This document shows positions 1-64,000 of a DNA stretch of 64,000 nucleotides, piece after piece. Both the position numbers and the translations under genes were made by a program. The notes under the pieces are model-generated. The model saw nothing but the letters and a program-made list of their open reading frames with translations, made no database searches and was not told the origin of the DNA. This stretch comes from Mobula hypostoma (Eukaryota), in contig NC_086097.1 in the NCBI RefSeq assembly GCF_963921235.1, forward strand, positions 12,338,001 through 12,402,000. The letters run 5' to 3'. The first letter of the stretch is position 1, and the number at the start of each line of letters is the position of its first letter.

Positions 1-70
1 CTGTATCTCTTCCTATCGATGCTGCTCGGCCTGCTGCGTTCACCAACAATTTTTATGTGTGTTGCTTGGA
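1..70 (+). mobile_element. Penelope-like pLTR tail fragment (cut by window start)
   Basis: GATGCTGCTCGGCCTGCTGCGTTCACCAACAATTTTTATGTGTGTTGC matches the reverse complement of 48534-48590, the 3' terminus of the GIY-YIG element. Confidence 0.65.
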
Positions 71-74
71 ATGC

Positions 75-455
75 TGTCGTTTGCTTCTATTGTTTGTATG
101 ATGTGTGTTTTTTTCTCCCTCTCTTTCTCTGTGCAATGATTATGGTCTTTTTTTTAAATGGGTTCTTCGAGTTTCTTGCTTATGGCTGCCTGTAGGCAAA
201 CAAATCTCAAGGTATATAATTTATACATTCTTTGACAATAAATGTTCTTTGAAATCTGTAAAATCTTTGCGATCTTTGATTAAGCATTCTTTGTTGTTTA
301 CGTAGTTTTCTACCATCTGCGAGATTTGTTCTTTTTTTTCCTCGTTGGGTGTTTGATGTATTTTAGAACGTTGGTGGTTATTTGTTTCATGGCAGTCTGT
401 GGGAAGATGAATCTCAGGGTTGTTTATTCATTGATAGTAAATGTACTTTGAACCT
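75..455 (+). mobile_element. Two 3' tails of a non-coding non-LTR retroposon family
   Basis: Motif GGCTGCCTGTA..ACAAATCTCAAGG..AATAAATGTACTTTGAA recurs at 28357-28441, 24918-24990 (-), 30520-30580 and 57030-57110 (-). Confidence 0.5.
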
Positions 456-736
456 ATGAGTCATTGCAGGTTATTACTCCATGACTTCATATGTGTGCCC
501 CTTACTAAAAGTAAAAGCGAAATGTTCACGTTGTCCCTGGCTCTGTGTTTTTTAAAATTAGTTTTATGTTTTACAGTTACAAAACATATCAGTCTCCTAA
601 AATAACCTTAACCTCTCGTGGATTATTTCATCATGTTTATACTGTCCATTATAGAACATCATCACCACCCCCCCAACTCAAATTCCTTTACCCATCTCCC
701 TCATTCATTTCATTTTTCCCAATGAAGCAGAATTGA

Positions 737-1505
737 ATCATAAACACAAGAGATTCTGCAAATATTGGAAATCCAGAGCCACACACACAACTTGCTGGAG
801 GAACTCAGCAGGTCAGGAATAAATGAATAGTCGACGTTTTGGGCCGAGACCCTTCATCAGGACTGGGAAGGATGTCAGAATAAGAAGATGGGGGGCTGGG
901 AAGGAGAACAAGCTAGAAGATGATAGGTGAAGCCAGGTGGGTGGGGAATGAAGTAAGAAGGTAGGTGGTGATAGGTGGAAAAGGCAAAGGGCTGGGGAAG
1001 AAGGAATCTGATAGGAGAAGAGAGTGAACCATCAGAGAAAGGGAAAGAAGAGGAGCCACCAGGGAGAGATGATAGGCAGGTGAGGGGAAGGGATAAGAGA
1101 CCAGAATGGGGAAATAAAGAAGGGGAAAGGAGGAGGGAAATAGATGTTCATGCCATCAGGTTGGTGGCTACCTGGATGGAATATGAGGTGTTGCTCCTCC
1201 AACCTGAGAGTGGCCTTACTATGGCAGATGAGGAGGCAATGTACTGACATGTCGGAATGGGCAAAGGAATTAAAATATTTGGCCACTGGGAAATCTCATT
1301 TTTTGCAGATGGAACAGGGTTATTCAACAAAGTGGTCCTCCCGTCACACTGGGTCTCACCAATATTGAGGAGGATGCATCCGGAGCATGAGATACAATAG
1401 AAGCCCCCAACAAATTTGCAGGTGAAGTGTTAGCTCACTTGGAAAGACTGTTTGGGGCCCTGAATGGAGGTAAGGGAGGAGGTGAATGGGCCGATGTAGT
1501 ACTTG
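737..1505 (-). mobile_element. Penelope-like element, decayed 3' part (GIY-YIG C-terminus plus pLTR)
   Basis: ORF 1032-1286 contains ATLRLEEQHLIFHPGSHQPDGMNI, homologous to the intact GIY-YIG ORF at 48929; same pLTR sequence. Confidence 0.85.
829..864 (-). ncRNA. Minimal hammerhead ribozyme motif, probably inactivated
   Basis: Minus strand AGTC-CTGATGA-A-GGG-TCTCGG-CCC-AAAA-CGTC-GACT; core GAAA is mutated to AAAA. Confidence 0.6.
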
Positions 1506-1607
1506 TAGAATAGAAACATAGAAACATAGAAAATAGGTGCAGGAGTAGGCCATTCGGCCCTTCGAGCCTGCACCGCCATTTATTATGATCATGGCTGATC
1601 ATCCAAC

Positions 1608-4607
1608 TCAGAACCCAGCCTTCCCTCCATACCCCCTGACCCCTGTAGCCACAAGGGCCATATCTAACTTCCTTTTAAACATAGCTAATGAACTGGCCTC
1701 AACAGTTTGCTGTGGCAGAGAATTCCACAGATTCACCACTCTCTGTGTGAAGAAGTTTTTCCTAACCTCGGTCCTAAAAGGCTTCCCCTCTATCCTCAAA
1801 CTGTGACCCCTCGTTCTAGACCTCCCCAACATCGGGAACAATCTTCCTGCATCTAGCCTGTCCAATCCCTTTAGGATCTTATACGTTTCAATCAGATCCC
1901 CCCTCAATCTTCTAAATTCCAACGAGTACAAGCCCAGTTCATCCAGTCTTTCTTCATATGAAAGACCTGCCATCCCAGGAATCAATCTGGTGAACCTTCT
2001 TTGTACTCCCTCTATGGCAAAGATGTCTTTCCTCAGATTAGGGGACCAAAACTGCACACAATACTCCAGGTGTGGTCTCACCAAGGCCTTGTACAACTGC
2101 AGTAGTACCTCCCTGCTCCTGTACTCGAATCCTCTCGCTATAAATGCCAGCATACCGTTCGCCTTTTTCACCGCCTGCTGTACCTGCATGCCCACTTTCA
2201 ATGACTGGTGTATAATGACACCCAGGTCTCGTTGCACCTCCCCTTTTCCTAATCGGCCACCATTCAGATAATAATCTGTTTTCCTATTTTTGCCACCAAA
2301 GTGGATAACTTCACATTTATCCACATTAAATTGCATCTGCCATGAGTTTGCCCACTCACCCAACCTATCCAAGTCACCCTGCATCCTCTTAGCATCCTCC
2401 TCACTGCTAACACTGCCACCCAGCTTCGTGTCATCCGCAAACTTGGAGATGCTGCATTTAATTCCCTCATCCAAGTCACTAATATATATTGTAAACAACT
2501 GGGGTCCCAGCACTGAGCCTTGCGGTACCCCACTAGTCACCGCCTGCCATTCTGAAAAGGTCCCGTTTATTCCCACTCTTTGCTTCCTGTCTGCTAACCA
2601 ATTCTCCACCCACACCAATACCTTACCCCCAATACCGTGTGCTTTAAGTTTGCACACTAATCTCCTATGTGGGACCTTGTCAAAAGCCTTTTGAAAATCC
2701 AAATATACCACATCCACTGGTTCTCCCCTATCCACTCTACTAGTTACATCCTCAAAAAATTCTATGAGATTCGTCAGACATGATTTTCCTTTCACAAATC
2801 CATGCTGACTTTGTCCGATCATTTCACCGCTTTCCAAATGTGCTGTTATCACATCCTTGATAACTGACTCCAGCAGTTTCCCCACCACCGACGTTAGGCT
2901 AACCGGCCTATAATTCCCCGGTTTCTCTCTCCCTCCTTTTTTAAAAAGTGGGGTTACATTAGCCACCCTCCAATCCTCAGGAACTAGTCCAGAATCTAAC
3001 GAGTTTTGAAAAATTATCACTAATGCATCCACTATTTCTTGGGCCACTTCCTTAAGCACTCTGGGATGCAGACCATCTGGCCCTGGGGATTTATCTGCCT
3101 TCAATCCCTTCAATTTACCTAACACCACTTCCCTACTAACATGTATTTCGCTCAGTTCCTCCATCTCACTGGACCCTCTGTCCCTTACTATTTCTGGAAG
3201 ATTATTTATGTCCTCCTTAGTGAAGACAGAACCAAAGTAATTATTCAATTGGTCTGCCATGTCCTTGCTCCCCATAATCAATTCACCTGTTTCTGTTTGC
3301 AGGGGACCTACATTTGTCTTTATCAGTCTTTTCCTTTTTACATATCTATAAAAGCTTTTACAGTCCGTTTTTATGTTCTCTGCCAGTTTTCTCTCATAAT
3401 CTTTTTTCCCCTTCCTAATTAAGCCCTTTGTCCTCCTCTGCTGAACTCTGAATTTCTCCCAGTCCTCAGGTGAGCCACTTTCTCTGGCTAATTTGTATGC
3501 TACTTCTTTGGAATTGATACTATCCCTAATTTCTCTTGTCAGCCACGGGTGCACTACCTTCCTTGATTTATTCTTTTGCCAAACTGGGATGAACAATTGT
3601 TGTAGTTCATCCATGCAACCTTTAAATGCCTGCCATTGCATATCCACCGTCAATCCTTGAAGTGTCATTTGCCAGTCTATCTTAGCTAATTCATGTCTCA
3701 TACCTTCAAAGTTACCCCTCTTTAAGTTCAGAACCTTTGTTTCTGAATTAACTACGTCACTCTCCATGTTAATGAAGAATTCCACCATATTATGGTCACT
3801 CTTACCCAAGGGGCCTCTCACGACAAGATCGCTAATTAACCCTTCCTCATTGCTCAAAACCCAGTCCAGAATAGCCTGCTCTCTAGTCGGTTCCTCGACA
3901 TGTTGGTTCAAAAAACCATCCCGCATACATTCCAAGAAATCCTCTTCCTCAGCACCTTTACCAATTTGGTTCACCCAGTCTACATGTAGATTGAAGTCAC
4001 CCATTATAACTGCTGTTCCTTTATTGCACACATTTCTAATTTCCTGTTTAATACCATCTCTGACCTCACTACTACTGTTAGGTGGCCTGTACACAACTCC
4101 CACCAGCGTCTTCTGCCCCTTAGTGTTACGCAGCTCTACCCATATCGATTCCACATCTTCCCGGCTTATGTCCTTCCTTTCTATTGCGTTAATCTCTTTT
4201 TTAACCAGCAACGCCACCCCACCTCCCCTTCCTTCGTGTCTATCCCTCCTGAATATTGAATATCCCTGAACGTTGAGCTCCCATCCCTGGTCACCCTGGA
4301 GCCATGTCTCTGTGATCCCAACTATATCATAATCATTAATAACAATCTGCACTTTCAATTCATCCACCTTATTACGAATGCTCCTTGCATTGACACATAA
4401 AGCCTTCAGGCACTCTTTTACAACTCTCTTAGCCCTTTTTAATGCTTGCCCTGGATTTGTCGGCCTGCCACTTTTACTTTTCCCCTTTGTACTTTTTGCT
4501 TCTACGCTCACTTTACACCCCTCTGTCTCTCTGCACTGGTTCCCATCCCTCTGTTGTGAACTAACCTCCTCACACCTAGCCGCTTTAATTTGATTCCCAC
4601 CCCCCAA
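1608..4607 (-). CDS. CR1 ORF2: apurinic endonuclease plus reverse transcriptase, uninterrupted (track start is TTG, not AUG)
   Basis: APE motifs NARS, ITETWL, YRPP, GDFN, SDH; RT motifs YRPVSL, DFQKAFDKV, GVPQGSVLGP, FADD; CR1 C-terminus TRGHSLR..RVVNLWNSLP. Confidence 0.95.
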   Translation of the reverse strand: MGGGNQIKAARCEEVSSQQRDGNQCRETEGCKVSVEAKSTKGKSKSGRPTNPGQALKRAKRVVKECLKALCVNARSIRNKVDELKVQIVINDYDIVGITETWLQGDQGWELNVQGYSIFRRDRHEGRGGGVALLVKKEINAIERKDISREDVESIWVELRNTKGQKTLVGVVYRPPNSSSEVRDGIKQEIRNVCNKGTAVIMGDFNLHVDWVNQIGKGAEEEDFLECMRDGFLNQHVEEPTREQAILDWVLSNEEGLISDLVVRGPLGKSDHNMVEFFINMESDVVNSETKVLNLKRGNFEGMRHELAKIDWQMTLQGLTVDMQWQAFKGCMDELQQLFIPVWQKNKSRKVVHPWLTREIRDSINSKEVAYKLARESGSPEDWEKFRVQQRRTKGLIRKGKKDYERKLAENIKTDCKSFYRYVKRKRLIKTNVGPLQTETGELIMGSKDMADQLNNYFGSVFTKEDINNLPEIVRDRGSSEMEELSEIHVSREVVLGKLKGLKADKSPGPDGLHPRVLKEVAQEIVDALVIIFQNSLDSGLVPEDWRVANVTPLFKKGGREKPGNYRPVSLTSVVGKLLESVIKDVITAHLESGEMIGQSQHGFVKGKSCLTNLIEFFEDVTSRVDRGEPVDVVYLDFQKAFDKVPHRRLVCKLKAHGIGGKVLVWVENWLADRKQRVGINGTFSEWQAVTSGVPQGSVLGPQLFTIYISDLDEGIKCSISKFADDTKLGGSVSSEEDAKRMQGDLDRLGEWANSWQMQFNVDKCEVIHFGGKNRKTDYYLNGGRLGKGEVQRDLGVIIHQSLKVGMQVQQAVKKANGMLAFIARGFEYRSREVLLQLYKALVRPHLEYCVQFWSPNLRKDIFAIEGVQRRFTRLIPGMAGLSYEERLDELGLYSLEFRRLRGDLIETYKILKGLDRLDAGRLFPMLGRSRTRGHSLRIEGKPFRTEVRKNFFTQRVVNLWNSLPQQTVEASSLAMFKRKLDMALVATGVRGYGGKAGF

Positions 4608-4612
4608 CCATT

Positions 4613-5297
4613 CTAGTTTAAAGTCACCTCAGTAGCCCCCGCTAATCTCCCTGCCAGGATATTGGTCCCCCGAGGATTTAAGTGTAACCCGTCCTTTTTG
4701 TACAGGTCACACCTGCGCCAAAAGAGGTCCCAATGATCCAAAAACTTGAATCCCTGCCCCCTGCTCCAATCCCTCAGCCACGCATTTATCCTCCACCTCA
4801 TCGCATTCCTACTCTCACTGTCGCGTGGCACAGGCAGTAATCCCGAGATTACTACCTTTGCGGTCCTTTTTCTCAACTCCCTTCCTAGCTCCCTATATTC
4901 TTCTTTCAAGACCTCATCCCTTTTCCTACCTATGTCATTGGTACCTATATGTACCAGGACCTCTGGCTCTTCACCCTCCCACTTCAGGATATCTTGGACA
5001 CGATCAGAAATATCCCGGACCCTGGCACCAGGGAGGCAAACTACCATCCGAGTCTCTGGACTGCGTCCACAGAATCGCCTATCTGACCCCCTTACTATCG
5101 AGTCCCCTATCACAACTGCCCTCCTCTTCCTTGCCCTACCCTTCTGAGCTACAGGGCCAGACTCTGTGCCGGAGGCAGGGCCACTGTCGCTTCCCCCGGG
5201 TAAGCTGTCCCCCCCAACAGTACTCAAACAGGAGTACCTGTTGTTAAGGGGCACAGCCGCCGGGGTACTCCCCATCACCTTCCTTTTCCCCTTCCCC
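4613..5297 (-). CDS. CR1 ORF1 C-terminal part: SGNH/GDSL-like esterase (N-terminus lost)
   Basis: Blocks VVIGDSIVRG, CLPGARVRD, VHIGTNDI, DGLHLNPRG; the first ~22 aa of the track ORF come from the adjacent Rex1-like DNA. Confidence 0.9.
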
Positions 5298-5300
5298 CTG

Positions 5301-7145
5301 AGTAAGTACAGGCCTGTGTATAAGCAGAGACTGAAGACTGCAGTACCAGTAGTGAGGACCAAGAAGGTACGGACAGGGAAGCACAGGAGTGCTTACGGGA
5401 CTGCTTTGAATTGGTGAACTGGACTGTATTCAGGGATTCATCTTCGAATCTGGATGAGTATGCCAGACTTGTTACCGACTTCATTAAAACCTGTGTGGAT
5501 GAGTGTGTGACAATGAAAACTTGCTGTATATTTCCAAACCAAAAGCCGTGGAGAACCAGGAGGTACATCATCACCTGAGGGCTAGATCTGTGGCATTTAA
5601 GTCTGGTGACCCAGGTCTGTACAAGAACACTAGATATAACTTGTGGAAGGGCTATTTCAAGAATGAAGAGACAATTCTGAGTGAGGTTTGAAGCAACATC
5701 AGATACGTGTCAACTCTGGCTGGGTTTGCAGGACATTACTTCCTATAAAGTGAAACCCATGAATGACAGTAATGCTTCACTACCAGATGAGCTCAACACC
5801 TTCTATACCAGATTTGAAAGGGAGAATATAACTACAGCTGTGAAGATCCTTGCTGCACCTGGTGACCCTGAGGTCTTTGTCTTGGATGCCAATGTTAGGC
5901 TGTCTTTAAGAAGGGTGAACCCTCGCAAGGCGGCAGGCCCCGATGGAGTACCTGGTAATGCTCTGAAAACTTGTGCCAACCATGTGGCGGGAGTATTCAA
6001 GGACATTTTCAACCTCTCACTGTTATGGTTGGAAGTTCCCACTTGCTTCAAAAAGGCAACAATTATACTGGTGCCCAAGAAGAGTAGTGTGAGTTGCCTT
6101 AATGACTATCACCAAGTAACACTCACATCTATGGTGATGAAATGCTTTGAGAGGTCAATCATGGCTAGAATGAACTCCTGTCTCAGCAAGGACCTAGACC
6201 CACTCCAACTTGCCTATCGCCACAATACATCTATGACAGACTCAATCTCAATGGCTCTTCACACGGCCTTAGATCACCTATGTCAGGATGGTGTTCATTG
6301 ACTATAACTCAGCCTTTAACACCATCATTCCCACTGTCCTGATTGATAAGCTACAGAACCTGGGGCTCTGTACTTCCCTCTGCAACTGGAGTCTCGACTT
6401 CCTAACCAAAAGACCAAAATCCATGTGGATTGGAGATAATATCTCCTCCTCACAGATGATCAACACGGAGCGAGATATACCAGCTCATTGAGGGGTGTCA
6501 CAGCAACAACCTTGCACTCAACCTCAGTAAGACCAAAGAGCTGATTGTAGACTTCAGGAAGAATAAGACAAAGGAACATTAAACAATCCTCATAGAGGGA
6601 TCAGAAGTGGAGAGAGTGAACAGTTTCAAGTTCCTGGATGTCAAGATCTCTGAGGATCTAACCTGGTCCCAATATATCAGTGCGGCTATAAAGAAGGCAA
6701 GACACCAGCTATATTTCATCAGGAGTTTGAAAAGATTGAGTTTGTCATTTAAAACACATGCAAACTTAATAAATGTACTCTAGAGAGCATTGAGACAGGC
6801 TGCATCACTGTCTAGTATGGGGGTATGCCCAATCTACCAGGGCATGCCTTCTTCTCATTGCATTGTTACCATCAGGAAGGAGGTACAGAAGCTTGAAGGC
6901 ACGCACTCAGCGATTCAAGAACAGCTTCCTGCTTCTTCCCCTCTGCCTTCTGATTCCTAAATGGACATTGAACCCATGAATAATGCTTCATTTTTGTTTT
7001 AACATTATTATTTCTGTTACTTACTGTAATTTATCTACTTTTTTCTTTCTTTCTGTATTATCATGTATTGCATTGCACTGCTGCTGCTAAGTTCACAAAT
7101 TTCATGTTATATGCCGGTGATAATAAACACAATTCTGATTCTGAA
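5301..7145 (+). mobile_element. Rex1/Babar-like LINE, 5'-truncated, frameshifted RT
   Basis: Fragments [41 protein letters not shown]; 3' tail ..ATAATAAACACAATTCTGATTCTGA. Confidence 0.85.
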
Positions 7146-7684
7146 TGTGAACTGAAAATGTATAAACTGAAACTTGTGCAATAAACAAAAGATTCAAGAA
7201 AAAAATCTGTAGCTGCCGGGAATTTGAAATAAAACAAAGGAAATCAAAAACACTCAAAAGATCAGGAAGCTTCTGTCACGACAGGAGCACAGATAATACT
7301 TCAAACTGATAATATATCGGGTCATTATCTTGTACTTGGCCAATATTTAAGCTTTCACATTGATTAGTATGTGTTCACTTTGACCCTATTGTTTCTGGGA
7401 GCTTGCTATGCTTGGTTTGTCAGCAATGTGTGTTAACAGCTTGTTATTGAAAAGAAACTCACTGAATTTAAAGAACTTTAGGATATCCTGGAATCATGAA
7501 AAGTATTAAAGGAATACATAGTGAAGTGAGCTACCCAAAATAACATAATGCTCTGTGCCAACTATACATTTACTCTGCTCCCAAGTGTGGCATTTAATCA
7601 TTTTGCTGCAGAGTGTTATATGACTCATAACTTTGTCTGATTCCATAGAAACCAATGCACCAAAAGTTGTCTCTTTGTCTGGAG

Positions 7685-8075
7685 CACTGTGTACCCAGCA
7701 TTGTCAATGATCCCTCCCATCCGTCCAACAATCTCCTTGACACCCTACCATCAGGCAGGAGAAACCATAGCATTAGGACACAAGAACTGTTAGGGTGGGA
7801 ATCAGCTTCTTCCTCCAAGTCGTGAGACTACTGAACTCCCTGCCACCACTCAGATCTTGTCATGTATGAAGCACCGGTAGCATTATGCTGTTTATGTTCT
7901 AACTTGTGCCATTAATGCACCCTATTGTTTCTTACTAATTTGTGGTAATCTTACTTCATGTGTTGTGCTTGTGAGTTATATGTACTGCGTGGTGCACCTT
8001 GGTCTGGAGCAGTGTTATTTTGTTTGGCTGCATACATGTGTATAGTTGAATGACAATAAACTTGAATTTGAACTC
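7685..8075 (+). mobile_element. Rex1-type LINE 3' remnant
   Basis: CTACCATCAGGCAGGAG..CAGCTTCTTCC motif shared with other Rex1-like ends; tail GACAATAAACTTGAATTTGAA. Confidence 0.55.
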
Positions 8076-8364
8076 CTTCAAATTAATGTATACATATATA
8101 TGATGGCCATATAATACATAAATATGAAATAAGTAGCCATATATATTTGAAACACACCTGTGTTGCACTCAGTTAGTCCTTGGGCTGAGTGGTTTACCTG
8201 TAAGAAATTGGATTGTTATGAATGTTATTCAAGAACATGACAATCCATGATTGAAATTCCTCTTCTTTGATAGCTACAAACAACATTGAAGTTATATCTT
8301 TTACATGGAAACAAGAGCTAAAGATAAATGATTTGCTTTATTTATCACATGTACATCAGAACAT

Positions 8365-8468
8365 ACACCACCAAGCATATCTTTACCCAAAGGGATCCCA
8401 CCACCAAACCTCCCCTCTCTCGCCACTTTCCGCAGGGATCACTTCTTCCATGATTCCTATGTCCATTG
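8365..8468 (+). mobile_element. Penelope internal fragment
   Basis: GGGATCCCACCACCAA..ACTTTCCGCAGGGATCAC..TGTCCATT matches the reverse complement of 49380-49470. Confidence 0.55.
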
Positions 8469-8633
8469 GAGAAGATGGCGGCCCGACGCAGCGCGCGCGA
8501 CCTCTCCGGTGAATGATATCGGTATTTCTAATTAGGAGGCCGTGCACAATTCTGATATGATGGAGACAGACGTGAGAAGCATGGAGGAATATCTGGAGTA
8601 ACTTCTGAAATGCCCGGTTCGCTGCCGCTGCTA
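8469..8633 (+). mobile_element. 5' part of a CpG-rich non-coding retroposon starting AAGATGGCGGC
   Basis: Starts with a YY1-type AAGATGGCGG motif; ends in the 17-mer at which element 20964-21484 begins. Confidence 0.45.
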
Positions 8634-8689
8634 TGGGACTGAATCCAGGTCCTCCTTATGCAGAGGCAGAGACTGAGCCAGTGATGGGT

Positions 8690-8984
8690 CCAACATGGTA
8701 GTGCAGTGGTTAGTGTGTTGCTATTACAGCTTGGGGCATTAGACTTCGAAGTTCAATTCCTACATCCTCTACAAGGAGTATGTACATCCTCCCTGTAAAC
8801 ATGTGGGTTTCCCCTGTGTGCTCCGGTTTCCCCCGCAGTCCAAGGACATACAGGTTAATTGGTTAATTGGTCATTGGGGTAAATTATCCTGTGATTTGCC
8901 GAGGGTTACATAGAGTGTTTGCTGGGTGGTGCAGCTTGTTGGCCAGAAGGGACTGTTTTGAGGTGTATCTCTAAATAAATAAAT
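8690..8984 (+). mobile_element. V-SINE (HE1-like, tRNA-derived head)
   Basis: A/B-box-like head (GTGCAGTGGTTAG..GTTCAATTCC), V-domain GTGGGTTTCC..GCTCCGGTTTCC..CAGTCCAA, (AAAT)n tail. Confidence 0.8.
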
Positions 8985-9431
8985 GCCCCCTGTCAGAACC
9001 AATCCCACTACTGACGAGACCTTAAGGCAATGGATTCCTATCCAGTAACTATTTGACTAAACCAACATGAAATTGTTCACAGGCAATAGGGCACCATGGT
9101 AATGTTGTGGTTAGGCAGCTCATGGCATTCTGGAGTTCAGATTTCAATTCTGCCGTCTTCTGCAAGGGCTCGGTACGTCCTCCCCGTGGAATGCATGGAT
9201 TTTCCCAGGAGCTTCAGTTCCTCCCAACAGTCCAAAGATGATCCAGGTAGGTTAATTGGTTATTGTTAATTGTCCCATGATTAGGTTAGGGTTTATTTAT
9301 TTACTTATCAAGATGCTGTGTGGAACAGGCTCTTTCAGCCCAACAATCCCTGCCACCCAGCAACACACTTATTTAACCCAAGTCTAATCACAGGACAATT
9401 TACACTGACCAATTAACCTACTAACCACTAT

Positions 9432-12400
9432 AGAAACATAGAAAATAGGTGCAGGAGTAGGCCATTCGGCCCTTCGAGCCTGCACCGCCATTTATTATGA
9501 TCATGGCTGATCATCCACCTCAGAACCCTGCCCCAGCCTTCCCTCCATACCCCCTGACCCCTGTAGCCACAAGGGCCATATCTAACTCCCTCTTAAATAT
9601 AGCCAATGAACTGGCCTCAACTGTTTCCTGTGGCAGAGAATTCCACAGATTCACCACTCTCTGTGTGAAGAAGTTTTTCCTAATCTCGGTCCTAAAAGGC
9701 TTCCCCTCTATCCTCAAACTGTGGCCCCTCGTTCTGGACTTCCCCAACATCGGGAACAATCTTCCTGCATCTAGCCTGTCCAATCCCTTTAGGATCTTAT
9801 ATGTTTCAATCAGATCCCCCCTCAATCTTCTAAATTCCAACGAGTACAAGCCCAGTTCATCCAGTCTTTCTTCATATGAAAGTCCTGCCATCCCAGGAAT
9901 CAATCTGGTGAACCTTCTTTGTACTCCCTCTATGGCAAGGATGTCTTTCCTCAGATTAGGGAACCAAAACTGCACACAATACTCCAGGTGTGGTCTCACC
10001 AAGGCCTTGTACAACTGCAGTAGTACCTCCCTGCTCCTGTACTCGAATCCTCTCGCTATAAATGCCAGCATACCATTCGCCTTTTTCACCGCCTGCTGTA
10101 CCTGCATGCCCACTTTCAATGACTGGTGTATAATGACACCCAGGTCTCGTTGCACCTCCCCTTTTCCTAATCGGCCACCATTCAGATAATAATCTGTTTT
10201 CCTATTTTTGCCACCAAAGTGGATAACTTCACATTTATCCACATTAAATTGCATCTGCCATGAATTTGCCCACTCATCCAACCTATCCAAGTCACCCTGC
10301 ATCCTCTTAGCATCCTCCTCACTGCTAACACTGCCACCCAGCTTCGTGTCATCCGCAAACTTGGAGATGCTGCATTCAATTCCCTCATCCAAGTCATTAA
10401 TATATATTGTAAACAACTGGGGTCCCAGCACCGAGCCTTGCGGTACCCCACTAGTCACCGCCTGCCATTCTGAAAAGGTCCCGTTTATTCCCACTCTTTG
10501 CTTCCTGTCTGCTAACCAATTCTCCACCCACACCAAAACCTTACCCCCAATACCGTGTGCTTTAAGTTTGCACACTAATCTCCTGCGTGGGACCTTGTCA
10601 AAAGCCTTTTGAAAATCCAAATATACCACATCCACTGGTTCTCCCCTATCCACTCTACTAGTTACATCCTCAAAAAATTCTATGAGATTCATCAGACATG
10701 ATTTTCCTTTCATAAATCCATGCTGACTTTGTCCGATCATTTCACCGCTTTCCAAATGTGCTGTTATCACATCCTTGATAACTGACTCCAGCAGTTTCCC
10801 CACCACCGACGTTAGGCTAACCGGTCTATAATTCCCCGGTTTCTCTCTCTCTCCTTTTTTAAAAAGTGGAGTTACATTAGCCACCCTCCAATCCTCAGGA
10901 ACTAGTCCAGAATCTAACGAGTTTTGAAAAATTATCACTAATGCATCCGCTATTTCTTGGGCTACTTCCTTAAGCACTCTAGGATACAGACCATCTGGCC
11001 CTGGGGATTTATCTGCCTTCAATCCCTTCAATTTACCTAACACCACTTCCCTACTAACATGTATTTTGCTCAGTTCCTCCATCTCACTGGACCCTCTATC
11101 CCCTACTATTTCTGGAAGATTATTTATGTCCTCCTTAGTGAAGACAGAACCAAAGTAATTATTCAATTGGTCTGCCATGTCCTTGCTCCCCATAATCAAT
11201 TCACCTGTTTCTGTCTGCAGGGGACCTACATTTGTCTTTACCAGTCTTTTCCTTTTTACATATCTATAAAAGCTTTTACAGTCCGTTTTTATGTTCCCTG
11301 CCAGTTTTCTCTCATTATCTTTTTTCCCCTTCCTAATTAAGCCCTTTGTCCTCCTCTGCTGAACTCTGAATTTCTCCCAGTCCTCAGGTGAGCCACTTTC
11401 TCTGGCTAATTTGTATGCTTCTTCTTTGGAATTGATACTATCCCTAATTTCTCTTGTCAGCCACGGGTGCACTACCTTCCTTGATTTATTCTTTTGCCAA
11501 ACTGGGATGAACAATTGTTGTAGTTCATCCATGCAAGCTTTAAATGCTTGCCATTGCATATCCACCGTCAATCCTTTAAGTGTCATTTGCCAGTCTATCT
11601 TAGCTAATTCACGTCTCATACCTTCAAAGTTACCCCTCTTTAAGTTCAGAACCTTTGTTTCTGAATTAACTATGTCACTCTCCATCTTAATGAAGAATTC
11701 CACCATATTATGGTCACTCTTACCCAAGGGGCCTCTCACGACAAGATTGCTAATTAACCCTTCCTCATTGCTCAAAACCCAGTCCAGAATAGCCTGCTCT
11801 CTAGTTGGTTCCTCGACATGTTGGTTCAAAAAACCATCCCGCATACATTCCAAGAAATCCTCTTCCTCAGCACCTTTACCAATTTGGTTCACCCAGTCTA
11901 CATGTAGATTGAAGTCACCCATTATAACTGCTGTTCCTTTATTGCACACATTTCTAATTTCCTGTTTAATACCATCTCCGACCTCACTACTACTGTTAGG
12001 TGGCCTGTACACAACTCCCACCAGCGTCTTCTGCCCCTTAGTGTTACGCAGCTCTACCCATATCGATTCCACATCTTCCCGGCTTATGTCCCTCCTTTCT
12101 ATTGCGTGAATCTCTTCTTTAACCAGCAACGCCACCCCACCTCCCCTTCCTTCTTGTCTACCCCTCCTGAATATTGAATATCCCTGAACGTTGAGCTCCC
12201 ATCCCTGGTCACCCTGGAGCCATGTCTCTGTGATTCCAACTATATCATAATCATTAATAACAATCTGCACTTTCAATTCATCCACCTTATTACGAATGCT
12301 CCTTGCATTGACACACAAAGCCTTCAGGCGCTCTTTTACAACTCTCTTAGCCCTTATACAATTATGCTGAAAAGTGGCCCTTTTTAATGCTTGCCCTGGT

Positions 12401-12483
12401 TTGGTCGGCCTGCCACTTTTACTTTTCTCCTTTGTACTTTTTGCTTCTGTCTTCACTTTACACCCCTCTGTCTCTCTGCACTG
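9432..12483 (-). mobile_element. CR1 LINE copy 2, same subfamily as 1506-5300, 5'-truncated near the start of ORF2
   Basis: Colinear and highly similar to 1515-4540; same tail. Confidence 0.97.
9520..12456 (-). CDS. CR1 ORF2 APE-RT, uninterrupted (track start is GTG)
   Basis: 978-aa open frame with all APE and RT motifs, including GDFN, SDH, QGSVLGP and FADD. Confidence 0.93.
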   Translation of the reverse strand: MKTEAKSTKEKSKSGRPTKPGQALKRATFQHNCIRAKRVVKERLKALCVNARSIRNKVDELKVQIVINDYDIVGITETWLQGDQGWELNVQGYSIFRRGRQEGRGGGVALLVKEEIHAIERRDISREDVESIWVELRNTKGQKTLVGVVYRPPNSSSEVGDGIKQEIRNVCNKGTAVIMGDFNLHVDWVNQIGKGAEEEDFLECMRDGFLNQHVEEPTREQAILDWVLSNEEGLISNLVVRGPLGKSDHNMVEFFIKMESDIVNSETKVLNLKRGNFEGMRRELAKIDWQMTLKGLTVDMQWQAFKACMDELQQLFIPVWQKNKSRKVVHPWLTREIRDSINSKEEAYKLARESGSPEDWEKFRVQQRRTKGLIRKGKKDNERKLAGNIKTDCKSFYRYVKRKRLVKTNVGPLQTETGELIMGSKDMADQLNNYFGSVFTKEDINNLPEIVGDRGSSEMEELSKIHVSREVVLGKLKGLKADKSPGPDGLYPRVLKEVAQEIADALVIIFQNSLDSGLVPEDWRVANVTPLFKKGEREKPGNYRPVSLTSVVGKLLESVIKDVITAHLESGEMIGQSQHGFMKGKSCLMNLIEFFEDVTSRVDRGEPVDVVYLDFQKAFDKVPRRRLVCKLKAHGIGGKVLVWVENWLADRKQRVGINGTFSEWQAVTSGVPQGSVLGPQLFTIYINDLDEGIECSISKFADDTKLGGSVSSEEDAKRMQGDLDRLDEWANSWQMQFNVDKCEVIHFGGKNRKTDYYLNGGRLGKGEVQRDLGVIIHQSLKVGMQVQQAVKKANGMLAFIARGFEYRSREVLLQLYKALVRPHLEYCVQFWFPNLRKDILAIEGVQRRFTRLIPGMAGLSYEERLDELGLYSLEFRRLRGDLIETYKILKGLDRLDAGRLFPMLGKSRTRGHSLRIEGKPFRTEIRKNFFTQRVVNLWNSLPQETVEASSLAIFKRELDMALVATGVRGYGGKAGAGF

Positions 12484-13399
12484 TCTCTATGTCCTTAGAA
12501 TGTGGGGGAAACCAGAGCACCCAGAGAAAACCCTCGCGGTCATGGGGAAAATGCACCGTACAAGCTCCTTACAGGCAGTGGCGGTTGTCAGGGGTTGCTG
12601 GGGCATTGTGGCTCGAATGGCTGAAGGGGGCTAATCTGTGCTGTATCGAAAAAATAGATAAAATAAAATGTGACCATTCACACCTGCAGAGTGTAAGCCC
12701 ACATCCACTGCGCATATTGGGGACTTCTATTCTGCATGCGCACACACGGCTTTCAGCTACTGCCGGTGTCACAACTGAATGTGCTGGGAAGAAAAGAATG
12801 AAGTGTAATACTCCATTCATTTGGCAATTGTTCCATTGCAGTCAGGAGGAGGGCACCGCAGGGAATCTGGTTGACATAGTACCATTCACACTGACAAATT
12901 CAACATCGCTAAGGTCTTACCAATTCCACTTTACTGACTTTTGACCTGTTGTAAAATTACTGTAATGGGAACTGAGCTGAACTCATCTATATTCTCCATC
13001 TATAATCCCACCACCTATATCTCACTAAAGGGACATTTCACAAAGGAATTTCACTTGATAATAATTTACTTTGGTGGGTGAATTTTTTGCACTGAAAAGG
13101 TTAGTTCTGGGGCAGGGGAATATTTTTGTATGACTGCTAAAATTGAACACAGCATAGATCAAAAGCAAAGACTAGTTTTCTGTTTTGCCCAGCCTAGAAG
13201 AAACTGCTGGTATAAGAGAGAGGGAAACAAAACTCAGGTCAAACTGAAACGGAGAAATAGACCTACTCTAAAGTAAATAATATCTACACTTTTAAACTTT
13301 AATAGCTTTTTACCAGGAATTAGGTCTTTGATCAAAAAAATGAGGGATTACAGGTTAAGTTCTTCATATTGATGAGGGCTACTTTGTGTGCTTGATCTA

Positions 13400-14100
13400 G
13401 AATCAGATTTAATATCTTTGATGCATGTCATGAAATTTGTTGTTTTGCAGCAGCAGTACAATGCAATACATATCAAAAATAAAAATTACAATAGAAGTAT
13501 ATATAAAATGCGTAGTAAGTCGTCATTCATTCATATGCGTTGTGTTGCACCATCATTCTCATCATCATTATGTGTCTCGTAATAGGACGTGGGTGATCAT
13601 GGTCTTGACCATGATTGTCCTTGTCAATTTATTCTACAAAAGTGCTTTGCCATTGCCTTCTTCTGATCAGTGTCTTTACAAGACAGTTGACTGCAGCCAT
13701 TATCAATAGCCTTCAGAGATTGTCTGCCTGGCATCACCAGGACCTGTGATGTTCACCAGCTGCTCAAACGGCCATCCACCACCTGCTCCCGTGGCCTCAC
13801 ATGACCCTGATCACGGGCTAAGCATGTGCTACATCTTGCCCAACGATGACTTGCTGGCTAGTGGAGGGAAGGAGTACCTTACATGTCCTTCGGTAGAGAC
13901 GTATGTCCACCCTGCCACCCAAGTTAAATAAATTAAGTAAGTAAAGAGAGAGAGAGAATAAAAGCAAGGTAGTGTACATGGGATCATTGTCCATTCAAAA
14001 ATCTGATAGTGGAGGGGAAGAAGCTGTTTCTGAAACATTGAGTGTGTGTTTTCAGGCTCCTGTACCTCCTCCTTGATGGTAGCAATGAGAAGAGGGCATG
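13400..14100 (-). mobile_element. Rex1-type 3' remnant interrupted by an RTE-related SINE
   Basis: AGAATCAGATTTAATATC..CATGAAATTTGTTGTTTTGCAGCAGCAGTACA tail, then GAAGAAGCTGTTTCTGAA..TGATGGTAGCAATGAGAAGAGGGCATG. Confidence 0.6.
13545..13921 (-). mobile_element. RTE-related non-autonomous element (Bov-A/Sauria-like motif)
   Basis: Minus strand GAAGAAGGCAATGGCAAAGCAC..; further copies at 21495-21743 and 41812-42135. Confidence 0.6.
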
Positions 14101-14364
14101 GAATCAGGGAACTTTTAAGTCTGTTTATTATATGCTATTGATTTGCCAAGTACAAATGAAATGTAAAATGATCCTCCTTGTCTGCCCTAGATAAAAGACC
14201 TTGCAAGCTGTTCTAACTTTGCATAAGGTCTGTTGAACAGGCAGAACGTCTCCAGATATCTTAGTTGAGTCCAGTTTGGCCTTGAAGAATCCCATGAAAA
14301 GGATTTGCAGACACGGAGATGGCACCTCTAACATCATATGATATAAAGACAAGATGTGATTGCA

Positions 14365-14565
14365 GCCTCCTCCCCCCTCCCATTTTCACCTATCACCTAC
14401 CACTGTGTTTTTGTTCCTCCCCGCCCCCCCACCTTCTTGCACTAACTTCTCTTTTTCCCCCGGTCCCGATGTAGGGTCTTGGCCCAAAATGTTGACTGTT
14501 TACTTCTTTCCATAGATGCTGCCTGGCCTGCTGAGTCCCTCCAGTGTTTTGTGTATGTTGCTTGT
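14365..14565 (+). mobile_element. Penelope pLTR remnant with degenerate hammerhead
   Basis: GTCCCGATGTAGGGTCTTGGCCCAAAATGTTGACT..CATAGATGCTGCCTGGCCTGCTGAGT. Confidence 0.65.
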
Positions 14566-14699
14566 ATGATGTAAAACCAGATTTTGGTCAACTTTCAGAT
14601 CCAAGGCAGCCCAGGGTTCGTTTTCTTGCTCTGGTAGTAGGAGCAGACAGGGAGTATCTGCTGCTCTTTTCAAGGCGCTTCACCTCTGATGAGTAGATA

Positions 14700-14968
14700 G
14701 GGGCATCACTGCAGCTTAGTGGTTAGCACAATGCTTTACTGCACCAGCATTTCCTACCACTGCCAGTAAGGAGACTTTCTCCCCATGATGTGCAGGTTTC
14801 CTCTGGGTGCTGCAGTTTCCTCCCACAGTCCAAAGACATACCAGTTCGTAGGTTAATTGGTCATTGTAAATGTCCTGTAATTAGTCAAGGATTAAATTGG
14901 GTGATTGCTCGGAAGGCTGGAAGGGGCTATTCCATGCTGTATCTCAATAAATACAAATACATAAATAA
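14700..14968 (+). mobile_element. V-SINE (HE1-like)
   Basis: V-domain GGTTTCCTCTGGGTGCTGCAGTTTCCTCCCACAGTCCAAAGAC; tail CTGTATCTCAATAAATA. Confidence 0.8.
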
Positions 14969-16134
14969 AAAGCAATCTGCATGAAGGAAAGATGCAGACA
15001 TCTTTTTTTGTTTTGACAACAGTAGCAGGAGACAAAGTAAGAAAATGGTGGTGGAAAGCAAAATTAACACTTTTTTATTCAGAGGTTTACTATCTATTGT
15101 GTTCCTGTGAGGAGTGGCTGAAAGCAGAGAAGAAATGCGTGAATAATTTTTGATTTGATGTTTGTGGGTGCATGTGCAAGAACAAAACAGGAGATTGACT
15201 GAAAAAGGAGGTTTGATAGATGGTATATAGTTACTCATTGATGACGATTTGTGATTAGAAGCTTGCTGGCAGATCGCAGAGTACTGGATGGCCTGCCAAG
15301 GTCACATTGAAGGACAAATTAGGCAATTAGTATGCACATCAGAGCCAGCAAGTTCAAGGGTATTGTTCCAGTGCAATCACATTAGCCAAGCCAATAATGA
15401 ACACTCTGTGTGACCTTAATCATAGAGCCACAACCACGGTCGCTGGGGTGGTAGGAAGGGGGAGAGGGATCAGGAATGGGTGGGAAAGCCTTTTAAACAG
15501 GATTGCAATTTACTTCTTTCAAGTGTCCAAGTCGTAAATTCCTCTTGACTCCTTCACTGTCCGTGTCTGCCTTAATGAGATCAGATTTGATCAGTGCAGT
15601 GATGTGTTCAGAGTGCAATTACACAACAGCGCGTGTGTAGTAATAGAATTTGTGTCTGATGCATGCATAAATCTAACATCATTCTGGACATTTTCATATG
15701 CATAATGTCATTCCATCTCTTTCAGGTAGGGATTTTCTTGCAGAAAATGAAGAATTTTTTCCCATGGCATTCAATTCTTTTTTTTTCCGCTGCAGTTGCA
15801 TGATTTTGTTCCAAGAATGTGCTTAGTAGGAGAATCTTGGGGCACGACTGACAGTTTCTTTCCAAGAGCGACTTCTGACACATTTATCATTTCTCATCCT
15901 CAGGGCTTTGTTATGTAAATGTGGCTGAAATTCGACTCTCCAAAAGTGCCTTTATTTTAGTTATTTTGCTGCAGGGGTTTCCCCTTTAGATAAAAAGGGG
16001 AGAGAAAGGGTGTCAGGGCAGTTAATGGAGGTGGTGGTGGTGGTGGTAGTGGGTGGGGGGTGGGGAGTTGCTCACGATAAGGCCCACTCGTGACCAGAGA
16101 AAAGCCACATACATTACTGGCCATATTCTACAAA

Positions 16135-17215
16135 ACTTCAAAGTAAATTTACTATCAACGTACATATATATCACCACATACTACCCTAATATTTATTTTC
16201 TTGTGGGCATACACAGTAAATCCAAAAAACACAATAGAATCAATGAAAGACTGCACCCAACAGGATGGAAAAACAACCAATATTCAAATCACAATAAACT
16301 GCAAAAACAAAATAAATAATAAATATAATCAAAATCAGAATCAGAATCACTTCAATTCTAGTATGTGAAAGACACTAGAATTGATTGTGGTTCTGAAGCA
16401 AGCATAAAACACAGGACAATACCATAATGGACAATACAACAGCAACCAACAATTTACAAGACAATAGTGCAAAAGGCCAAGAGCAATCAACAATCAGCAG
16501 AACAGTCACATAAGCAAGCGTCAATAATCAAACAAATGAAAGTGAGAATAATAAACAGATTCAATAATTATCAACAGAACAAGGAGAGCAGGAAAGACTA
16601 TTTAATGGATGTTGTGCAGGGGCAGTGAGGGTATTACACCTGGGTGAGTTTTGTTGAGAAGCTGGATAGCTACAGGAAAGGTTTGTAGAAGACATAGCCC
16701 TAGTGGTGATGGACCTGTAGCAACTCCCTGATGGCAATTTGGTGAATAGGTAACTGGTAAGGTAGGTGGAGTCCGCAGTAATTTTTCCAGTTCTTTTCTC
16801 CGCTCTGGTGATGAACGGGTCTTCTAGTTATGATAGCTGACAGCCAATGATCTTCTCCACTGAATGGACCACTCACTGTAATCTGGATTTGGAGAGGTTG
16901 GAGGCAGCAGGAAACCAAATAGAGGTTAGAGGTGATCACAACACTCTCAATATCCTCTTAACACTCTTAATATTTATAATAAAAATAATAAACAAATAAA
17001 TAAGTAAGCAATAAATATTGAGAACATGAGATGAAGAGTCCTTGAAAGTGAGTCCATAGGTTGTGGGAACAGTTCAGTGATGGGGCAATTGAAGTTGAGT
17101 GAAATTATCCCCTTTGGTTCAAGAGCCTGATTGTTGAGGGGTAATAACCGTTTCTTAAAATGGTGGTGTGGGACCTGAGGCTCCTGTACCTTCATCAGTG
17201 TCAATTGCTGATGAT
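16135..17215 (-). mobile_element. Cluster of decayed Rex1-type and non-autonomous retroposon 3' ends
   Basis: 16135-16320 resembles 57030-57200; 16960-17200 resembles 57180-57400; (AATCAG)n tail at ~16332-16349. Confidence 0.55.
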
Positions 17216-17262
17216 GGTCAATTTGTGACAGAGTGTTATTGACTGAAATTGAGGACAAAGTA

Positions 17263-17812
17263 CACTTAGTGCCCACTTTCTTAGGTACATCGGTACAGCT
17301 ACTCGATAATGCAAATATCTAATCAGCCAATCATGTGGCAGCAACTCAATGCATAAAAGCATGCAGAAATGGTCAAGAGATTCAGTTGTTGTTCAGACCA
17401 ACCAGCAAAATGGGGAAGAAATGTGATCTTAGGTGACTTTGACCATGGAATGATTGTTGGTGCCAAATGGGCTGGTTTGAATATCTCAGTATCTCCTGAC
17501 CTCCTTGAATTTTCACACAAAACAGTCTCTAGAGTTTAAAGAAAATGGTGTAGGAAACGAAAAAACATCCAGTGAGTGGCAGTTCTGTGGGCAAAAATAC
17601 TTCGTTAATGAGAAAGATCAGAGGAGAAAGGCTAGACTAGATCAAACTGATAGGAAGGCAACAATTACTCAATAGCCACGTTTTACAACAGAGTTGTGCA
17701 GAAGAGCATCTCTGACTGCACAACATAACGAACCTCGAGGGTGATGGGCTACAGCTGCAGAAGACATACACTCAGTGGCCAGTTCATTAGGTACAGGAGT
17801 TGCCAAAAGTGT
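17263..17812 (+). mobile_element. Non-autonomous Tc1 derivative (left TIR, transposase N-terminus, second TIR copy)
   Basis: TA-CACTTAGTGCCCACTTTCTTAGGTACA start; decayed MGKKCDL..DFDHGMIVGA HTH region; TA-CACTCAGTGGCCAGTTCATTAGGTACA at 17767-17795. Confidence 0.8.
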
Positions 17813-18169
17813 CTTTATTTTAGTTATTTTACTAAAATAAGTGTATTTTAAACTGGGTATAATGCCAACTTCCTATCAGAAATAGAAAACAGTCGCTCTT
17901 TGCTCCCAGTGGAAAACAGGCCATTGATGATCTCCCATCTCCATTGTGTAAAGTCAATGGTATGGTTGGAGTTCATCAATGTTTCTGTAATCCATTGCAT
18001 CCACTGTTCAGTGAATTGGCCTATACAGCTTCACCAGAACCCTGTTGGCCAGCCTCATCCATTTCCATCTCTCACGATGGGGACATAGGAACGTAATCAC
18101 TCTTGTGGAAATTCAGACTGCCAATTTGTGCAGGGCAAACTCCAGTAAACAGGGATAAGACAAATGACT

Positions 18170-18845
18170 GTTTGTTTATTTAGTTAATGATACAGCATTG
18201 AACAGGCCCTTCCAGCCCTACGAGATGCACCACCCAGCAACCTACCTATTTAACACTTGCCCAATCACAGGACAATCTGCATTGACTAATTAACATATCG
18301 GTATGTCTTTGTTTGTCTTTGGACTGTGGGAGGAAACAGGAGCACCAGGGGAAAACTCATGCATTCCACAGGGAGTCCATAAGACCATAAGACCACGAAA
18401 TGGTGAAATAGGCTCCATGGCTGATCTATTTTCCCTCTCAGCCCCAATCTCTTGCCTTCTCCGTGTTCCTTGATGCCCAGACCAGTCAAGAATCTGTCAA
18501 TCCCTGTCTTAAATGTACCTAATGATCTGGACTCTACAGTCACCTGTGGCAACAAATTTCACAGATTCACATCTCTCTGGTTACAGACATTCCTCCTCAT
18601 CTCCATTCCAAATGGATGTCACTCTATTCTGAGGTGGTGTCCTCTGGTCTTAGACTCCCTCACTATAGGAAGCAAACTTTCCACATTCACTCTGTCTGGG
18701 CCTTTCAACATTCAATAGGTTTCAATGAGATCCTTCCTCATTCTTCTAAAGTGAAGATGTACAGACTCCTTGTAGATGACATTGAAATTGAACTCTGAAC
18801 TCCAATGTCTCAAGCTGAAATAGCTCGGCAAATGTTAACAGACAG
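18170..18845 (-). mobile_element. V-SINE (antisense) interrupted by a CR1 3' fragment (~18377-18750)
   Basis: SINE TTTGGACTGTGGGAGGAAAC..CACAGGGAG resumes at GAAGATGTACAGACTCCTT; the insert has a (CCATAAGA)n tail and CR1 3' coding sequence. Confidence 0.75.
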
Positions 18846-19202
18846 ATACATATTGTCCAGGCCATAAAGAAAGCAACAGTTGGCAAATTGTCTGATAATC
18901 ATGTGGCTGAATAATTTGATTTACTTCATACAAAACTTACTTACCACACGCGAATGTCAGTGCCAGGCATTTAACCAGCTCCACTGATAATATAAGGCCT
19001 GTTAAATTAGTGAATAATTTGTAAAGAGCTTAGATTATTAAAAATAAAGCACTTTCATGATATTAGCATCACATAATTAATTTGTGCTTCCTGCATGCTT
19101 GTTATATGCTAGTTTGCTACTTGGCAAACTACATGGTGATTAGAGTCACATACTTTCTGCACCCTGCAGCCTTTTATTGACATGGTTTCACCATTCGAGA
19201 TA

Positions 19203-19240
19203 CAGCACTGTGCAAAAGTCTGGGCACACACACACACACA

Positions 19241-19284
<44 letters not shown>

Positions 19285-19826
19285 GCTAGCATGCCTAAGA
19301 CTTTTACACAGTACTGTATTTGTCAACGTGGAGTGGATCGCGAGTTTGTAAATCTGGCAGGAGCAAAGGATATTGGGAATGGCAAGACTGGAATGCCACA
19401 GAAGGAGTGTGGGATAGATGCCAGAATGATGAGGGTCGAGCGCCACGGGAGAGGTGTGGGACAGGTGACACAGAAGGAGTGCCAGCAGTGGTGGTGGCGC
19501 AGATGCAGACACCAGGCAATGTCATTTGATTCCAAACAATTGGTTAATTGATCATTACAGAATGTATCTCTGGTGCTGCCTGCTCCCTCCCCTCTGCCTT
19601 CCGCTTTCCTTAATCATGATTCTCCGCTCCCTGCCCCCTTCCCATTCTCACTCCACCACAGAGACCCATATCAGAATCAGTTTTAATATCACTCACATGT
19701 GTCATAAGGATTGTTTTTTTTTCTGGCAACAGAACAGTCAATGCATGAAACTACTACAGTACTGTGCAAAAATCTTGGGTCCCTAGCTATATATATATAT
19801 GTGCCTAAGACTTTTATACAGTACTG
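19203..19826. mobile_element. Composite Tc1-type MITE: two mini-palindromic ends around ~440 bp of internal DNA
   Basis: TA-CAG(C/T)ACTGTGCAAAA..GCCTAAGACTTTTA(C/T)ACAGTACTG-TA at both 19203-19316 and 19757-19826; (CA)n inside the left unit. Confidence 0.8.
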
Positions 19827-20280
19827 TAGCTTTTTGAGAATAGTGTTTCCTTTTTAAATATCCTATTCCGTGCATGTACAAATTATTACAAGACTATAGT
19901 ACCATGATACATTTGGATAGGTTTATGATAGGATTAACAATTTGGCATGATTAAGAAAGGTTAAGAGGGAAGTGGGAAGATGGGCAAATAGGACGATTTT
20001 AGTGGGCACCGTGGTTTTCCAATGACACATCGACCATTTTTGTGCTGTATTTGTCTATGATTCTATCAGTCGTGCCTCCAATACTGTTCAGCTCACCTCA
20101 TCTATAGCGGGAGAACACACATCATTCACGTGTGGTGGAAAATTAATGAAACTAAAGATGATACAAACTTTAAAAAAGCAAGAAAATGTTAGAAATGGTC
20201 AACAGTTGAGGCAATAATAGAACAAGAAATGGAATTAATATCGAAGTCAAATCAAGCACAGTCACACAGCTAGTAGATCT

Positions 20281-20692
20281 CACTTACTGCGCGTTACGCT
20301 GCTGGCATTTAGGGCAGCAATGGAGGTCCTCCATCTCGAGTGGGGTTCAGGGCTTCCTTCATCACGTCAATAGCTTCCTCTTGCTTTTCACAACTGTCAG
20401 TCGTGCAGGTCCCAGGTGGAGACTCAGGAAAACCGTCACACTCAGATGTAGATGGATTCTTCATTTCTGTTTCCGTAACAATTTTGTTCCACCAGTTAGA
20501 GTTGTTAGCCCTGAGCTGAACCCCCAAATTTGGAGGACCCGTGAATCACTCTTAGTCTGGTCTCTACCATTCGACTTGTTTGGGGTGGGTGACTCTACCA
20601 AGAGTCAAAGAGTAAAGCCCTGACTCCAGCCAACATAGCTCTCTGGGTCATTGAGGAATATAAGCCTCCAAAGCACAGCTCCTCTTGGAGGA
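20281..20692 (-). mobile_element. Bipartite RTE (Rex3/Expander-like) non-autonomous element
   Basis: Reverse complement of the family at 25985-26306 (GAGCTATGTTGGCTGGAG..GGTTCAGCTCAGGGCTAACAACTCT..). Confidence 0.6.
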
Positions 20693-20963
20693 GCTAGTAG
20701 ATTTGGTGCGTCACATCTCCAGTAACCCCTATTCTGAGCTCTGATGCTGTTTGGAGTTTGCAAGTTTTGCCTGTCAGTCTACTATAGGTGCTCTGGTTCC
20801 CTCCAACATCCTAACTGGAGTTCAGGAAGAGAGGAAAAAGGATCAGCTATGATTGAATGGCAGACTTGATGGGCCAGATGGCCTAATTATGCTCCTATAA
20901 GACATAGGTCTTATGGTCTTATGGTCCTAAGGGCTTGCTGGTTGTAGCTTAATTCGTTTGTTT

Positions 20964-21484
20964 GTTCGCTGCCGCAGCTACTGTGCAATCGAGAATCTCC
21001 GGAGGGTAGGCTCCAAATCTTCGGCTTTGCCTGTTGCTCGGCAGCCAGGGCGGGGTCAAAGCGCTCGGCAGAGGTGGTGCTCGGTGCTCGGTGTCGGAGG
21101 GCTGGTCGGAGGCTCGAAGTTTTCTGACGACTCAGAGTCGGACTGTGGTCGGGTGCTTCCAGAATGCTGCATCGGCAAGTTTGCGGCGCTGGAAGCATGG
21201 CAGGGACAGTTTTCTTCCTTCTCCCGTCTGCGTGAGATCATGGGACTTTCGAGAGACTTTGAACTTTTATTACCGTGCCCATGGCCTGTTCTTCATCAAG
21301 TTACGGTATTGCTTGCACTGTTGTAACTGTATGTTATAATTATGTGGTTTTTGTCAGTTTTTCAGTCTTGGTCTGTCTTGTGTTTCTGTGATATCACACC
21401 AGAGGGACATTGTATCATTTCTTAATGCATGCATTACTAAATGACAATAAAAGAGAACTGCGTGTCCTCATAATCTAATCTAAT
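20964..21484 (+). mobile_element. Young CpG-rich non-coding retroposon, 3' part, (TAATC)n tail
   Basis: Many CpGs retained; LINE-like 3' end ATGACAATAAAAGAGAACTGCGTGTCCTCATAATCTAATCTAAT; no credible ORF. Confidence 0.55.
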
Positions 21485-21494
21485 GTACGTATGA

Positions 21495-21743
21495 AGTGGG
21501 TGATCATGGTCTTTCCATGACCACGATTGTTCTCAGCAAATTTTACCACAGAACTGGTTTGCCATTGCCTTCTGGGCCATGTCTTTACAAGATGGCTGAC
21601 CCCAGGCATTATCAATAATCTTCACACTACTTTAATCGGGGCGGTTGGGGGGAGGTGTTTCAAGCAGGTGCTACATCTTTCCCTAGTGTGACCTGAAGAC
21701 TACCTTACACCTCCTTTGGTAGAGATGCATCTCCACCCTGCCA
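21495..21743 (-). mobile_element. RTE-related non-autonomous element
   Basis: Similar to 13545-13921 (GTTTGCCATTGCCTTC..GGTAGAGATGCATCTCCACCCTGCCA). Confidence 0.6.
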
Positions 21744-21883
21744 TACTGTAGCTTCATGGGCCACTTTAAAATGTCTAATGTGTAGGTGAGCTTTAGAATC
21801 TATCGTTGGAGGAGGGGAGGGGTGGGCGGGAATTGATGGGAATGTGAACATGATGTTTATTTATTTAGTGATACAGTGCAGAA

Positions 21884-23927
21884 CAGAATCAGAATCAGGT
21901 TTATTATCACTGGCATGTGACATGAAATTTGTTAACATAGCAGCAGCAGTTCAATGCAATACATAATCGAGCAGAGAAAGAGAATAATAATAAATAAAAT
22001 TAAAAAATAACAAATAAGCAAGTAAACCAATTACATATATTGAATTGAATAGATTTAAAAATCGTGCAAAGACAGGAAAACTGTGTATTAAAATTAAGTG
22101 AGGTTCAATGTCCATTTAGGAATTGGATGGTAGAGGGGAAGAAGCTGTTCCAGAATTGCTGAGTGTGTGCCTTCAGGCTTCTGTACCTCCTACTTGATGG
22201 CAACAGCGATAAAAGGGCATGCCCTGGGTGCTGGGGGTCCTTTATAGTGGACACTGCCTTTCTGAGACACTGCTCCCTAAAGATGTCCTGGGTACTTAGT
22301 AGGTTTGTACCCAAGATGGAGCCAACTAGATTTATAACCTTCTGCAACTTCTTTCGGTCCTGTGCAGTAGCTCCTCCATACCAGACAGTGGTGCAGCCTG
22401 TCAGAATGCTCTCCACAGTACAACTATAGAAGTTTTTGAGTGTATTTGTTGACATGCCAAATCTCTTCAAACTCCTAATAAAGTATAGCCGCTGTCTTGC
22501 CTTCTTTATAACTACATCGATATGTTAGATCCTCAGAGATCTTGACACCGAGGGACTTGAAGCTGCTCACTCTCTCCACTTCTGATCCCCAATGAGGATT
22601 TGTATGTGCTCCTTCGTCTTACCCTTCCTGAAGTTCGCATCAGCTCTTTCGTCTTACTGACGTTGAGTGCCAGGTTGTTGCTGCGGCACCACTCCTCTAG
22701 CTGGCATATCTCACCCCTGTACGCTCTCTCATCACCACCTGAGATTCTACCAACAATGGTTGTATCGTCAGTAAATGTATAGATGGTATTTGAACTATGC
22801 CTAACCACACAGTTATGTGTATATAGAGAGTAGAGCAGTGGGCTAAGCACACACCCTTGAGGTGTGCCAGTGTTGTTCATCAGCAAGGTGGATTTGTTAT
22901 CACCAATCCGCCCAGATTGTTGTCTTCTGGTTAGGAAGTTAAGGATCCAATTGCAGAGGGAGGTACAGAGGCCCAGGTTCTGCACCTTCTCAATTAGGAT
23001 TGTGGGAATGATGGTATTAAATGCTGAGCTATAGTCGATGAACAGCATCCTGACATAGGTGTTTGTATTGTCCAGGTGGTCTAAAGCCGTGTGGAGAGCC
23101 ATTGAGATTGCATCTGCCAATGACCTATTGTGGCGATAGGCAAACTGCTGAGGCAGGAGTTCATTCTAGTCATGACCACCCTCTCAAAGCATTTCATCAC
23201 TGTCGATGTGAATGCCATCGGGCGATAGTTAATAAGGCAGCCCACATAATTCTTCTTAAGCACTGGTATAGTTGTTGTCTTTTTGAAGCAAGTGGGAACT
23301 TGCGCCCGTAGCAGTGAGAGGTTGAAAATGTCCTTGAATACTCCCGCCAATTGGTTCACACAAGTTTTCAGAGCCTTACCAGGTACTCCATCAGGACCTT
23401 CCATCTTGTGAGGGTTCACTTTCTTTAAGAACAGCCTAACGTCAGCCTCTGAGAGACAGATCACAGGGTCATCAGGTGCAGCAGGGATCTTCACAGCTGT
23501 AGTTGTGTTCACCCTTTCAAAGCAGGCATAGAAGGCATTCAGTTCATCTGGTAATGGAGCATCACTGCCATTCATGCTATTGGGTTTTGCTTTGTAGGAG
23601 GTAACAAATGTCTTGCAGACCCTGCCAGAGTTGCCGTGCATTTGAAGTCACCTCCAACCTCGTTCAGAACTGTCTCTTCGCCCTGAAGAAACAGCTCTCT
23701 GTAAATCACACCTGGTTTTCTGGTGCAGGCCTGGATCGCCAGACTTGAATGCCACAGATCTGGCCTTCAGCAGACGACGTGCCTCCTGGTTCATCCACGG
23801 CTTTTGGTTTGGGAACGTACGTGGGCCTTCGTGGGCACACACGCATCCACACGGATTTTAATGAAGTCAGTAACAGCTGCAGCATACTCATCCAGGTTCA
23901 AAGATGAATCCCTGAATACAGTCCAGT
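21884..23927 (-). mobile_element. Rex1/Babar-like LINE, 5'-truncated, frameshifted RT
   Basis: ORFs 23648-23842, 23081-23641, 22533-23120 ([27 protein letters not shown]) and 22105-22470; (AGAATC)n tail at ~21884; same family as 5301-7145. Confidence 0.9.
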
Positions 23928-24039
23928 GAGCCGCACCACCAAGCAACCCACCAAGTTTAGGGTTCAGTTTAATGGAAGTGGCTGCTTTATGCTCAGTACA
24001 GAGTCAACAGATTGAAGAGCCTACATTTGTGTTGCATCA

Positions 24040-24917
24040 TCAGAGGTGGGAAGGTAAATGAGCTTTAACTTGCAAAGTGGTTTCTGGGAGGAATGGCTGA
24101 TGGAGATGGATAATTAAAGAAGGAATCCCTTTGGAATGTTGAAAGTGCAGAGGAAGGGTAATGATGGAAACTCATTAAAGGTGATAGAAATTGCAAAGGA
24201 TGAGTTGTTGGGTGCAGAGGCTGCAGGGGTGGACAGTAGGGACTGTGGGGATCACTACCCCTCCTGTGTCTGGGAGGAGAGTGACTGAGAGCTGCTGGAA
24301 ATATCTGAGACGTGATCAGAGGCTCAGTCAACTATGACAAAGGAAAAGTCCTCAATATCTGTGAATCAAATGGTCATGTAAATAAATGCATCACCAGAAA
24401 AACCCTCACTCCATTTGAAATATTTTCTTTATCTGATCTAACATTCCATGACCTTCCCTGCAATTTAAAACTAACCTTCGTCCTGTTGAAGGGTCTTGGC
24501 CTGAAACATCGACTGTTTATACCATTCCATAGATGCTGCCTGACCTGCTGATTAAGACTATAATGCCATAAGATGTAGGAGCAGAATTAGGTCATTCAGC
24601 CTATCGAGTCTGCTCTGCCATTCTATCTTGGCTGATTTATTATCCCTCTCAACCCCATTCTCTTGCCATCTCCTCGTAACCTTTGATGCCCTGGCTAACC
24701 AGAAACCTATCAATCTCCGCATTAAATATACCCAATGACTTGGCCTCCTCAGCCGCATCATTTTGTGTCTGTCGCTCTGGATTTCCAGCAGCTGTAGAAT
24801 CTCTTGTGTTTAAAGCTAACCTGGCGTTTTTCACTTTCCCAGTTCTGAAGAAAGGTCTTCAAACTAAAATATTTACTCTGTTTTTTCTTTCCATAGTTGC
24901 TGCCTGACCTGCTGAGC
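24040..24917. mobile_element. Penelope remnants (24040-24350 minus; pLTRs 24475-24550 and 24755-24917 plus) with an inserted CR1 3' end (24555-24752 minus)
   Basis: GTCCTGTTGAAGGGTCTTGGCCTGAAACATCGACT degenerate hammerhead; CR1 end GIFNAEIDRFL..GIKGY. Confidence 0.6.
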
Positions 24918-25465
24918 CAAAGTACATTTATTTTCAAAGTATGTACACATTATACAACCTTGAGTTTCGTCTCCTAATAGGCAGCCACGAAACAAAGAAA
25001 CCCAGAAGAGCCCATATAAAAAAAGAAGGCTGTCAAACACCCAATGAGCAGACAAAAAAAAATCATGCAAACAATAAATGCCAGCAAATAGCATTCTGAA
25101 CTGAAGTCCACAGAGAGTCCGTCCCCAGACCTTTAGTTCAGTGCAGAACTGAGCATACAATGCAGAGCATCGAGCTGAACCGGCCCATCCCTCACTATGA
25201 GCCCTGACACCCTGACCTTTCCAATTTGGCCCGGCACTTAAATCGATTGAACCTTTCTCTTGGTGATAGGCCCACTGCCTTGCCTCACCTCTGTTCTTCC
25301 ACATTCCGCCTTCAGTTCCAAGGGGAAGTTACAGACTGTTGCTTGCAATGATCACTTTCCAGAAAAAAAGAGTGATTAACAAAGTATTTAGTTGTTTTCC
25401 TTGTTCCATTGGCCACCAGCCAGAAGTTGTTGAAATTCACCAGCGCCATCTTAAACCAGAAGTCT
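24918..25465 (-). mobile_element. Apparently full-length non-coding retroposon (AAGATGGCG 5' end, TGTACTTTG 3' end)
   Basis: CGCCATCTT at 25444-25452; 3' tail shared with 28357-28441; related 5' half at ~33830-34140. Confidence 0.55.
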
Positions 25466-25740
25466 TCCCAGCATTTCCTGTTTTTAATTCAAATATCATT
25501 CAGGACTTCCCTTCAGCCAGCCTGTGCTTGGAAAAGTTTTTGAGGAGGTGCCATGGCTGATATTTGGGAAAGGATGTCTCTGTTACCTTATCGAGTTGCT
25601 CCAGGCATAGAGAAGAAGAAATGACATTTGGAATGGGTACCAAAGAGAAGGCAGCTCTCCAACAAGAGTTAGCATCCAGAAGGGAGGAGTGAAATCAACA
25701 GTTAATAGCGGAGATATACAGAAGTGTCAACAATAGAATG

Positions 25741-25980
25741 GGGAGACCTTGTAGCCTAGTGGATAGTGCGTCACTTTACAGCACCAGCGACTGGAGTTCA
25801 TTTCCCACTGCTGTCTGTAAGGAGTTCGGATATTCTCCCTGTAACTGCATGGGTTTTCCGGTTTCCTCAAACGTTCCAAAGACATACTGGTTAATAGGTT
25901 TATTGGTCACATGGGTACGGTTGGATGGTGCGGACTTGTTGGGCAAGAAGGACCTGTTACTGTGCTCTGTCTCTAAATTA
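25741..25980 (+). mobile_element. V-SINE (HE1-like)
   Basis: GTAGCCTAGTGGATAG head; GTCTGTAAGGAGTT..TTCTCCCTGT..ATGGGTTTTCC V-domain. Confidence 0.75.
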
Positions 25981-25984
25981 ACAT

Positions 25985-26306
25985 CCAAGAGGACCACATC
26001 CCTGTTGTTGGGTTTGGAGACTTGCTTGCCTCAATGATCTGGAGAGCTATGTTAGCTGGAGTTAGGGCTTTATGCTTTGGCTGTGATAGGGTCAACCTTG
26101 CCAAACAGGCCAAAGATTAGAGCCAGACTAAGAGTTGTCCACCTGTCCTCCAGGTTCGGTGGTTCAGCTCAGGGCTAACAACTCTGACTGGTAAAACAAA
26201 GCTGTTACAGAAACAGCAATGAAGAATCCTTCTATATCTGAACATGGCGAGAGATGTAGGACCTTCATTGCTGCCCTAAACACCAGTGGGGTAATGGGCA
26301 GTAAGC
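25985..26306 (+). mobile_element. Bipartite RTE (Rex3/Expander-like) non-autonomous element
   Basis: RTE 5' UTR-like TCAATGATCTGGAGAGCTATGTTAGC..GCCAAACAGG fused to an RTE-type end encoding RTFIAALNTSG. Confidence 0.6.
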
Positions 26307-26779
26307 AATCTTTAAATTAATTTAATGTATATGTGAGGCTTTCAGAAAGGAGGAAAGAAAGGCGACAGAGAAACAGAACTTGCTGTCTAAGTGCACAGGC
26401 TGTGCATTAAATGAAGTTAGAAATCTGTCTTTGTATGAGTGCATAATTTTGCTCTGCATACTTTCTGGAAGCTTAGCTGAAGCAGAGTGGTAATTATGGT
26501 AACGCACAACTGTGCAGCAGCCCGAAAGCTGTGCCAGTGAAAATGGGAATGACATATGTGGAGGCTGTCATGCACGGAGGGAAAAAATGATGCCAATCAA
26601 AGTGAGTATAGTCAAGCTAAATTAATCCACTAACTACTGCTCCTCCTACATTTTCTCCAGAGTCCAGAGAAAACAAGTTGGTGTGACAGCCACAGTGTTG
26701 TTAATCAATAATTACAGCCTCTCCTTTTGTGGTCTGGTGTGGGACTTTCCACTGGTAGACTGAAAGGCAAGGACATAAA

Positions 26780-27085
26780 TGGGTGCTTTGGTAGCATAGC
26801 AGCTGGTATGACCCTTTTACAGTTTGGGGTGGTGTTCCGGCGTTTCGAGTTCAATTCCAGCACTGTCTGTAAGGAGTTTGTACGTTCTCCCTGTAAACCG
26901 AGTGGGTGTCCTCCGGGTGCTTCAGTTTCTTCCCACAATCCAAAGGCATACCGGGTAATAGATTAATTGGTTATTATAAATTGTCCTGTGATTAGGCTAG
27001 GGTTAAATAGGTGGGTTGATGGACAGCATGACTCGTCGGGCTGGAAGGGCATGTTCCATGAATTATCTGTAAAATAAAAAATATA
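26780..27085 (+). mobile_element. V-SINE (HE1-like)
   Basis: GAGTTCAATTCC B-box-like; GGAGTTTGTACGTTCTCCCTG..CCTCCGGGTGCTTCAGTTTC V-domain. Confidence 0.8.
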
Positions 27086-27970
27086 TATAAATCTGGACTT
27101 GTGACTTTAATTGGTGCTTAACAAGCCTTAACAATACAAAATACCATTAATGCCAGATCTGTACATCAATATGCATAAACTGAAGGGAATTTTCGGAACA
27201 CAGAAGATTGTACTAATGCTAACACGCTAAATTATACCCGTTGCTGAATACTTAATGCATATGTGAGCACTTCTGTAGGGTAATTCCCCCTCTCAGAAAG
27301 AGGAAGACAGTCACAATTATAGAATGGCAGACAACTAAAGTGACAGTTACAGAAGGAGAGAGACACAACAATTATTTCTACTTTTTGTCTGTGGCCAATG
27401 TCATGGGAGATCAACTGATTAAACCGAGCTGACATGTCCCACTGATTGTCACTTTTCAGCCGGGTGTTCTGAGAACTCAAGTCTCCAGTTTCAGTAGGAA
27501 TAAATATTCCAGAGAAAATTCACAATTAAGAGGTGTTGTTCGGATGTGTTTAAAAGTTTCAGAGAAGCTAATAATTTTTTGAAGTGTCTTATTTTGGCCC
27601 ATCACACTAACCTGCCCTAATTAACTCAAAGCTTCAACAGCTGCTGGACAAGATCTCTGCTATGCTTGTTATTATCCACACATTTAAAACAGGGCAGTGG
27701 TCTAAAATTAGTCTTCAGGATATTAATAAACATATGAATAGCCTGTTTTATTGGTCTTGTATATTAACTTTATGCACTTTGATAACACGTTTTCTCTTAA
27801 AGGGTTAACATTAAAACACCGGGCTAAGGATTGCCACATGGGTATCATAAAGCATCATCCTCAAATATTGTCAAATATTAATCACTTTTTAAAATTTGTT
27901 ATTTGCTCTTTTGGGGAGGGGAACAAAAGTGAGTAGGGTATCCGATGTTTCGGTGATTTAGATGCACGGA

Positions 27971-28172
27971 CGGATGGATTGAAAAGGCAGGTGTTGGGAT
28001 CGGAGGTGATGGTCAGGCGAATGGATTGAAAAGGCAGGGTGTTGGAACAGGAGGTGATGATCGGGCCGGATGGATTGAAAAGGCAGGTGTCGGGACCAAA
28101 GGTGATGGTCAGGTGAATGGATTGAAAAGGTAGGGTGTCAGGACCAGAGGTGATGGTCGGGCCGGATGGATT
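27971..28172 (+). repeat. Minisatellite of alternating 47- and 49-bp units (96-bp higher-order dimer x2) inside a non-coding retroposon (~27935-28441)
   Basis: (G/A)ATGGATTGAAAAGG units start at 27973, 28020, 28069 and 28116, with a partial unit at 28165. Confidence 0.9.
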
Positions 28173-29425
28173 AATCAACATGAGTGATGAACTGAGGCTG
28201 AGGCTGTGGGTCTGTTCTGTCTGCTCTGCACTTCATGTTTGTGGACTCACTTTCATTCAGAATGATGATACATGCTTTTATTGTTTGCGCGATTTGTTTT
28301 TTTTCTCTCTCTGTGCATTGGGTGTTTGTTGCTCTTTTTAAAAATGGGTTTATTTTGTGGCTGCCTATAAGGAGACAAATCTCAAGGTGTACAATGTATA
28401 CATACTTCGATAATAAATGTACTTTGAACTTCTGAACTTTGGAATCATGAAAAGGAATTCTAGAATGATAAACTGCAGAAAAAGACAATGTAAGATGCTG
28501 CAGGCCTGTTTCCCTTGTTTAGTGGTGAGATAGCCAATGAAGCAACGAGGCAGCAGCATAGCCTCAGTTATAGCAAAGACTAGGCCTCAAGCCGTGGGCT
28601 TGCCTGCTGCTGCAGTCCAGGTGACATGAAGCAGGAAGCAGTGAGGCGCGGAGTCCGAGCTCGGTTAGGTGTTGGCCTCTCCCATCAGTGTTGCCCTCCA
28701 GTGTTCAATCGATGGAATGACAGGCTGGATTGCCAGAAGCTGTACCATAAATTTGCATGTCCTCAGGGACTTGGACTGCATATGTGTTTTCTTGTGTAAT
28801 GAAGTGTGTGTATGTTTTTTTCTCTCTCACTATTTTGAAGGTATGTAATGCACCTTGGCCAAAGTGGAACGCTGTCTCATTCAACTATATCCATGTATGG
28901 TTTAAATGATAATTAGCCTTGATTTCATTTGATTTGATTTAGCCTATTATTCCTATGCTGAGTCTTTGGCAAGACCATTCAATAAATCTCAATCTCTATA
29001 GTTTTGCCCATACCCCCCATAACCATGTCGTTTAATTCCCCACAAGTTTAAAATTCTATTTCAAAACTTATTGGTAAAGTCACTATTCACCATAGATTGT
29101 AACACCTCGTAGCGTGAAAGAAGGAGCAAGGATTTATGTTTAGCTATTTCAAAAGCAAGATAACATTTAAGTAGAGGTCAATTAGTTGACAGATCCAGAC
29201 TGATATATGTATATATAAATTGTCCCAGCTTAAATCACAAATGTTGAATACATTATGAGAATCAATGCATATAGAGATGGAACAGAGATAAAGACCATTT
29301 TAGGTACAGTTTCTTCCCTTCCACTATCAGATCTATGAATGGACACTACCTCACTATCTTTGCTAATCTTTGTGCACTATTTGCATACAGTACATAATTA
29401 ACAGGAATCTATATGTATACACACA

Positions 29426-30180
29426 CAGTGGATTCCAGTTAACTGCATTTTGGCCTCAATTAGCTGAAATTTCAAGGAAATAGTTAAAAAAGTACAAAGA
29501 AGACAAACTGGGTAACAAGCTATGTATTTAAGTGAAGTACAGAACAAATTAGCACACTTACCAATACTACAGAACTATAAAACTGTGTGTTCATTCTTAA
29601 TACTTATTGATGGAGCATTTCATCCATGTTATGTCCTATTACCTGTAAATGAACAAAACCAGTCCAGGCAGCTAGTGCAGATAATGGACTGCCTTCCAAC
29701 AATGCTATCAATGATTGCATCCTCCAAATCCTCATTTTCATTGTAACATTCAAGAGGATTGTTGATACCTTCAAATTCTTCGTAGTTTATACCTTGTTGA
29801 AGTAGTGAGATAGTTTCATCCTCACTCCCGGCTGTTTCCAGCATCTCCAAATGAGTGCTTGAAAATGCAGTTTTCAAAACAGTTCCGAATGGACTTGCTG
29901 CTTATTTCTCACCAACTATCCGTGTCAAAACTTGCTGCTCTTTGAACATAAACATATGCAACTGAAGCTATTTGAAAACTGTTCACTTGAAGCACGGTGT
30001 TGTGGCTAACAGCCACGGAAATGCCTGCCACTGATGCTAGTTGGAAAGTGGCAACAGTGACCCGTCCCAATTAAGCAGCATAGTGTCCCAAATAAACAAA
30101 AGGAATTGTGCCATTTTCTTGATTGGTTTTTGTTCTTTTTAGTGTTGCTCCAAGTAAGTGGTTGCCCAAATTTATATTGT
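29426..30180 (-). mobile_element. Tigger/pogo-like non-autonomous DNA transposon remnant
   Basis: CAGTGGATTCCAGTTAA terminus; subterminal CCCAATTAAGC-like motifs; acidic ORF 29629-29877 (YEEFEGINNPLECY..EDAII) resembles a pogo transposase C-terminus. Confidence 0.5.
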
Positions 30181-30185
30181 GTATG

Positions 30186-30225
<40 letters not shown>

Positions 30226-30313
30226 ATATGTATCTATACTATTCTCTTATATTTCTTACTACAATTTATAATCGCTGGAGAGAGAGAGAGAGGGGGGGGG
30301 GAGAGAGAGAGAG
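30180..30313. repeat. (TA)n and (GA)n microsatellites
   Basis: Read directly at ~30180-30221 and ~30278-30313. Confidence 0.9.
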
Positions 30314-31499
30314 CGCGCGCCTGTCTGTGATACTGAAGTGCTGGGTTATGGACAGCAGTTTGATGGAGTCTGGATCAAGGTCTCTTTGGGGGCTTTTGCT
30401 GGCAGAAGTCGGGGGGGGATTGATGCTTTTGCTGTTGCATCTGCAAAGGGTGGGGGAAGGGGTAGTTTCAGGGTTTCGATGTTTTATCATTCATTCAATG
30501 GATTCTCTTGTTTCATGGATGTCTGTGAAGAGCACAAATTTCAGGTTGTACACTGTATGAATTCTCTGTTATTAAAGGAACCTAAATCTAAACCTATTTT
30601 TTACTATATGTATAGTACTGCTGCCGTAAAGCAGCAAATTCCAAATTTCACGGCATATCCCAGTGACCACAAACCTGATTGTGACTCGGATTCTGAATGA
30701 TGGAGCAAGCACAAGAGGCTGAATGTGCATCTTCCACTTCTCCTGCTTATGTTTTCAGAATCACAGAATGGTTACAGCATGAAAGAAGGACATTTGGCTG
30801 ACTGAGTCCATATGTGATTTATACATATTCCCTAGTGCTTGAAACCTCTGTTAAAGGGCAGAGCTTCTCGGAAACCACCCACATGAGTTTAAATACCCAT
30901 CAGATCTCTTCAGAATTTTTTTTGTTGTGAGGAAAATGGCCCCAGCTTCTCAAGTCTCTCCATATAATCCAAAATCATGCGTCTCTGGAATAATTTTGAT
31001 AAATAGTTTCTGCATCCTTTCCAAATGTTCTTACATTGTTGTACCTAATATTTAACATGGTTCCATTCACATTTTATTTTCTTTCTGAGACAAGTCTACT
31101 CAAGTGCTCTTTGTTGTAGTGCATTTTGCAGATTGTTCAACCATAGAAGCACAGTAGTACTGTCACAGTGCACACTCACAGGACTGGGCCCAAGTGAGGA
31201 GGAACAGCGGACGCTCTCTGTCACCAGCTCAACCCAGGAGCAGAGGAGGGCAGGAATACAAACAAAGCATCAGAAGAATGACTGAGCAACACCATGAGAC
31301 AAATCATTCTCCGCAAACAGAACAGGATACCACCTACAGAGCACAACAAGAGTTCCCTTTAAATTATTCCTGTTCAGAATGGGCCACCAAAACCAGATGA
31401 AGATTTAATTGTGGATTGAATGAATTTTGATTACGGAAAAGGGAATGCTCCATGTTGCCTACTAAAATCAGGGGATTGCTGGGCAGCGTGGTTTGAGGA

Positions 31500-31770
31500 T
31501 GGTATGGGAGCACAACACTTTACAGGACAGGCGACCTGGGTTCAATTTCTGACCCTGACGGTAAGAAGTTTGTATGTTCTCCCCATGTTTGTGTGGATTC
31601 CGCCGGGTGCTCTGTTTTCCTCCCACAGTCCGAAGACATACCGGATGGTAGGTTAATTGGTGATTGTACATTGTCCCGTGATTAGGCTAGGGTGAAATCA
31701 GGGGATTGCTCGGCTGCGTGGCCTGAAGTGGTGGAAGGGCCTATTCCATGCTGCACTTCGATAAATAAAT
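31500..31770 (+). mobile_element. V-SINE (HE1-like)
   Basis: GGGTTCAATTTC; GCCGGGTGCTCTGTTTTCCTCCCACAGTCCGAAGAC; ATAAATAAAT tail. Confidence 0.8.
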
Positions 31771-32602
31771 GTTGGCAGTCCTTCGGGTTTGAAGAAGACA
31801 CTCGTTAAACCCATGCGTGATGGAGGTTTAAGTGGAACAGCCATTGCACAGGGGTAATCCCACTCTCTCGGCAGAAGAGACCTTGATCCAGTGGCACGGA
31901 CAACCGTTACAGCTGGAGACCTCTCCTGCTGCAGTGGATGACCAGGATGTCTAAGTGTCTTGTCGTGATCTTAGTGCTCCACAACACTTGCTGGGCCTGC
32001 CTTCTTTACTGTTGGACCATTAATTGGTCTCCTCTGCTCAATCTGCCAGGGCCAGACTTCACTAAATAAATAAATGGGTAATAACAACAGTGATGCTAAG
32101 CATAGCTGTGTTCCTTAGAGTCCAGCATGATGAAGAGCAGAGTATTATTCTATCTTTGTTTCTGCGTATGCATTACTTCCCAACCAAAGAGAACTAATGA
32201 GATCGGTAACAAATGTAGTTCATCTACCATTACAGCCTTTCCTCCAGAGTGACAAGTTACAGTACTGGGACATACAGAAAGAAATCAGACAGCAGAGGAT
32301 CTAAGAAACATGAATAAACTTCTCAGCCTCTCAAGCCTGCTCTGCATTCAAATGCATCATGACTAATCTGTGTGTGAACTTTATTTAACCGCTTCTGTTG
32401 TGTAACTCTTAATAACCTCACCGAACAAAAATATATCAATGTCAGTATTGACACTTTCAGCTGACCTAGTCTTTAACAGTAGAGAGTTACTGATTCCCAC
32501 CACACTATTAAACTTAAATATGGAATTATAACTTTAAACAGCTTTTTGTTGAATTCAGTGATTACTGCAAGGTTCTGTGTTGTATCTGGACTGTACTAAA
32601 GT

Positions 32603-32860
32603 GAGGTGGCGTGATAGTGTAGCAATGAGCAAAATGTTTTACAGTGCAGGTGACTCAGGTTCAATTCCCGCCGTTGCCTATAAGGAGATTGCTTGTCCTC
32701 TCTGTAACCGCGTCCTCCCACAGTCCAAAGATGTACCAGTTGGTAGGTTAATTGGTCATTGTAAATTATCCTGTGATTAGGCTAGGGTTAAATCGGGGGT
32801 TGCTGGGTGGTGAGGCTCAAAGGGTTTAAAGGGCCTGCGCTGTATCTCAATAAATAAAGC
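32603..32860 (+). mobile_element. V-SINE (HE1-like)
   Basis: GGTTCAATTCCC; CTCCCACAGTCCAAAGATGTACC..GGTTAATTGGTCATTGTAAATT; tail CTCAATAAATAAA. Confidence 0.8.
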
Positions 32861-34989
32861 ATTAAAAAAGATACCTTCCATAGACTGGATGCTTGATCAA
32901 TGATCTTTCATAAAGGATTCAAATCCTTTTTCAATTTTTGTGCAATAACTGTTTTGGAAAGTAGTTTGTTTCCATCCCTCTCTCCTCCCTACAAATTAAA
33001 ACAGCTTTGATATCTAACTATACCTTGCTCTGAAGAAAAGTCATCAACCTGTTCTCCTTCCTGCTTCACAGATGTTGCCTGACCTGCTGAGTATTTCCAA
33101 TGTTTACTTTATTGCCATGGAAAATGTGTTTTATAATCATGTTGGGAGGAGACACATATCTATTTTCTGTCTGTATTGTATTTTATGTTGTGTGTTTATT
33201 CTGGCTAATTTGTCATATGGGTTCAGGTGAATGAGGATAGTTACACATTCATGCTTTGCCTAAGTTCAGATTTGTCTGGCTAGAGCCAGGGAGTGACCCG
33301 AGGACGATTTTTTTTTTGGTTGACCACTACCGCTGACACTACCGCTAGATCAATATTATATCGCTTAGTATCATTATATCACTAGTTGTGGTTTTGTTAG
33401 ATTTTTATCTCTACAAGATTGTTTTTCTTTGCTGGTTTCTTAGTAAAGTATCGAACATACTCTTTCGAAACTTGGAATTTCGTTTATTGTGGATAATGTG
33501 TCATACAGTGTCAACCCCCGAGCTTAGTCTCTGAACAGTTTTGGTTTGTTTTCAAGTAGCTGCTATGATAGATTCTATTACCAATGTAGAATATATTCAT
33601 AAATTAATGTTTAGGAGCAACCTTTCCTGTAGCATCACCTGCGGAGATGGATGGGGATCTCCCCCAAGTTTTTCTTCAGTGGGGCTCTACATAATATCAG
33701 GCCAGCTACAGTTCCTGTTGTCATTGGTAGTGAAGGAATTCAAGTGGAAAAGTGCAGAGTTGAACAAGCTAATAACCCAACTGATAGTCACAACAAGATC
33801 AGGCCAAAAGTGAGCCGCCAACAGTGAGCTCCCTGCAGTTGAGAGACACCATTGTCAACCCATGCCTGGGATGGCAAGGCCTTGGCTCTGCACACTCCAA
33901 CTTTGCTCCGTTCTGCTTGCCCCAGCTTTACTTCAAATATGCCTCGATCTCACCCCGCACCCACATGCTTCGACCTTCGACTCAGCCTCGCCTTCGCTCG
34001 CCTCTCCATTGTTTGCGGTGACCATTTACCATAAACTTTACAAGAAAAAGTATTATTAATGAAATATTTAATTGGATGCTTAGTTTTGCTTGCCGCCAGT
34101 AAGTAATTGCTGGACTTCCCTTGCGTCATCTTAAACTGGAATCGCCATTCCTCCATTGAATTCAATGCTCTCCAGCAACTCCTGCGATGCCGCTGGTACT
34201 GAACTGTATGGATCTCTGCTTTTACTTTAGATTCTTCAGCTGTGTAGAGGTAGAGCGTGTTGCATGAGCAACAGCTTGTTCTACATATACTACTGCTCTG
34301 GCTTGTCACACAACATCCATGGTCGGCCCCGACCTATGGAGGACTTCTTATAATATCACCCCTCATCCTTCTGTGCTCCAGTCAATATCCTTCCATGGGA
34401 ATTTACTCATCTCATCACAGGAGAAAGTGGATGGTATTATGGAGATCAAGAGGGGCATAGAAAGGGTGAATGTGATAGTTTCTCCCCAGGGTGGCGGAAC
34501 TGAGAGGTCAAGCATATAGGTTCGAGGTGAAAAGGAAGAGATTTAGTAGAAAACTGTAGGCAACTTTTTCAGAGTGTATGGATTGAGCTGCCAGTGGAAG
34601 TGGTTGAGGCAGGTATATTACTGATATTTAAAAAGCACTTGTACTTGTACGTGGAGAGGAAAGGTTGAAAGGGATATGGGCCAAATAAGAGTAGCCCAGA
34701 TAGGAATAGGGTCTTGTTCTTGCTCTGTAGGACTCCACGAATTCATGTCTGTACAGATATTGTAACAGAAGAGCTGTGGATGGTGGTAAACCCAAGTGCA
34801 GAGGAAGGTCTAGAATTAACTCTGACTCAGACCGGAAATGAACAAGACAACACAAACAAAATCCGAACGAGAAACCACAAACTGTAGTACTAGAAATGGA
34901 ACTCTTGTGATTGAGCACTGAGTGCTCAGCACGAGGCATTTAAGTACAAACTTTCCATGAAGGAATATGGCAGGCAATATTTGGCAGTC

Positions 34990-36436
34990 TGGATCTTAAA
35001 TATCATTCCACTCTTTAAGAATGGAGGAAGGCAGCAGAAAGGAAATTATAGACTAGTTAGCCTGACCTCAGTGGTTGGGAAGATGCTGGAGTCAATTGTT
35101 AAGGATGAGGTTATGGAGTACTTGGTGATACTGGACAAGATAGGACAAAGCCAGCATGGTTTCCTTCAGGGGAAATCGTGCCTGATGAACCTGTTCAAAT
35201 TCTTTGAGATTACAAGTAAGATAGATAAGGAGATGTAGTGGATGTTGTATATTTGGACGTTCAGAAGGCGTTTGACAAGGTGCCACACATGAGGCTACTT
35301 ACCAGAGCTCATGGTATTACATAAATGTTACTGGCATGGTTAGAACATTGGCTGATTGGTAGGAGGAAGTGAATGGGAGCAAAAGGATCCTTTTCTGGTT
35401 GGCTGCCAGTGACTAGTGGTGTTCTGCAGGGGTCGGTGTTGGGACCATTTCTTTTTATGTTGTATATCAATGATTTAGATGATGGAATTGCTGGCTTTGT
35501 TGCCAAGTTTGCAGATGATACGAAGATTGGTGGAGAAGTAGGTAGTGTTGAGGAAACAGGTAGGCAGCAAAAGGACAGAAAGATTGGGAGAATGGGCAAG
35601 AAAGTGGCAAATAAAATACAATGTTGGAAAAAGCATGGTCATGCACTTTGATAGAAAAAATAAATGTGCAGACTATTTTCTAAATGGAGAGAAAATCCAA
35701 AAATTTGAGATGCAAAAGGACTTGTGAGTCCTTATGCAGAACATCCTGAAGGTTAACTTGCAGGTTGAGTCAGTGGTGAGAATGGCAAATGCCATGTTAG
35801 CATTCGTTTCAAGAGGTCTAGAATACAAGAGCAGGGATGTGATGCTGAGGCTTTATAAGGCACTGGTGAGGCCCCACCTTGAGTATTGTGAATAGTTCTG
35901 GGCTCCTCATCTAAGAAAGGATGTGCTGGCATTGGAGAGGGTCCAGAGAAGGTTCACAAGGATGATTCTGGGAATGAAAGGGTTATCATATGAGGGACAT
36001 TTGATAGCTCTGGGTCTATACTTGCTGGAATTTAGAAGGATGAGGAGGGATCTCATTGAAACCTTTCAAACGTTGAAAGGCCTAGACAGAGTAGATGTGG
36101 AAAGGATGTTTCTCATGGTGGGAGAGTCTACGACAAGAGGGCACAGCCTCAGGATAGAGAGGCGTCCATTTAAAACAGAGTTGCAAAGAAATTTCTTTAG
36201 CCAGATGGTGGTGAGTTTATGGAACTTATTATCCCAGGCAGCTGTGGAGGCCGGGTTGTTAGGTGTATTTGAGGCTGAGCTTGATAGGTTCTTCATTATA
36301 CATGGCATCAAAAGTTCTGGGGAGAAGGCAGTAGAGTGGGGCTGAGGAGGGGATAAAAGGATGAGCCATGACTGAATGGCGGAGCAGACTCGATGGGCCA
36401 AAAGGCCTAATTCTACTCCTATGTCTTATGTTCTTA
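34990..36436 (+). mobile_element. CR1 LINE, 5'-truncated, decayed RT
   Basis: Fragments GNYRLVSLTSVVGK, GVLQGSVLGP..FADDTK, TRGHSLR; TCTTATG tail. Confidence 0.9.
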
Positions 36437-36879
36437 AAGGGACAGCGGCAGCTAACCATAACCCAGGGAAGTGGAATGTTGAAACTCGGATGCCTGCTGC
36501 AGCTCGTTTGAGACCATGAGAGATGCAGAATATTCAGTGCTTGAACTTCTGGTGAATGTCACTGAGATCGTGGGCTGAAAGGCCTGTACCTGTTCTCTAC
36601 TGTTCTGTGTTCTATGTTCCATGTTCTATGATCTGTCCCTCACATTTATGTTTGCTATCCAATAATGACACATCAAGAAATGAATGGGGGAAAAGATGTG
36701 CCCTTAACGATCCTGTGCAACCAGCATTCCTCAACTGAATTTTACAAACATGTGGAATGACAACAATATATGCTGGGGACAGTCAGTAGGTCAGGCAACC
36801 CTTGTGGAAAAAGAAACAATTGAAAATTCAGGTCCAAGACATTTTGTGGAGAAAAGAAGTTAGCTTAATTAAACAATAT

Positions 36880-37270
36880 AATTACGTTACTGTCGCCTTC
36901 CTGTCAGCTTGAATCGTCTGGCCATTCTCCTCCAACTTTTCTCATTAACAAGGCGTTTTTACCCACAGGACTGCTGCTCACTGGATGCTTTTTGTTTATC
37001 ACACCATTCTCTGTAAACTTTAGAGATGTTGTGTGTGAAAATCTTACAAGATCAGTTTCTGAGATATTCAAACCACCCCACCTACCACCAACAATTATTC
37101 CACGGTCATAGTCACTTAGATCACATTTCTTCCCCATTGTGATGTTTGGTTTGAACAGCAAACTGAACCTCCTGATCATGTCTGCATGTCTTTATGCTGT
37201 CATGTGATTGGCTGATATTTATATTAACAAGCAGATGTACAGGTGCCCCGAATAAAGTGGCCACGCAGTG
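36880..37270 (-). mobile_element. Tc1 derivative (left end)
   Basis: ORF 36904-37179 has MGKKCDLSDYDRGIIVGGRWGGLNISET; TIR AATAAAGTGGCCACGCAGTG-TA. Confidence 0.8.
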
Positions 37271-37866
37271 TACAACTGCAAGGTATTTCACAGCAACTTT
37301 CTCAAGCAAACTTTCACAGCAATCTATAAAATAAAAAATAGATGACTAGCAACTTGGTCAAAGAAGCAGTTTGAATCACCCGGTATTGGAAATTAGAAAC
37401 CATAGCCATGTTTTTCAAGAGATGTGGATGAAAGGAAAGTGGATACATTAGGCCAGTTAATCCGACATCAGTGGTAGGAATAATGTTAAGATCTATTTTT
37501 AGGGATATGGTAACAGGGCACTTTGAAATATATAATATGATTAGACAGAGTCAAGACAGAAGTATGAAAAGGAAATTGTGATTGACAAATCTGTTAGGGA
37601 TTTTAGAGGTTGTAGCAGAGCCATGCATAGATAAATGAAACCTTTGAATGCAGTGTATTTCAATTTTGAAATAAGGTGCCACACAAGAGGCTATTACACA
37701 AAATTAGGACTCATTGGATGGAGGATAATATATAATGAAATGAAGACTGGTTAACAGGCAGAAAACCAGAACAGAAATAAAGATAATTTTCAGATATGCA
37801 GACTTTTACTGGTGAGGAGAAATGATTCACGTAGGTGACGGGACTGGATGCAATCACTTTTGCTGA

Positions 37867-38715
37867 TGGCCACTTTACATCTGCTCTTTAATGCAAATAT
37901 CTAATCAGCCAATTATCTGGCAGCAGCTCAATGCTGTAAAGCAGTGGTCCTCAGCCTCCAGGCCGCGGACCGATACCGGGCCGCAAAGCATGTAGGGGTG
38001 TTGTGGTAGCCCGGACGCACCCAGCACATCTTTAAGAAAAAGGCCGAAATAAACAAGTTAATTAATTAGGTGCCACCTGGCACATAAATGTCGGCCCAGA
38101 TCAGAGGCGATTGCTGATTCAATTGCCTCTGATCTGGGCCGACATTTACGTGCCGGGCGGCACCTAATTAATTAGCTTGTTTATTTCAGCTTTTTTCTTG
38201 AAAATGTGCTGGGTGCGTCCCGGCTACCACCGCACCCCTACATGCTTCACGGCCTGGAGGATGGGGACCACCGCTGTAAAGCATGCAGACATGATCAAGA
38301 GGCTCAGCTATTGTTCATATCAAATAGCAGAATAGTGAAGACATGTGAGCTAAGTGATTTTGACCATGAAATGATTGTTGCTGTCAAATGGGATGGTTTG
38401 AGTATCTCAGAAACTGCTGATCTCCTGGGATTTTCACATACAAATCTCTAGGGTTTGTAAAGAATGATGTGAAAAAAAATCCAGAGATTTTTCTATGGTA
38501 GTTCTGTGGGTGAAAATGTTCTGTTAATGAGAGAGTTTAGAAAGGAATGTCCAGACTGGTTCAAGGTGACAGGAAGGCGATCATAACTCAAATAATCAGA
38601 CATTACAACAGTCGTGTGCAGAAGCACATCTCTGAATGCACAAAACATTGAACCTTGAAATAGATGGGCAGAAGACTATAAACAGACACTTCAATGGCCA
38701 CTTTATTAGGTATCT
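37867..38715 (+). mobile_element. Tc1 derivative (same family as 17263) carrying a hAT MITE, itself inserted in an old CR1 (~37390-38935)
   Basis: CELSDFDHEMIV..GLSISETADLLGFS; second TIR copy CACTTCAATGGCCACTTTATTAGGTA at ~38687-38712. Confidence 0.8.
37942..38273. mobile_element. hAT-type palindromic MITE with perfect 8-bp TSD
   Basis: Termini CAGTGGTCCTCA..TGGGGACCACCG; TSD CTGTAAAG at 37934-37941 and 38274-38281; arms pair over almost the full length. Confidence 0.92.
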
Positions 38716-38935
38716 CCTTAAGGAACATGACAAAGTAGATGTCAGAAAGTTGTTTTCAGGTTGCATTTCTGAAACTCAGGTCTCGCAGCTTCAGAACATG
38801 AAATAGCATTTTGGTACCAATGTAAAAAGACATTCCTTCTCTCTGAATGTGGGAAATTAACCCCAGGTGTCGACAGTTGTTATGATAATCTGCTTATTTG
38901 ATGCCCACCTTGTTAATATTGTGAGATCTAAAGGA

Positions 38936-39525
38936 TATGGTTGGGCTGAGTTGTTGTCCGATCTTGGCAATTTACTTGCATTCGTTTTGTTACCATACAT
39001 AGTCATAGTCATAGTCATAGTCATACTGTATTGATCCCGGGGGAAATTGGTTTTCGTTACAGTTGCACCATAAATAATTAAATAGTAATAATAAAACCAT
39101 AAATAGTTAAATAGTAATATGTAGATTATGCCAGGAAATAAGTCCTGGACCAGCCTATTGGCTCAGGGTTTCTGACCCTCCAGGGGAGGAGTTGTAAAGT
39201 TTGATGGCCACAGGCAGGAATGACTTCCTATGATGCTCTGTGTTGCATCTCGGTGGAATGAGCCTCTGGCTGAATGTACTCCTGTGCCCACCCAGTACAT
39301 TATGTAGTGGATGGGAGACATTGACCAAGATGGCATGCAACTTAGACAGCATCCTCTTTTCAGACACCACCGTCAGAGAGTCCAGTTCCATCCCCACAGC
39401 ATCACTGGCCTTATGAATGAGTTTGTTGATTCTGTTTGTTGATACAAGGAGACATCATCCGTGATCGTATCGAAACGTTTGCAAGTAAATTGCCAAGATC
39501 GGAGAACAACACAACCCTACCATTG
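38936..39525. mobile_element. Inverted-repeat element from a second Penelope-type pLTR, interrupted by a LINE
   Basis: GTTGTTGTCCGATCTTGGCAATTTACTTGCA (38950-38980) inverted at TGCAAGTAAATTGCCAAGATCGGAGAACAAC (39480-39510); GAAACGTT hammerhead-like remnant. Confidence 0.55.
39000..39441 (-). mobile_element. Young Rex1/L2-group LINE 3' end with (GACTAT)n tail
   Basis: ORF 39155-39397 ..HRKSFLPVAIKLYNSS; candidate TSD ATACA at 38995-38999 and 39442-39446. Confidence 0.85.
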
Positions 39526-40493
39526 ACCACCCAAACTACACATTTTCTGAATTACTTCCATTTAAAGGATATGTACTGAGGTGGAAAAGTGGAGTGGAAA
39601 TAAAAGTACAGTTTTGGTGGAGTAGGATCAAAAGCTGCTAGTATTATGTGGTAGAATCAGGGTCAGTTAGAGGTTTCAGAGCTTATGGATGAATAGAACT
39701 TGAAATGAATTGGGATACAGGGGATTATTTTGAATGACCTTACTTCACTGAAGCTGGAAGTGGAATGGCAATCAGCAGTTGAAATTGGAATAATTAGTAT
39801 TTGGGGTAAGGAATATACAGAAGAGTGTTTCAATAGCAGATTGGCTGAAATGTGCTGTTTTGGGTGATGTTACAGAGGTGAAATTAGGGGCTGTTAGTGA
39901 TGGCAAAGATGTCAGTAGCTCATTTTTAGGTGAAATTTGACACCAAGGTTGCAAACCGTCTGCTTTAGCAACACAGTTGCCAGGGGAAAAAAAAGTTGGT
40001 AACTAGGGAGCAGAATTTGTGATAGGGACTGATGCTGTTGGCCTCCATCTTCTCAATATTTAATTAGAGGCAATTTCCCTTCGTCGAGAATGAGGTGTTG
40101 GTCACAGTCTGACAACCGAGTGTCAGTAGAAGGGTCGAAAGGCAATGGTGGTGTAAAGTTTGACTGACTGTTGTCAACATGCTTGTGAAAATTGGTGCTG
40201 AATTCTCAAATGATATTGCTGAGGGACATTATGAATCAATGTTTGTTGCTATTCTCTACAGAGAAACATAAAGTTGATTTTCTTGCAAGCAGAATGTAAT
40301 TTTAATGGAAAAATGTTTTGGCTTTGACTGCATGGCTTTCAGCTAAATTTCTGTTCATCAATGCACATAATTCTGTTGCTTCATTTGGCTGTGGGAATGA
40401 GAAGATCTATTTCAAAAGCCCTGTAATGTACTGAGTATTTGATTAGTTTTATTACTGATAGTTTCATCAAACTTACTGAAAGTGACTGATGAT

Positions 40494-40695
40494 GAAATCC
40501 AAGCAACACACACAAAATACTGGATGAACTCAGAAGGCCAAGCGGCATCCATGGAAAAGAGTACGGTCGATGTTTCAGCTGAGACCCAAGGAAGAGAAGG
40601 GTCTCGGCCCGAAACGTCAGCTGTATTGTTTTCCATAAATGCAGCCTGGCCTGCTGAGTTCCTCCAGTAGGCTGGGAGTGTGTTGCTTGGATTTC
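40494..40695. repeat. ~200-bp hairpin made of two inverted Penelope pLTR halves
   Basis: GAAATCCAAGCAACACAC..GAGACCC / GGGTCTC..GTGTGTTGCTTGGATTTC with an 11-nt spacer. Confidence 0.8.
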
Positions 40696-41811
40696 CAGTA
40701 CCTGTAGATTTTCTCTTGTTGAAGATCAAATCCAAATCACTTTCAATCTCCAATAAAGGTCTTGTGAATTTTAAAGTTTTCAGCTGTAGGGGTATACTTC
40801 ACAGTGAAAAACGCATTTTGAAATGCAGTCATTGGTGCAATATAAGAAACAGGGAAGCCAATTTGGGGGCAGTACAATCCAACATCCAACAGCGAAATAA
40901 CTGATCTGATGAAAGAATTTTGTAAATGTTGGAGAGTATTCTGGAGTTAGGTTATAGAGCAAAATATCACCTTCAGCAACCAATATTTAGACCTGAACAT
41001 GGACTGTAGAATACATTTAAAATGCAGCTCTGGACAATGGGCTCCTAGATCTGTGAACTGCAGTTAGTTGAAAACCAGACAATGCTGATTAACATTCATT
41101 TTGGGTGTCTGGAGTGTAGGCGCGAAGAAGGAGGTGTGAAAGCTATTTTTAATACAAAGGAAGCATTGTAGAAACATTGTAAATGTAGAAATGTCCTTTG
41201 ATCTTTTGCATATAAAATGTCATGCAATATTGAGTCAAAAAGGCTTCTTCCTCCAAAAGGGTCTCAATATGATGGCTGCTTGTGTCTCATTTTGTCCAAT
41301 AAAGGACTACATCATATGTACCAGCTGCATCTCTCCAGTGACTTTGTTCATACTACAACAATAAAGATGGTTGCAAAGTGAGCTGAGACCTCCGTCGGTC
41401 AGCGTCAATGATGGATGTTGTGTAGTAACCGTCTATATATGCAAGCAAGGGCAGTGCAATATGGAGAGTGATCCCATGTAGTATGTTCCCCCTCTCCACG
41501 CATCTGATGAACCCAAAGGAACGGCAGAGACCAACACGGTTTGGCACAAGGGTGAGAAATATATTGAGCCACAGAGTACAAAATTAGGCTCTACGGCCCA
41601 TTGAGTCCACCCTGACCATTGGGTATATTTCATTGGGTATATTTAAAGCAATGGTTGATAGGTTCTTGGTTACTAAGTGTCTCAGTGGTTACAGGGGGAA
41701 GGCAGGAGAAAGAGATTGACAGGGAAAATAAATCACACGTGATTGAATGATGGAGAAGACTTGGCTAAATAGCCTAATTCTGCTCCTATGTCTTACAGTT
41801 TTATGGTTTTA

Positions 41812-42135
41812 TCATGGTCAGAAGTGGTTTGCCACTACCTTCTTCTGGGCAGTGTCTTTACAAGATGGGTGACCCCAGCTATTAGCAATACTCTTTAGAG
41901 ATTGTCTGCCTGGAATCAGTGGTCACATAACCAGGACATGTGATAAGCATCAGCTGCTCACACACCATCCACCACCAGCCTCCATGGCTCCACGTGACCC
42001 TGATCGGGAGGAGGAAGTGTGTGGTGGCGGGGGGTTGCCTAAGCAGGTGCTACACCTTGCCCAAGGGTGACCTGCAGGCTAGTGGAGGGAAGGAACGCTT
42101 TCCACCTTCTTTGGTAGGGATGTTTCTCCACTCTA
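41812..42135 (-). mobile_element. RTE-related non-autonomous element
   Basis: Similar to 13545-13921. Confidence 0.6.
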
Positions 42136-42609
42136 CTATCCGGTATGGTCTTATGACCATTCATTTAAAAATAAGGAAATAAAATACAGATGATGGGAAT
42201 TTGAAATAAAAATTACTTGAGAATGCTGGCTCTTGGCCTTGAAACATTAACTCTGTTTCTCTTTCCACAGATGCTGCCTGACCTGCTGACCCCTTCCAGA
42301 GTTTTCTGTTTCGTTATTCATTATTGTCTTCACCACTCTCTTTCCCTCTGCTCCATATTCTCTTTTATCATTTCACCTCACTTGCTCTTCGTTATATTTG
42401 TTCTTGATAAAATACGAACTTGCGTGGGTATAAAAAGCGAACACATTGTTTATTTACATAATGGCTTCAGCTCGACCACATTTTACTCATTTTGCTGTCC
42501 CTTGTGCTTGAAGGTCACTATAGAGCCCTCAGATGTTCGCTCCAGTTTAGCCTGTCCCTTTTACTTTCACTGGCTAAATCTTGCTCTTTATTTTGAAAGT
42601 CTTGCAATC

Positions 42610-43820
42610 ATCCACTGATAACAAATTCACCTGGGGTCCAGTGTCAAGCTTGAATGGAATTACTGTCTCATTCACCGTCACAAAAACAGTCCATTCTGCC
42701 TAACCAGCACCAGCAGTCTGCAGAGAATCCACAAGAACTTCCTCCATTTCCTCAGCAAGCTTTGGCAGCTTTGCAGTACTTTGTGAAATGATTCCTGTTC
42801 CCACAATTATTGCTGAACTTTCCATAATCAGAACACTTCTTTGGAATGTATCTACCTCCACATTTGCTGCTTGAACCTATCTCTTGGCTTTGTTGTTGCT
42901 TTGGGAAATGCATTGTGCTCTGCCCCTCTGTTTTCACGGCATTTACTGTTGTTCCTGCTCTGTGCTGCTCCTTAGCTTGTGCTCGAGTGGTCTCCACTGA
43001 CGTACACATATTCACAGCCTTTTCTAGCATCAAATCTTTTTCATGGAGCAGTCTTTCTCAGAGCCCATTATCTGGGATTCCACACGTTTTTCTGTCTTTG
43101 ACTAGTGAGTCCTTCAAGTCTCCAGACTCACAGGACTTACTCAGTGTGTCAAGCTCAGCTAAATAATGGCCAAAGCTAACACATTGTTTCTGGTGAAAGG
43201 AAAAGAACTTATCTCTCTCAAATGTGATGTCTTTACATGGGACAAAATGCTCCTCAATTTTTTTCATCAGAGTGTCCAATTGTCTGTCTCATCAATTTGA
43301 AAGCTGTTGTAGATGTCCAAAGCACCTTCACCAATTACATGTAGAAAGATGGATGCGTTCTATTTTTCTTCTGTCTCGCTGGTTCTGCTTGCCACTAAAT
43401 ATATATTGAATCGCTGTTGAAACGTTTCCAATTATCAGTTAGATTGCCGGTAAACTGCATAGCTGCTGGAGGCCTTAGGTTATCCATTGAGAGGATTTTT
43501 AGACTCTCACCTCAATTTCTTGGTGCGCTATGAGACAGCGTGCTGTCCTGCCAGCATCTTCTCTCTATCAGAACCTAACATCTCTTTTGTAGTCACTCAC
43601 CGTATTCAGTTACACTTCATATTTATATCTCCGACTTCTGACACCACGTTATGCTTGTTCGTTAACAAAGTTTAAGCGCTAACACATTTATAAACAGCAG
43701 ACAGTCATAGCTTCTAGCTCCACACTTTAGCACGTGCTTCCATTTCACCAATGTCACCTGTAGTTCGGGGCAAACCTCCCGCATTACACACTGGGAACTT
43801 AAGTTCTTTATAATGTAACA
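42610..43820 (-). mobile_element. Gypsy (Mag-like) LTR retrotransposon 5' remnant: LTR, PBS, decayed gag and protease
   Basis: LTR 43820-43647 (TGTTACA..CATAACG); PBS TGGTGTCAGAAGT (tRNA-Leu type) at 43646-43634; gag start MDNLRPPAAMQFTGNLTDNWKRF; decayed Zn knuckle CGNRNHFTKYC; protease FKLDTGPQVNL at ~42660-42620. Confidence 0.85.
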
Positions 43821-44040
43821 CACTCTTCACTCTATTACAGAACTTTGTTTGTGCCCTCTCTTCATTTCAGCCTTTCCTCTGCATACTAGTATAACATTAA
43901 TTCTACCCATTTACAACAAAGACCATTACCTTTACTCTCTTGACAGATCCTGACTGATCCAGCATTTTCTGATTTTTTAGAAAGCATGCTGTCACTTATT
44001 TTGGGGTTTTGGGAAAGGGGATCATAACTAAAGGGCATCT

Positions 44041-44850
44041 TATAGTCATAGTCATAGTCATACTTTATTGATCCCGGGGGAAATTGGTTTTCGTTACAGT
44101 TGCACCATAAATAATAAATAGTAATAGAACCATAAATAGTTAAATAGTAATATGTAAATTATGCCGGTAAATTATGAAATAAGTCCAGGACCAGCCTGTT
44201 GGCTCAGGGTGTCTGACCCTCCAAGGGAGGAGTTGTCAAGTTTGGTGGCCACAGGCAGGAATGACTTCCTATGACGCTCTGTGCTGCATCTCGGTGGAAT
44301 GAGTGTCTGGCTGAATGTACTCCTGTGCCTAACCAGTACATTATGTAGTGGAAGGGAGACATTGTCCAAGATGACATGCAACTTGGACAGCATCCTCTTT
44401 TCAGACACCACCGTCAGAGAGTCCAGTTCCATCCCCACAACATCACTGGCCTTATGAATGAGTTTGTTGATTCTGTTGGTGTCTGCTACCCTCAGCCTGC
44501 TGCCCCAGCACACAACAGCAAACGTGATAGAACTGGCCACCACAGACTCGTAGAACATCCTCAGCATCGTCCGGTAGATGTTAAAGGACCTTAGTCTCCT
44601 CAGGAAATAGAGACGGCTCTGACCCTTCTTGTAGACAGCTTCAGTGTTCTTTGACCAGTCCAGTTTATTGTCAATTCGTATCCCCAGGTATTTGTAATCC
44701 TCCACCATGTCCACACTGACCCCCTGGATGGAAACAGGGGTCACCGGTACCTTAGCTCTCCTCAGGTCTACCACCAGCTCCTTAGTCTTTTTCACATTAA
44801 GCTGCAGATAATTCTGCTCACACCATGTGACAAAGTTTCCTACCATAGCC
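44041..44850 (-). mobile_element. Young Rex1/L2-group LINE 3' part with (GACTAT)n tail, inserted in an old CR1 end
   Basis: Open 224-aa ORF (LQLNVKKTKELVVD, YKYLG, RLYFLRRLRSF); candidate TSD CTTATA at 44039-44044 and 44850-44855. Confidence 0.88.
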
Positions 44851-44959
44851 TTATAAAGATTGTTGCTTAAGAAATCAATGAGAAATTAGAAAAAGCATGA
44901 TTTTAGAGTGGTGCAAATGTGGAACTTGCTACCAAGGGGAGTAGTATGGCAGGATTATA

Positions 44960-45250
44960 TTTTATTTATTTATTTGTTTTCTTGATTTTTTTTTAGAAAC
45001 ACAGCATGGAACAGGCCATTCTGGCCCAATGAGACACATGGCTCAGCACCCCGCCCCAACCAAACCACAGGACAACTTACAATGACCAATTAACCCTCTA
45101 ACTGATGCGCCTTTGGACTGCGAGAGGAAACTGGAGCACTCAGAGGAAACGCAACTGGGAGGACATATAATCTTCCTAAAGATGCATCAGAATTGAACTC
45201 CAGACTCTGAAGCCCCAAGCTGTAATAACTTCGATACTGTGGTGCCCCTT
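44960..45250 (-). mobile_element. V-SINE (antisense)
   Basis: TTTATTTATT tail; ACAATGACCAATTAACC..TTTGGACTGCGAGAGGAAACTGGAGCAC. Confidence 0.7.
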
Positions 45251-45559
45251 AATAGGGATTATTGGATTAATGGGGAAACTAGTTAACCATAGGAGAGAAA
45301 AGGGAATCGAAGGTTATGGACAATAAGAGGAAACTCAAGTGTAGGTTAAGTTCCCCAGCACTGGTTATTTGGACCAAATGACCATTTATAATTGTATTGT
45401 TTTCAATTCTAACATCCATACTTTCGGAATCCACTTTGAGAATATATCTGCCAATCCTGAGCCCAGCTAGAGAACTGTTACACTGAGATTGAAATGCTCC
45501 TCAATGCTTCTCACATGCCAGTGGTGTTCATAGGTTATCGCCATGCGGAGGTATTAGTG

Positions 45560-45988
45560 TATATTGAATCGCTGAAAAAGCTGCAGGAAGTCGTTAACTC
45601 AGCCAGCTCCATCATGTGCGCTAGCCTCTCCAGCGTCCAGAACACCCTCAAAAGGCGATGCCTCATAAAGGTAGCTTGCATCATTATGGACCACATCACC
45701 AGGGCATGCCCTCTTCTCATTGCTACCACCAAGGAGGAAGTATAAGACATACACTCAACATGTCAAGAACAGTTTTGTCCTCTCCGCCATCACATTTCTG
45801 AATGGACAATGTACACTACCTCACTAATTTTTCCTCTCTTTTTCACTACCTATTTAATTTATTTTTATATATATAATTCTTACTGTAATGTATAGTTTAA
45901 AAAATTATGTATTGCTATGTACTGCTGTCCCAAAACAGCAAATTTCACGACATTTGCCAGAGATGTTAATCCTGATTCTGATTCTGAA
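45560..45988 (+). mobile_element. Rex1-type 3' remnant
   Basis: LKKLQEVVNSASSIM; tail CCTGATTCTGATTCTGA. Confidence 0.7.
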
Positions 45989-46979
45989 TATTTGTGTGTG
46001 ACAGGAGATCCAGAAAGACTAATTGATGATGCTACTTCTATCCATTTATTTTTTGCATGCAGTCCAATGGACTAATTTGCTATTAATATCATGACTGCCA
46101 TTGTTCAGTGAGAGGATTACATGTGAAACCGTATCAATGCTTTCTGAAAATCCAAGTCAAGTTCATTCACCCCCTCATCTGTCTGCTTCTGCAAGCCTTT
46201 TATCAACTCACAGGTTTGGCAATAACATTTAATTAAGTCACCTAGCATAAATGCAAGAAGAAAGATGTTGTACAAGGCTAACAAATTAAAGAACCGTTGT
46301 GAGATAAAAATCACAGACAAAATAATCATTACTAACAATTGGAATGAACGGCTATGAGAAGAAAATGATCACAGCTCCATTTTAGAAGCCATCCCCGGAA
46401 TGACAGGCCAGTTATGCTGATGGGATTATTACAACTACTGTTCAAAGCAACATGCATTAAAATGAAATGGTTATCGGCAATTTATTAAATCACATTATAA
46501 AATTGCACATTATACCTGACGTGACCTAATGTGACATATTGCCTTTGTCTACACTCATTTGAAGTCAGAATGATCTCACACTGAAAGCCAGGCTTTGAAA
46601 TGTTTGGTAGATGGAACTGAACAATCTCATCTCAGGCGTAGTTTAACTCTGCAAGCACTGCTGTGCTTATTCTGGTAACTTTAAGAGTGAATATAGTCAG
46701 TCAATGTATGCAGGAAAGATCTAAAACTGGGAAGCATGGAATTTATCATTTGAATGTTGAAATGCAAAGGAGCAGCAAGGTTGTCACTTTGAAATGAGTA
46801 CAAATGCGAAGGTAGAATTGATATTCAAAATTAACCATGTGAATTTTTTGTCACGCATGGGTTGCTATGGAATGAGAGGAACAGAGTAGTATATTATAAT
46901 ACACTGTTCTTTGTCATTATTTACTGTAAGTTGTCAGTAGATGTCTTCTTCTTAAACAGCCCTTCGAGATCAATGATGT

Positions 46980-47351
46980 GGGGTGACCTAATTGAAACCG
47001 ATTGAATGTTGAAAGGCGTTGATAGAGTAGATGTGTAGAGGATGTTTCTGATGGTAGAAGAGTCTAAGATCAGAGGACTCAGAATATAGGGACATCTATT
47101 TAGAATGGAGATGAGAAGGCATTTCTTTACCTGGAGAGTGGGAATCTGTGGAATTCATTGCCACAGGCAGCTGTAGAGGCCAAGTCTTTACAAATATTTA
47201 AGGCCAAGGTTGAGGCATGAAGGGATACAGGAAGAAGGCAGGATATTGGGGCTGAAAGGAATATTAAGTGAGCCATGATGAAGGGACGGAACACTCGATG
47301 GGCCAAATGGCCTAATCCTGCTCCTATATCTTACGGTCTTATAGTCTTATG
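46980..47351 (+). mobile_element. CR1 3' remnant
   Basis: GGTGACCTAATTGAAACC..GTGGAATTCATTGCCACAG; TCTTACGG/TCTTATAG tail. Confidence 0.75.
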
Positions 47352-47877
47352 ATTTGTTCCACTCTGGTCCTGTTGAATTGCGATGGCTGCCAAAGTAGAG
47401 CAAAGGATGTCTGATGGGGCATTTTGGGGTTACTGTGCCCTCCTCACACAACTTGTGCTTGTCCTCCACTGAATTCCACTGCAGAGGCAGGCTGGCACAA
47501 TGGAGCAGCTAACAAACCCAGTGTCTCACAGCTCCAGTGACTTCCGTTCAATCCCAGTCTCTGATGTTGTGCGGAAATTGCACGTTCTCCCTGTGACTGC
47601 TTTGGCTTTCATTTGGAAGCTCTTGTTTCATCGGACCTCCCAAAGTAGTCTAGGTCAGTTGGTTATCATGACACTGTAAATTTCCTTCAGTGTGCAGCTT
47701 AGTGGTTGATAGAAATGATGGTGGGCAGAGGGGAGAAATCAAATGTAATTAGACTACCTGCCATTCAAATTTCTACAGATGTACAGTGGAGAGCATATTC
47801 TAATTGGTTGCACACCATCTGGTATGGGGGAGGGACTACTGGATCAATGTAAGAGGCAGAGAGATGCAAACTTAGTC

Positions 47878-48420
47878 AAAAGTTCAAAGGTTCATTTATT
47901 ATCAAAGTAAACAACTCTGAAATCCTTCTTCCCTGGATAGCCATGAGACCAAGAAAGAAAAGAATGGCAACAAGTTCATTAACCCCCAAATTGTCCCTCC
48001 CTGTACAAATAAAGAACAAAAACTGAACAGGCACAACGATCCCCAAATCCCACCCCACACACACACAAAAAAAACAAGAAAGATCGTGCAAAAAACACAG
48101 AATATAAAAATTACAAGATTGAAAAAAGTCCACAGTCCAAGTCCATATCCAAAACACAGAAAACCTGGGTAACACTCTCCGGGCACAGTGGCAGCTTCCC
48201 TCTATAGCAACAGAGTGATCGATCCCACCAGCAATCAAGAGGCAGGCAGTCAGCGCTCACCTTCTGCATTCGCCTTGATGTTTCAATCTCGTTAATCGCT
48301 TTAATCCATGAACAATGGAAGCTTCAATTGGCAAAATAGAGTCAAGCATTCACTCACACCCCATCCCACAGCTTGCTTGCCACAAGGTTCAGTCTGCCTC
48401 TGACTGCTGGAACCCTCTCA
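47878..48420 (-). mobile_element. Non-coding retroposon (TTTGAAC-type tail)
   Basis: AAAAGTTCAAAGGTTCATTTATTATCAAAGTA tail resembles the family at 24918 and 28400. Confidence 0.45.
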
Positions 48421-48601
48421 AAGACTGTAGAGCACCAAAGCTCCCCAACAATCTCCAAACTACAAATCACAAGCTCCAACAGTTCCAGAATCACACACAA
48501 GATGAAAAACAAATGTAAAAGACATAAAAGAAGTTGCAACAACATACATCAAAGTTGCTGGTGAACGCAGCAGGCCAGGCAGCATCTATAGGAAGAGGCG
48601 C

Positions 48602-48637
48602 AGTCGACGTTTCAGGCCGAGACCCTTCGTCAGGACT
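48602..48637 (-). ncRNA. Minimal type I hammerhead ribozyme motif with intact core
   Basis: AGTC-CTGACGA-AGG-GTCTCGG-CCT-GAAA-C-GTC-GACT: stem I AGTC/GACT, stem II AGG/CCT, palindromic ACGT helix III. Confidence 0.8.
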
Positions 48638-48928
48638 AACTGAAGGAAGAGTGAGTAAGGGATTTGAAAGCTGGAGGGGGAGGGGGAGATGCAAAATGAT
48701 AGGAGAAGACAGGAGGGGGAGGGATGGAGCCGAGAGCTGGACAGGTGATAGGCAGAAGGGGATACGAGAGGATCATGGGACAGGAAGTCCGGGAAGAAAG
48801 ACGGGGGGGGTGACCCAGAGGATGGGCAAGAGGTATATTCAGAGGGACAGAGGGAGAAAAAGGAGAGTGAGAGAAAGAATGTGTGCATAAAAATGAGTAA
48901 CAAATGGGGTACGAGGGGGAGGTGGGGC

Positions 48929-49490
48929 CTAGTGGAAGTTAGAGAAGTCAATGTTCATGCCATCAGGTTGGAGGCTACCCAGACGGAATATAAGGTGTTG
49001 TTCCTCCAACCTGAGTGTGGCTTCATCTTTACAGTAGAGGAGGCCGTGGATAGACATGTCAGAATGGGAATGGGATGTGGAATTAAAATGTGTGGCCACT
49101 GGGAGATCCTGCTTTCTCTGGCGGACAGAGCGTAGATGCTCAGCAAAGCGGTCTCCCAGTCTGCGTCGGGTCTCACCAATATATAAAAGGCCACATCGGG
49201 AGCACCGGACGCAGTATATCACCCCAGTCGACTCACAGGTGAAGTGATGCCTCACCTGGAAGGACTGTTTGGGGCCCTGAATGGTGGTAAGGGAGGAAGT
49301 GTAAGGGCATGTGTAGCACTTGTTCCGCTTACACGGATAAGTGCCAGGAGGGAGATCAGTGGGGAGGGATGGGGGGGACGAATGGACAAGGGAGTTGTGT
49401 AGGGAGCGATCCCTGCGGAATGCAGAGAGAGGCGGGGAGGGAAAGATATGCTTAGTGGTGGGATCCCGTTGGAGGTGGCGGAAGTTGAAA
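48929..49490 (-). CDS. Penelope GIY-YIG endonuclease domain (RT part missing)
   Basis: PCKRNKCYTC linker, GVIYCVRCSRCGLLYIGETRRRLGDRFAEH, PVATHF, EEQHLI..GMN. Confidence 0.88.
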
Positions 49491-49554
49491 TATATGATTT
49501 CATGGTCTATCCAGAAGTCGTTGATTGTGGGAGCATTGCGCACAGGCGCCATTT

Positions 49555-49850
49555 TGTCCAGAAGTCTGCTCCATCATGAGCATCTAGAACACCTTCAAGG
49601 AGTGATGCCCCAAGAAGGCGGCATCCATTATTAAGGACCCCATCACCCAGGACATGCCTTGTTCTCATTGCTACCATCAGGAAGGAGGTACAGAAACCTT
49701 GAGCACACACTCAATGATTCAGGAACAGCTTCTTTCCCTCTGCCATCCGATTTCCGAATGGACATTGAACCCATGGCCACTACCTCACTACTTTTTCATT
49801 TTTATTTTTGCACTACTGATTTAATTTAACTATTATATACATATGTAGAC
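49555..49850 (+). mobile_element. Rex1-type 3' remnant
   Basis: AAGGCGGCATCCATTATTAAGGACCCC..CAGGAACAGCTTCTTTCCCTCTGCCATC. Confidence 0.7.
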
Positions 49851-49860
49851 CTATTATATA

Positions 49861-50390
49861 CCCAAGGAGAGCTAAGGTACCGGTGACCCCTGTTTCCATC
49901 CAGGGGGTCAGTGTGGACATGGTGGAGGATTACAAATACCTGGGGATACGAATTGACAATAAACTGGACTGGTCAAAGAACACTGAAGCTGTCTACAAGA
50001 AGGGTCAGAGCCATCTCTATTTCCTGAGGAGACTGAGGTCCTTTAACATCTGCTGGACGATGCTGAGGATGTTCTACGAGTCTGTGGTGGCCAGTGCTAT
50101 CATGTTTGCTGTTGTGTGCTGGGGCAGCAGGCTGAGGGTAGCAGACACCAACAGAATCAACAAACTCATTCGTAAGGCCAGTGATGTTGTGGGGATGGAA
50201 CTGGACTCTCTGACGGTGGTGTCTGAAAAGAGGATGCTGTCTAAGTTGCATGCCATCTCGGACAATGTCTCCCATCCACTACATAATGTACTGGTTGGGC
50301 ACAGGAGTACATTCAGCCAGAGACTCATTCCACCGAGATGCAACACAGAGCGTCGTGGGAAGTCATTCCTGCCCGTGGCCATCAAACTTT
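49861..50390 (+). mobile_element. Third copy of the young Rex1/L2-group LINE, tail lost at the Gypsy junction
   Basis: ORF 49883-50395 nearly identical to 44172-44846. Confidence 0.88.
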
Positions 50391-50581
50391 TGTAATGCAC
50401 CTCTGATGTCACTTCCGCCCGGAGAGGGCGGGAACAGAACTGTGTAAAAGCCAGTGCCGTGAAGTTTGAATAAATTAGTCTTGAGTGCAACTTACAGACT
50501 GCGTGACATTATTTCTGGCTCTGTGTGTAGCACATCGCTACATTGCTGACCCCAATGGTCCAAACAGGATTTGGACCAAAG

Positions 50582-53500
50582 ATGATCGATTCCTCATCTG
50601 TTCACGCAGTTTCGCTAAAACTGCCAACTTTCTGGACGCTGCGACCATGCGTGTGGTTTGACCAAGCAGAAGCCCAGTTCCAGATTCAACAGGTATCTTC
50701 TGATTCCACGCGTTACTATTACATGGTGAGCTCCCTTGGCCAGGAGACAGCTGCTCAGGTTGAGGATTTCGTACAGTCACCCCTGGAAGAAGGTAAATAT
50801 GTAGCATTCAAAGCGCTGCTCATAGGGACCTTTGGCCTCTCACAGCGTGAGCGAGGTGCCTGCTTGCTGCACCCAGATGGTTTGGGAGACAGGCAACCGT
50901 CAGCATTAATGAACGAGATGCTGGCCCTGGCTGAAGGACACAAGCCCTGCCTTATGTTTGAGCAGGCGTTCCTAGAGCAACTGCCCGAGGACATACATCT
51001 GCTGCTGGCCGACGCAGATTTCAGTGACCCCCGGAAGGTGGTGGCCCGGGCAGACGTGCTGTGGAAAGCCAAGAGGGAGAGCGGGGCGTCCGTTGGACAG
51101 AATACCAAGCCACGTGCCCAAAGCAGGCTAGACCAGGCCCGGCAACAGAGCGCAAACAACCCAGAGGCAGGAGGGAGGAGGCCAATGAACAGTAGTGTTT
51201 CTACCACCAGCGGTAGGGCACAGAAGCCCGCTGTTGTCGCCCGCCCTTCAAGTTCCCAGGAAACGCCAGGTCCAGCCGCCGCTAATGGCCAGGACAGCCT
51301 CTTGTACGTCTGGGACAAACAGTCGGGACGTCGCTTCTTGGTCGGCACTGGAGCGGAAATCAGTGTCTTACCCCCGACAGGGTACGACACCCGCAACAGG
51401 GAGCTGGGACCCACCCTGAGGGCCACAAACGGCAGCATGATACGGACCTACGGCACCCGCACAGTGCAGCTGCAGTTCAGTGCCAGCCGGTTCACGTGGG
51501 ACTTCACACTGGCCGCCGTGGCCCAACCACTGCTGGGGGCGGACTTCTTGCGAGCTCACAGCCTGCTTCGACTTGCAAGGGAAAAGTCAGGTCCATGCCA
51601 AGACTGTCCAGATGTTCTCCCTGGGTGAAGCCAAGTTGCCGGCCCCACACCTGGACTCCATCATGCTGTCTGACAACGAATTCACCAGAATCCTGGTGGA
51701 CTTTCCATCGGTTCTGGCACCGCAGTTCACGGCAGCCATGCCCAGACACGGAGTACAGCACCACATTCCGACCCAGGGACCACCCCTCCATGCCCGCGCA
51801 CGAAGGCTCCCCCCGGACAAGCTCCACCTAGCGAAGGAAGAGTTCAAGAGGATGGAGGAATTGGGGCTTGTACGGCGGTCTGACAGACCATGGGCCTGCC
51901 CCCTGCACGTGGTGCCCAAAGCAGCCGGGGGCTGGAGACCATGCGGCGACTACCATAGACTGAACGAGGCTACAAATCCAGACCACTACCCCGTGCCCCA
52001 CATTCAGGACTTTGCAGCAAACCTGCTTGGGTCAAGCATCTTTTCCAAAGTAGACCTCATCCGGGGATACCATCAAATCCCGGTACACCCTGAAGACAAC
52101 CCCAAAAGAGCACTCATCACCCCGTTTGGCCTGTTCGAATTCCTCCGAATGCCGTTCGGCCTGAAGAATGCCGCACACATGTTCCAGCGGCTAATGGATG
52201 CGGTGGGACGCGACCTGGATTTTGCGTTCATCTATTTGGACGACATCCACATAGCCAGCAGTAGTCGTCAGGAATCTGTCCCACCTCCGCCAGCTCTACT
52301 CCCGCCTGAGTGATTTCAGCCTCACGATCAACCCAGCCAAGTGCCAGTTCGGTCTCGACACCATCGACTTCCTGGGCCACAGGATTACCAAAGATGGGGC
52401 AACACCTCTGCCCACCAAGGTAGACGCGATTCGCCACTTCGCCCGGCCCAACACAGTCAAAGGCCTGCAGGAGTTCGTTGGTATGGTGAACTTCTACCAC
52501 TGCTTCCTCCCCTCAGCAGCCCGTATCATGCGTCCTTTGTTCACCCTGATGTCGGGTAAAGGCAAGGACATTACTTGGGACGAAGAGGCCGCGGCCGCTT
52601 TCATTAAAGCCAAGGAAGCCTTGGCAGACGCCGCGATGCTGGTGCACCCCAGAACAGATGTTCCAACTGCCCTCACAGTGGACGCATCCAACACAGCAGT
52701 CGGTGGGGTGCTGGAGCAACTCATCGAGGGGCGCTGGCAACCCCTGGCATTCTTCAGCAGGCACCTATGGCCACCCGAACTCAAGTACAGTGCCTTCGAC
52801 CGGGAGCTGTTGGCACTATATCTGGCAATCTGGCATTTCAGGTACTTCTTAGAAAGCAGGCCGTTCACCGCGTTCACAGACCACAAACCGCTGACCTTCG
52901 CATTCACGAAGGTGTCTGATCCCTGGTCGGCCCGCCAGCAGTGACATCTGTTCTACATCTCCAAGTACACAACGGACATCTAGCATGTCTTGGGAAAGGA
53001 CAATGTCATGGCGGACGCACTCTCCAGACCAGCTATCCAGGCCCTGTCCCAGGGGGTGGACTATGCAGCACTGGCAGAGGCACAGCGGGCAGACGGCGAG
53101 ATGCCCAGCTACAGGACCGCAGTCTCGGGTTTGCAGCTGCAAGACTTCCTGTGTGACGTGGCTACCAGCCAACCTCGCCCCATCGTCCCAGCAGCCTGGC
53201 GTGAGTTTTTGACTCCATACACGGCTTGGCACACCCATCTATCAGGACAACCGTCCGGATGGTCTCCAGCAAGTTCGTGTGGCACGGACTTCGCAAACAG
53301 GTCGGCAAATGGGCCAAAACGTGCACGCAGTGCCAAACAGCCAAGGTGCAGCGGCACACCAAGGCTCCGCGCAGCGGTTCGAACCCACCCGCCGGTGGTT
53401 CGACCACATCCATGTGGATATCGTGGGGCCCCTGCCAGTGTTGCGAGGAGCGCGGTACCTCCTAACTATAGCAGACCGGTTCACCAGAAGGTCAGAGGCG

Positions 53501-54225
53501 GTCCCGCTCACCGACACCACTGCCGATTCCTGCGCCCAAGAGCTGATTGCAACCTGGGTAGCACGCTTCGGGATACCGGCCCACATTACCTCCGACAGAG
53601 GCGCCCAGTTCACCTCCAGCCTGTGGTCGGCCGTGGCCAGCTTGTTGGGAACACAGCTACACCACACAACTGCCTACCCCCCACAGTCGAACGGACTAGT
53701 GGAACGCTTCCACCGTCACTTGAAGTCAGCTCTCGTGGACGAGATTCCGTGGGTCCTGCTTGGAATCCACACAGCGCCCAAAGAGGATCTGCACACCTCG
53801 TTGGCTGAGCTGGTGTATGGCACACCCCAGGAGAGTTCATACCAGCCCCAAGGGGGCAAGAGGAAGAACCTGCAGCAGTCCTGGAGAGACTACGCGAAAG
53901 GCTTGGCAACCTGGTACCGACTTCACAGCACGCACAGAGCCCGACCTGCGTACCCAAAGACCTGCAGAACTGTAAGTTTGTATTTGTACGACGGGGCGGA
54001 CACCGGGCACCACTACAGCGGCCGTATGAGGGGCCGTTCAAGGTGATCAGGAACAACGGGTCCACGTATGTTCTGGACATTGGGGGAAAAGAGGAGGTTT
54101 TCACAGTGGACCGACTCAAACCGGCCGATGTGGACTTGGCCTAGCCGGTCGAGGTTCAGGCACCACAGCGCAGAGGCAGACCACCCAAACAGAGACTGAT
54201 CCAGACTGTGGACATTGCCGGTTCT
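50582..54225 (+). pseudogene. gag-pol pseudogene (Gag, PR, RT, RNase H, IN)
   Basis: KLPTFW..WFDQAEAQF; LVGTGAEISV (catalytic D to G); KVDLIRGYHQIP, MPFGLKNA, YLDD; TVDAS, DRELLA, TDHKPL; HPSI..CTQC, HVDIVGP, SDRGAQF, NGLVERFH; several frameshifts and stops. Confidence 0.92.
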
Positions 54226-54240
54226 GGGGGAGGGGGGTTA

Positions 54241-54527
54241 TGTGGTGACCCACTTTTTACGCAGGCGAACCGACTCACAAAATGGCGCCTGCATCGGCAG
54301 AGAGGCCAGCCCCAAAATGGCGCTGGGCCTTCTTCTTCACCAGCAAGGGGAGAAAGCCCGCGCGCAGCAAGAGACTTCAATGCACCTCTGACATCATTTC
54401 CACCTGGAGAGGGCGGGAACGGAACTGTGTAAAAGCCAGTGCCGCGAAGTTTGAATAAACTAGTCTCGAGTGCAACTTACAGACTGCATGTCGTTATTTC
54501 TAGCTCTGTGTGTAGCACATCGCTACA
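54241..54527 (+). repeat. 3' LTR (287 bp); its last ~149 bp repeat 50394-50542
   Basis: About 13 mismatches by eye over the shared part, mostly transitions; AATAAA present. Confidence 0.92.
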
Positions 54528-54659
54528 AAAAACATTTTTCTTGTGGATAGTGGAATACTCTGTGAGAAAAAAATGGTTGTGAAAGAGAAATGAGCATTGG
54601 ATAAAATAGCATTAAGACATTGATAGCGTCTTTAAATGGTATCAAATGGAACCTTAGTA

Positions 54660-56082
54660 AAGACCATAAGACCAAATGACATAGGAACAGAATTAGGCCA
54701 TGTGGCCCATCGAGCCTGCACCACCATTCAATCATGGCTGATCTATTTTTCCCCTCCTCAGCCCCACTCCCCGGCATTTTCCCCATAACCTTTGATGCCA
54801 TGTCCATTCAAGAACCTAAATACACCTAACAACCTGGCCTCCACAGCTGCCTGCAGTAACAAATTCCACAAATTCACCAGCATCTGGCTAAAGAAATTTC
54901 TCCGCATTTTTTTTTTAAATGGATGTCCCTCTATCCTGAGAATGTAACCTCTTGTCCGAGACTCCCCCACAATGGAGAACATCCTTTCTGCATCTAATCA
55001 GTCTAGGCATTTCAACATTCAAAAGATTTCAATGAAATCACCCCCATCCTTCTAAATTCCAGTGAATACAGACTCAGAGCTATCAAATATTCCTCGTATG
55101 ATAACCCTTTCATTCCCGGAATCATCCTTGTGAACCTATTCTGAACCTCTCCAATGCCAGCACATCTTTTCTTAGATGAGGAGCCCAAAACTGTTCACAA
55201 TACTCAAGGTGAGGCCTCACCAGTGCCTTATAAAGCCTCAGCATCACAACTCTCCTCTTGTATTCAAGACCTCTTGAAATTAATGCTGATATTGCATTTG
55301 GCTTCCTCACCATTGACCCTACCTGCAAGTTAACCTTTAGGGTGTTCTGCACAAGGACTCCCAAGTCCTTTTGAATCTCAGATTTTTGGATTTTCTCCCT
55401 GTTTAGAAAATTGTCTGCACATTTATTTCTACTACCAAATTGCATGATCATGCACTTTCCAGCATTGTATTTCATTTGCCACTTTCTTGCCTATTCTAAT
55501 CTGTGTAATTCTTCTGCAGCCTTCCTGTTTCCTCAACACTACCTACCCCTCCACCAAGCTTTGTATCATCTGCAAACTTGGCAACAAAGCCATCTATTCC
55601 ATCATCTACATTGATATACAACGTAAAAGGAAATGGTCCCAACACCAACACCTGCAGAACACCACTAGTCACTGGCAGCTATCCAGTAAAGAATCCTTTT
55701 ATTCCCACTCACTGCTTCCTACCAATCAGCCAATGCTCTCACCATGGCAGTAACTTTCCTGTAATACCATGGGCTCTTAACATGGTAAACAGCTTCATCT
55801 GTGGCACCTTGTCAAAGGCCTTCTGAAAGTCCAAAACTACAGCATCCACTGCATCCTCTTTATCTATCTTACTTATAGTCTCCGCAAAGAATTCCAACAG
55901 GTTTGTTAGGCAAGATTTTCCTTTAAGGATACCATGCTGACTTTGTCCTATCTTGTCCTGTGTCACCAAGTACTCCGTAGCCTCATCCTTAACAATTAAT
56001 TGCAACATCTTCCCAACCACTGAAGTCAGGCTAACTGGTCTATAATTTCCTTTCTGCGGCCTTCCTCCTTTCTTAAAGAGTG
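54660..56082 (-). mobile_element. CR1 LINE, 5'-truncated, decayed; same subfamily as 34990-36436
   Basis: GNYRPVSLTSVVGK, LDFQKAFDKVP, ALVRPHLEYC; (AAGACCAT)n tail. Confidence 0.9.
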
Positions 56083-57024
56083 TAGCTGTGAAGCTGAAAC
56101 TCCTAGCTACTTTCTTGCTATAAATTGCAAACACAAACACAATGTCAGGAAACGCTGTGGAAAATAAACTCCAGTTTTAATGGAATATTTTTAAAAAACA
56201 TATATTTTATAAAAACATATATAAATCGCTTTCCTGAACTAATACTTAAACATTCCATAGGCCCCTGTTGGACTTTAGAAAGATATTTCTCCCTCGCTCT
56301 TTGTTCGAAGCCCATTGTTCTCAAATGGTAGCTTCTTGTCCAAAGGTTGTTTATAATCATCATTCTGAATGATAAGCATAACTATTAATTCTTATTTATC
56401 AAATGTTTACACTGATTAGGATGACTAAATATTATCTGCACTTAGCATTGATTTTGGTAAATAAATAAGATAAATTTTTACTTATCAGAAATCGAGCAAA
56501 TTTGATTGGATTAAGTAAATGATATAACATATGCTTCAATGCGCTTTCTCTTTTTAATGTTTTCATTCAGTCTTGCCTGAAAAAATATTCCTCATTGTAA
56601 GCAGCTGTCAAAATGACTTAAACTGGGCCCGAAAAAACGTGCAACCCACAATAAATATGATGGCTGCAAAGTTTTAATCAAAAGTCAAAAAGTGCATAGA
56701 TTAAATCTATTTAACAAAGTATATAGAGCATATAACAAATGCATTGTAACTGTCATATATTATGCGTTCATTGCCTCTGTGACATCCTGTGATTCATGAA
56801 GCTGTGAAAAAATGACTTTCCCCCAAAATTATTAATGCTCAATCTGCTGAAGGAATCTTTTAATTCACATTATACGTCTCATGGTATTATGACTAACAGC
56901 TGTCAGTTTGCAATGGTTCAAAGAGGCAGAATTCTCGCTGGCCAGCTGAAACTGGGTTTAGGAAACTTAACATTAAAAATGAAGCCTGTGCATTGTTGGG
57001 AAGAGCAAATTTTAATAATCCCAT

Positions 57025-57670
57025 AGTGAAAGGGTATATACATGTCACCACATACAACCCTGAGATTAATTTTCTTGTGGACATTCACAGCAAGTACAAA
57101 GAAACACAATAGAATCAATGAAAAACCTCACACAAGATGGACAAACAACCACTGTGTTAAAGATAAGAAACTGTGCAAATACAAAAAGAAGAAAGAACAA
57201 ACAAAATAATAATAAATAAGTAAGCAATAAATATCAAGAACATGAGCTAAAATGTCCTTGAAAATGAATCCATAGATTATGGGAACATTTCAGCGGTGGG
57301 ATCAGTGAGGCTGAGTGCAGTTATCCCCTCTGGTTCAAGAGCCTGATGGTTGACTGTTCTTGAAGCTGTTAGCGTGGATCCTGAGGCCTCTGCGTTTCCT
57401 TCCTTATGGCAGCACATGAAGAGAGCATGGCCTGGATGGTAGGGGTCCCTGATGATGGATGCTGCTTCCCTGCGACAGTGCTCCATCTAGATGTGCTGAA
57501 TGCTGGGGAGGGCTTTACCCATGTTGGACTGGGGCATATCCACTATATTTTGTAAGCCTTTCATTCAAGGACATTGGTGTTTCCATACCAGGCCATGAAG
57601 CAACTAGTCAGTATGCTCTCCATCACACATCCACAGAAGTTTGTCAAAGTTTTAGATGACATGCCATGGA
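57025..57670 (-). mobile_element. Retroposon tail plus Rex1-type 3' remnant
   Basis: EAASIIRDPYHPGHALF fragment; similar to 16135-17215. Confidence 0.6.
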
Positions 57671-58756
57671 GCTTGCTGTGACACAGACAGAAAATTTACA
57701 GCGTTTGCTCACATGCAGCACACTAAATTGCAGTAGTTAACTTGTTTCTACAGATCCATTGCATTTGTACAAATACAAAGCTTATCTGGCTAAATTGTGG
57801 CGTATCTGGATTTGATTGCTGGCTGGATTTACCTTTTCCAGACTGATCTTTCTCATTGTGTTGGAATGGCTTTGACTGGTAACAAGGCCTCAAGTCACTG
57901 TCGATGGAGTACCCAAACAATGGTTGACATCACACCACTGCCAAAGGCCTTTGCACAATTTTTAAATGTTTTGAAGGATAAAGGATCAACTTTATTCATC
58001 ATATACATTTAAATATGTCAGGAACTTTCTGTGGTGTGTTGGTGTGACATGCAACAAAAAAGCAACAACATTCAACAATTATAAAGAATTACATCAAACT
58101 TAAACTTAGAGGCTTAAATACAGATATGGAATAAAATGTGCATAAATACATAAATACCAGCATGTATTTAGAATGTAAATAGCATTATAAAAAGTAGTTT
58201 GAAGTATTTATTGTGCAGTGAAGTGACAGATAGAATGGAAAAGGGGTCTGGGGGGTGGCTAACTAGATCAGATTAACTGTCTGGAGGAAGAAACTTTTAA
58301 GATGGAAGTGAAGTTTTTGTTCTAATAGCCCTATAGTGTTTTCCACAACATTCTTTGTTGCTCCAATGGACGTGCTTAAAATCTATTGGAATAGTTCAAG
58401 ATCAAGTTCAAGTTTATTGTCATCTGACTGTACTACCAAATGAAACAATGTTCCTCCCGACCATGGTACACCCACCAACCATAATCACATATAGAACGTA
58501 AAACAAAATATTATCACAAATAAGTTAATCAACAGGTCTACAGCAGATGCTACCTCATTGGCTCTTCACACAGCACTGGAACATCTGGACAGCAAGGATG
58601 CAGACACCAGGATGCTCTTAATCAGATACAGCTCGGCATTTTACACCATCATCCCCCAAAATTAATCAGTAAACTCCGAGACCTGGGATTTAATAACCCC
58701 TTGTGCAATTGGATCCTGCACTTCCTCACTTGTAGACCCCAGTCAGTTCGGATTGA

Positions 58757-59922
58757 CATAAACATAGAACCATAGAACCATAGAACACTACAGCACAGAA
58801 AACAGGCCATTCGGCCCTTCAAGTCTGTACCAAAACATTATTCCGCTAGTCCCATTGACCTGCATCCAGTCCATAACCCACCAGACCTCTCCCATCCATG
58901 TACCTATCTAATTTATTCTTAAAACTTAAGAGTGAGCCCGCATTTACCACGTCAGTTGGCAGCTCGTTCCACACTCCCACCACTCTCTGAGTGAAGAAGT
59001 TCCCCCTAATGTTCCCCCTAAACCTTTCCCCTTTCACCCTAAAACCATGTCCTCTCGTATTTATCTCTCCTAATCTAAGTGGAAAGAGCCTATTCACATT
59101 TACTCTGTCTATACCCCTCATAATTTTGTAAATCTCTATCAAATCTTCCCTCATTCTTCTATACTCCAAGGAATAACGCCCTAACCTGCTCAATCTTTCC
59201 CTGTAATTCAACTCCTGAAGACCCGGCAACATCCTAGTAAATCATCTCTGCATTCTTTCAATCTTACTGATATCCTTCCTATAGTTAGGTGACTAGAACT
59301 GTACACAATACTCCAAATTTGGCCTCACCAATGTCTTATACAACCTCCCCATAACATCTCAACTCCTATACTCAATACTTTGATTTATGAATGCCAGGAT
59401 GCCAAAAGCCTTCTTTACAACCCTGTCTACCTCTGACACCACTTCCAGGGAATTATGTATCTGAACTCCCAGATCTCTTTGTTCCTCCATACTCCTCAGT
59501 GCCCTACCATTTACTGTGTATGTCCTACCTTGATTTGTCCTTCTTAAATGCAACACCTCACACTTGTCGGCATTAAATTCCATCTGCCATTTTGTGGCCC
59601 ATTTTTCCAGTTGGTCCGGATCCCTCTGCAAGCTTTGAAATCCTTCCTTGCTGTCCACAACGCCTCCAATCTTAGTGTCATCAGCAAACTTGCTGATCCA
59701 ATTTATCACATTATTATCTAGATCATTGATATAGAGAACAAACAACAATGGTCCCAGCACAGATCCTTGAGGCACACCACTAGTCACAGGCCTCCAGTCT
59801 GATAAGCAATCATGCACTACCACTCTCTGTCTTCTCCCACACAGCCAATTTCAAATCTAGTTTACAACCTCTCCATGGATACCTAGTATCTGAACCTTCT
59901 GAACTAACCTCCCATGTGGGAC
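58757..59922 (-). mobile_element. CR1 LINE, another subfamily, 5'-truncated
   Basis: GVPQGSVLGPLLF, FADDTKIGG, TRGHGFRVKG, RVVGVWNELP; (CATAGAAC)n tail; a Rex1 RT fragment lies to its left (~58530-58756). Confidence 0.9.
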
Positions 59923-60984
59923 ATCTCCCCCATAATCTGGGTTACTTCATCTGTCTTTGTACTAATCTCCGGAAATTCCTTCCTCAACTACCATACCTTT
60001 CCCGCTATAAATATTCCTAAAAACAACACGTTATTGTTCACATTCTCTTGCGTTACTTCATATGGATTGGCATCAACTTTTGTTTAAGTAAGCTCATCTG
60101 CAATGCCTTGAGATATTAAATTAATGCAGCATATATATTGCACTTGCACAATGGGAATATTATCCCAGAATTATCCATGATAGAATACGATGGGCAATTG
60201 GAGAATAACCTTAAGCAAACATCCGACCTTAATCTCTTCCTCTCTAGAAAGTGTCCTGAGAGACCTCCATGTTAATTTGATACTCGCTGTAGATGGTGAT
60301 GGTCAAAAATCTTTGTCTCCATTCTTGCTTTGCAGCACACTATTGGCACTCTGTGCAGAAAATGCAAATTAATATGATAGTGTGTTTTGACATGCACCAA
60401 ATGTTAGAATCAAGCATGTCAATCATATCTATGAAAGGCCTATAACCGGAATCCCAGGGGTATGCTCTGAGAGTGCAGTCCCAAGGCCTAACATCATTGT
60501 AGTGCTCAGGCGGTTTCCTTTTAACCCTAAGGGACCTTCCACCCTATCAACATGCTATAAAAAAACATGATTTACTGGCCAATAGGAATAAACTTTAACA
60601 GATGGAACCCTTTCAAGAAGCAGAAATAATGAGAAACAAATCACACTTCTTAATCCGTCTATTGAATGACTTGGGCAATCCAACTTCTTTAATTAATTCC
60701 ACTAAACATTGGCCAGCTACAAACTTTATTCTTTCACAGGATGTAGATACAACAATGTAACTCATATTTACTAGCCTTCTTAGTTGTTCTTCAGATGATG
60801 GTCATTTCATTTAAGAGCTGGCTACATTGGTTGAGGCAGGTACAATACACACCTAGTATATAGCTGGACAGGTTAATAGACAGGACAGGTCCTGAGAGAC
60901 TTCAGTCACACCTGGGCATCTTGTTCCATGTGGGCCACTTGGACCAAAGGACCACCTTCCATGCTCAATGTCTCTGTTTCATTG

Positions 60985-61910
60985 AAACAAGCTGCAGAGG
61001 GTTGTAAACTTAGTCAGCTCCATCACGGGCACGATCAGGATATCTCCATCAGGACACCTTCAAGGAGCAATGCCTCAAAAAGGCCGCATCCATCATTAAA
61101 GTCTCTCATCACCTAGGACATGCTCTGATCTCATTGCTACTATCATGATGGAGGTACAGGAACATAAAGACACACACTCAGCAATTTAGGAACAGCTTCT
61201 TCTCCTCAGCCATCAGATTTCTGAATGGACATTGAACACATCTCAATGGCTCTGTTGAACCCATCACTATTTTTTCATTTCTATTTTTGCACCACTTATT
61301 TAATTCAACTGTTTAATATGTACAAGGGGTGATTGATAAGTTCATGGCCTAAGGTAGGAATCAATTTTATAAAACCTAGCACGTGTAGTTTTCAACATAG
61401 TCCCTTCCTACACTTACACACTAAATCCAGCGGTTGTGGAGTATACGGATCTTGGACCTCCAGAAAGTGTCCACAGCAAGGGTGATTGATAAGTTTGTGG
61501 CCTAAGGTAGAAGGAGATGAGTTATACAGCTCTCGTTACATGCACATACAGGTCAACACTTTGAGTGATTATGCAGAAAGTTTGAAGTTAATAACTCATC
61601 TCCTTCTACCTTAGGCCACAAACTTATCAATCACCCTTGCTGTGGACACTTTCTGGAAGTCCAAGATCCGTATGCTCCACGACCGCTGGACTAAGTGTGT
61701 AAATGTAGGAGGGGACTATGTTGAAAAATATATGTGCTAGATTTTCTAAAATTGACTCCTTTTACCTTAGGCCACGAACTTATAAATCACCCCTCATATA
61801 TATACTGTTATTCATGGTTATTTGTTCTACTATTATGTATTACAATGTATTGCTGCCGCCAAGACAACAAATTTCATGACATATGCCAATGATATTAAAC
61901 CTGATTCTGA
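60985..61910 (+). mobile_element. Rex1-type 3' remnant interrupted by a mariner MITE
   Basis: AGGAACAGCTTCTTC motif; tail ATTAAACCTGATTCTGA. Confidence 0.7.
61323..61796. mobile_element. Mariner-derived palindromic MITE with TA TSD
   Basis: TA-CAAGGGGTGATTGATAAGTTC..CTTATAAATCACCCCTCA-TA; ~200-bp inverted arms; 61666-61728 encodes IRMLHDRWTKCVNVGGDYVEK, a mariner transposase C-terminus. Confidence 0.9.
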
Positions 61911-62298
61911 CATTACTGTGACTTTGGAGTCACACAGAGATCAATTCAAGGGCAGTTGATTTCATTTCCTGAGGAACACAGTAAAGCTATTGGAAACTTA
62001 CAACAGTCTGTTAGTTTTAAGGTTGGTGTTACAGATGCCAGCTATTTACTCAAAACATACAGCAAAATGCGTTGTTTCCTTCAACAAACAGCACAGCCTG
62101 TGAATGTCGTGAGGAAAGCACATACGTGTCGCCATGCTTACGGCACCACCATCAGATGCCCACATCTTAACAACAATAACCCAGATGGGAGAAGCTACAA
62201 TCTGCTTATGGACCCCAATCGCCTGATCGCTGTTGCTCTAAAGTGTGGTGCTTACCATCATGCCACCCTTATTTAATCAGCTAAACTTAAATCCTTTC

Positions 62299-63222
62299 CA
62301 ATAGACAATAGACAATAGGTGCAGGAGTAGGCCATTCGGCCCTTTGAGCCAGCCCCGCCATTCACTGTGATCATGGCTGATCATCCACTATCAGTATCCA
62401 GTTCCTGCCTTATCCCCATAACCTTTGATTCCACTATCTTTAAGAGCTCTATCCATCTCTTTTTTGAAAGCATCCAGAGACTTGGCCTCCACAGCCTTCT
62501 GGGGCAGAGCATTCCATATATCCACCACTCTCTGGGTGAAAAAGATTTTCCTCAACTCCGTTCTAAATGGCCTACCCCTTATTCTTAAACTGTGGCCTCT
62601 GGTTCTGGACTCACCCATCAGTGGGAACATGCTTCCTGCCTCCAGCGTGTCCAATCCTTTAATAATCTTATATGTTTCAATAAGATCCCCTCTCAGCCTC
62701 CTTCTAAATTCCAGTGTATACAAGCCCAGTCGCTCCAATCTTTCAACATACGACAGTCCCGCCATCCTGGGAATTAACCTTGTGAACCTACGCTGAACTC
62801 CCTCAATAGCAAGAATGTCCTTCCTCAAATTTGGAGACCAAAACTGCACACAGTATTCCAGGTGTGGTCTCACCAGGGCCCTGTACAGCTGAAGAAGGAC
62901 CTCTTTGCTCTTATACTCAATTTCCCTTGTTATGAAGGCCAGCATGCCATTAGCTTTCTTCACAGCCTGCTGTACTTGCATGCTTGTTTTCAGTGACTGA
63001 TGTACAAGAATACCTAGATCTCGTTGTGCTTCCACTTTTCCTAACTTGACTCCATTTAGATTATAGCCTGCCTTCCCGTTCTTACCACCAAAGTGGATAA
63101 CCTCACATTTATCCAAATTAAACTGCATCTGCCATGCATCTGCCCACTCACCCAGCCTGTCCAAGTCACCCTGCATTCTCATAACATCCTCCTCACATTT
63201 CACACTGCCACCCAGCTTTGTG
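62299..63222 (-). mobile_element. CR1 LINE 3' fragment with open RT C-terminal frame
   Basis: ORF 62391-63230 homologous to the CR1 ORF2 C-terminus; (CAATAGA)n tail. Confidence 0.92.
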
Positions 63223-63225
63223 TTC

Positions 63226-63440
63226 TTCAAGATACAGCACAGCCCAATGAGCCGTACTGCCCAATTACACCCATGTGATCAATTTACCTACCAGCCTCTG
63301 GTCTTTGGACTATGGGAGGAAACTGGAGCACGTGGAGGAAACCCACACAGTCATGGGGAGAACATGCAATCTCCTTACAGAGAATGGCTGGAGATGAGCC
63401 CAGGTTGGTGGTGCTGTAACAACATGCTAACTGTGTCACC
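63226..63440 (-). mobile_element. V-SINE (antisense)
   Basis: TCTTTGGACTATGGGAGGAAACTGGAGCACGTGGAGGAAACCCACAC. Confidence 0.75.
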
Positions 63441-63612
63441 CTGGGATTTGAAATTGTATTTTTCTAGGTGATATGTTTGAGCTTCTGAATTATAAATCTC
63501 AAAGCCCAGGGAGTAGAATCAACTTTTGCTAACCTCTGATCTTTTTGTAAGGAAGTACAAATCACCTTAGAATATTTGGCTGTATCTTCAGTGTAGCTAT
63601 ATAAATGAAACT

Positions 63613-63970
63613 GAGGAGGTGTTTGAGCATAAGAAAACCAAATACTGTATCAGGAGCTGGTGGAGCAGTGCCAGAAACAGGGGTGGAGGGTACAATTTGT
63701 GCCTCTAGAAGTTGTTGCTCACTCTTGTAGAAGCTACTCTTTCCTTGGCATAATGGGGGCTGCAAAGAAAAGGACCATCAGGGCGGTCACAGAGCCTTCG
63801 GGTGGCTATGGATCAAAAGGTATAACCTGTGAACCAATGCAGCCAAGATCTGACCAATCCTGGCTGGGTCACCTGAGCGAGAGTGTCTGATGTTGAAAGA
63901 CCTGAAGCACCCGATGACCCCAGGTTACTCCACTGACGATGTGTGCCAACTCAACCTAGGATGCATCTCA
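63613..63970 (+). mobile_element. HERO-type (R2 group, restriction-like endonuclease) LINE 3' remnant
   Basis: Broken frames EEVFEHKKTKY / YQELVEQCQKQGWRVQFVPLEV..LGIMGAAKKRTIR / GWLWIKR resemble the HERO RLE C-terminus; followed by a 3' UTR. Confidence 0.7.
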
Positions 63971-64000
63971 GCATCAAAGATGTTGTGGTATCATTATCAA

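What the first reader, a model, noticed from the sequence alone, without database searches (positions are those of the whole stretch)
4590..4631. Candidate programmed -1 ribosomal frameshift joining CR1 ORF1 (esterase) to an AUG-less ORF2
Seen on the minus strand: ORF1 ends ACT TTA AAC TAG, so the heptamer T_TTA_AAC (4622-4616) sits in X_XXY_YYZ phase directly before the stop (4615-4613). ORF2 is in the -1 frame (TTT AAA CTA GAA TGG TTG..). That frame is closed by TGA at 4631-4629, so the overlap is only 16 nt and contains the heptamer. ORF2 has no AUG until codon 202, deep inside the endonuclease. The AUG just after the stop (4611-4609) opens only an 8-codon ORF in the third frame. A G-rich tract GGTTGGGGGGTGGG starts 6 nt downstream, at a typical spacer distance. 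Established: U_UUA_AAC is the coronavirus slippery site, and human L1 ORF2 uses termination-reinitiation instead. Inference: this LINE makes a gag-pol-like esterase-APE-RT fusion by -1 frameshifting.
Basis: partly seen in the sequence, partly recalled or inferred. Interest (0 to 1): 0.85.

Follow-up and report, generated by a model that had tools for sequence, protein, structure and literature searches.

The report
Conserved frameshift site in CR1 LINEs
A jumping gene (CR1-type LINE) in this ray-like genome joins its two genes through a seven-letter "slippery" site, a stop codon and a run of G's, and the same three features recur in distant relatives from sharks, frogs and tubeworms, so the second gene is probably made when the ribosome slips back one base.

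Summary
On the minus strand ORF1 (SGNH esterase) ends ACT TTA AAC TAG, so T_TTA_AAC (4622-4616) is in X_XXY_YYZ phase beside the stop. ORF2 (APE-RT) is in the -1 frame, opens 6 nt before the heptamer and has no Met until codon 209. The window copy is 5'-truncated, but at least 40 copies in the genome are identical across the junction.

The main evidence is comparative. Fifteen lineages were aligned without gaps: two families of this genome and 13 metagenome contigs whose ORF1 is only 31-42% identical, some nearest to an annelid. Only the heptamer, the stop and a G5-6 run exactly 10 nt downstream are conserved. The codon before the heptamer varies but keeps a third-position U. ORF2 is in the -1 frame in 14 of 16 loci with an APE match. 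The linker has ten different lengths, all in phase, and is stop-free in 13 of those 14. Of 208 database ORF1 homologues, 126 end in Leu-Asn.

No hairpin is predicted and no C-rich partner was found. A G-quadruplex is predicted in only some lineages.

Best reading: programmed -1 frameshifting makes an ORF1-ORF2 fusion (about 0.75). The main rival is termination-reinitiation. No description for CR1 was found, but -1 frameshifting has been claimed for Dictyostelium TRE LINEs.

The parts
1518..5299 (-). 5'-truncated copy of a young CR1-group LINE (family A1)
   Evidence: 99.8% identical to full-length copies L001 and L010 from 5299 downwards. Homology to the second window copy ends at 1518, at an (ATGTTTCT)n-like tail.
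4613..5299 (-). ORF1 remnant, lacking the first 83 of 311 codons, stop included; esterase domain about 5113-4667
   Evidence: Pfam PF13472 E 1.9e-16. PDB 4c1b, 'ORF1-encoded protein', E 1.6e-28. Full-length ORF1 of 311 aa in 13 of 30 sampled A1 copies.
4629..4631 (-). TGA that closes the -1 (ORF2) frame upstream of the heptamer
   Evidence: overlap 16 nt in 30 of 30 A1 loci.
4616..4622 (-). Slippery heptamer T_TTA_AAC in X_XXY_YYZ phase of ORF1
   Evidence: 1.6-2.0 bits per position across 15 lineages. The preceding codon varies but ends in T in 14 of 15.
4613..4615 (-). ORF1 stop codon TAG directly after the heptamer
   Evidence: A stop is adjacent in 15 of 15 lineages: TAG in 13, TAA in L114, TGA in L109.
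4600..4605 (-). G6 run starting exactly 10 nt after the heptamer, inside the G-rich tract 4609-4596
   Evidence: 1.6-2.0 bits at positions +17..+21 in 15 lineages against about 0.4 bits in the flanks. The run starts 10 nt after the heptamer in 13 of these 15 lineages, at 9 nt in L078 and 7 nt in L079. No pairing partner was found.
4404..4622 (-). Linker of the -1 frame between heptamer and APE (about 73 codons, purine-rich, basic, no ATG, no stop)
   Evidence: 0 stops in the -1 frame against 3 and 6 in the other two frames; no ATG. A 27-nt in-frame insertion distinguishes subfamily A2.
1608..4628 (-). ORF2 frame (1006 codons, stop included): APE about 4352-3792, RT about 2933-2280
   Evidence: Nearest solved chains are L1 ORF2p (8sxt, E 2.2e-21).
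4609..4611 (-). ATG 1 nt after the stop, in the third frame, opening 8 codons
   Evidence: It reads ATT in family B, so it is not conserved.

Best explanation
The junction is a programmed -1 ribosomal frameshift signal, and it is the route by which this CR1-group LINE expresses ORF2.

Most ribosomes translate ORF1 and stop at UAG, releasing ORF1p (coiled coil plus SGNH esterase). A minority slip back one base on U_UUA_AAC. The Leu tRNA re-pairs from UUA to UUU and the Asn tRNA from AAC to AAA. These ribosomes continue in the -1 frame through a roughly 73-codon basic linker into APE-RT, making an ORF1-ORF2 fusion at a fixed low ratio, as in gag-pol.

What is shown: the anatomy, the phase, the lack of an AUG, and conservation of heptamer, stop and G run at nucleotide level, including wobble positions, across very distant lineages.

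What is inferred: that slippage occurs, that the product is a fusion, and that the G5-6 run 10 nt downstream (7 nt after the stop) and the adjacent stop codon help it. One variant I consider plausible is that the slip happens while the stop codon sits in the A site. That would put the G run at the usual stimulator distance.
For: 1. Anatomy.

2. The family is young and keeps the arrangement. At least 40 copies are 100% identical over 501 nt. All 30 sampled copies have the 16-nt overlap. 13 of 30 have a full 311-aa ORF1, and 28 of 30 keep ORF2 open for all 574 codons held.

3. Family B of the same genome has ORF1 76-82% but APE only 36-42% identical. It keeps TTTAAAC in 14 of 14 copies and TAG in 13 of 14, plus the G run. 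The 30 nt from the heptamer onward differ from family A at one base, while the flanks differ much more.

4. Metagenome contigs with 31-42% ORF1 identity carry NNT TTA AAC, a stop and a G run.

5. In an ungapped alignment of 15 lineages, information is 1.4-2.0 bits at heptamer plus stop and 1.6-2.0 bits at the G run, against at most 1.1 bits elsewhere.

6. ORF2 is in the -1 frame in 14 of 16 loci with an APE match. The distance from heptamer to APE takes 10 different values (80 to 260 nt), all equal to 2 mod 3. 13 of the 14 have no stop in that frame, against 1-10 stops in each other frame.

7. 7 of the 14 have no in-frame ATG before APE.

8. Proteins: 45 of 88 ORF1 homologues (rays, skates, sharks, Xenopus) and 81 of 120 relatives of an annelid-like ORF1 end in Leu-Asn. 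The residue before it is one that can be encoded NNU in 125 of 126.

9. Contigs of four runs from other coded organisms show 40 listed differences at 38 places over 351 nt, and none falls in 4590-4625.
Against: There is no experimental evidence of slippage or of a fusion protein.

No downstream hairpin or pseudoknot is predicted. MFE z-scores range from -2.1 to +1.7, no fold is shared, and no C-rich partner lies within -250 to +400. The usual stimulator is therefore missing, and the role of the G run is a guess.

Four distant lineages have an ORF2-frame ATG right after the stop: L114 reads TAATGG, and L074, L078 and L085 have ATG at codon 5. This fits termination-reinitiation there.

L079 has GTTAAAC, a broken X position, plus an in-frame ATG.

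In family B, 6 of 14 copies carry TGA in the -1 frame 10 codons after the heptamer. I read this as CpG decay of CGA (7 copies CGA, 1 CAA), which is an inference.

The lineages share ancestry, so the counts are not independent events.

Table 3 withheld 31 less-supported differences, so the gap at 4590-4625 is not proof.

The Leu-Asn C-terminus and the Gly-Gly in the -1 frame could in principle be constrained at protein level.
Confidence: 0.75

Rival explanations
1. Termination-reinitiation, or AUG-independent initiation, at or near the ORF1 stop. Ribosomes finish ORF1 at UAG and some resume in the ORF2 frame, as reported for SART1 (UAAUG) and human L1. On this reading the conserved TTTAAAC-stop-G-run is a reinitiation signal rather than a slip site, and ORF2p is made as a separate protein.
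For: L114 has the SART1-like TAATG with the ATG in the ORF2 frame. L074, L078 and L085 have an ORF2-frame ATG 5 codons after the start of the heptamer. The stop codon is conserved directly beside the motif in 15 of 15 lineages, which canonical -1 PRF does not require. Passages in PMC3708506 and PMC5009743 describe reinitiation for SART1 and L1. No stimulatory structure is predicted.
Against: 7 of 14 lineages, including the window family, have no ORF2-frame ATG before APE. The nearby ATG of the window family is in the wrong frame and is ATT in family B. Reinitiation does not explain why the wobble base of the variable codon before Leu is always U, or why Leu is always UUA and Asn always AAC. 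It also does not explain why the motif is always in X_XXY_YYZ phase.
Confidence: 0.15
2. The motif is conserved for a reason unrelated to ORF2 translation. Examples are a required Leu-Asn C-terminus of ORF1p together with a Gly-Gly in ORF2p, or an RNA site for packaging or reverse transcription. ORF2 would then start at a non-AUG codon somewhere in the linker.
For: Leu-Asn is the C-terminus in 126 of 208 homologues. Near-cognate codons such as TTG, GTG and CTG occur in the linker of the window copy (read). The G run has no predicted RNA partner.
Against: Protein-level selection would allow other Leu, Asn and Gly codons, yet only UUA, AAC and an unbroken G run are seen. The G run begins in the wobble position of a variable codon (CAG, AAG, TTG, AGG, TCG). 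The -1 frame stays open from the heptamer through linkers of 10 different lengths, all in phase, which independent downstream initiation would not require.
Confidence: 0.07
3. Chance, or a decayed copy: the overlap and the heptamer are accidents of one dead insertion.
For: The window copy itself is 5'-truncated and cannot be autonomous.
Against: At least 40 copies have an identical junction, many with both frames intact. The junction is conserved in families and phyla far apart.
Confidence: 0.01

Closest known systems
Coronavirus ORF1a/1b -1 PRF signal (U_UUA_AAC plus pseudoknot)
   Same: The slippery heptamer is identical and in the same phase, and a -1 shift gives access to the polymerase ORF. 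The heptamer's use in coronaviruses is established knowledge; PMC8499926 appeared only in the listing.
   Different: No pseudoknot or hairpin is predicted here. The 0-frame stop directly abuts the heptamer. The conserved downstream element is a bare G5-6 run at 10 nt.
Retroviral and LTR-retrotransposon gag-pol -1 frameshifting
   Same: The logic is the same: an abundant accessory protein and a rare fusion carrying the enzymes, from one mRNA at a fixed ratio. Passages of PMC5009743 report that 28 of 51 animal LTR elements have pol in the -1 frame.
   Different: This is a non-LTR element with no protease to cut the fusion, and ORF1p is an esterase, not Gag.
Dictyostelium TRE5-A / TRE3-A non-LTR retrotransposons
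   Same: [quoted passage not shown]
   Different: They come from a different clade and host. I saw no slip site, conservation analysis or stimulator described in that passage. The original papers were not read.
SART1 (UAAUG) and human L1 ORF2 translation by termination-reinitiation
   Same: The mRNA is a bicistronic LINE message, and the event is centred on the ORF1 stop codon. Lineage L114 even has TAATG.
   Different: Most lineages here lack an ORF2-frame AUG and carry a canonical slip site in phase. SART1 needs a downstream structure (passage in PMC3708506), and none is predicted here.
Plant luteovirus and dianthovirus -1 PRF sites where the 0-frame stop directly follows the heptamer (recalled, not checked in any call)
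   Same: The heptamer is immediately followed by UAG.
   Different: The heptamers differ, and those sites rely on downstream or long-distance RNA structures.
Protein-dependent -1 PRF with unstructured or distant 3' elements (arterivirus C-rich motif, cardiovirus 2A; names recalled)
   Same: The stimulator lies further than usual from the slip site and may be 'linear' RNA bound by a factor. A passage of PMC5009743 describes stimulators 12-15 nt downstream that work with trans-acting factors.
   Different: Here the element is G-rich and sits at 10 nt. No binding protein is known.
ZfL2-1 ORF1p esterase (PDB 4c1b; PMC3905857)
   Same: It is the nearest solved relative of ORF1 (E 1.6e-28), with the same coiled-coil plus SGNH esterase architecture.
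   Different: The searched passages of that paper say nothing about how ORF2 is translated: 'frameshift' and 'overlap' each occur 0 times.

Membership tests
CR1-group LINE with esterase-type ORF1 | ORF1 encodes an SGNH/GDSL esterase behind an N-terminal Cys motif and a coiled coil | tested here: met
   PF13472 E 1.9e-16. PDB 4c1b E 1.6e-28. Full-length homologues show CxxC...CxxC plus a heptad-rich segment. The window copy lacks the N-terminal 83 codons.
CR1-group LINE with esterase-type ORF1 | ORF2 with an APE endonuclease followed by a reverse transcriptase | tested here: met
   PF03372 E 1.2e-12 and PF00078 E 4e-33.
CR1-group LINE with esterase-type ORF1 | RT phylogeny places the element in the CR1 clade rather than L2 or others | not tested
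No tree was built.
Canonical -1 programmed ribosomal frameshift signal | An X_XXY_YYZ heptamer in the 0-frame phase inside the overlap | tested here: met
   T_TTA_AAC at 4622-4616. The phase is the same in 14 of 15 lineages; L079 has G at the X position.
Canonical -1 programmed ribosomal frameshift signal | The downstream ORF is in the -1 frame, open across the heptamer, and has no initiation codon of its own | tested here: met
   -1 frame in 14 of 16 loci with an APE match. No stop between heptamer and APE in 13 of those 14. No in-frame ATG in 7 of the 14, including the window family.
Canonical -1 programmed ribosomal frameshift signal | The heptamer is conserved at synonymous and wobble positions among relatives | tested here: met
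   1.6-2.0 bits at every heptamer position. Seven different preceding codons all end in T. 125 of 126 Leu-Asn-ending proteins have an NNU-capable residue before Leu.
Canonical -1 programmed ribosomal frameshift signal | A stable hairpin or pseudoknot 5-9 nt downstream | tested here: not met
   RNAfold on 60 and 100 nt from 14 lineages gives z from -2.1 to +1.7 and no shared fold. No C-rich partner. No Rfam match reached its gathering score. Pseudoknots were not modelled.
Canonical -1 programmed ribosomal frameshift signal | A transframe protein is demonstrated | not testable with these tools
   No RNA run is on record, and no proteomics or ribosome profiling is available.
G-quadruplex-stimulated frameshifting | Four G tracts able to form a quadruplex just 3' of the slip site, conserved among relatives | tested here: inconclusive
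   A two-tier G4 starting 6 nt after the heptamer is in the MFE for A1, A2 and L074. No G4 is in the MFE for 10 of 14 lineages, and L052's predicted G4 lies about 40 nt downstream, not at the tract. No lineage has a three-tier motif.
Termination-reinitiation (SART1 or calicivirus type) | A start codon in the downstream frame overlapping or within a few nt of the stop | tested here: not met
   In the window family the only nearby ATG is in the wrong frame. The feature is met in L114, L074, L078 and L085 only.
Termination-reinitiation (SART1 or calicivirus type) | An upstream or downstream RNA element that tethers the post-termination ribosome | not tested
   No search for 18S-complementary motifs was made. 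The G run could in principle serve this role.

The most novel reading that the evidence does not exclude
The signal is a new type of -1 frameshift cassette shared by esterase-bearing CR1-group LINEs from annelids to cartilaginous fish and frogs. It consists of U_UUA_AAC, an obligatory adjacent stop codon and an unstructured G5-6 run exactly 7 nt after the stop. On this reading slippage happens while the stop codon waits in the A site, with the Leu and Asn tRNAs in the E and P sites. The G run acts at the mRNA entry channel either directly or through a G-tract-binding protein. That protein could be the element's own ORF1p, which would let ORF1p level tune the ORF1p:ORF2p ratio. LINE ORF2 enzymes would then be made as ORF1-ORF2 fusions in a whole clade.
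Probability: 0.3. Interest if true: 0.9.

Novelty: new variant of a known kind. Interest (0 to 1): 0.75.

Why it matters
How LINEs translate ORF2 from a bicistronic RNA is a long-standing open question. Passages in PMC3708506 and PMC5009743 call it unclear or unknown.

This is a clade-wide signal defined to the nucleotide. It makes a simple, testable prediction: an esterase-APE-RT fusion made by -1 slippage. That would give CR1-group elements a gag-pol-like expression strategy. These elements are described as the dominant retrotransposons of most vertebrates in the abstract of PMC13343379.

The signal also offers a compact natural frameshift cassette: heptamer, stop, then a G run at fixed spacing, with no predicted RNA structure. 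That could expose a stimulation mode not covered by the hairpin and pseudoknot paradigm.

For annotation, it explains why gene finders leave CR1 ORF2 without a start or build chimeric models.

Tried and rejected
RNA evidence: no RNA holder is listed for the stretch. The four runs laid are contigs of uncertain kind, so they say nothing on expression, and no joint fusing ORF1 to ORF2 was seen.

Rfam: there are three matches, all far below their gathering scores (best E = 1), and I treat them as chance.

Downstream hairpin and C-rich partner for the G run: none found.

Fused gene models as evidence of a natural fusion: rejected.
- P0003 (stingray) and P0130, P0133, P0135, P0160 and P0162 pass from the ORF1 frame into the -1 frame upstream of the heptamer, in single copies or gene models.
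- The catfish proteins P0007, P0008 and P0012 are chimeras from another LINE type.

Family B as a counter-example: L052 shows TGA in the -1 frame and a private ATG. The 14-copy alignment mostly removes this objection, because the site is a decaying CpG (7 CGA, 1 CAA, 6 TGA) and the ATG is GTG in 11 of the 13 other copies.

A 2A-like 'NPG' in the linker (about 4457-4446) is absent from family B, so it is probably chance.

Earlier notes of this scan: searches by words and by sequence found nothing on this junction.

Literature: Kapitonov and Jurka 2003 (PMC7528939) is not held, and one search term was malformed. The early chicken and turtle CR1 papers and Repbase notes could not be read, so they may contain a remark on the overlap.


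Full report
**What is in the window**

On the minus strand the sequence reads ...GAG GTG ACT TTA AAC TAG AAT GGT TGG GGG GTG GGA ATC....

- The ORF1 frame ends at TAG (4615-4613). It encodes a GDSL/SGNH esterase (PF13472, E 1.9e-16). The nearest solved chain is 4c1b, 'ORF1-encoded protein' (E 1.6e-28).
- The -1 frame is closed by TGA at 4631-4629. It then runs open for 1006 codons to 1608 and encodes APE (PF03372) and RT (PF00078).
- T_TTA_AAC (4622-4616) is therefore in X_XXY_YYZ phase inside a 16-nt overlap, directly before the stop.
- The first Met codon of the ORF2 frame is codon 209, not 202, and lies inside the APE domain.
- The ATG at 4611-4609 is in the third frame and opens 8 codons.

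The copy itself is a 5'-truncated insertion spanning 5299 to about 1518. It lacks the first 249 nt of a 311-codon ORF1 and ends in short octamer repeats.

**The family is young and keeps the arrangement**

- A 501-nt query across the junction found 40 scored places at 100% identity among 1698 candidates in the 3.48-Gb assembly.
- All 30 fetched loci have the same 16-nt overlap.
- 13 of 30 have a full 311-aa ORF1, and 28 of 30 keep the -1 frame open for all 574 codons held.
- A Pfam-driven search brought in 30 more loci. Most belong to a subfamily 93-98% identical at protein level that has a 27-nt in-frame insertion in the linker.
- 27 of these 30 keep TTTAAACTAG. The exceptions are decayed copies.

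**A second family**

- L052 and L055 have ORF1 76-82% identical, but APE only 36-42% identical.
- I fetched 12 more copies as 261-nt pieces.
- In the 14-copy alignment TTTAAAC is present in 14 of 14, TAG in 13 of 14, and the G-rich tract is kept.
- Compared with the window family, the 30 nt from the heptamer onward differ at one base, whereas the flanks differ heavily.
- L052 seemed to refute the idea, with a TGA in the -1 frame ten codons on and an ATG before APE.
- The alignment shows that site as CGA in 7 copies, CAA in 1 and TGA in 6. It is a CpG, and other CpGs in the same alignment are decayed to a similar degree. The ATG is private to L052; 11 of the 13 other copies have GTG there.
- I infer an open, AUG-less -1 frame for that family too, but the 6 TGA copies remain a caveat.

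**Distant relatives: proteins**

- 45 of 88 ORF1 homologues end in Leu-Asn. Named sources include devil ray, skates, stingrays, sawfish, sharks and Xenopus.
- 44 of those 45 have, before the Leu, a residue that can be encoded NNU.
- A second search used the ORF1 of metagenome locus L075, whose named relatives (72-76%) are from the tubeworm Ridgeia. It gave 81 of 120 ending in Leu-Asn, preceded by Ser, Phe, Tyr, Cys or Leu only.
- Many of the proteins that do not end this way are truncated or frame-broken models.

**Distant relatives: DNA**

An ORF1 alignment was used to scan metagenome contigs and returned 76 loci.

- A pattern scan for NN(N)TTAAAC plus a stop found 15 metagenome loci with TTTAAAC, a stop and a run of four or more G. 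These are L073, L074, L075, L077, L078, L081, L083, L084, L085, L086, L092, L096, L109, L114 and L134. Thirteen have the run 10 nt after the heptamer; L078 has it at 9 nt and L134 at 12 nt.
- L076 has the motif but its contig ends there. L079 has GTTAAAC.
- L102, L137 and L143 match the pattern without any G run, and I take these as chance.
- Bacterial-type SGNH loci and a different LINE-like group that ends ...LR-TAG lack the motif.
- 16 loci have an APE match downstream, counting the three families of this genome. In 14 of them ORF2 is in the -1 frame; the other two (L081, L096) are decayed.
- The distance from heptamer to the aligned APE position takes ten values: 80, 92, 107, 125, 137, 164, 206, 233, 245 and 260 nt. 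All equal 2 mod 3.
- 13 of the 14 have no stop in that frame, while the other two frames carry 1-10 stops each.
- 7 of the 14 have no in-frame ATG before APE.

In an ungapped alignment of 15 lineages anchored on the motif, information content was:

| Region | Bits per position |
|---|---|
| Heptamer and stop | 1.4-2.0 |
| G run (positions +17 to +21) | 1.6-2.0 |
| Everywhere else | at most 1.1, mostly below 0.5 |

The codon before the heptamer is ACT, AGT, CAT, TAT, GCT, TCT or TGT. The G run begins in the wobble position of a variable codon. These are constraints at nucleotide level, not at protein level.

**Related species**

No run is on record as RNA. I laid contigs of four runs from four other coded organisms at 80% likeness or better. 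They showed 40 listed differences at 38 places over 351 nt, and none between 4590 and 4625. That block holds the heptamer, the stop and the G tract. Another 31 weaker differences were not displayed, so this is supportive only.

**Downstream element**

- RNAfold of 60 and 100 nt from 14 lineages gave z-scores from -2.1 to +1.7 and no common hairpin.
- No C-rich partner lies within -250 to +400.
- No Rfam match reached its gathering score.
- With G-quadruplex energies, a two-tier G4 starting 6 nt after the heptamer enters the MFE in the two ray subfamilies and in L074. No G4 enters the MFE in 10 of 14 lineages, and L052's predicted G4 lies well downstream of the tract.

So the universal element is a bare G5-6 run 10 nt after the heptamer, which is 7 nt after the stop.

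**Mechanism**

The best-supported reading is -1 programmed frameshifting on U_UUA_AAC. It would give ORF1p by termination and a minority ORF1-ORF2 fusion. The slip site is the one used by coronaviruses (established knowledge).

The conserved adjacent stop and the 10-nt spacing are not explained by the textbook model. Both would fit if slippage occurs with the stop codon in the A site. The G run would then sit where stimulators normally begin. This is my inference.

Termination-reinitiation is the main rival. It is favoured by the conserved stop and by four lineages that have an ORF2-frame ATG next to it. It does not explain the wobble-level conservation or the phase.

**What is known**

Nine full-text searches found no description of -1 frameshifting in CR1-group elements.

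I read passages, not whole papers, from these papers in particular:
- the Atkins 2016 review (PMC5009743);
- the 2026 CR1 survey (PMC13343379);
- Metcalfe and Casane 2014 (PMC4120745);
- Schneider 2013 (PMC3905857);
- the 2A paper (PMC3708506).

These correspond.

The review notes frameshifting in HeT-A gag and calls L1 ORF2 initiation unknown.

[quoted passage not shown] Frameshifting in a LINE is therefore not unprecedented.

Kapitonov and Jurka 2003 and the first chicken and turtle CR1 papers were not available.

**Verdict**

This is a real, deeply conserved recoding signal. It is most likely a -1 frameshift site with an unusual stimulator, and it would be new for the CR1 group as far as the searched literature shows.

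Noticed in passing
window 9532-12483 (-): A second copy of the same LINE family, 95% identical at protein level. It is 5'-truncated inside the ORF2 linker (it starts at ORF2 residue 31), so it lacks the junction.
   Followed up: partly
window 34993-36330 (+), 54785-56080 (-), 58858-59922 (-), 62403-63239 (-), 18460-18756 (-), 46982-47214 (+), 37375-37765 (+): 3' fragments of other, older CR1-like ORF2s, 39-76% identical to the RT and C-terminal part. They show that several CR1 lineages are layered in this region.
   Followed up: no
L052, L055, L061-L072 against window 4400-5300: The relationship between families is mosaic. ORF1 and the first ~70 nt after the stop are similar (ORF1 76-82% aa), but APE is only 36-42% identical. 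This suggests recombination between CR1 lineages with a breakpoint in the linker, in line with the 'reticulate ORF1 evolution' title of PMC4120745.
   Followed up: partly
protein P0031: A protein labelled 'SGNH/GDSL hydrolase family protein [Pseudomonas aeruginosa]' on a 4.2-kb contig is 62% identical to this ray LINE ORF1 and ends in the same ...GLN. It is probably fish or shark DNA contaminating a bacterial assembly.
   Followed up: no
proteins P0003, P0004, P0027, P0063, P0064: Host gene models named hydroxyacid oxidase 2, V-set Ig domain protein, 40S ribosomal protein S24 and TMEM204 isoforms contain pieces of CR1 ORF1 or ORF2. These are likely annotation chimeras in ray genomes.
   Followed up: no
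window about 4446-4457 (-): The ORF2 linker contains ...PTNPGQ..., which faintly resembles the NPGP end of 2A peptides reported at the N-terminus of some CR1 ORF2s (PMC3708506). It is absent from family B, so it is probably chance.
   Followed up: partly
loci L106, L111, L119, L121, L125: A separate group of esterase ORFs ends ...(I/M/S/V)LR-TAG followed by a conserved T/G-rich string (TTGG..GGTTTTGGCC-like). No APE lies within the held flank. It is a different junction type that may have its own signal.
   Followed up: no
protein P0089: An ORF1 homologue (37% identity) ends ...Ser-Lys-Asn instead of Leu-Asn. If the codons are UCA AAA AAC, this would be another canonical slip site (A_AAA_AAC). 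No DNA was available to check.
   Followed up: no
window 5300-6400: Immediately 5' of the truncated LINE, the plus strand has a 206-codon open frame (5681-6301) and other ORFs of 60-165 codons. They were not examined and may belong to another repeat.
   Followed up: no
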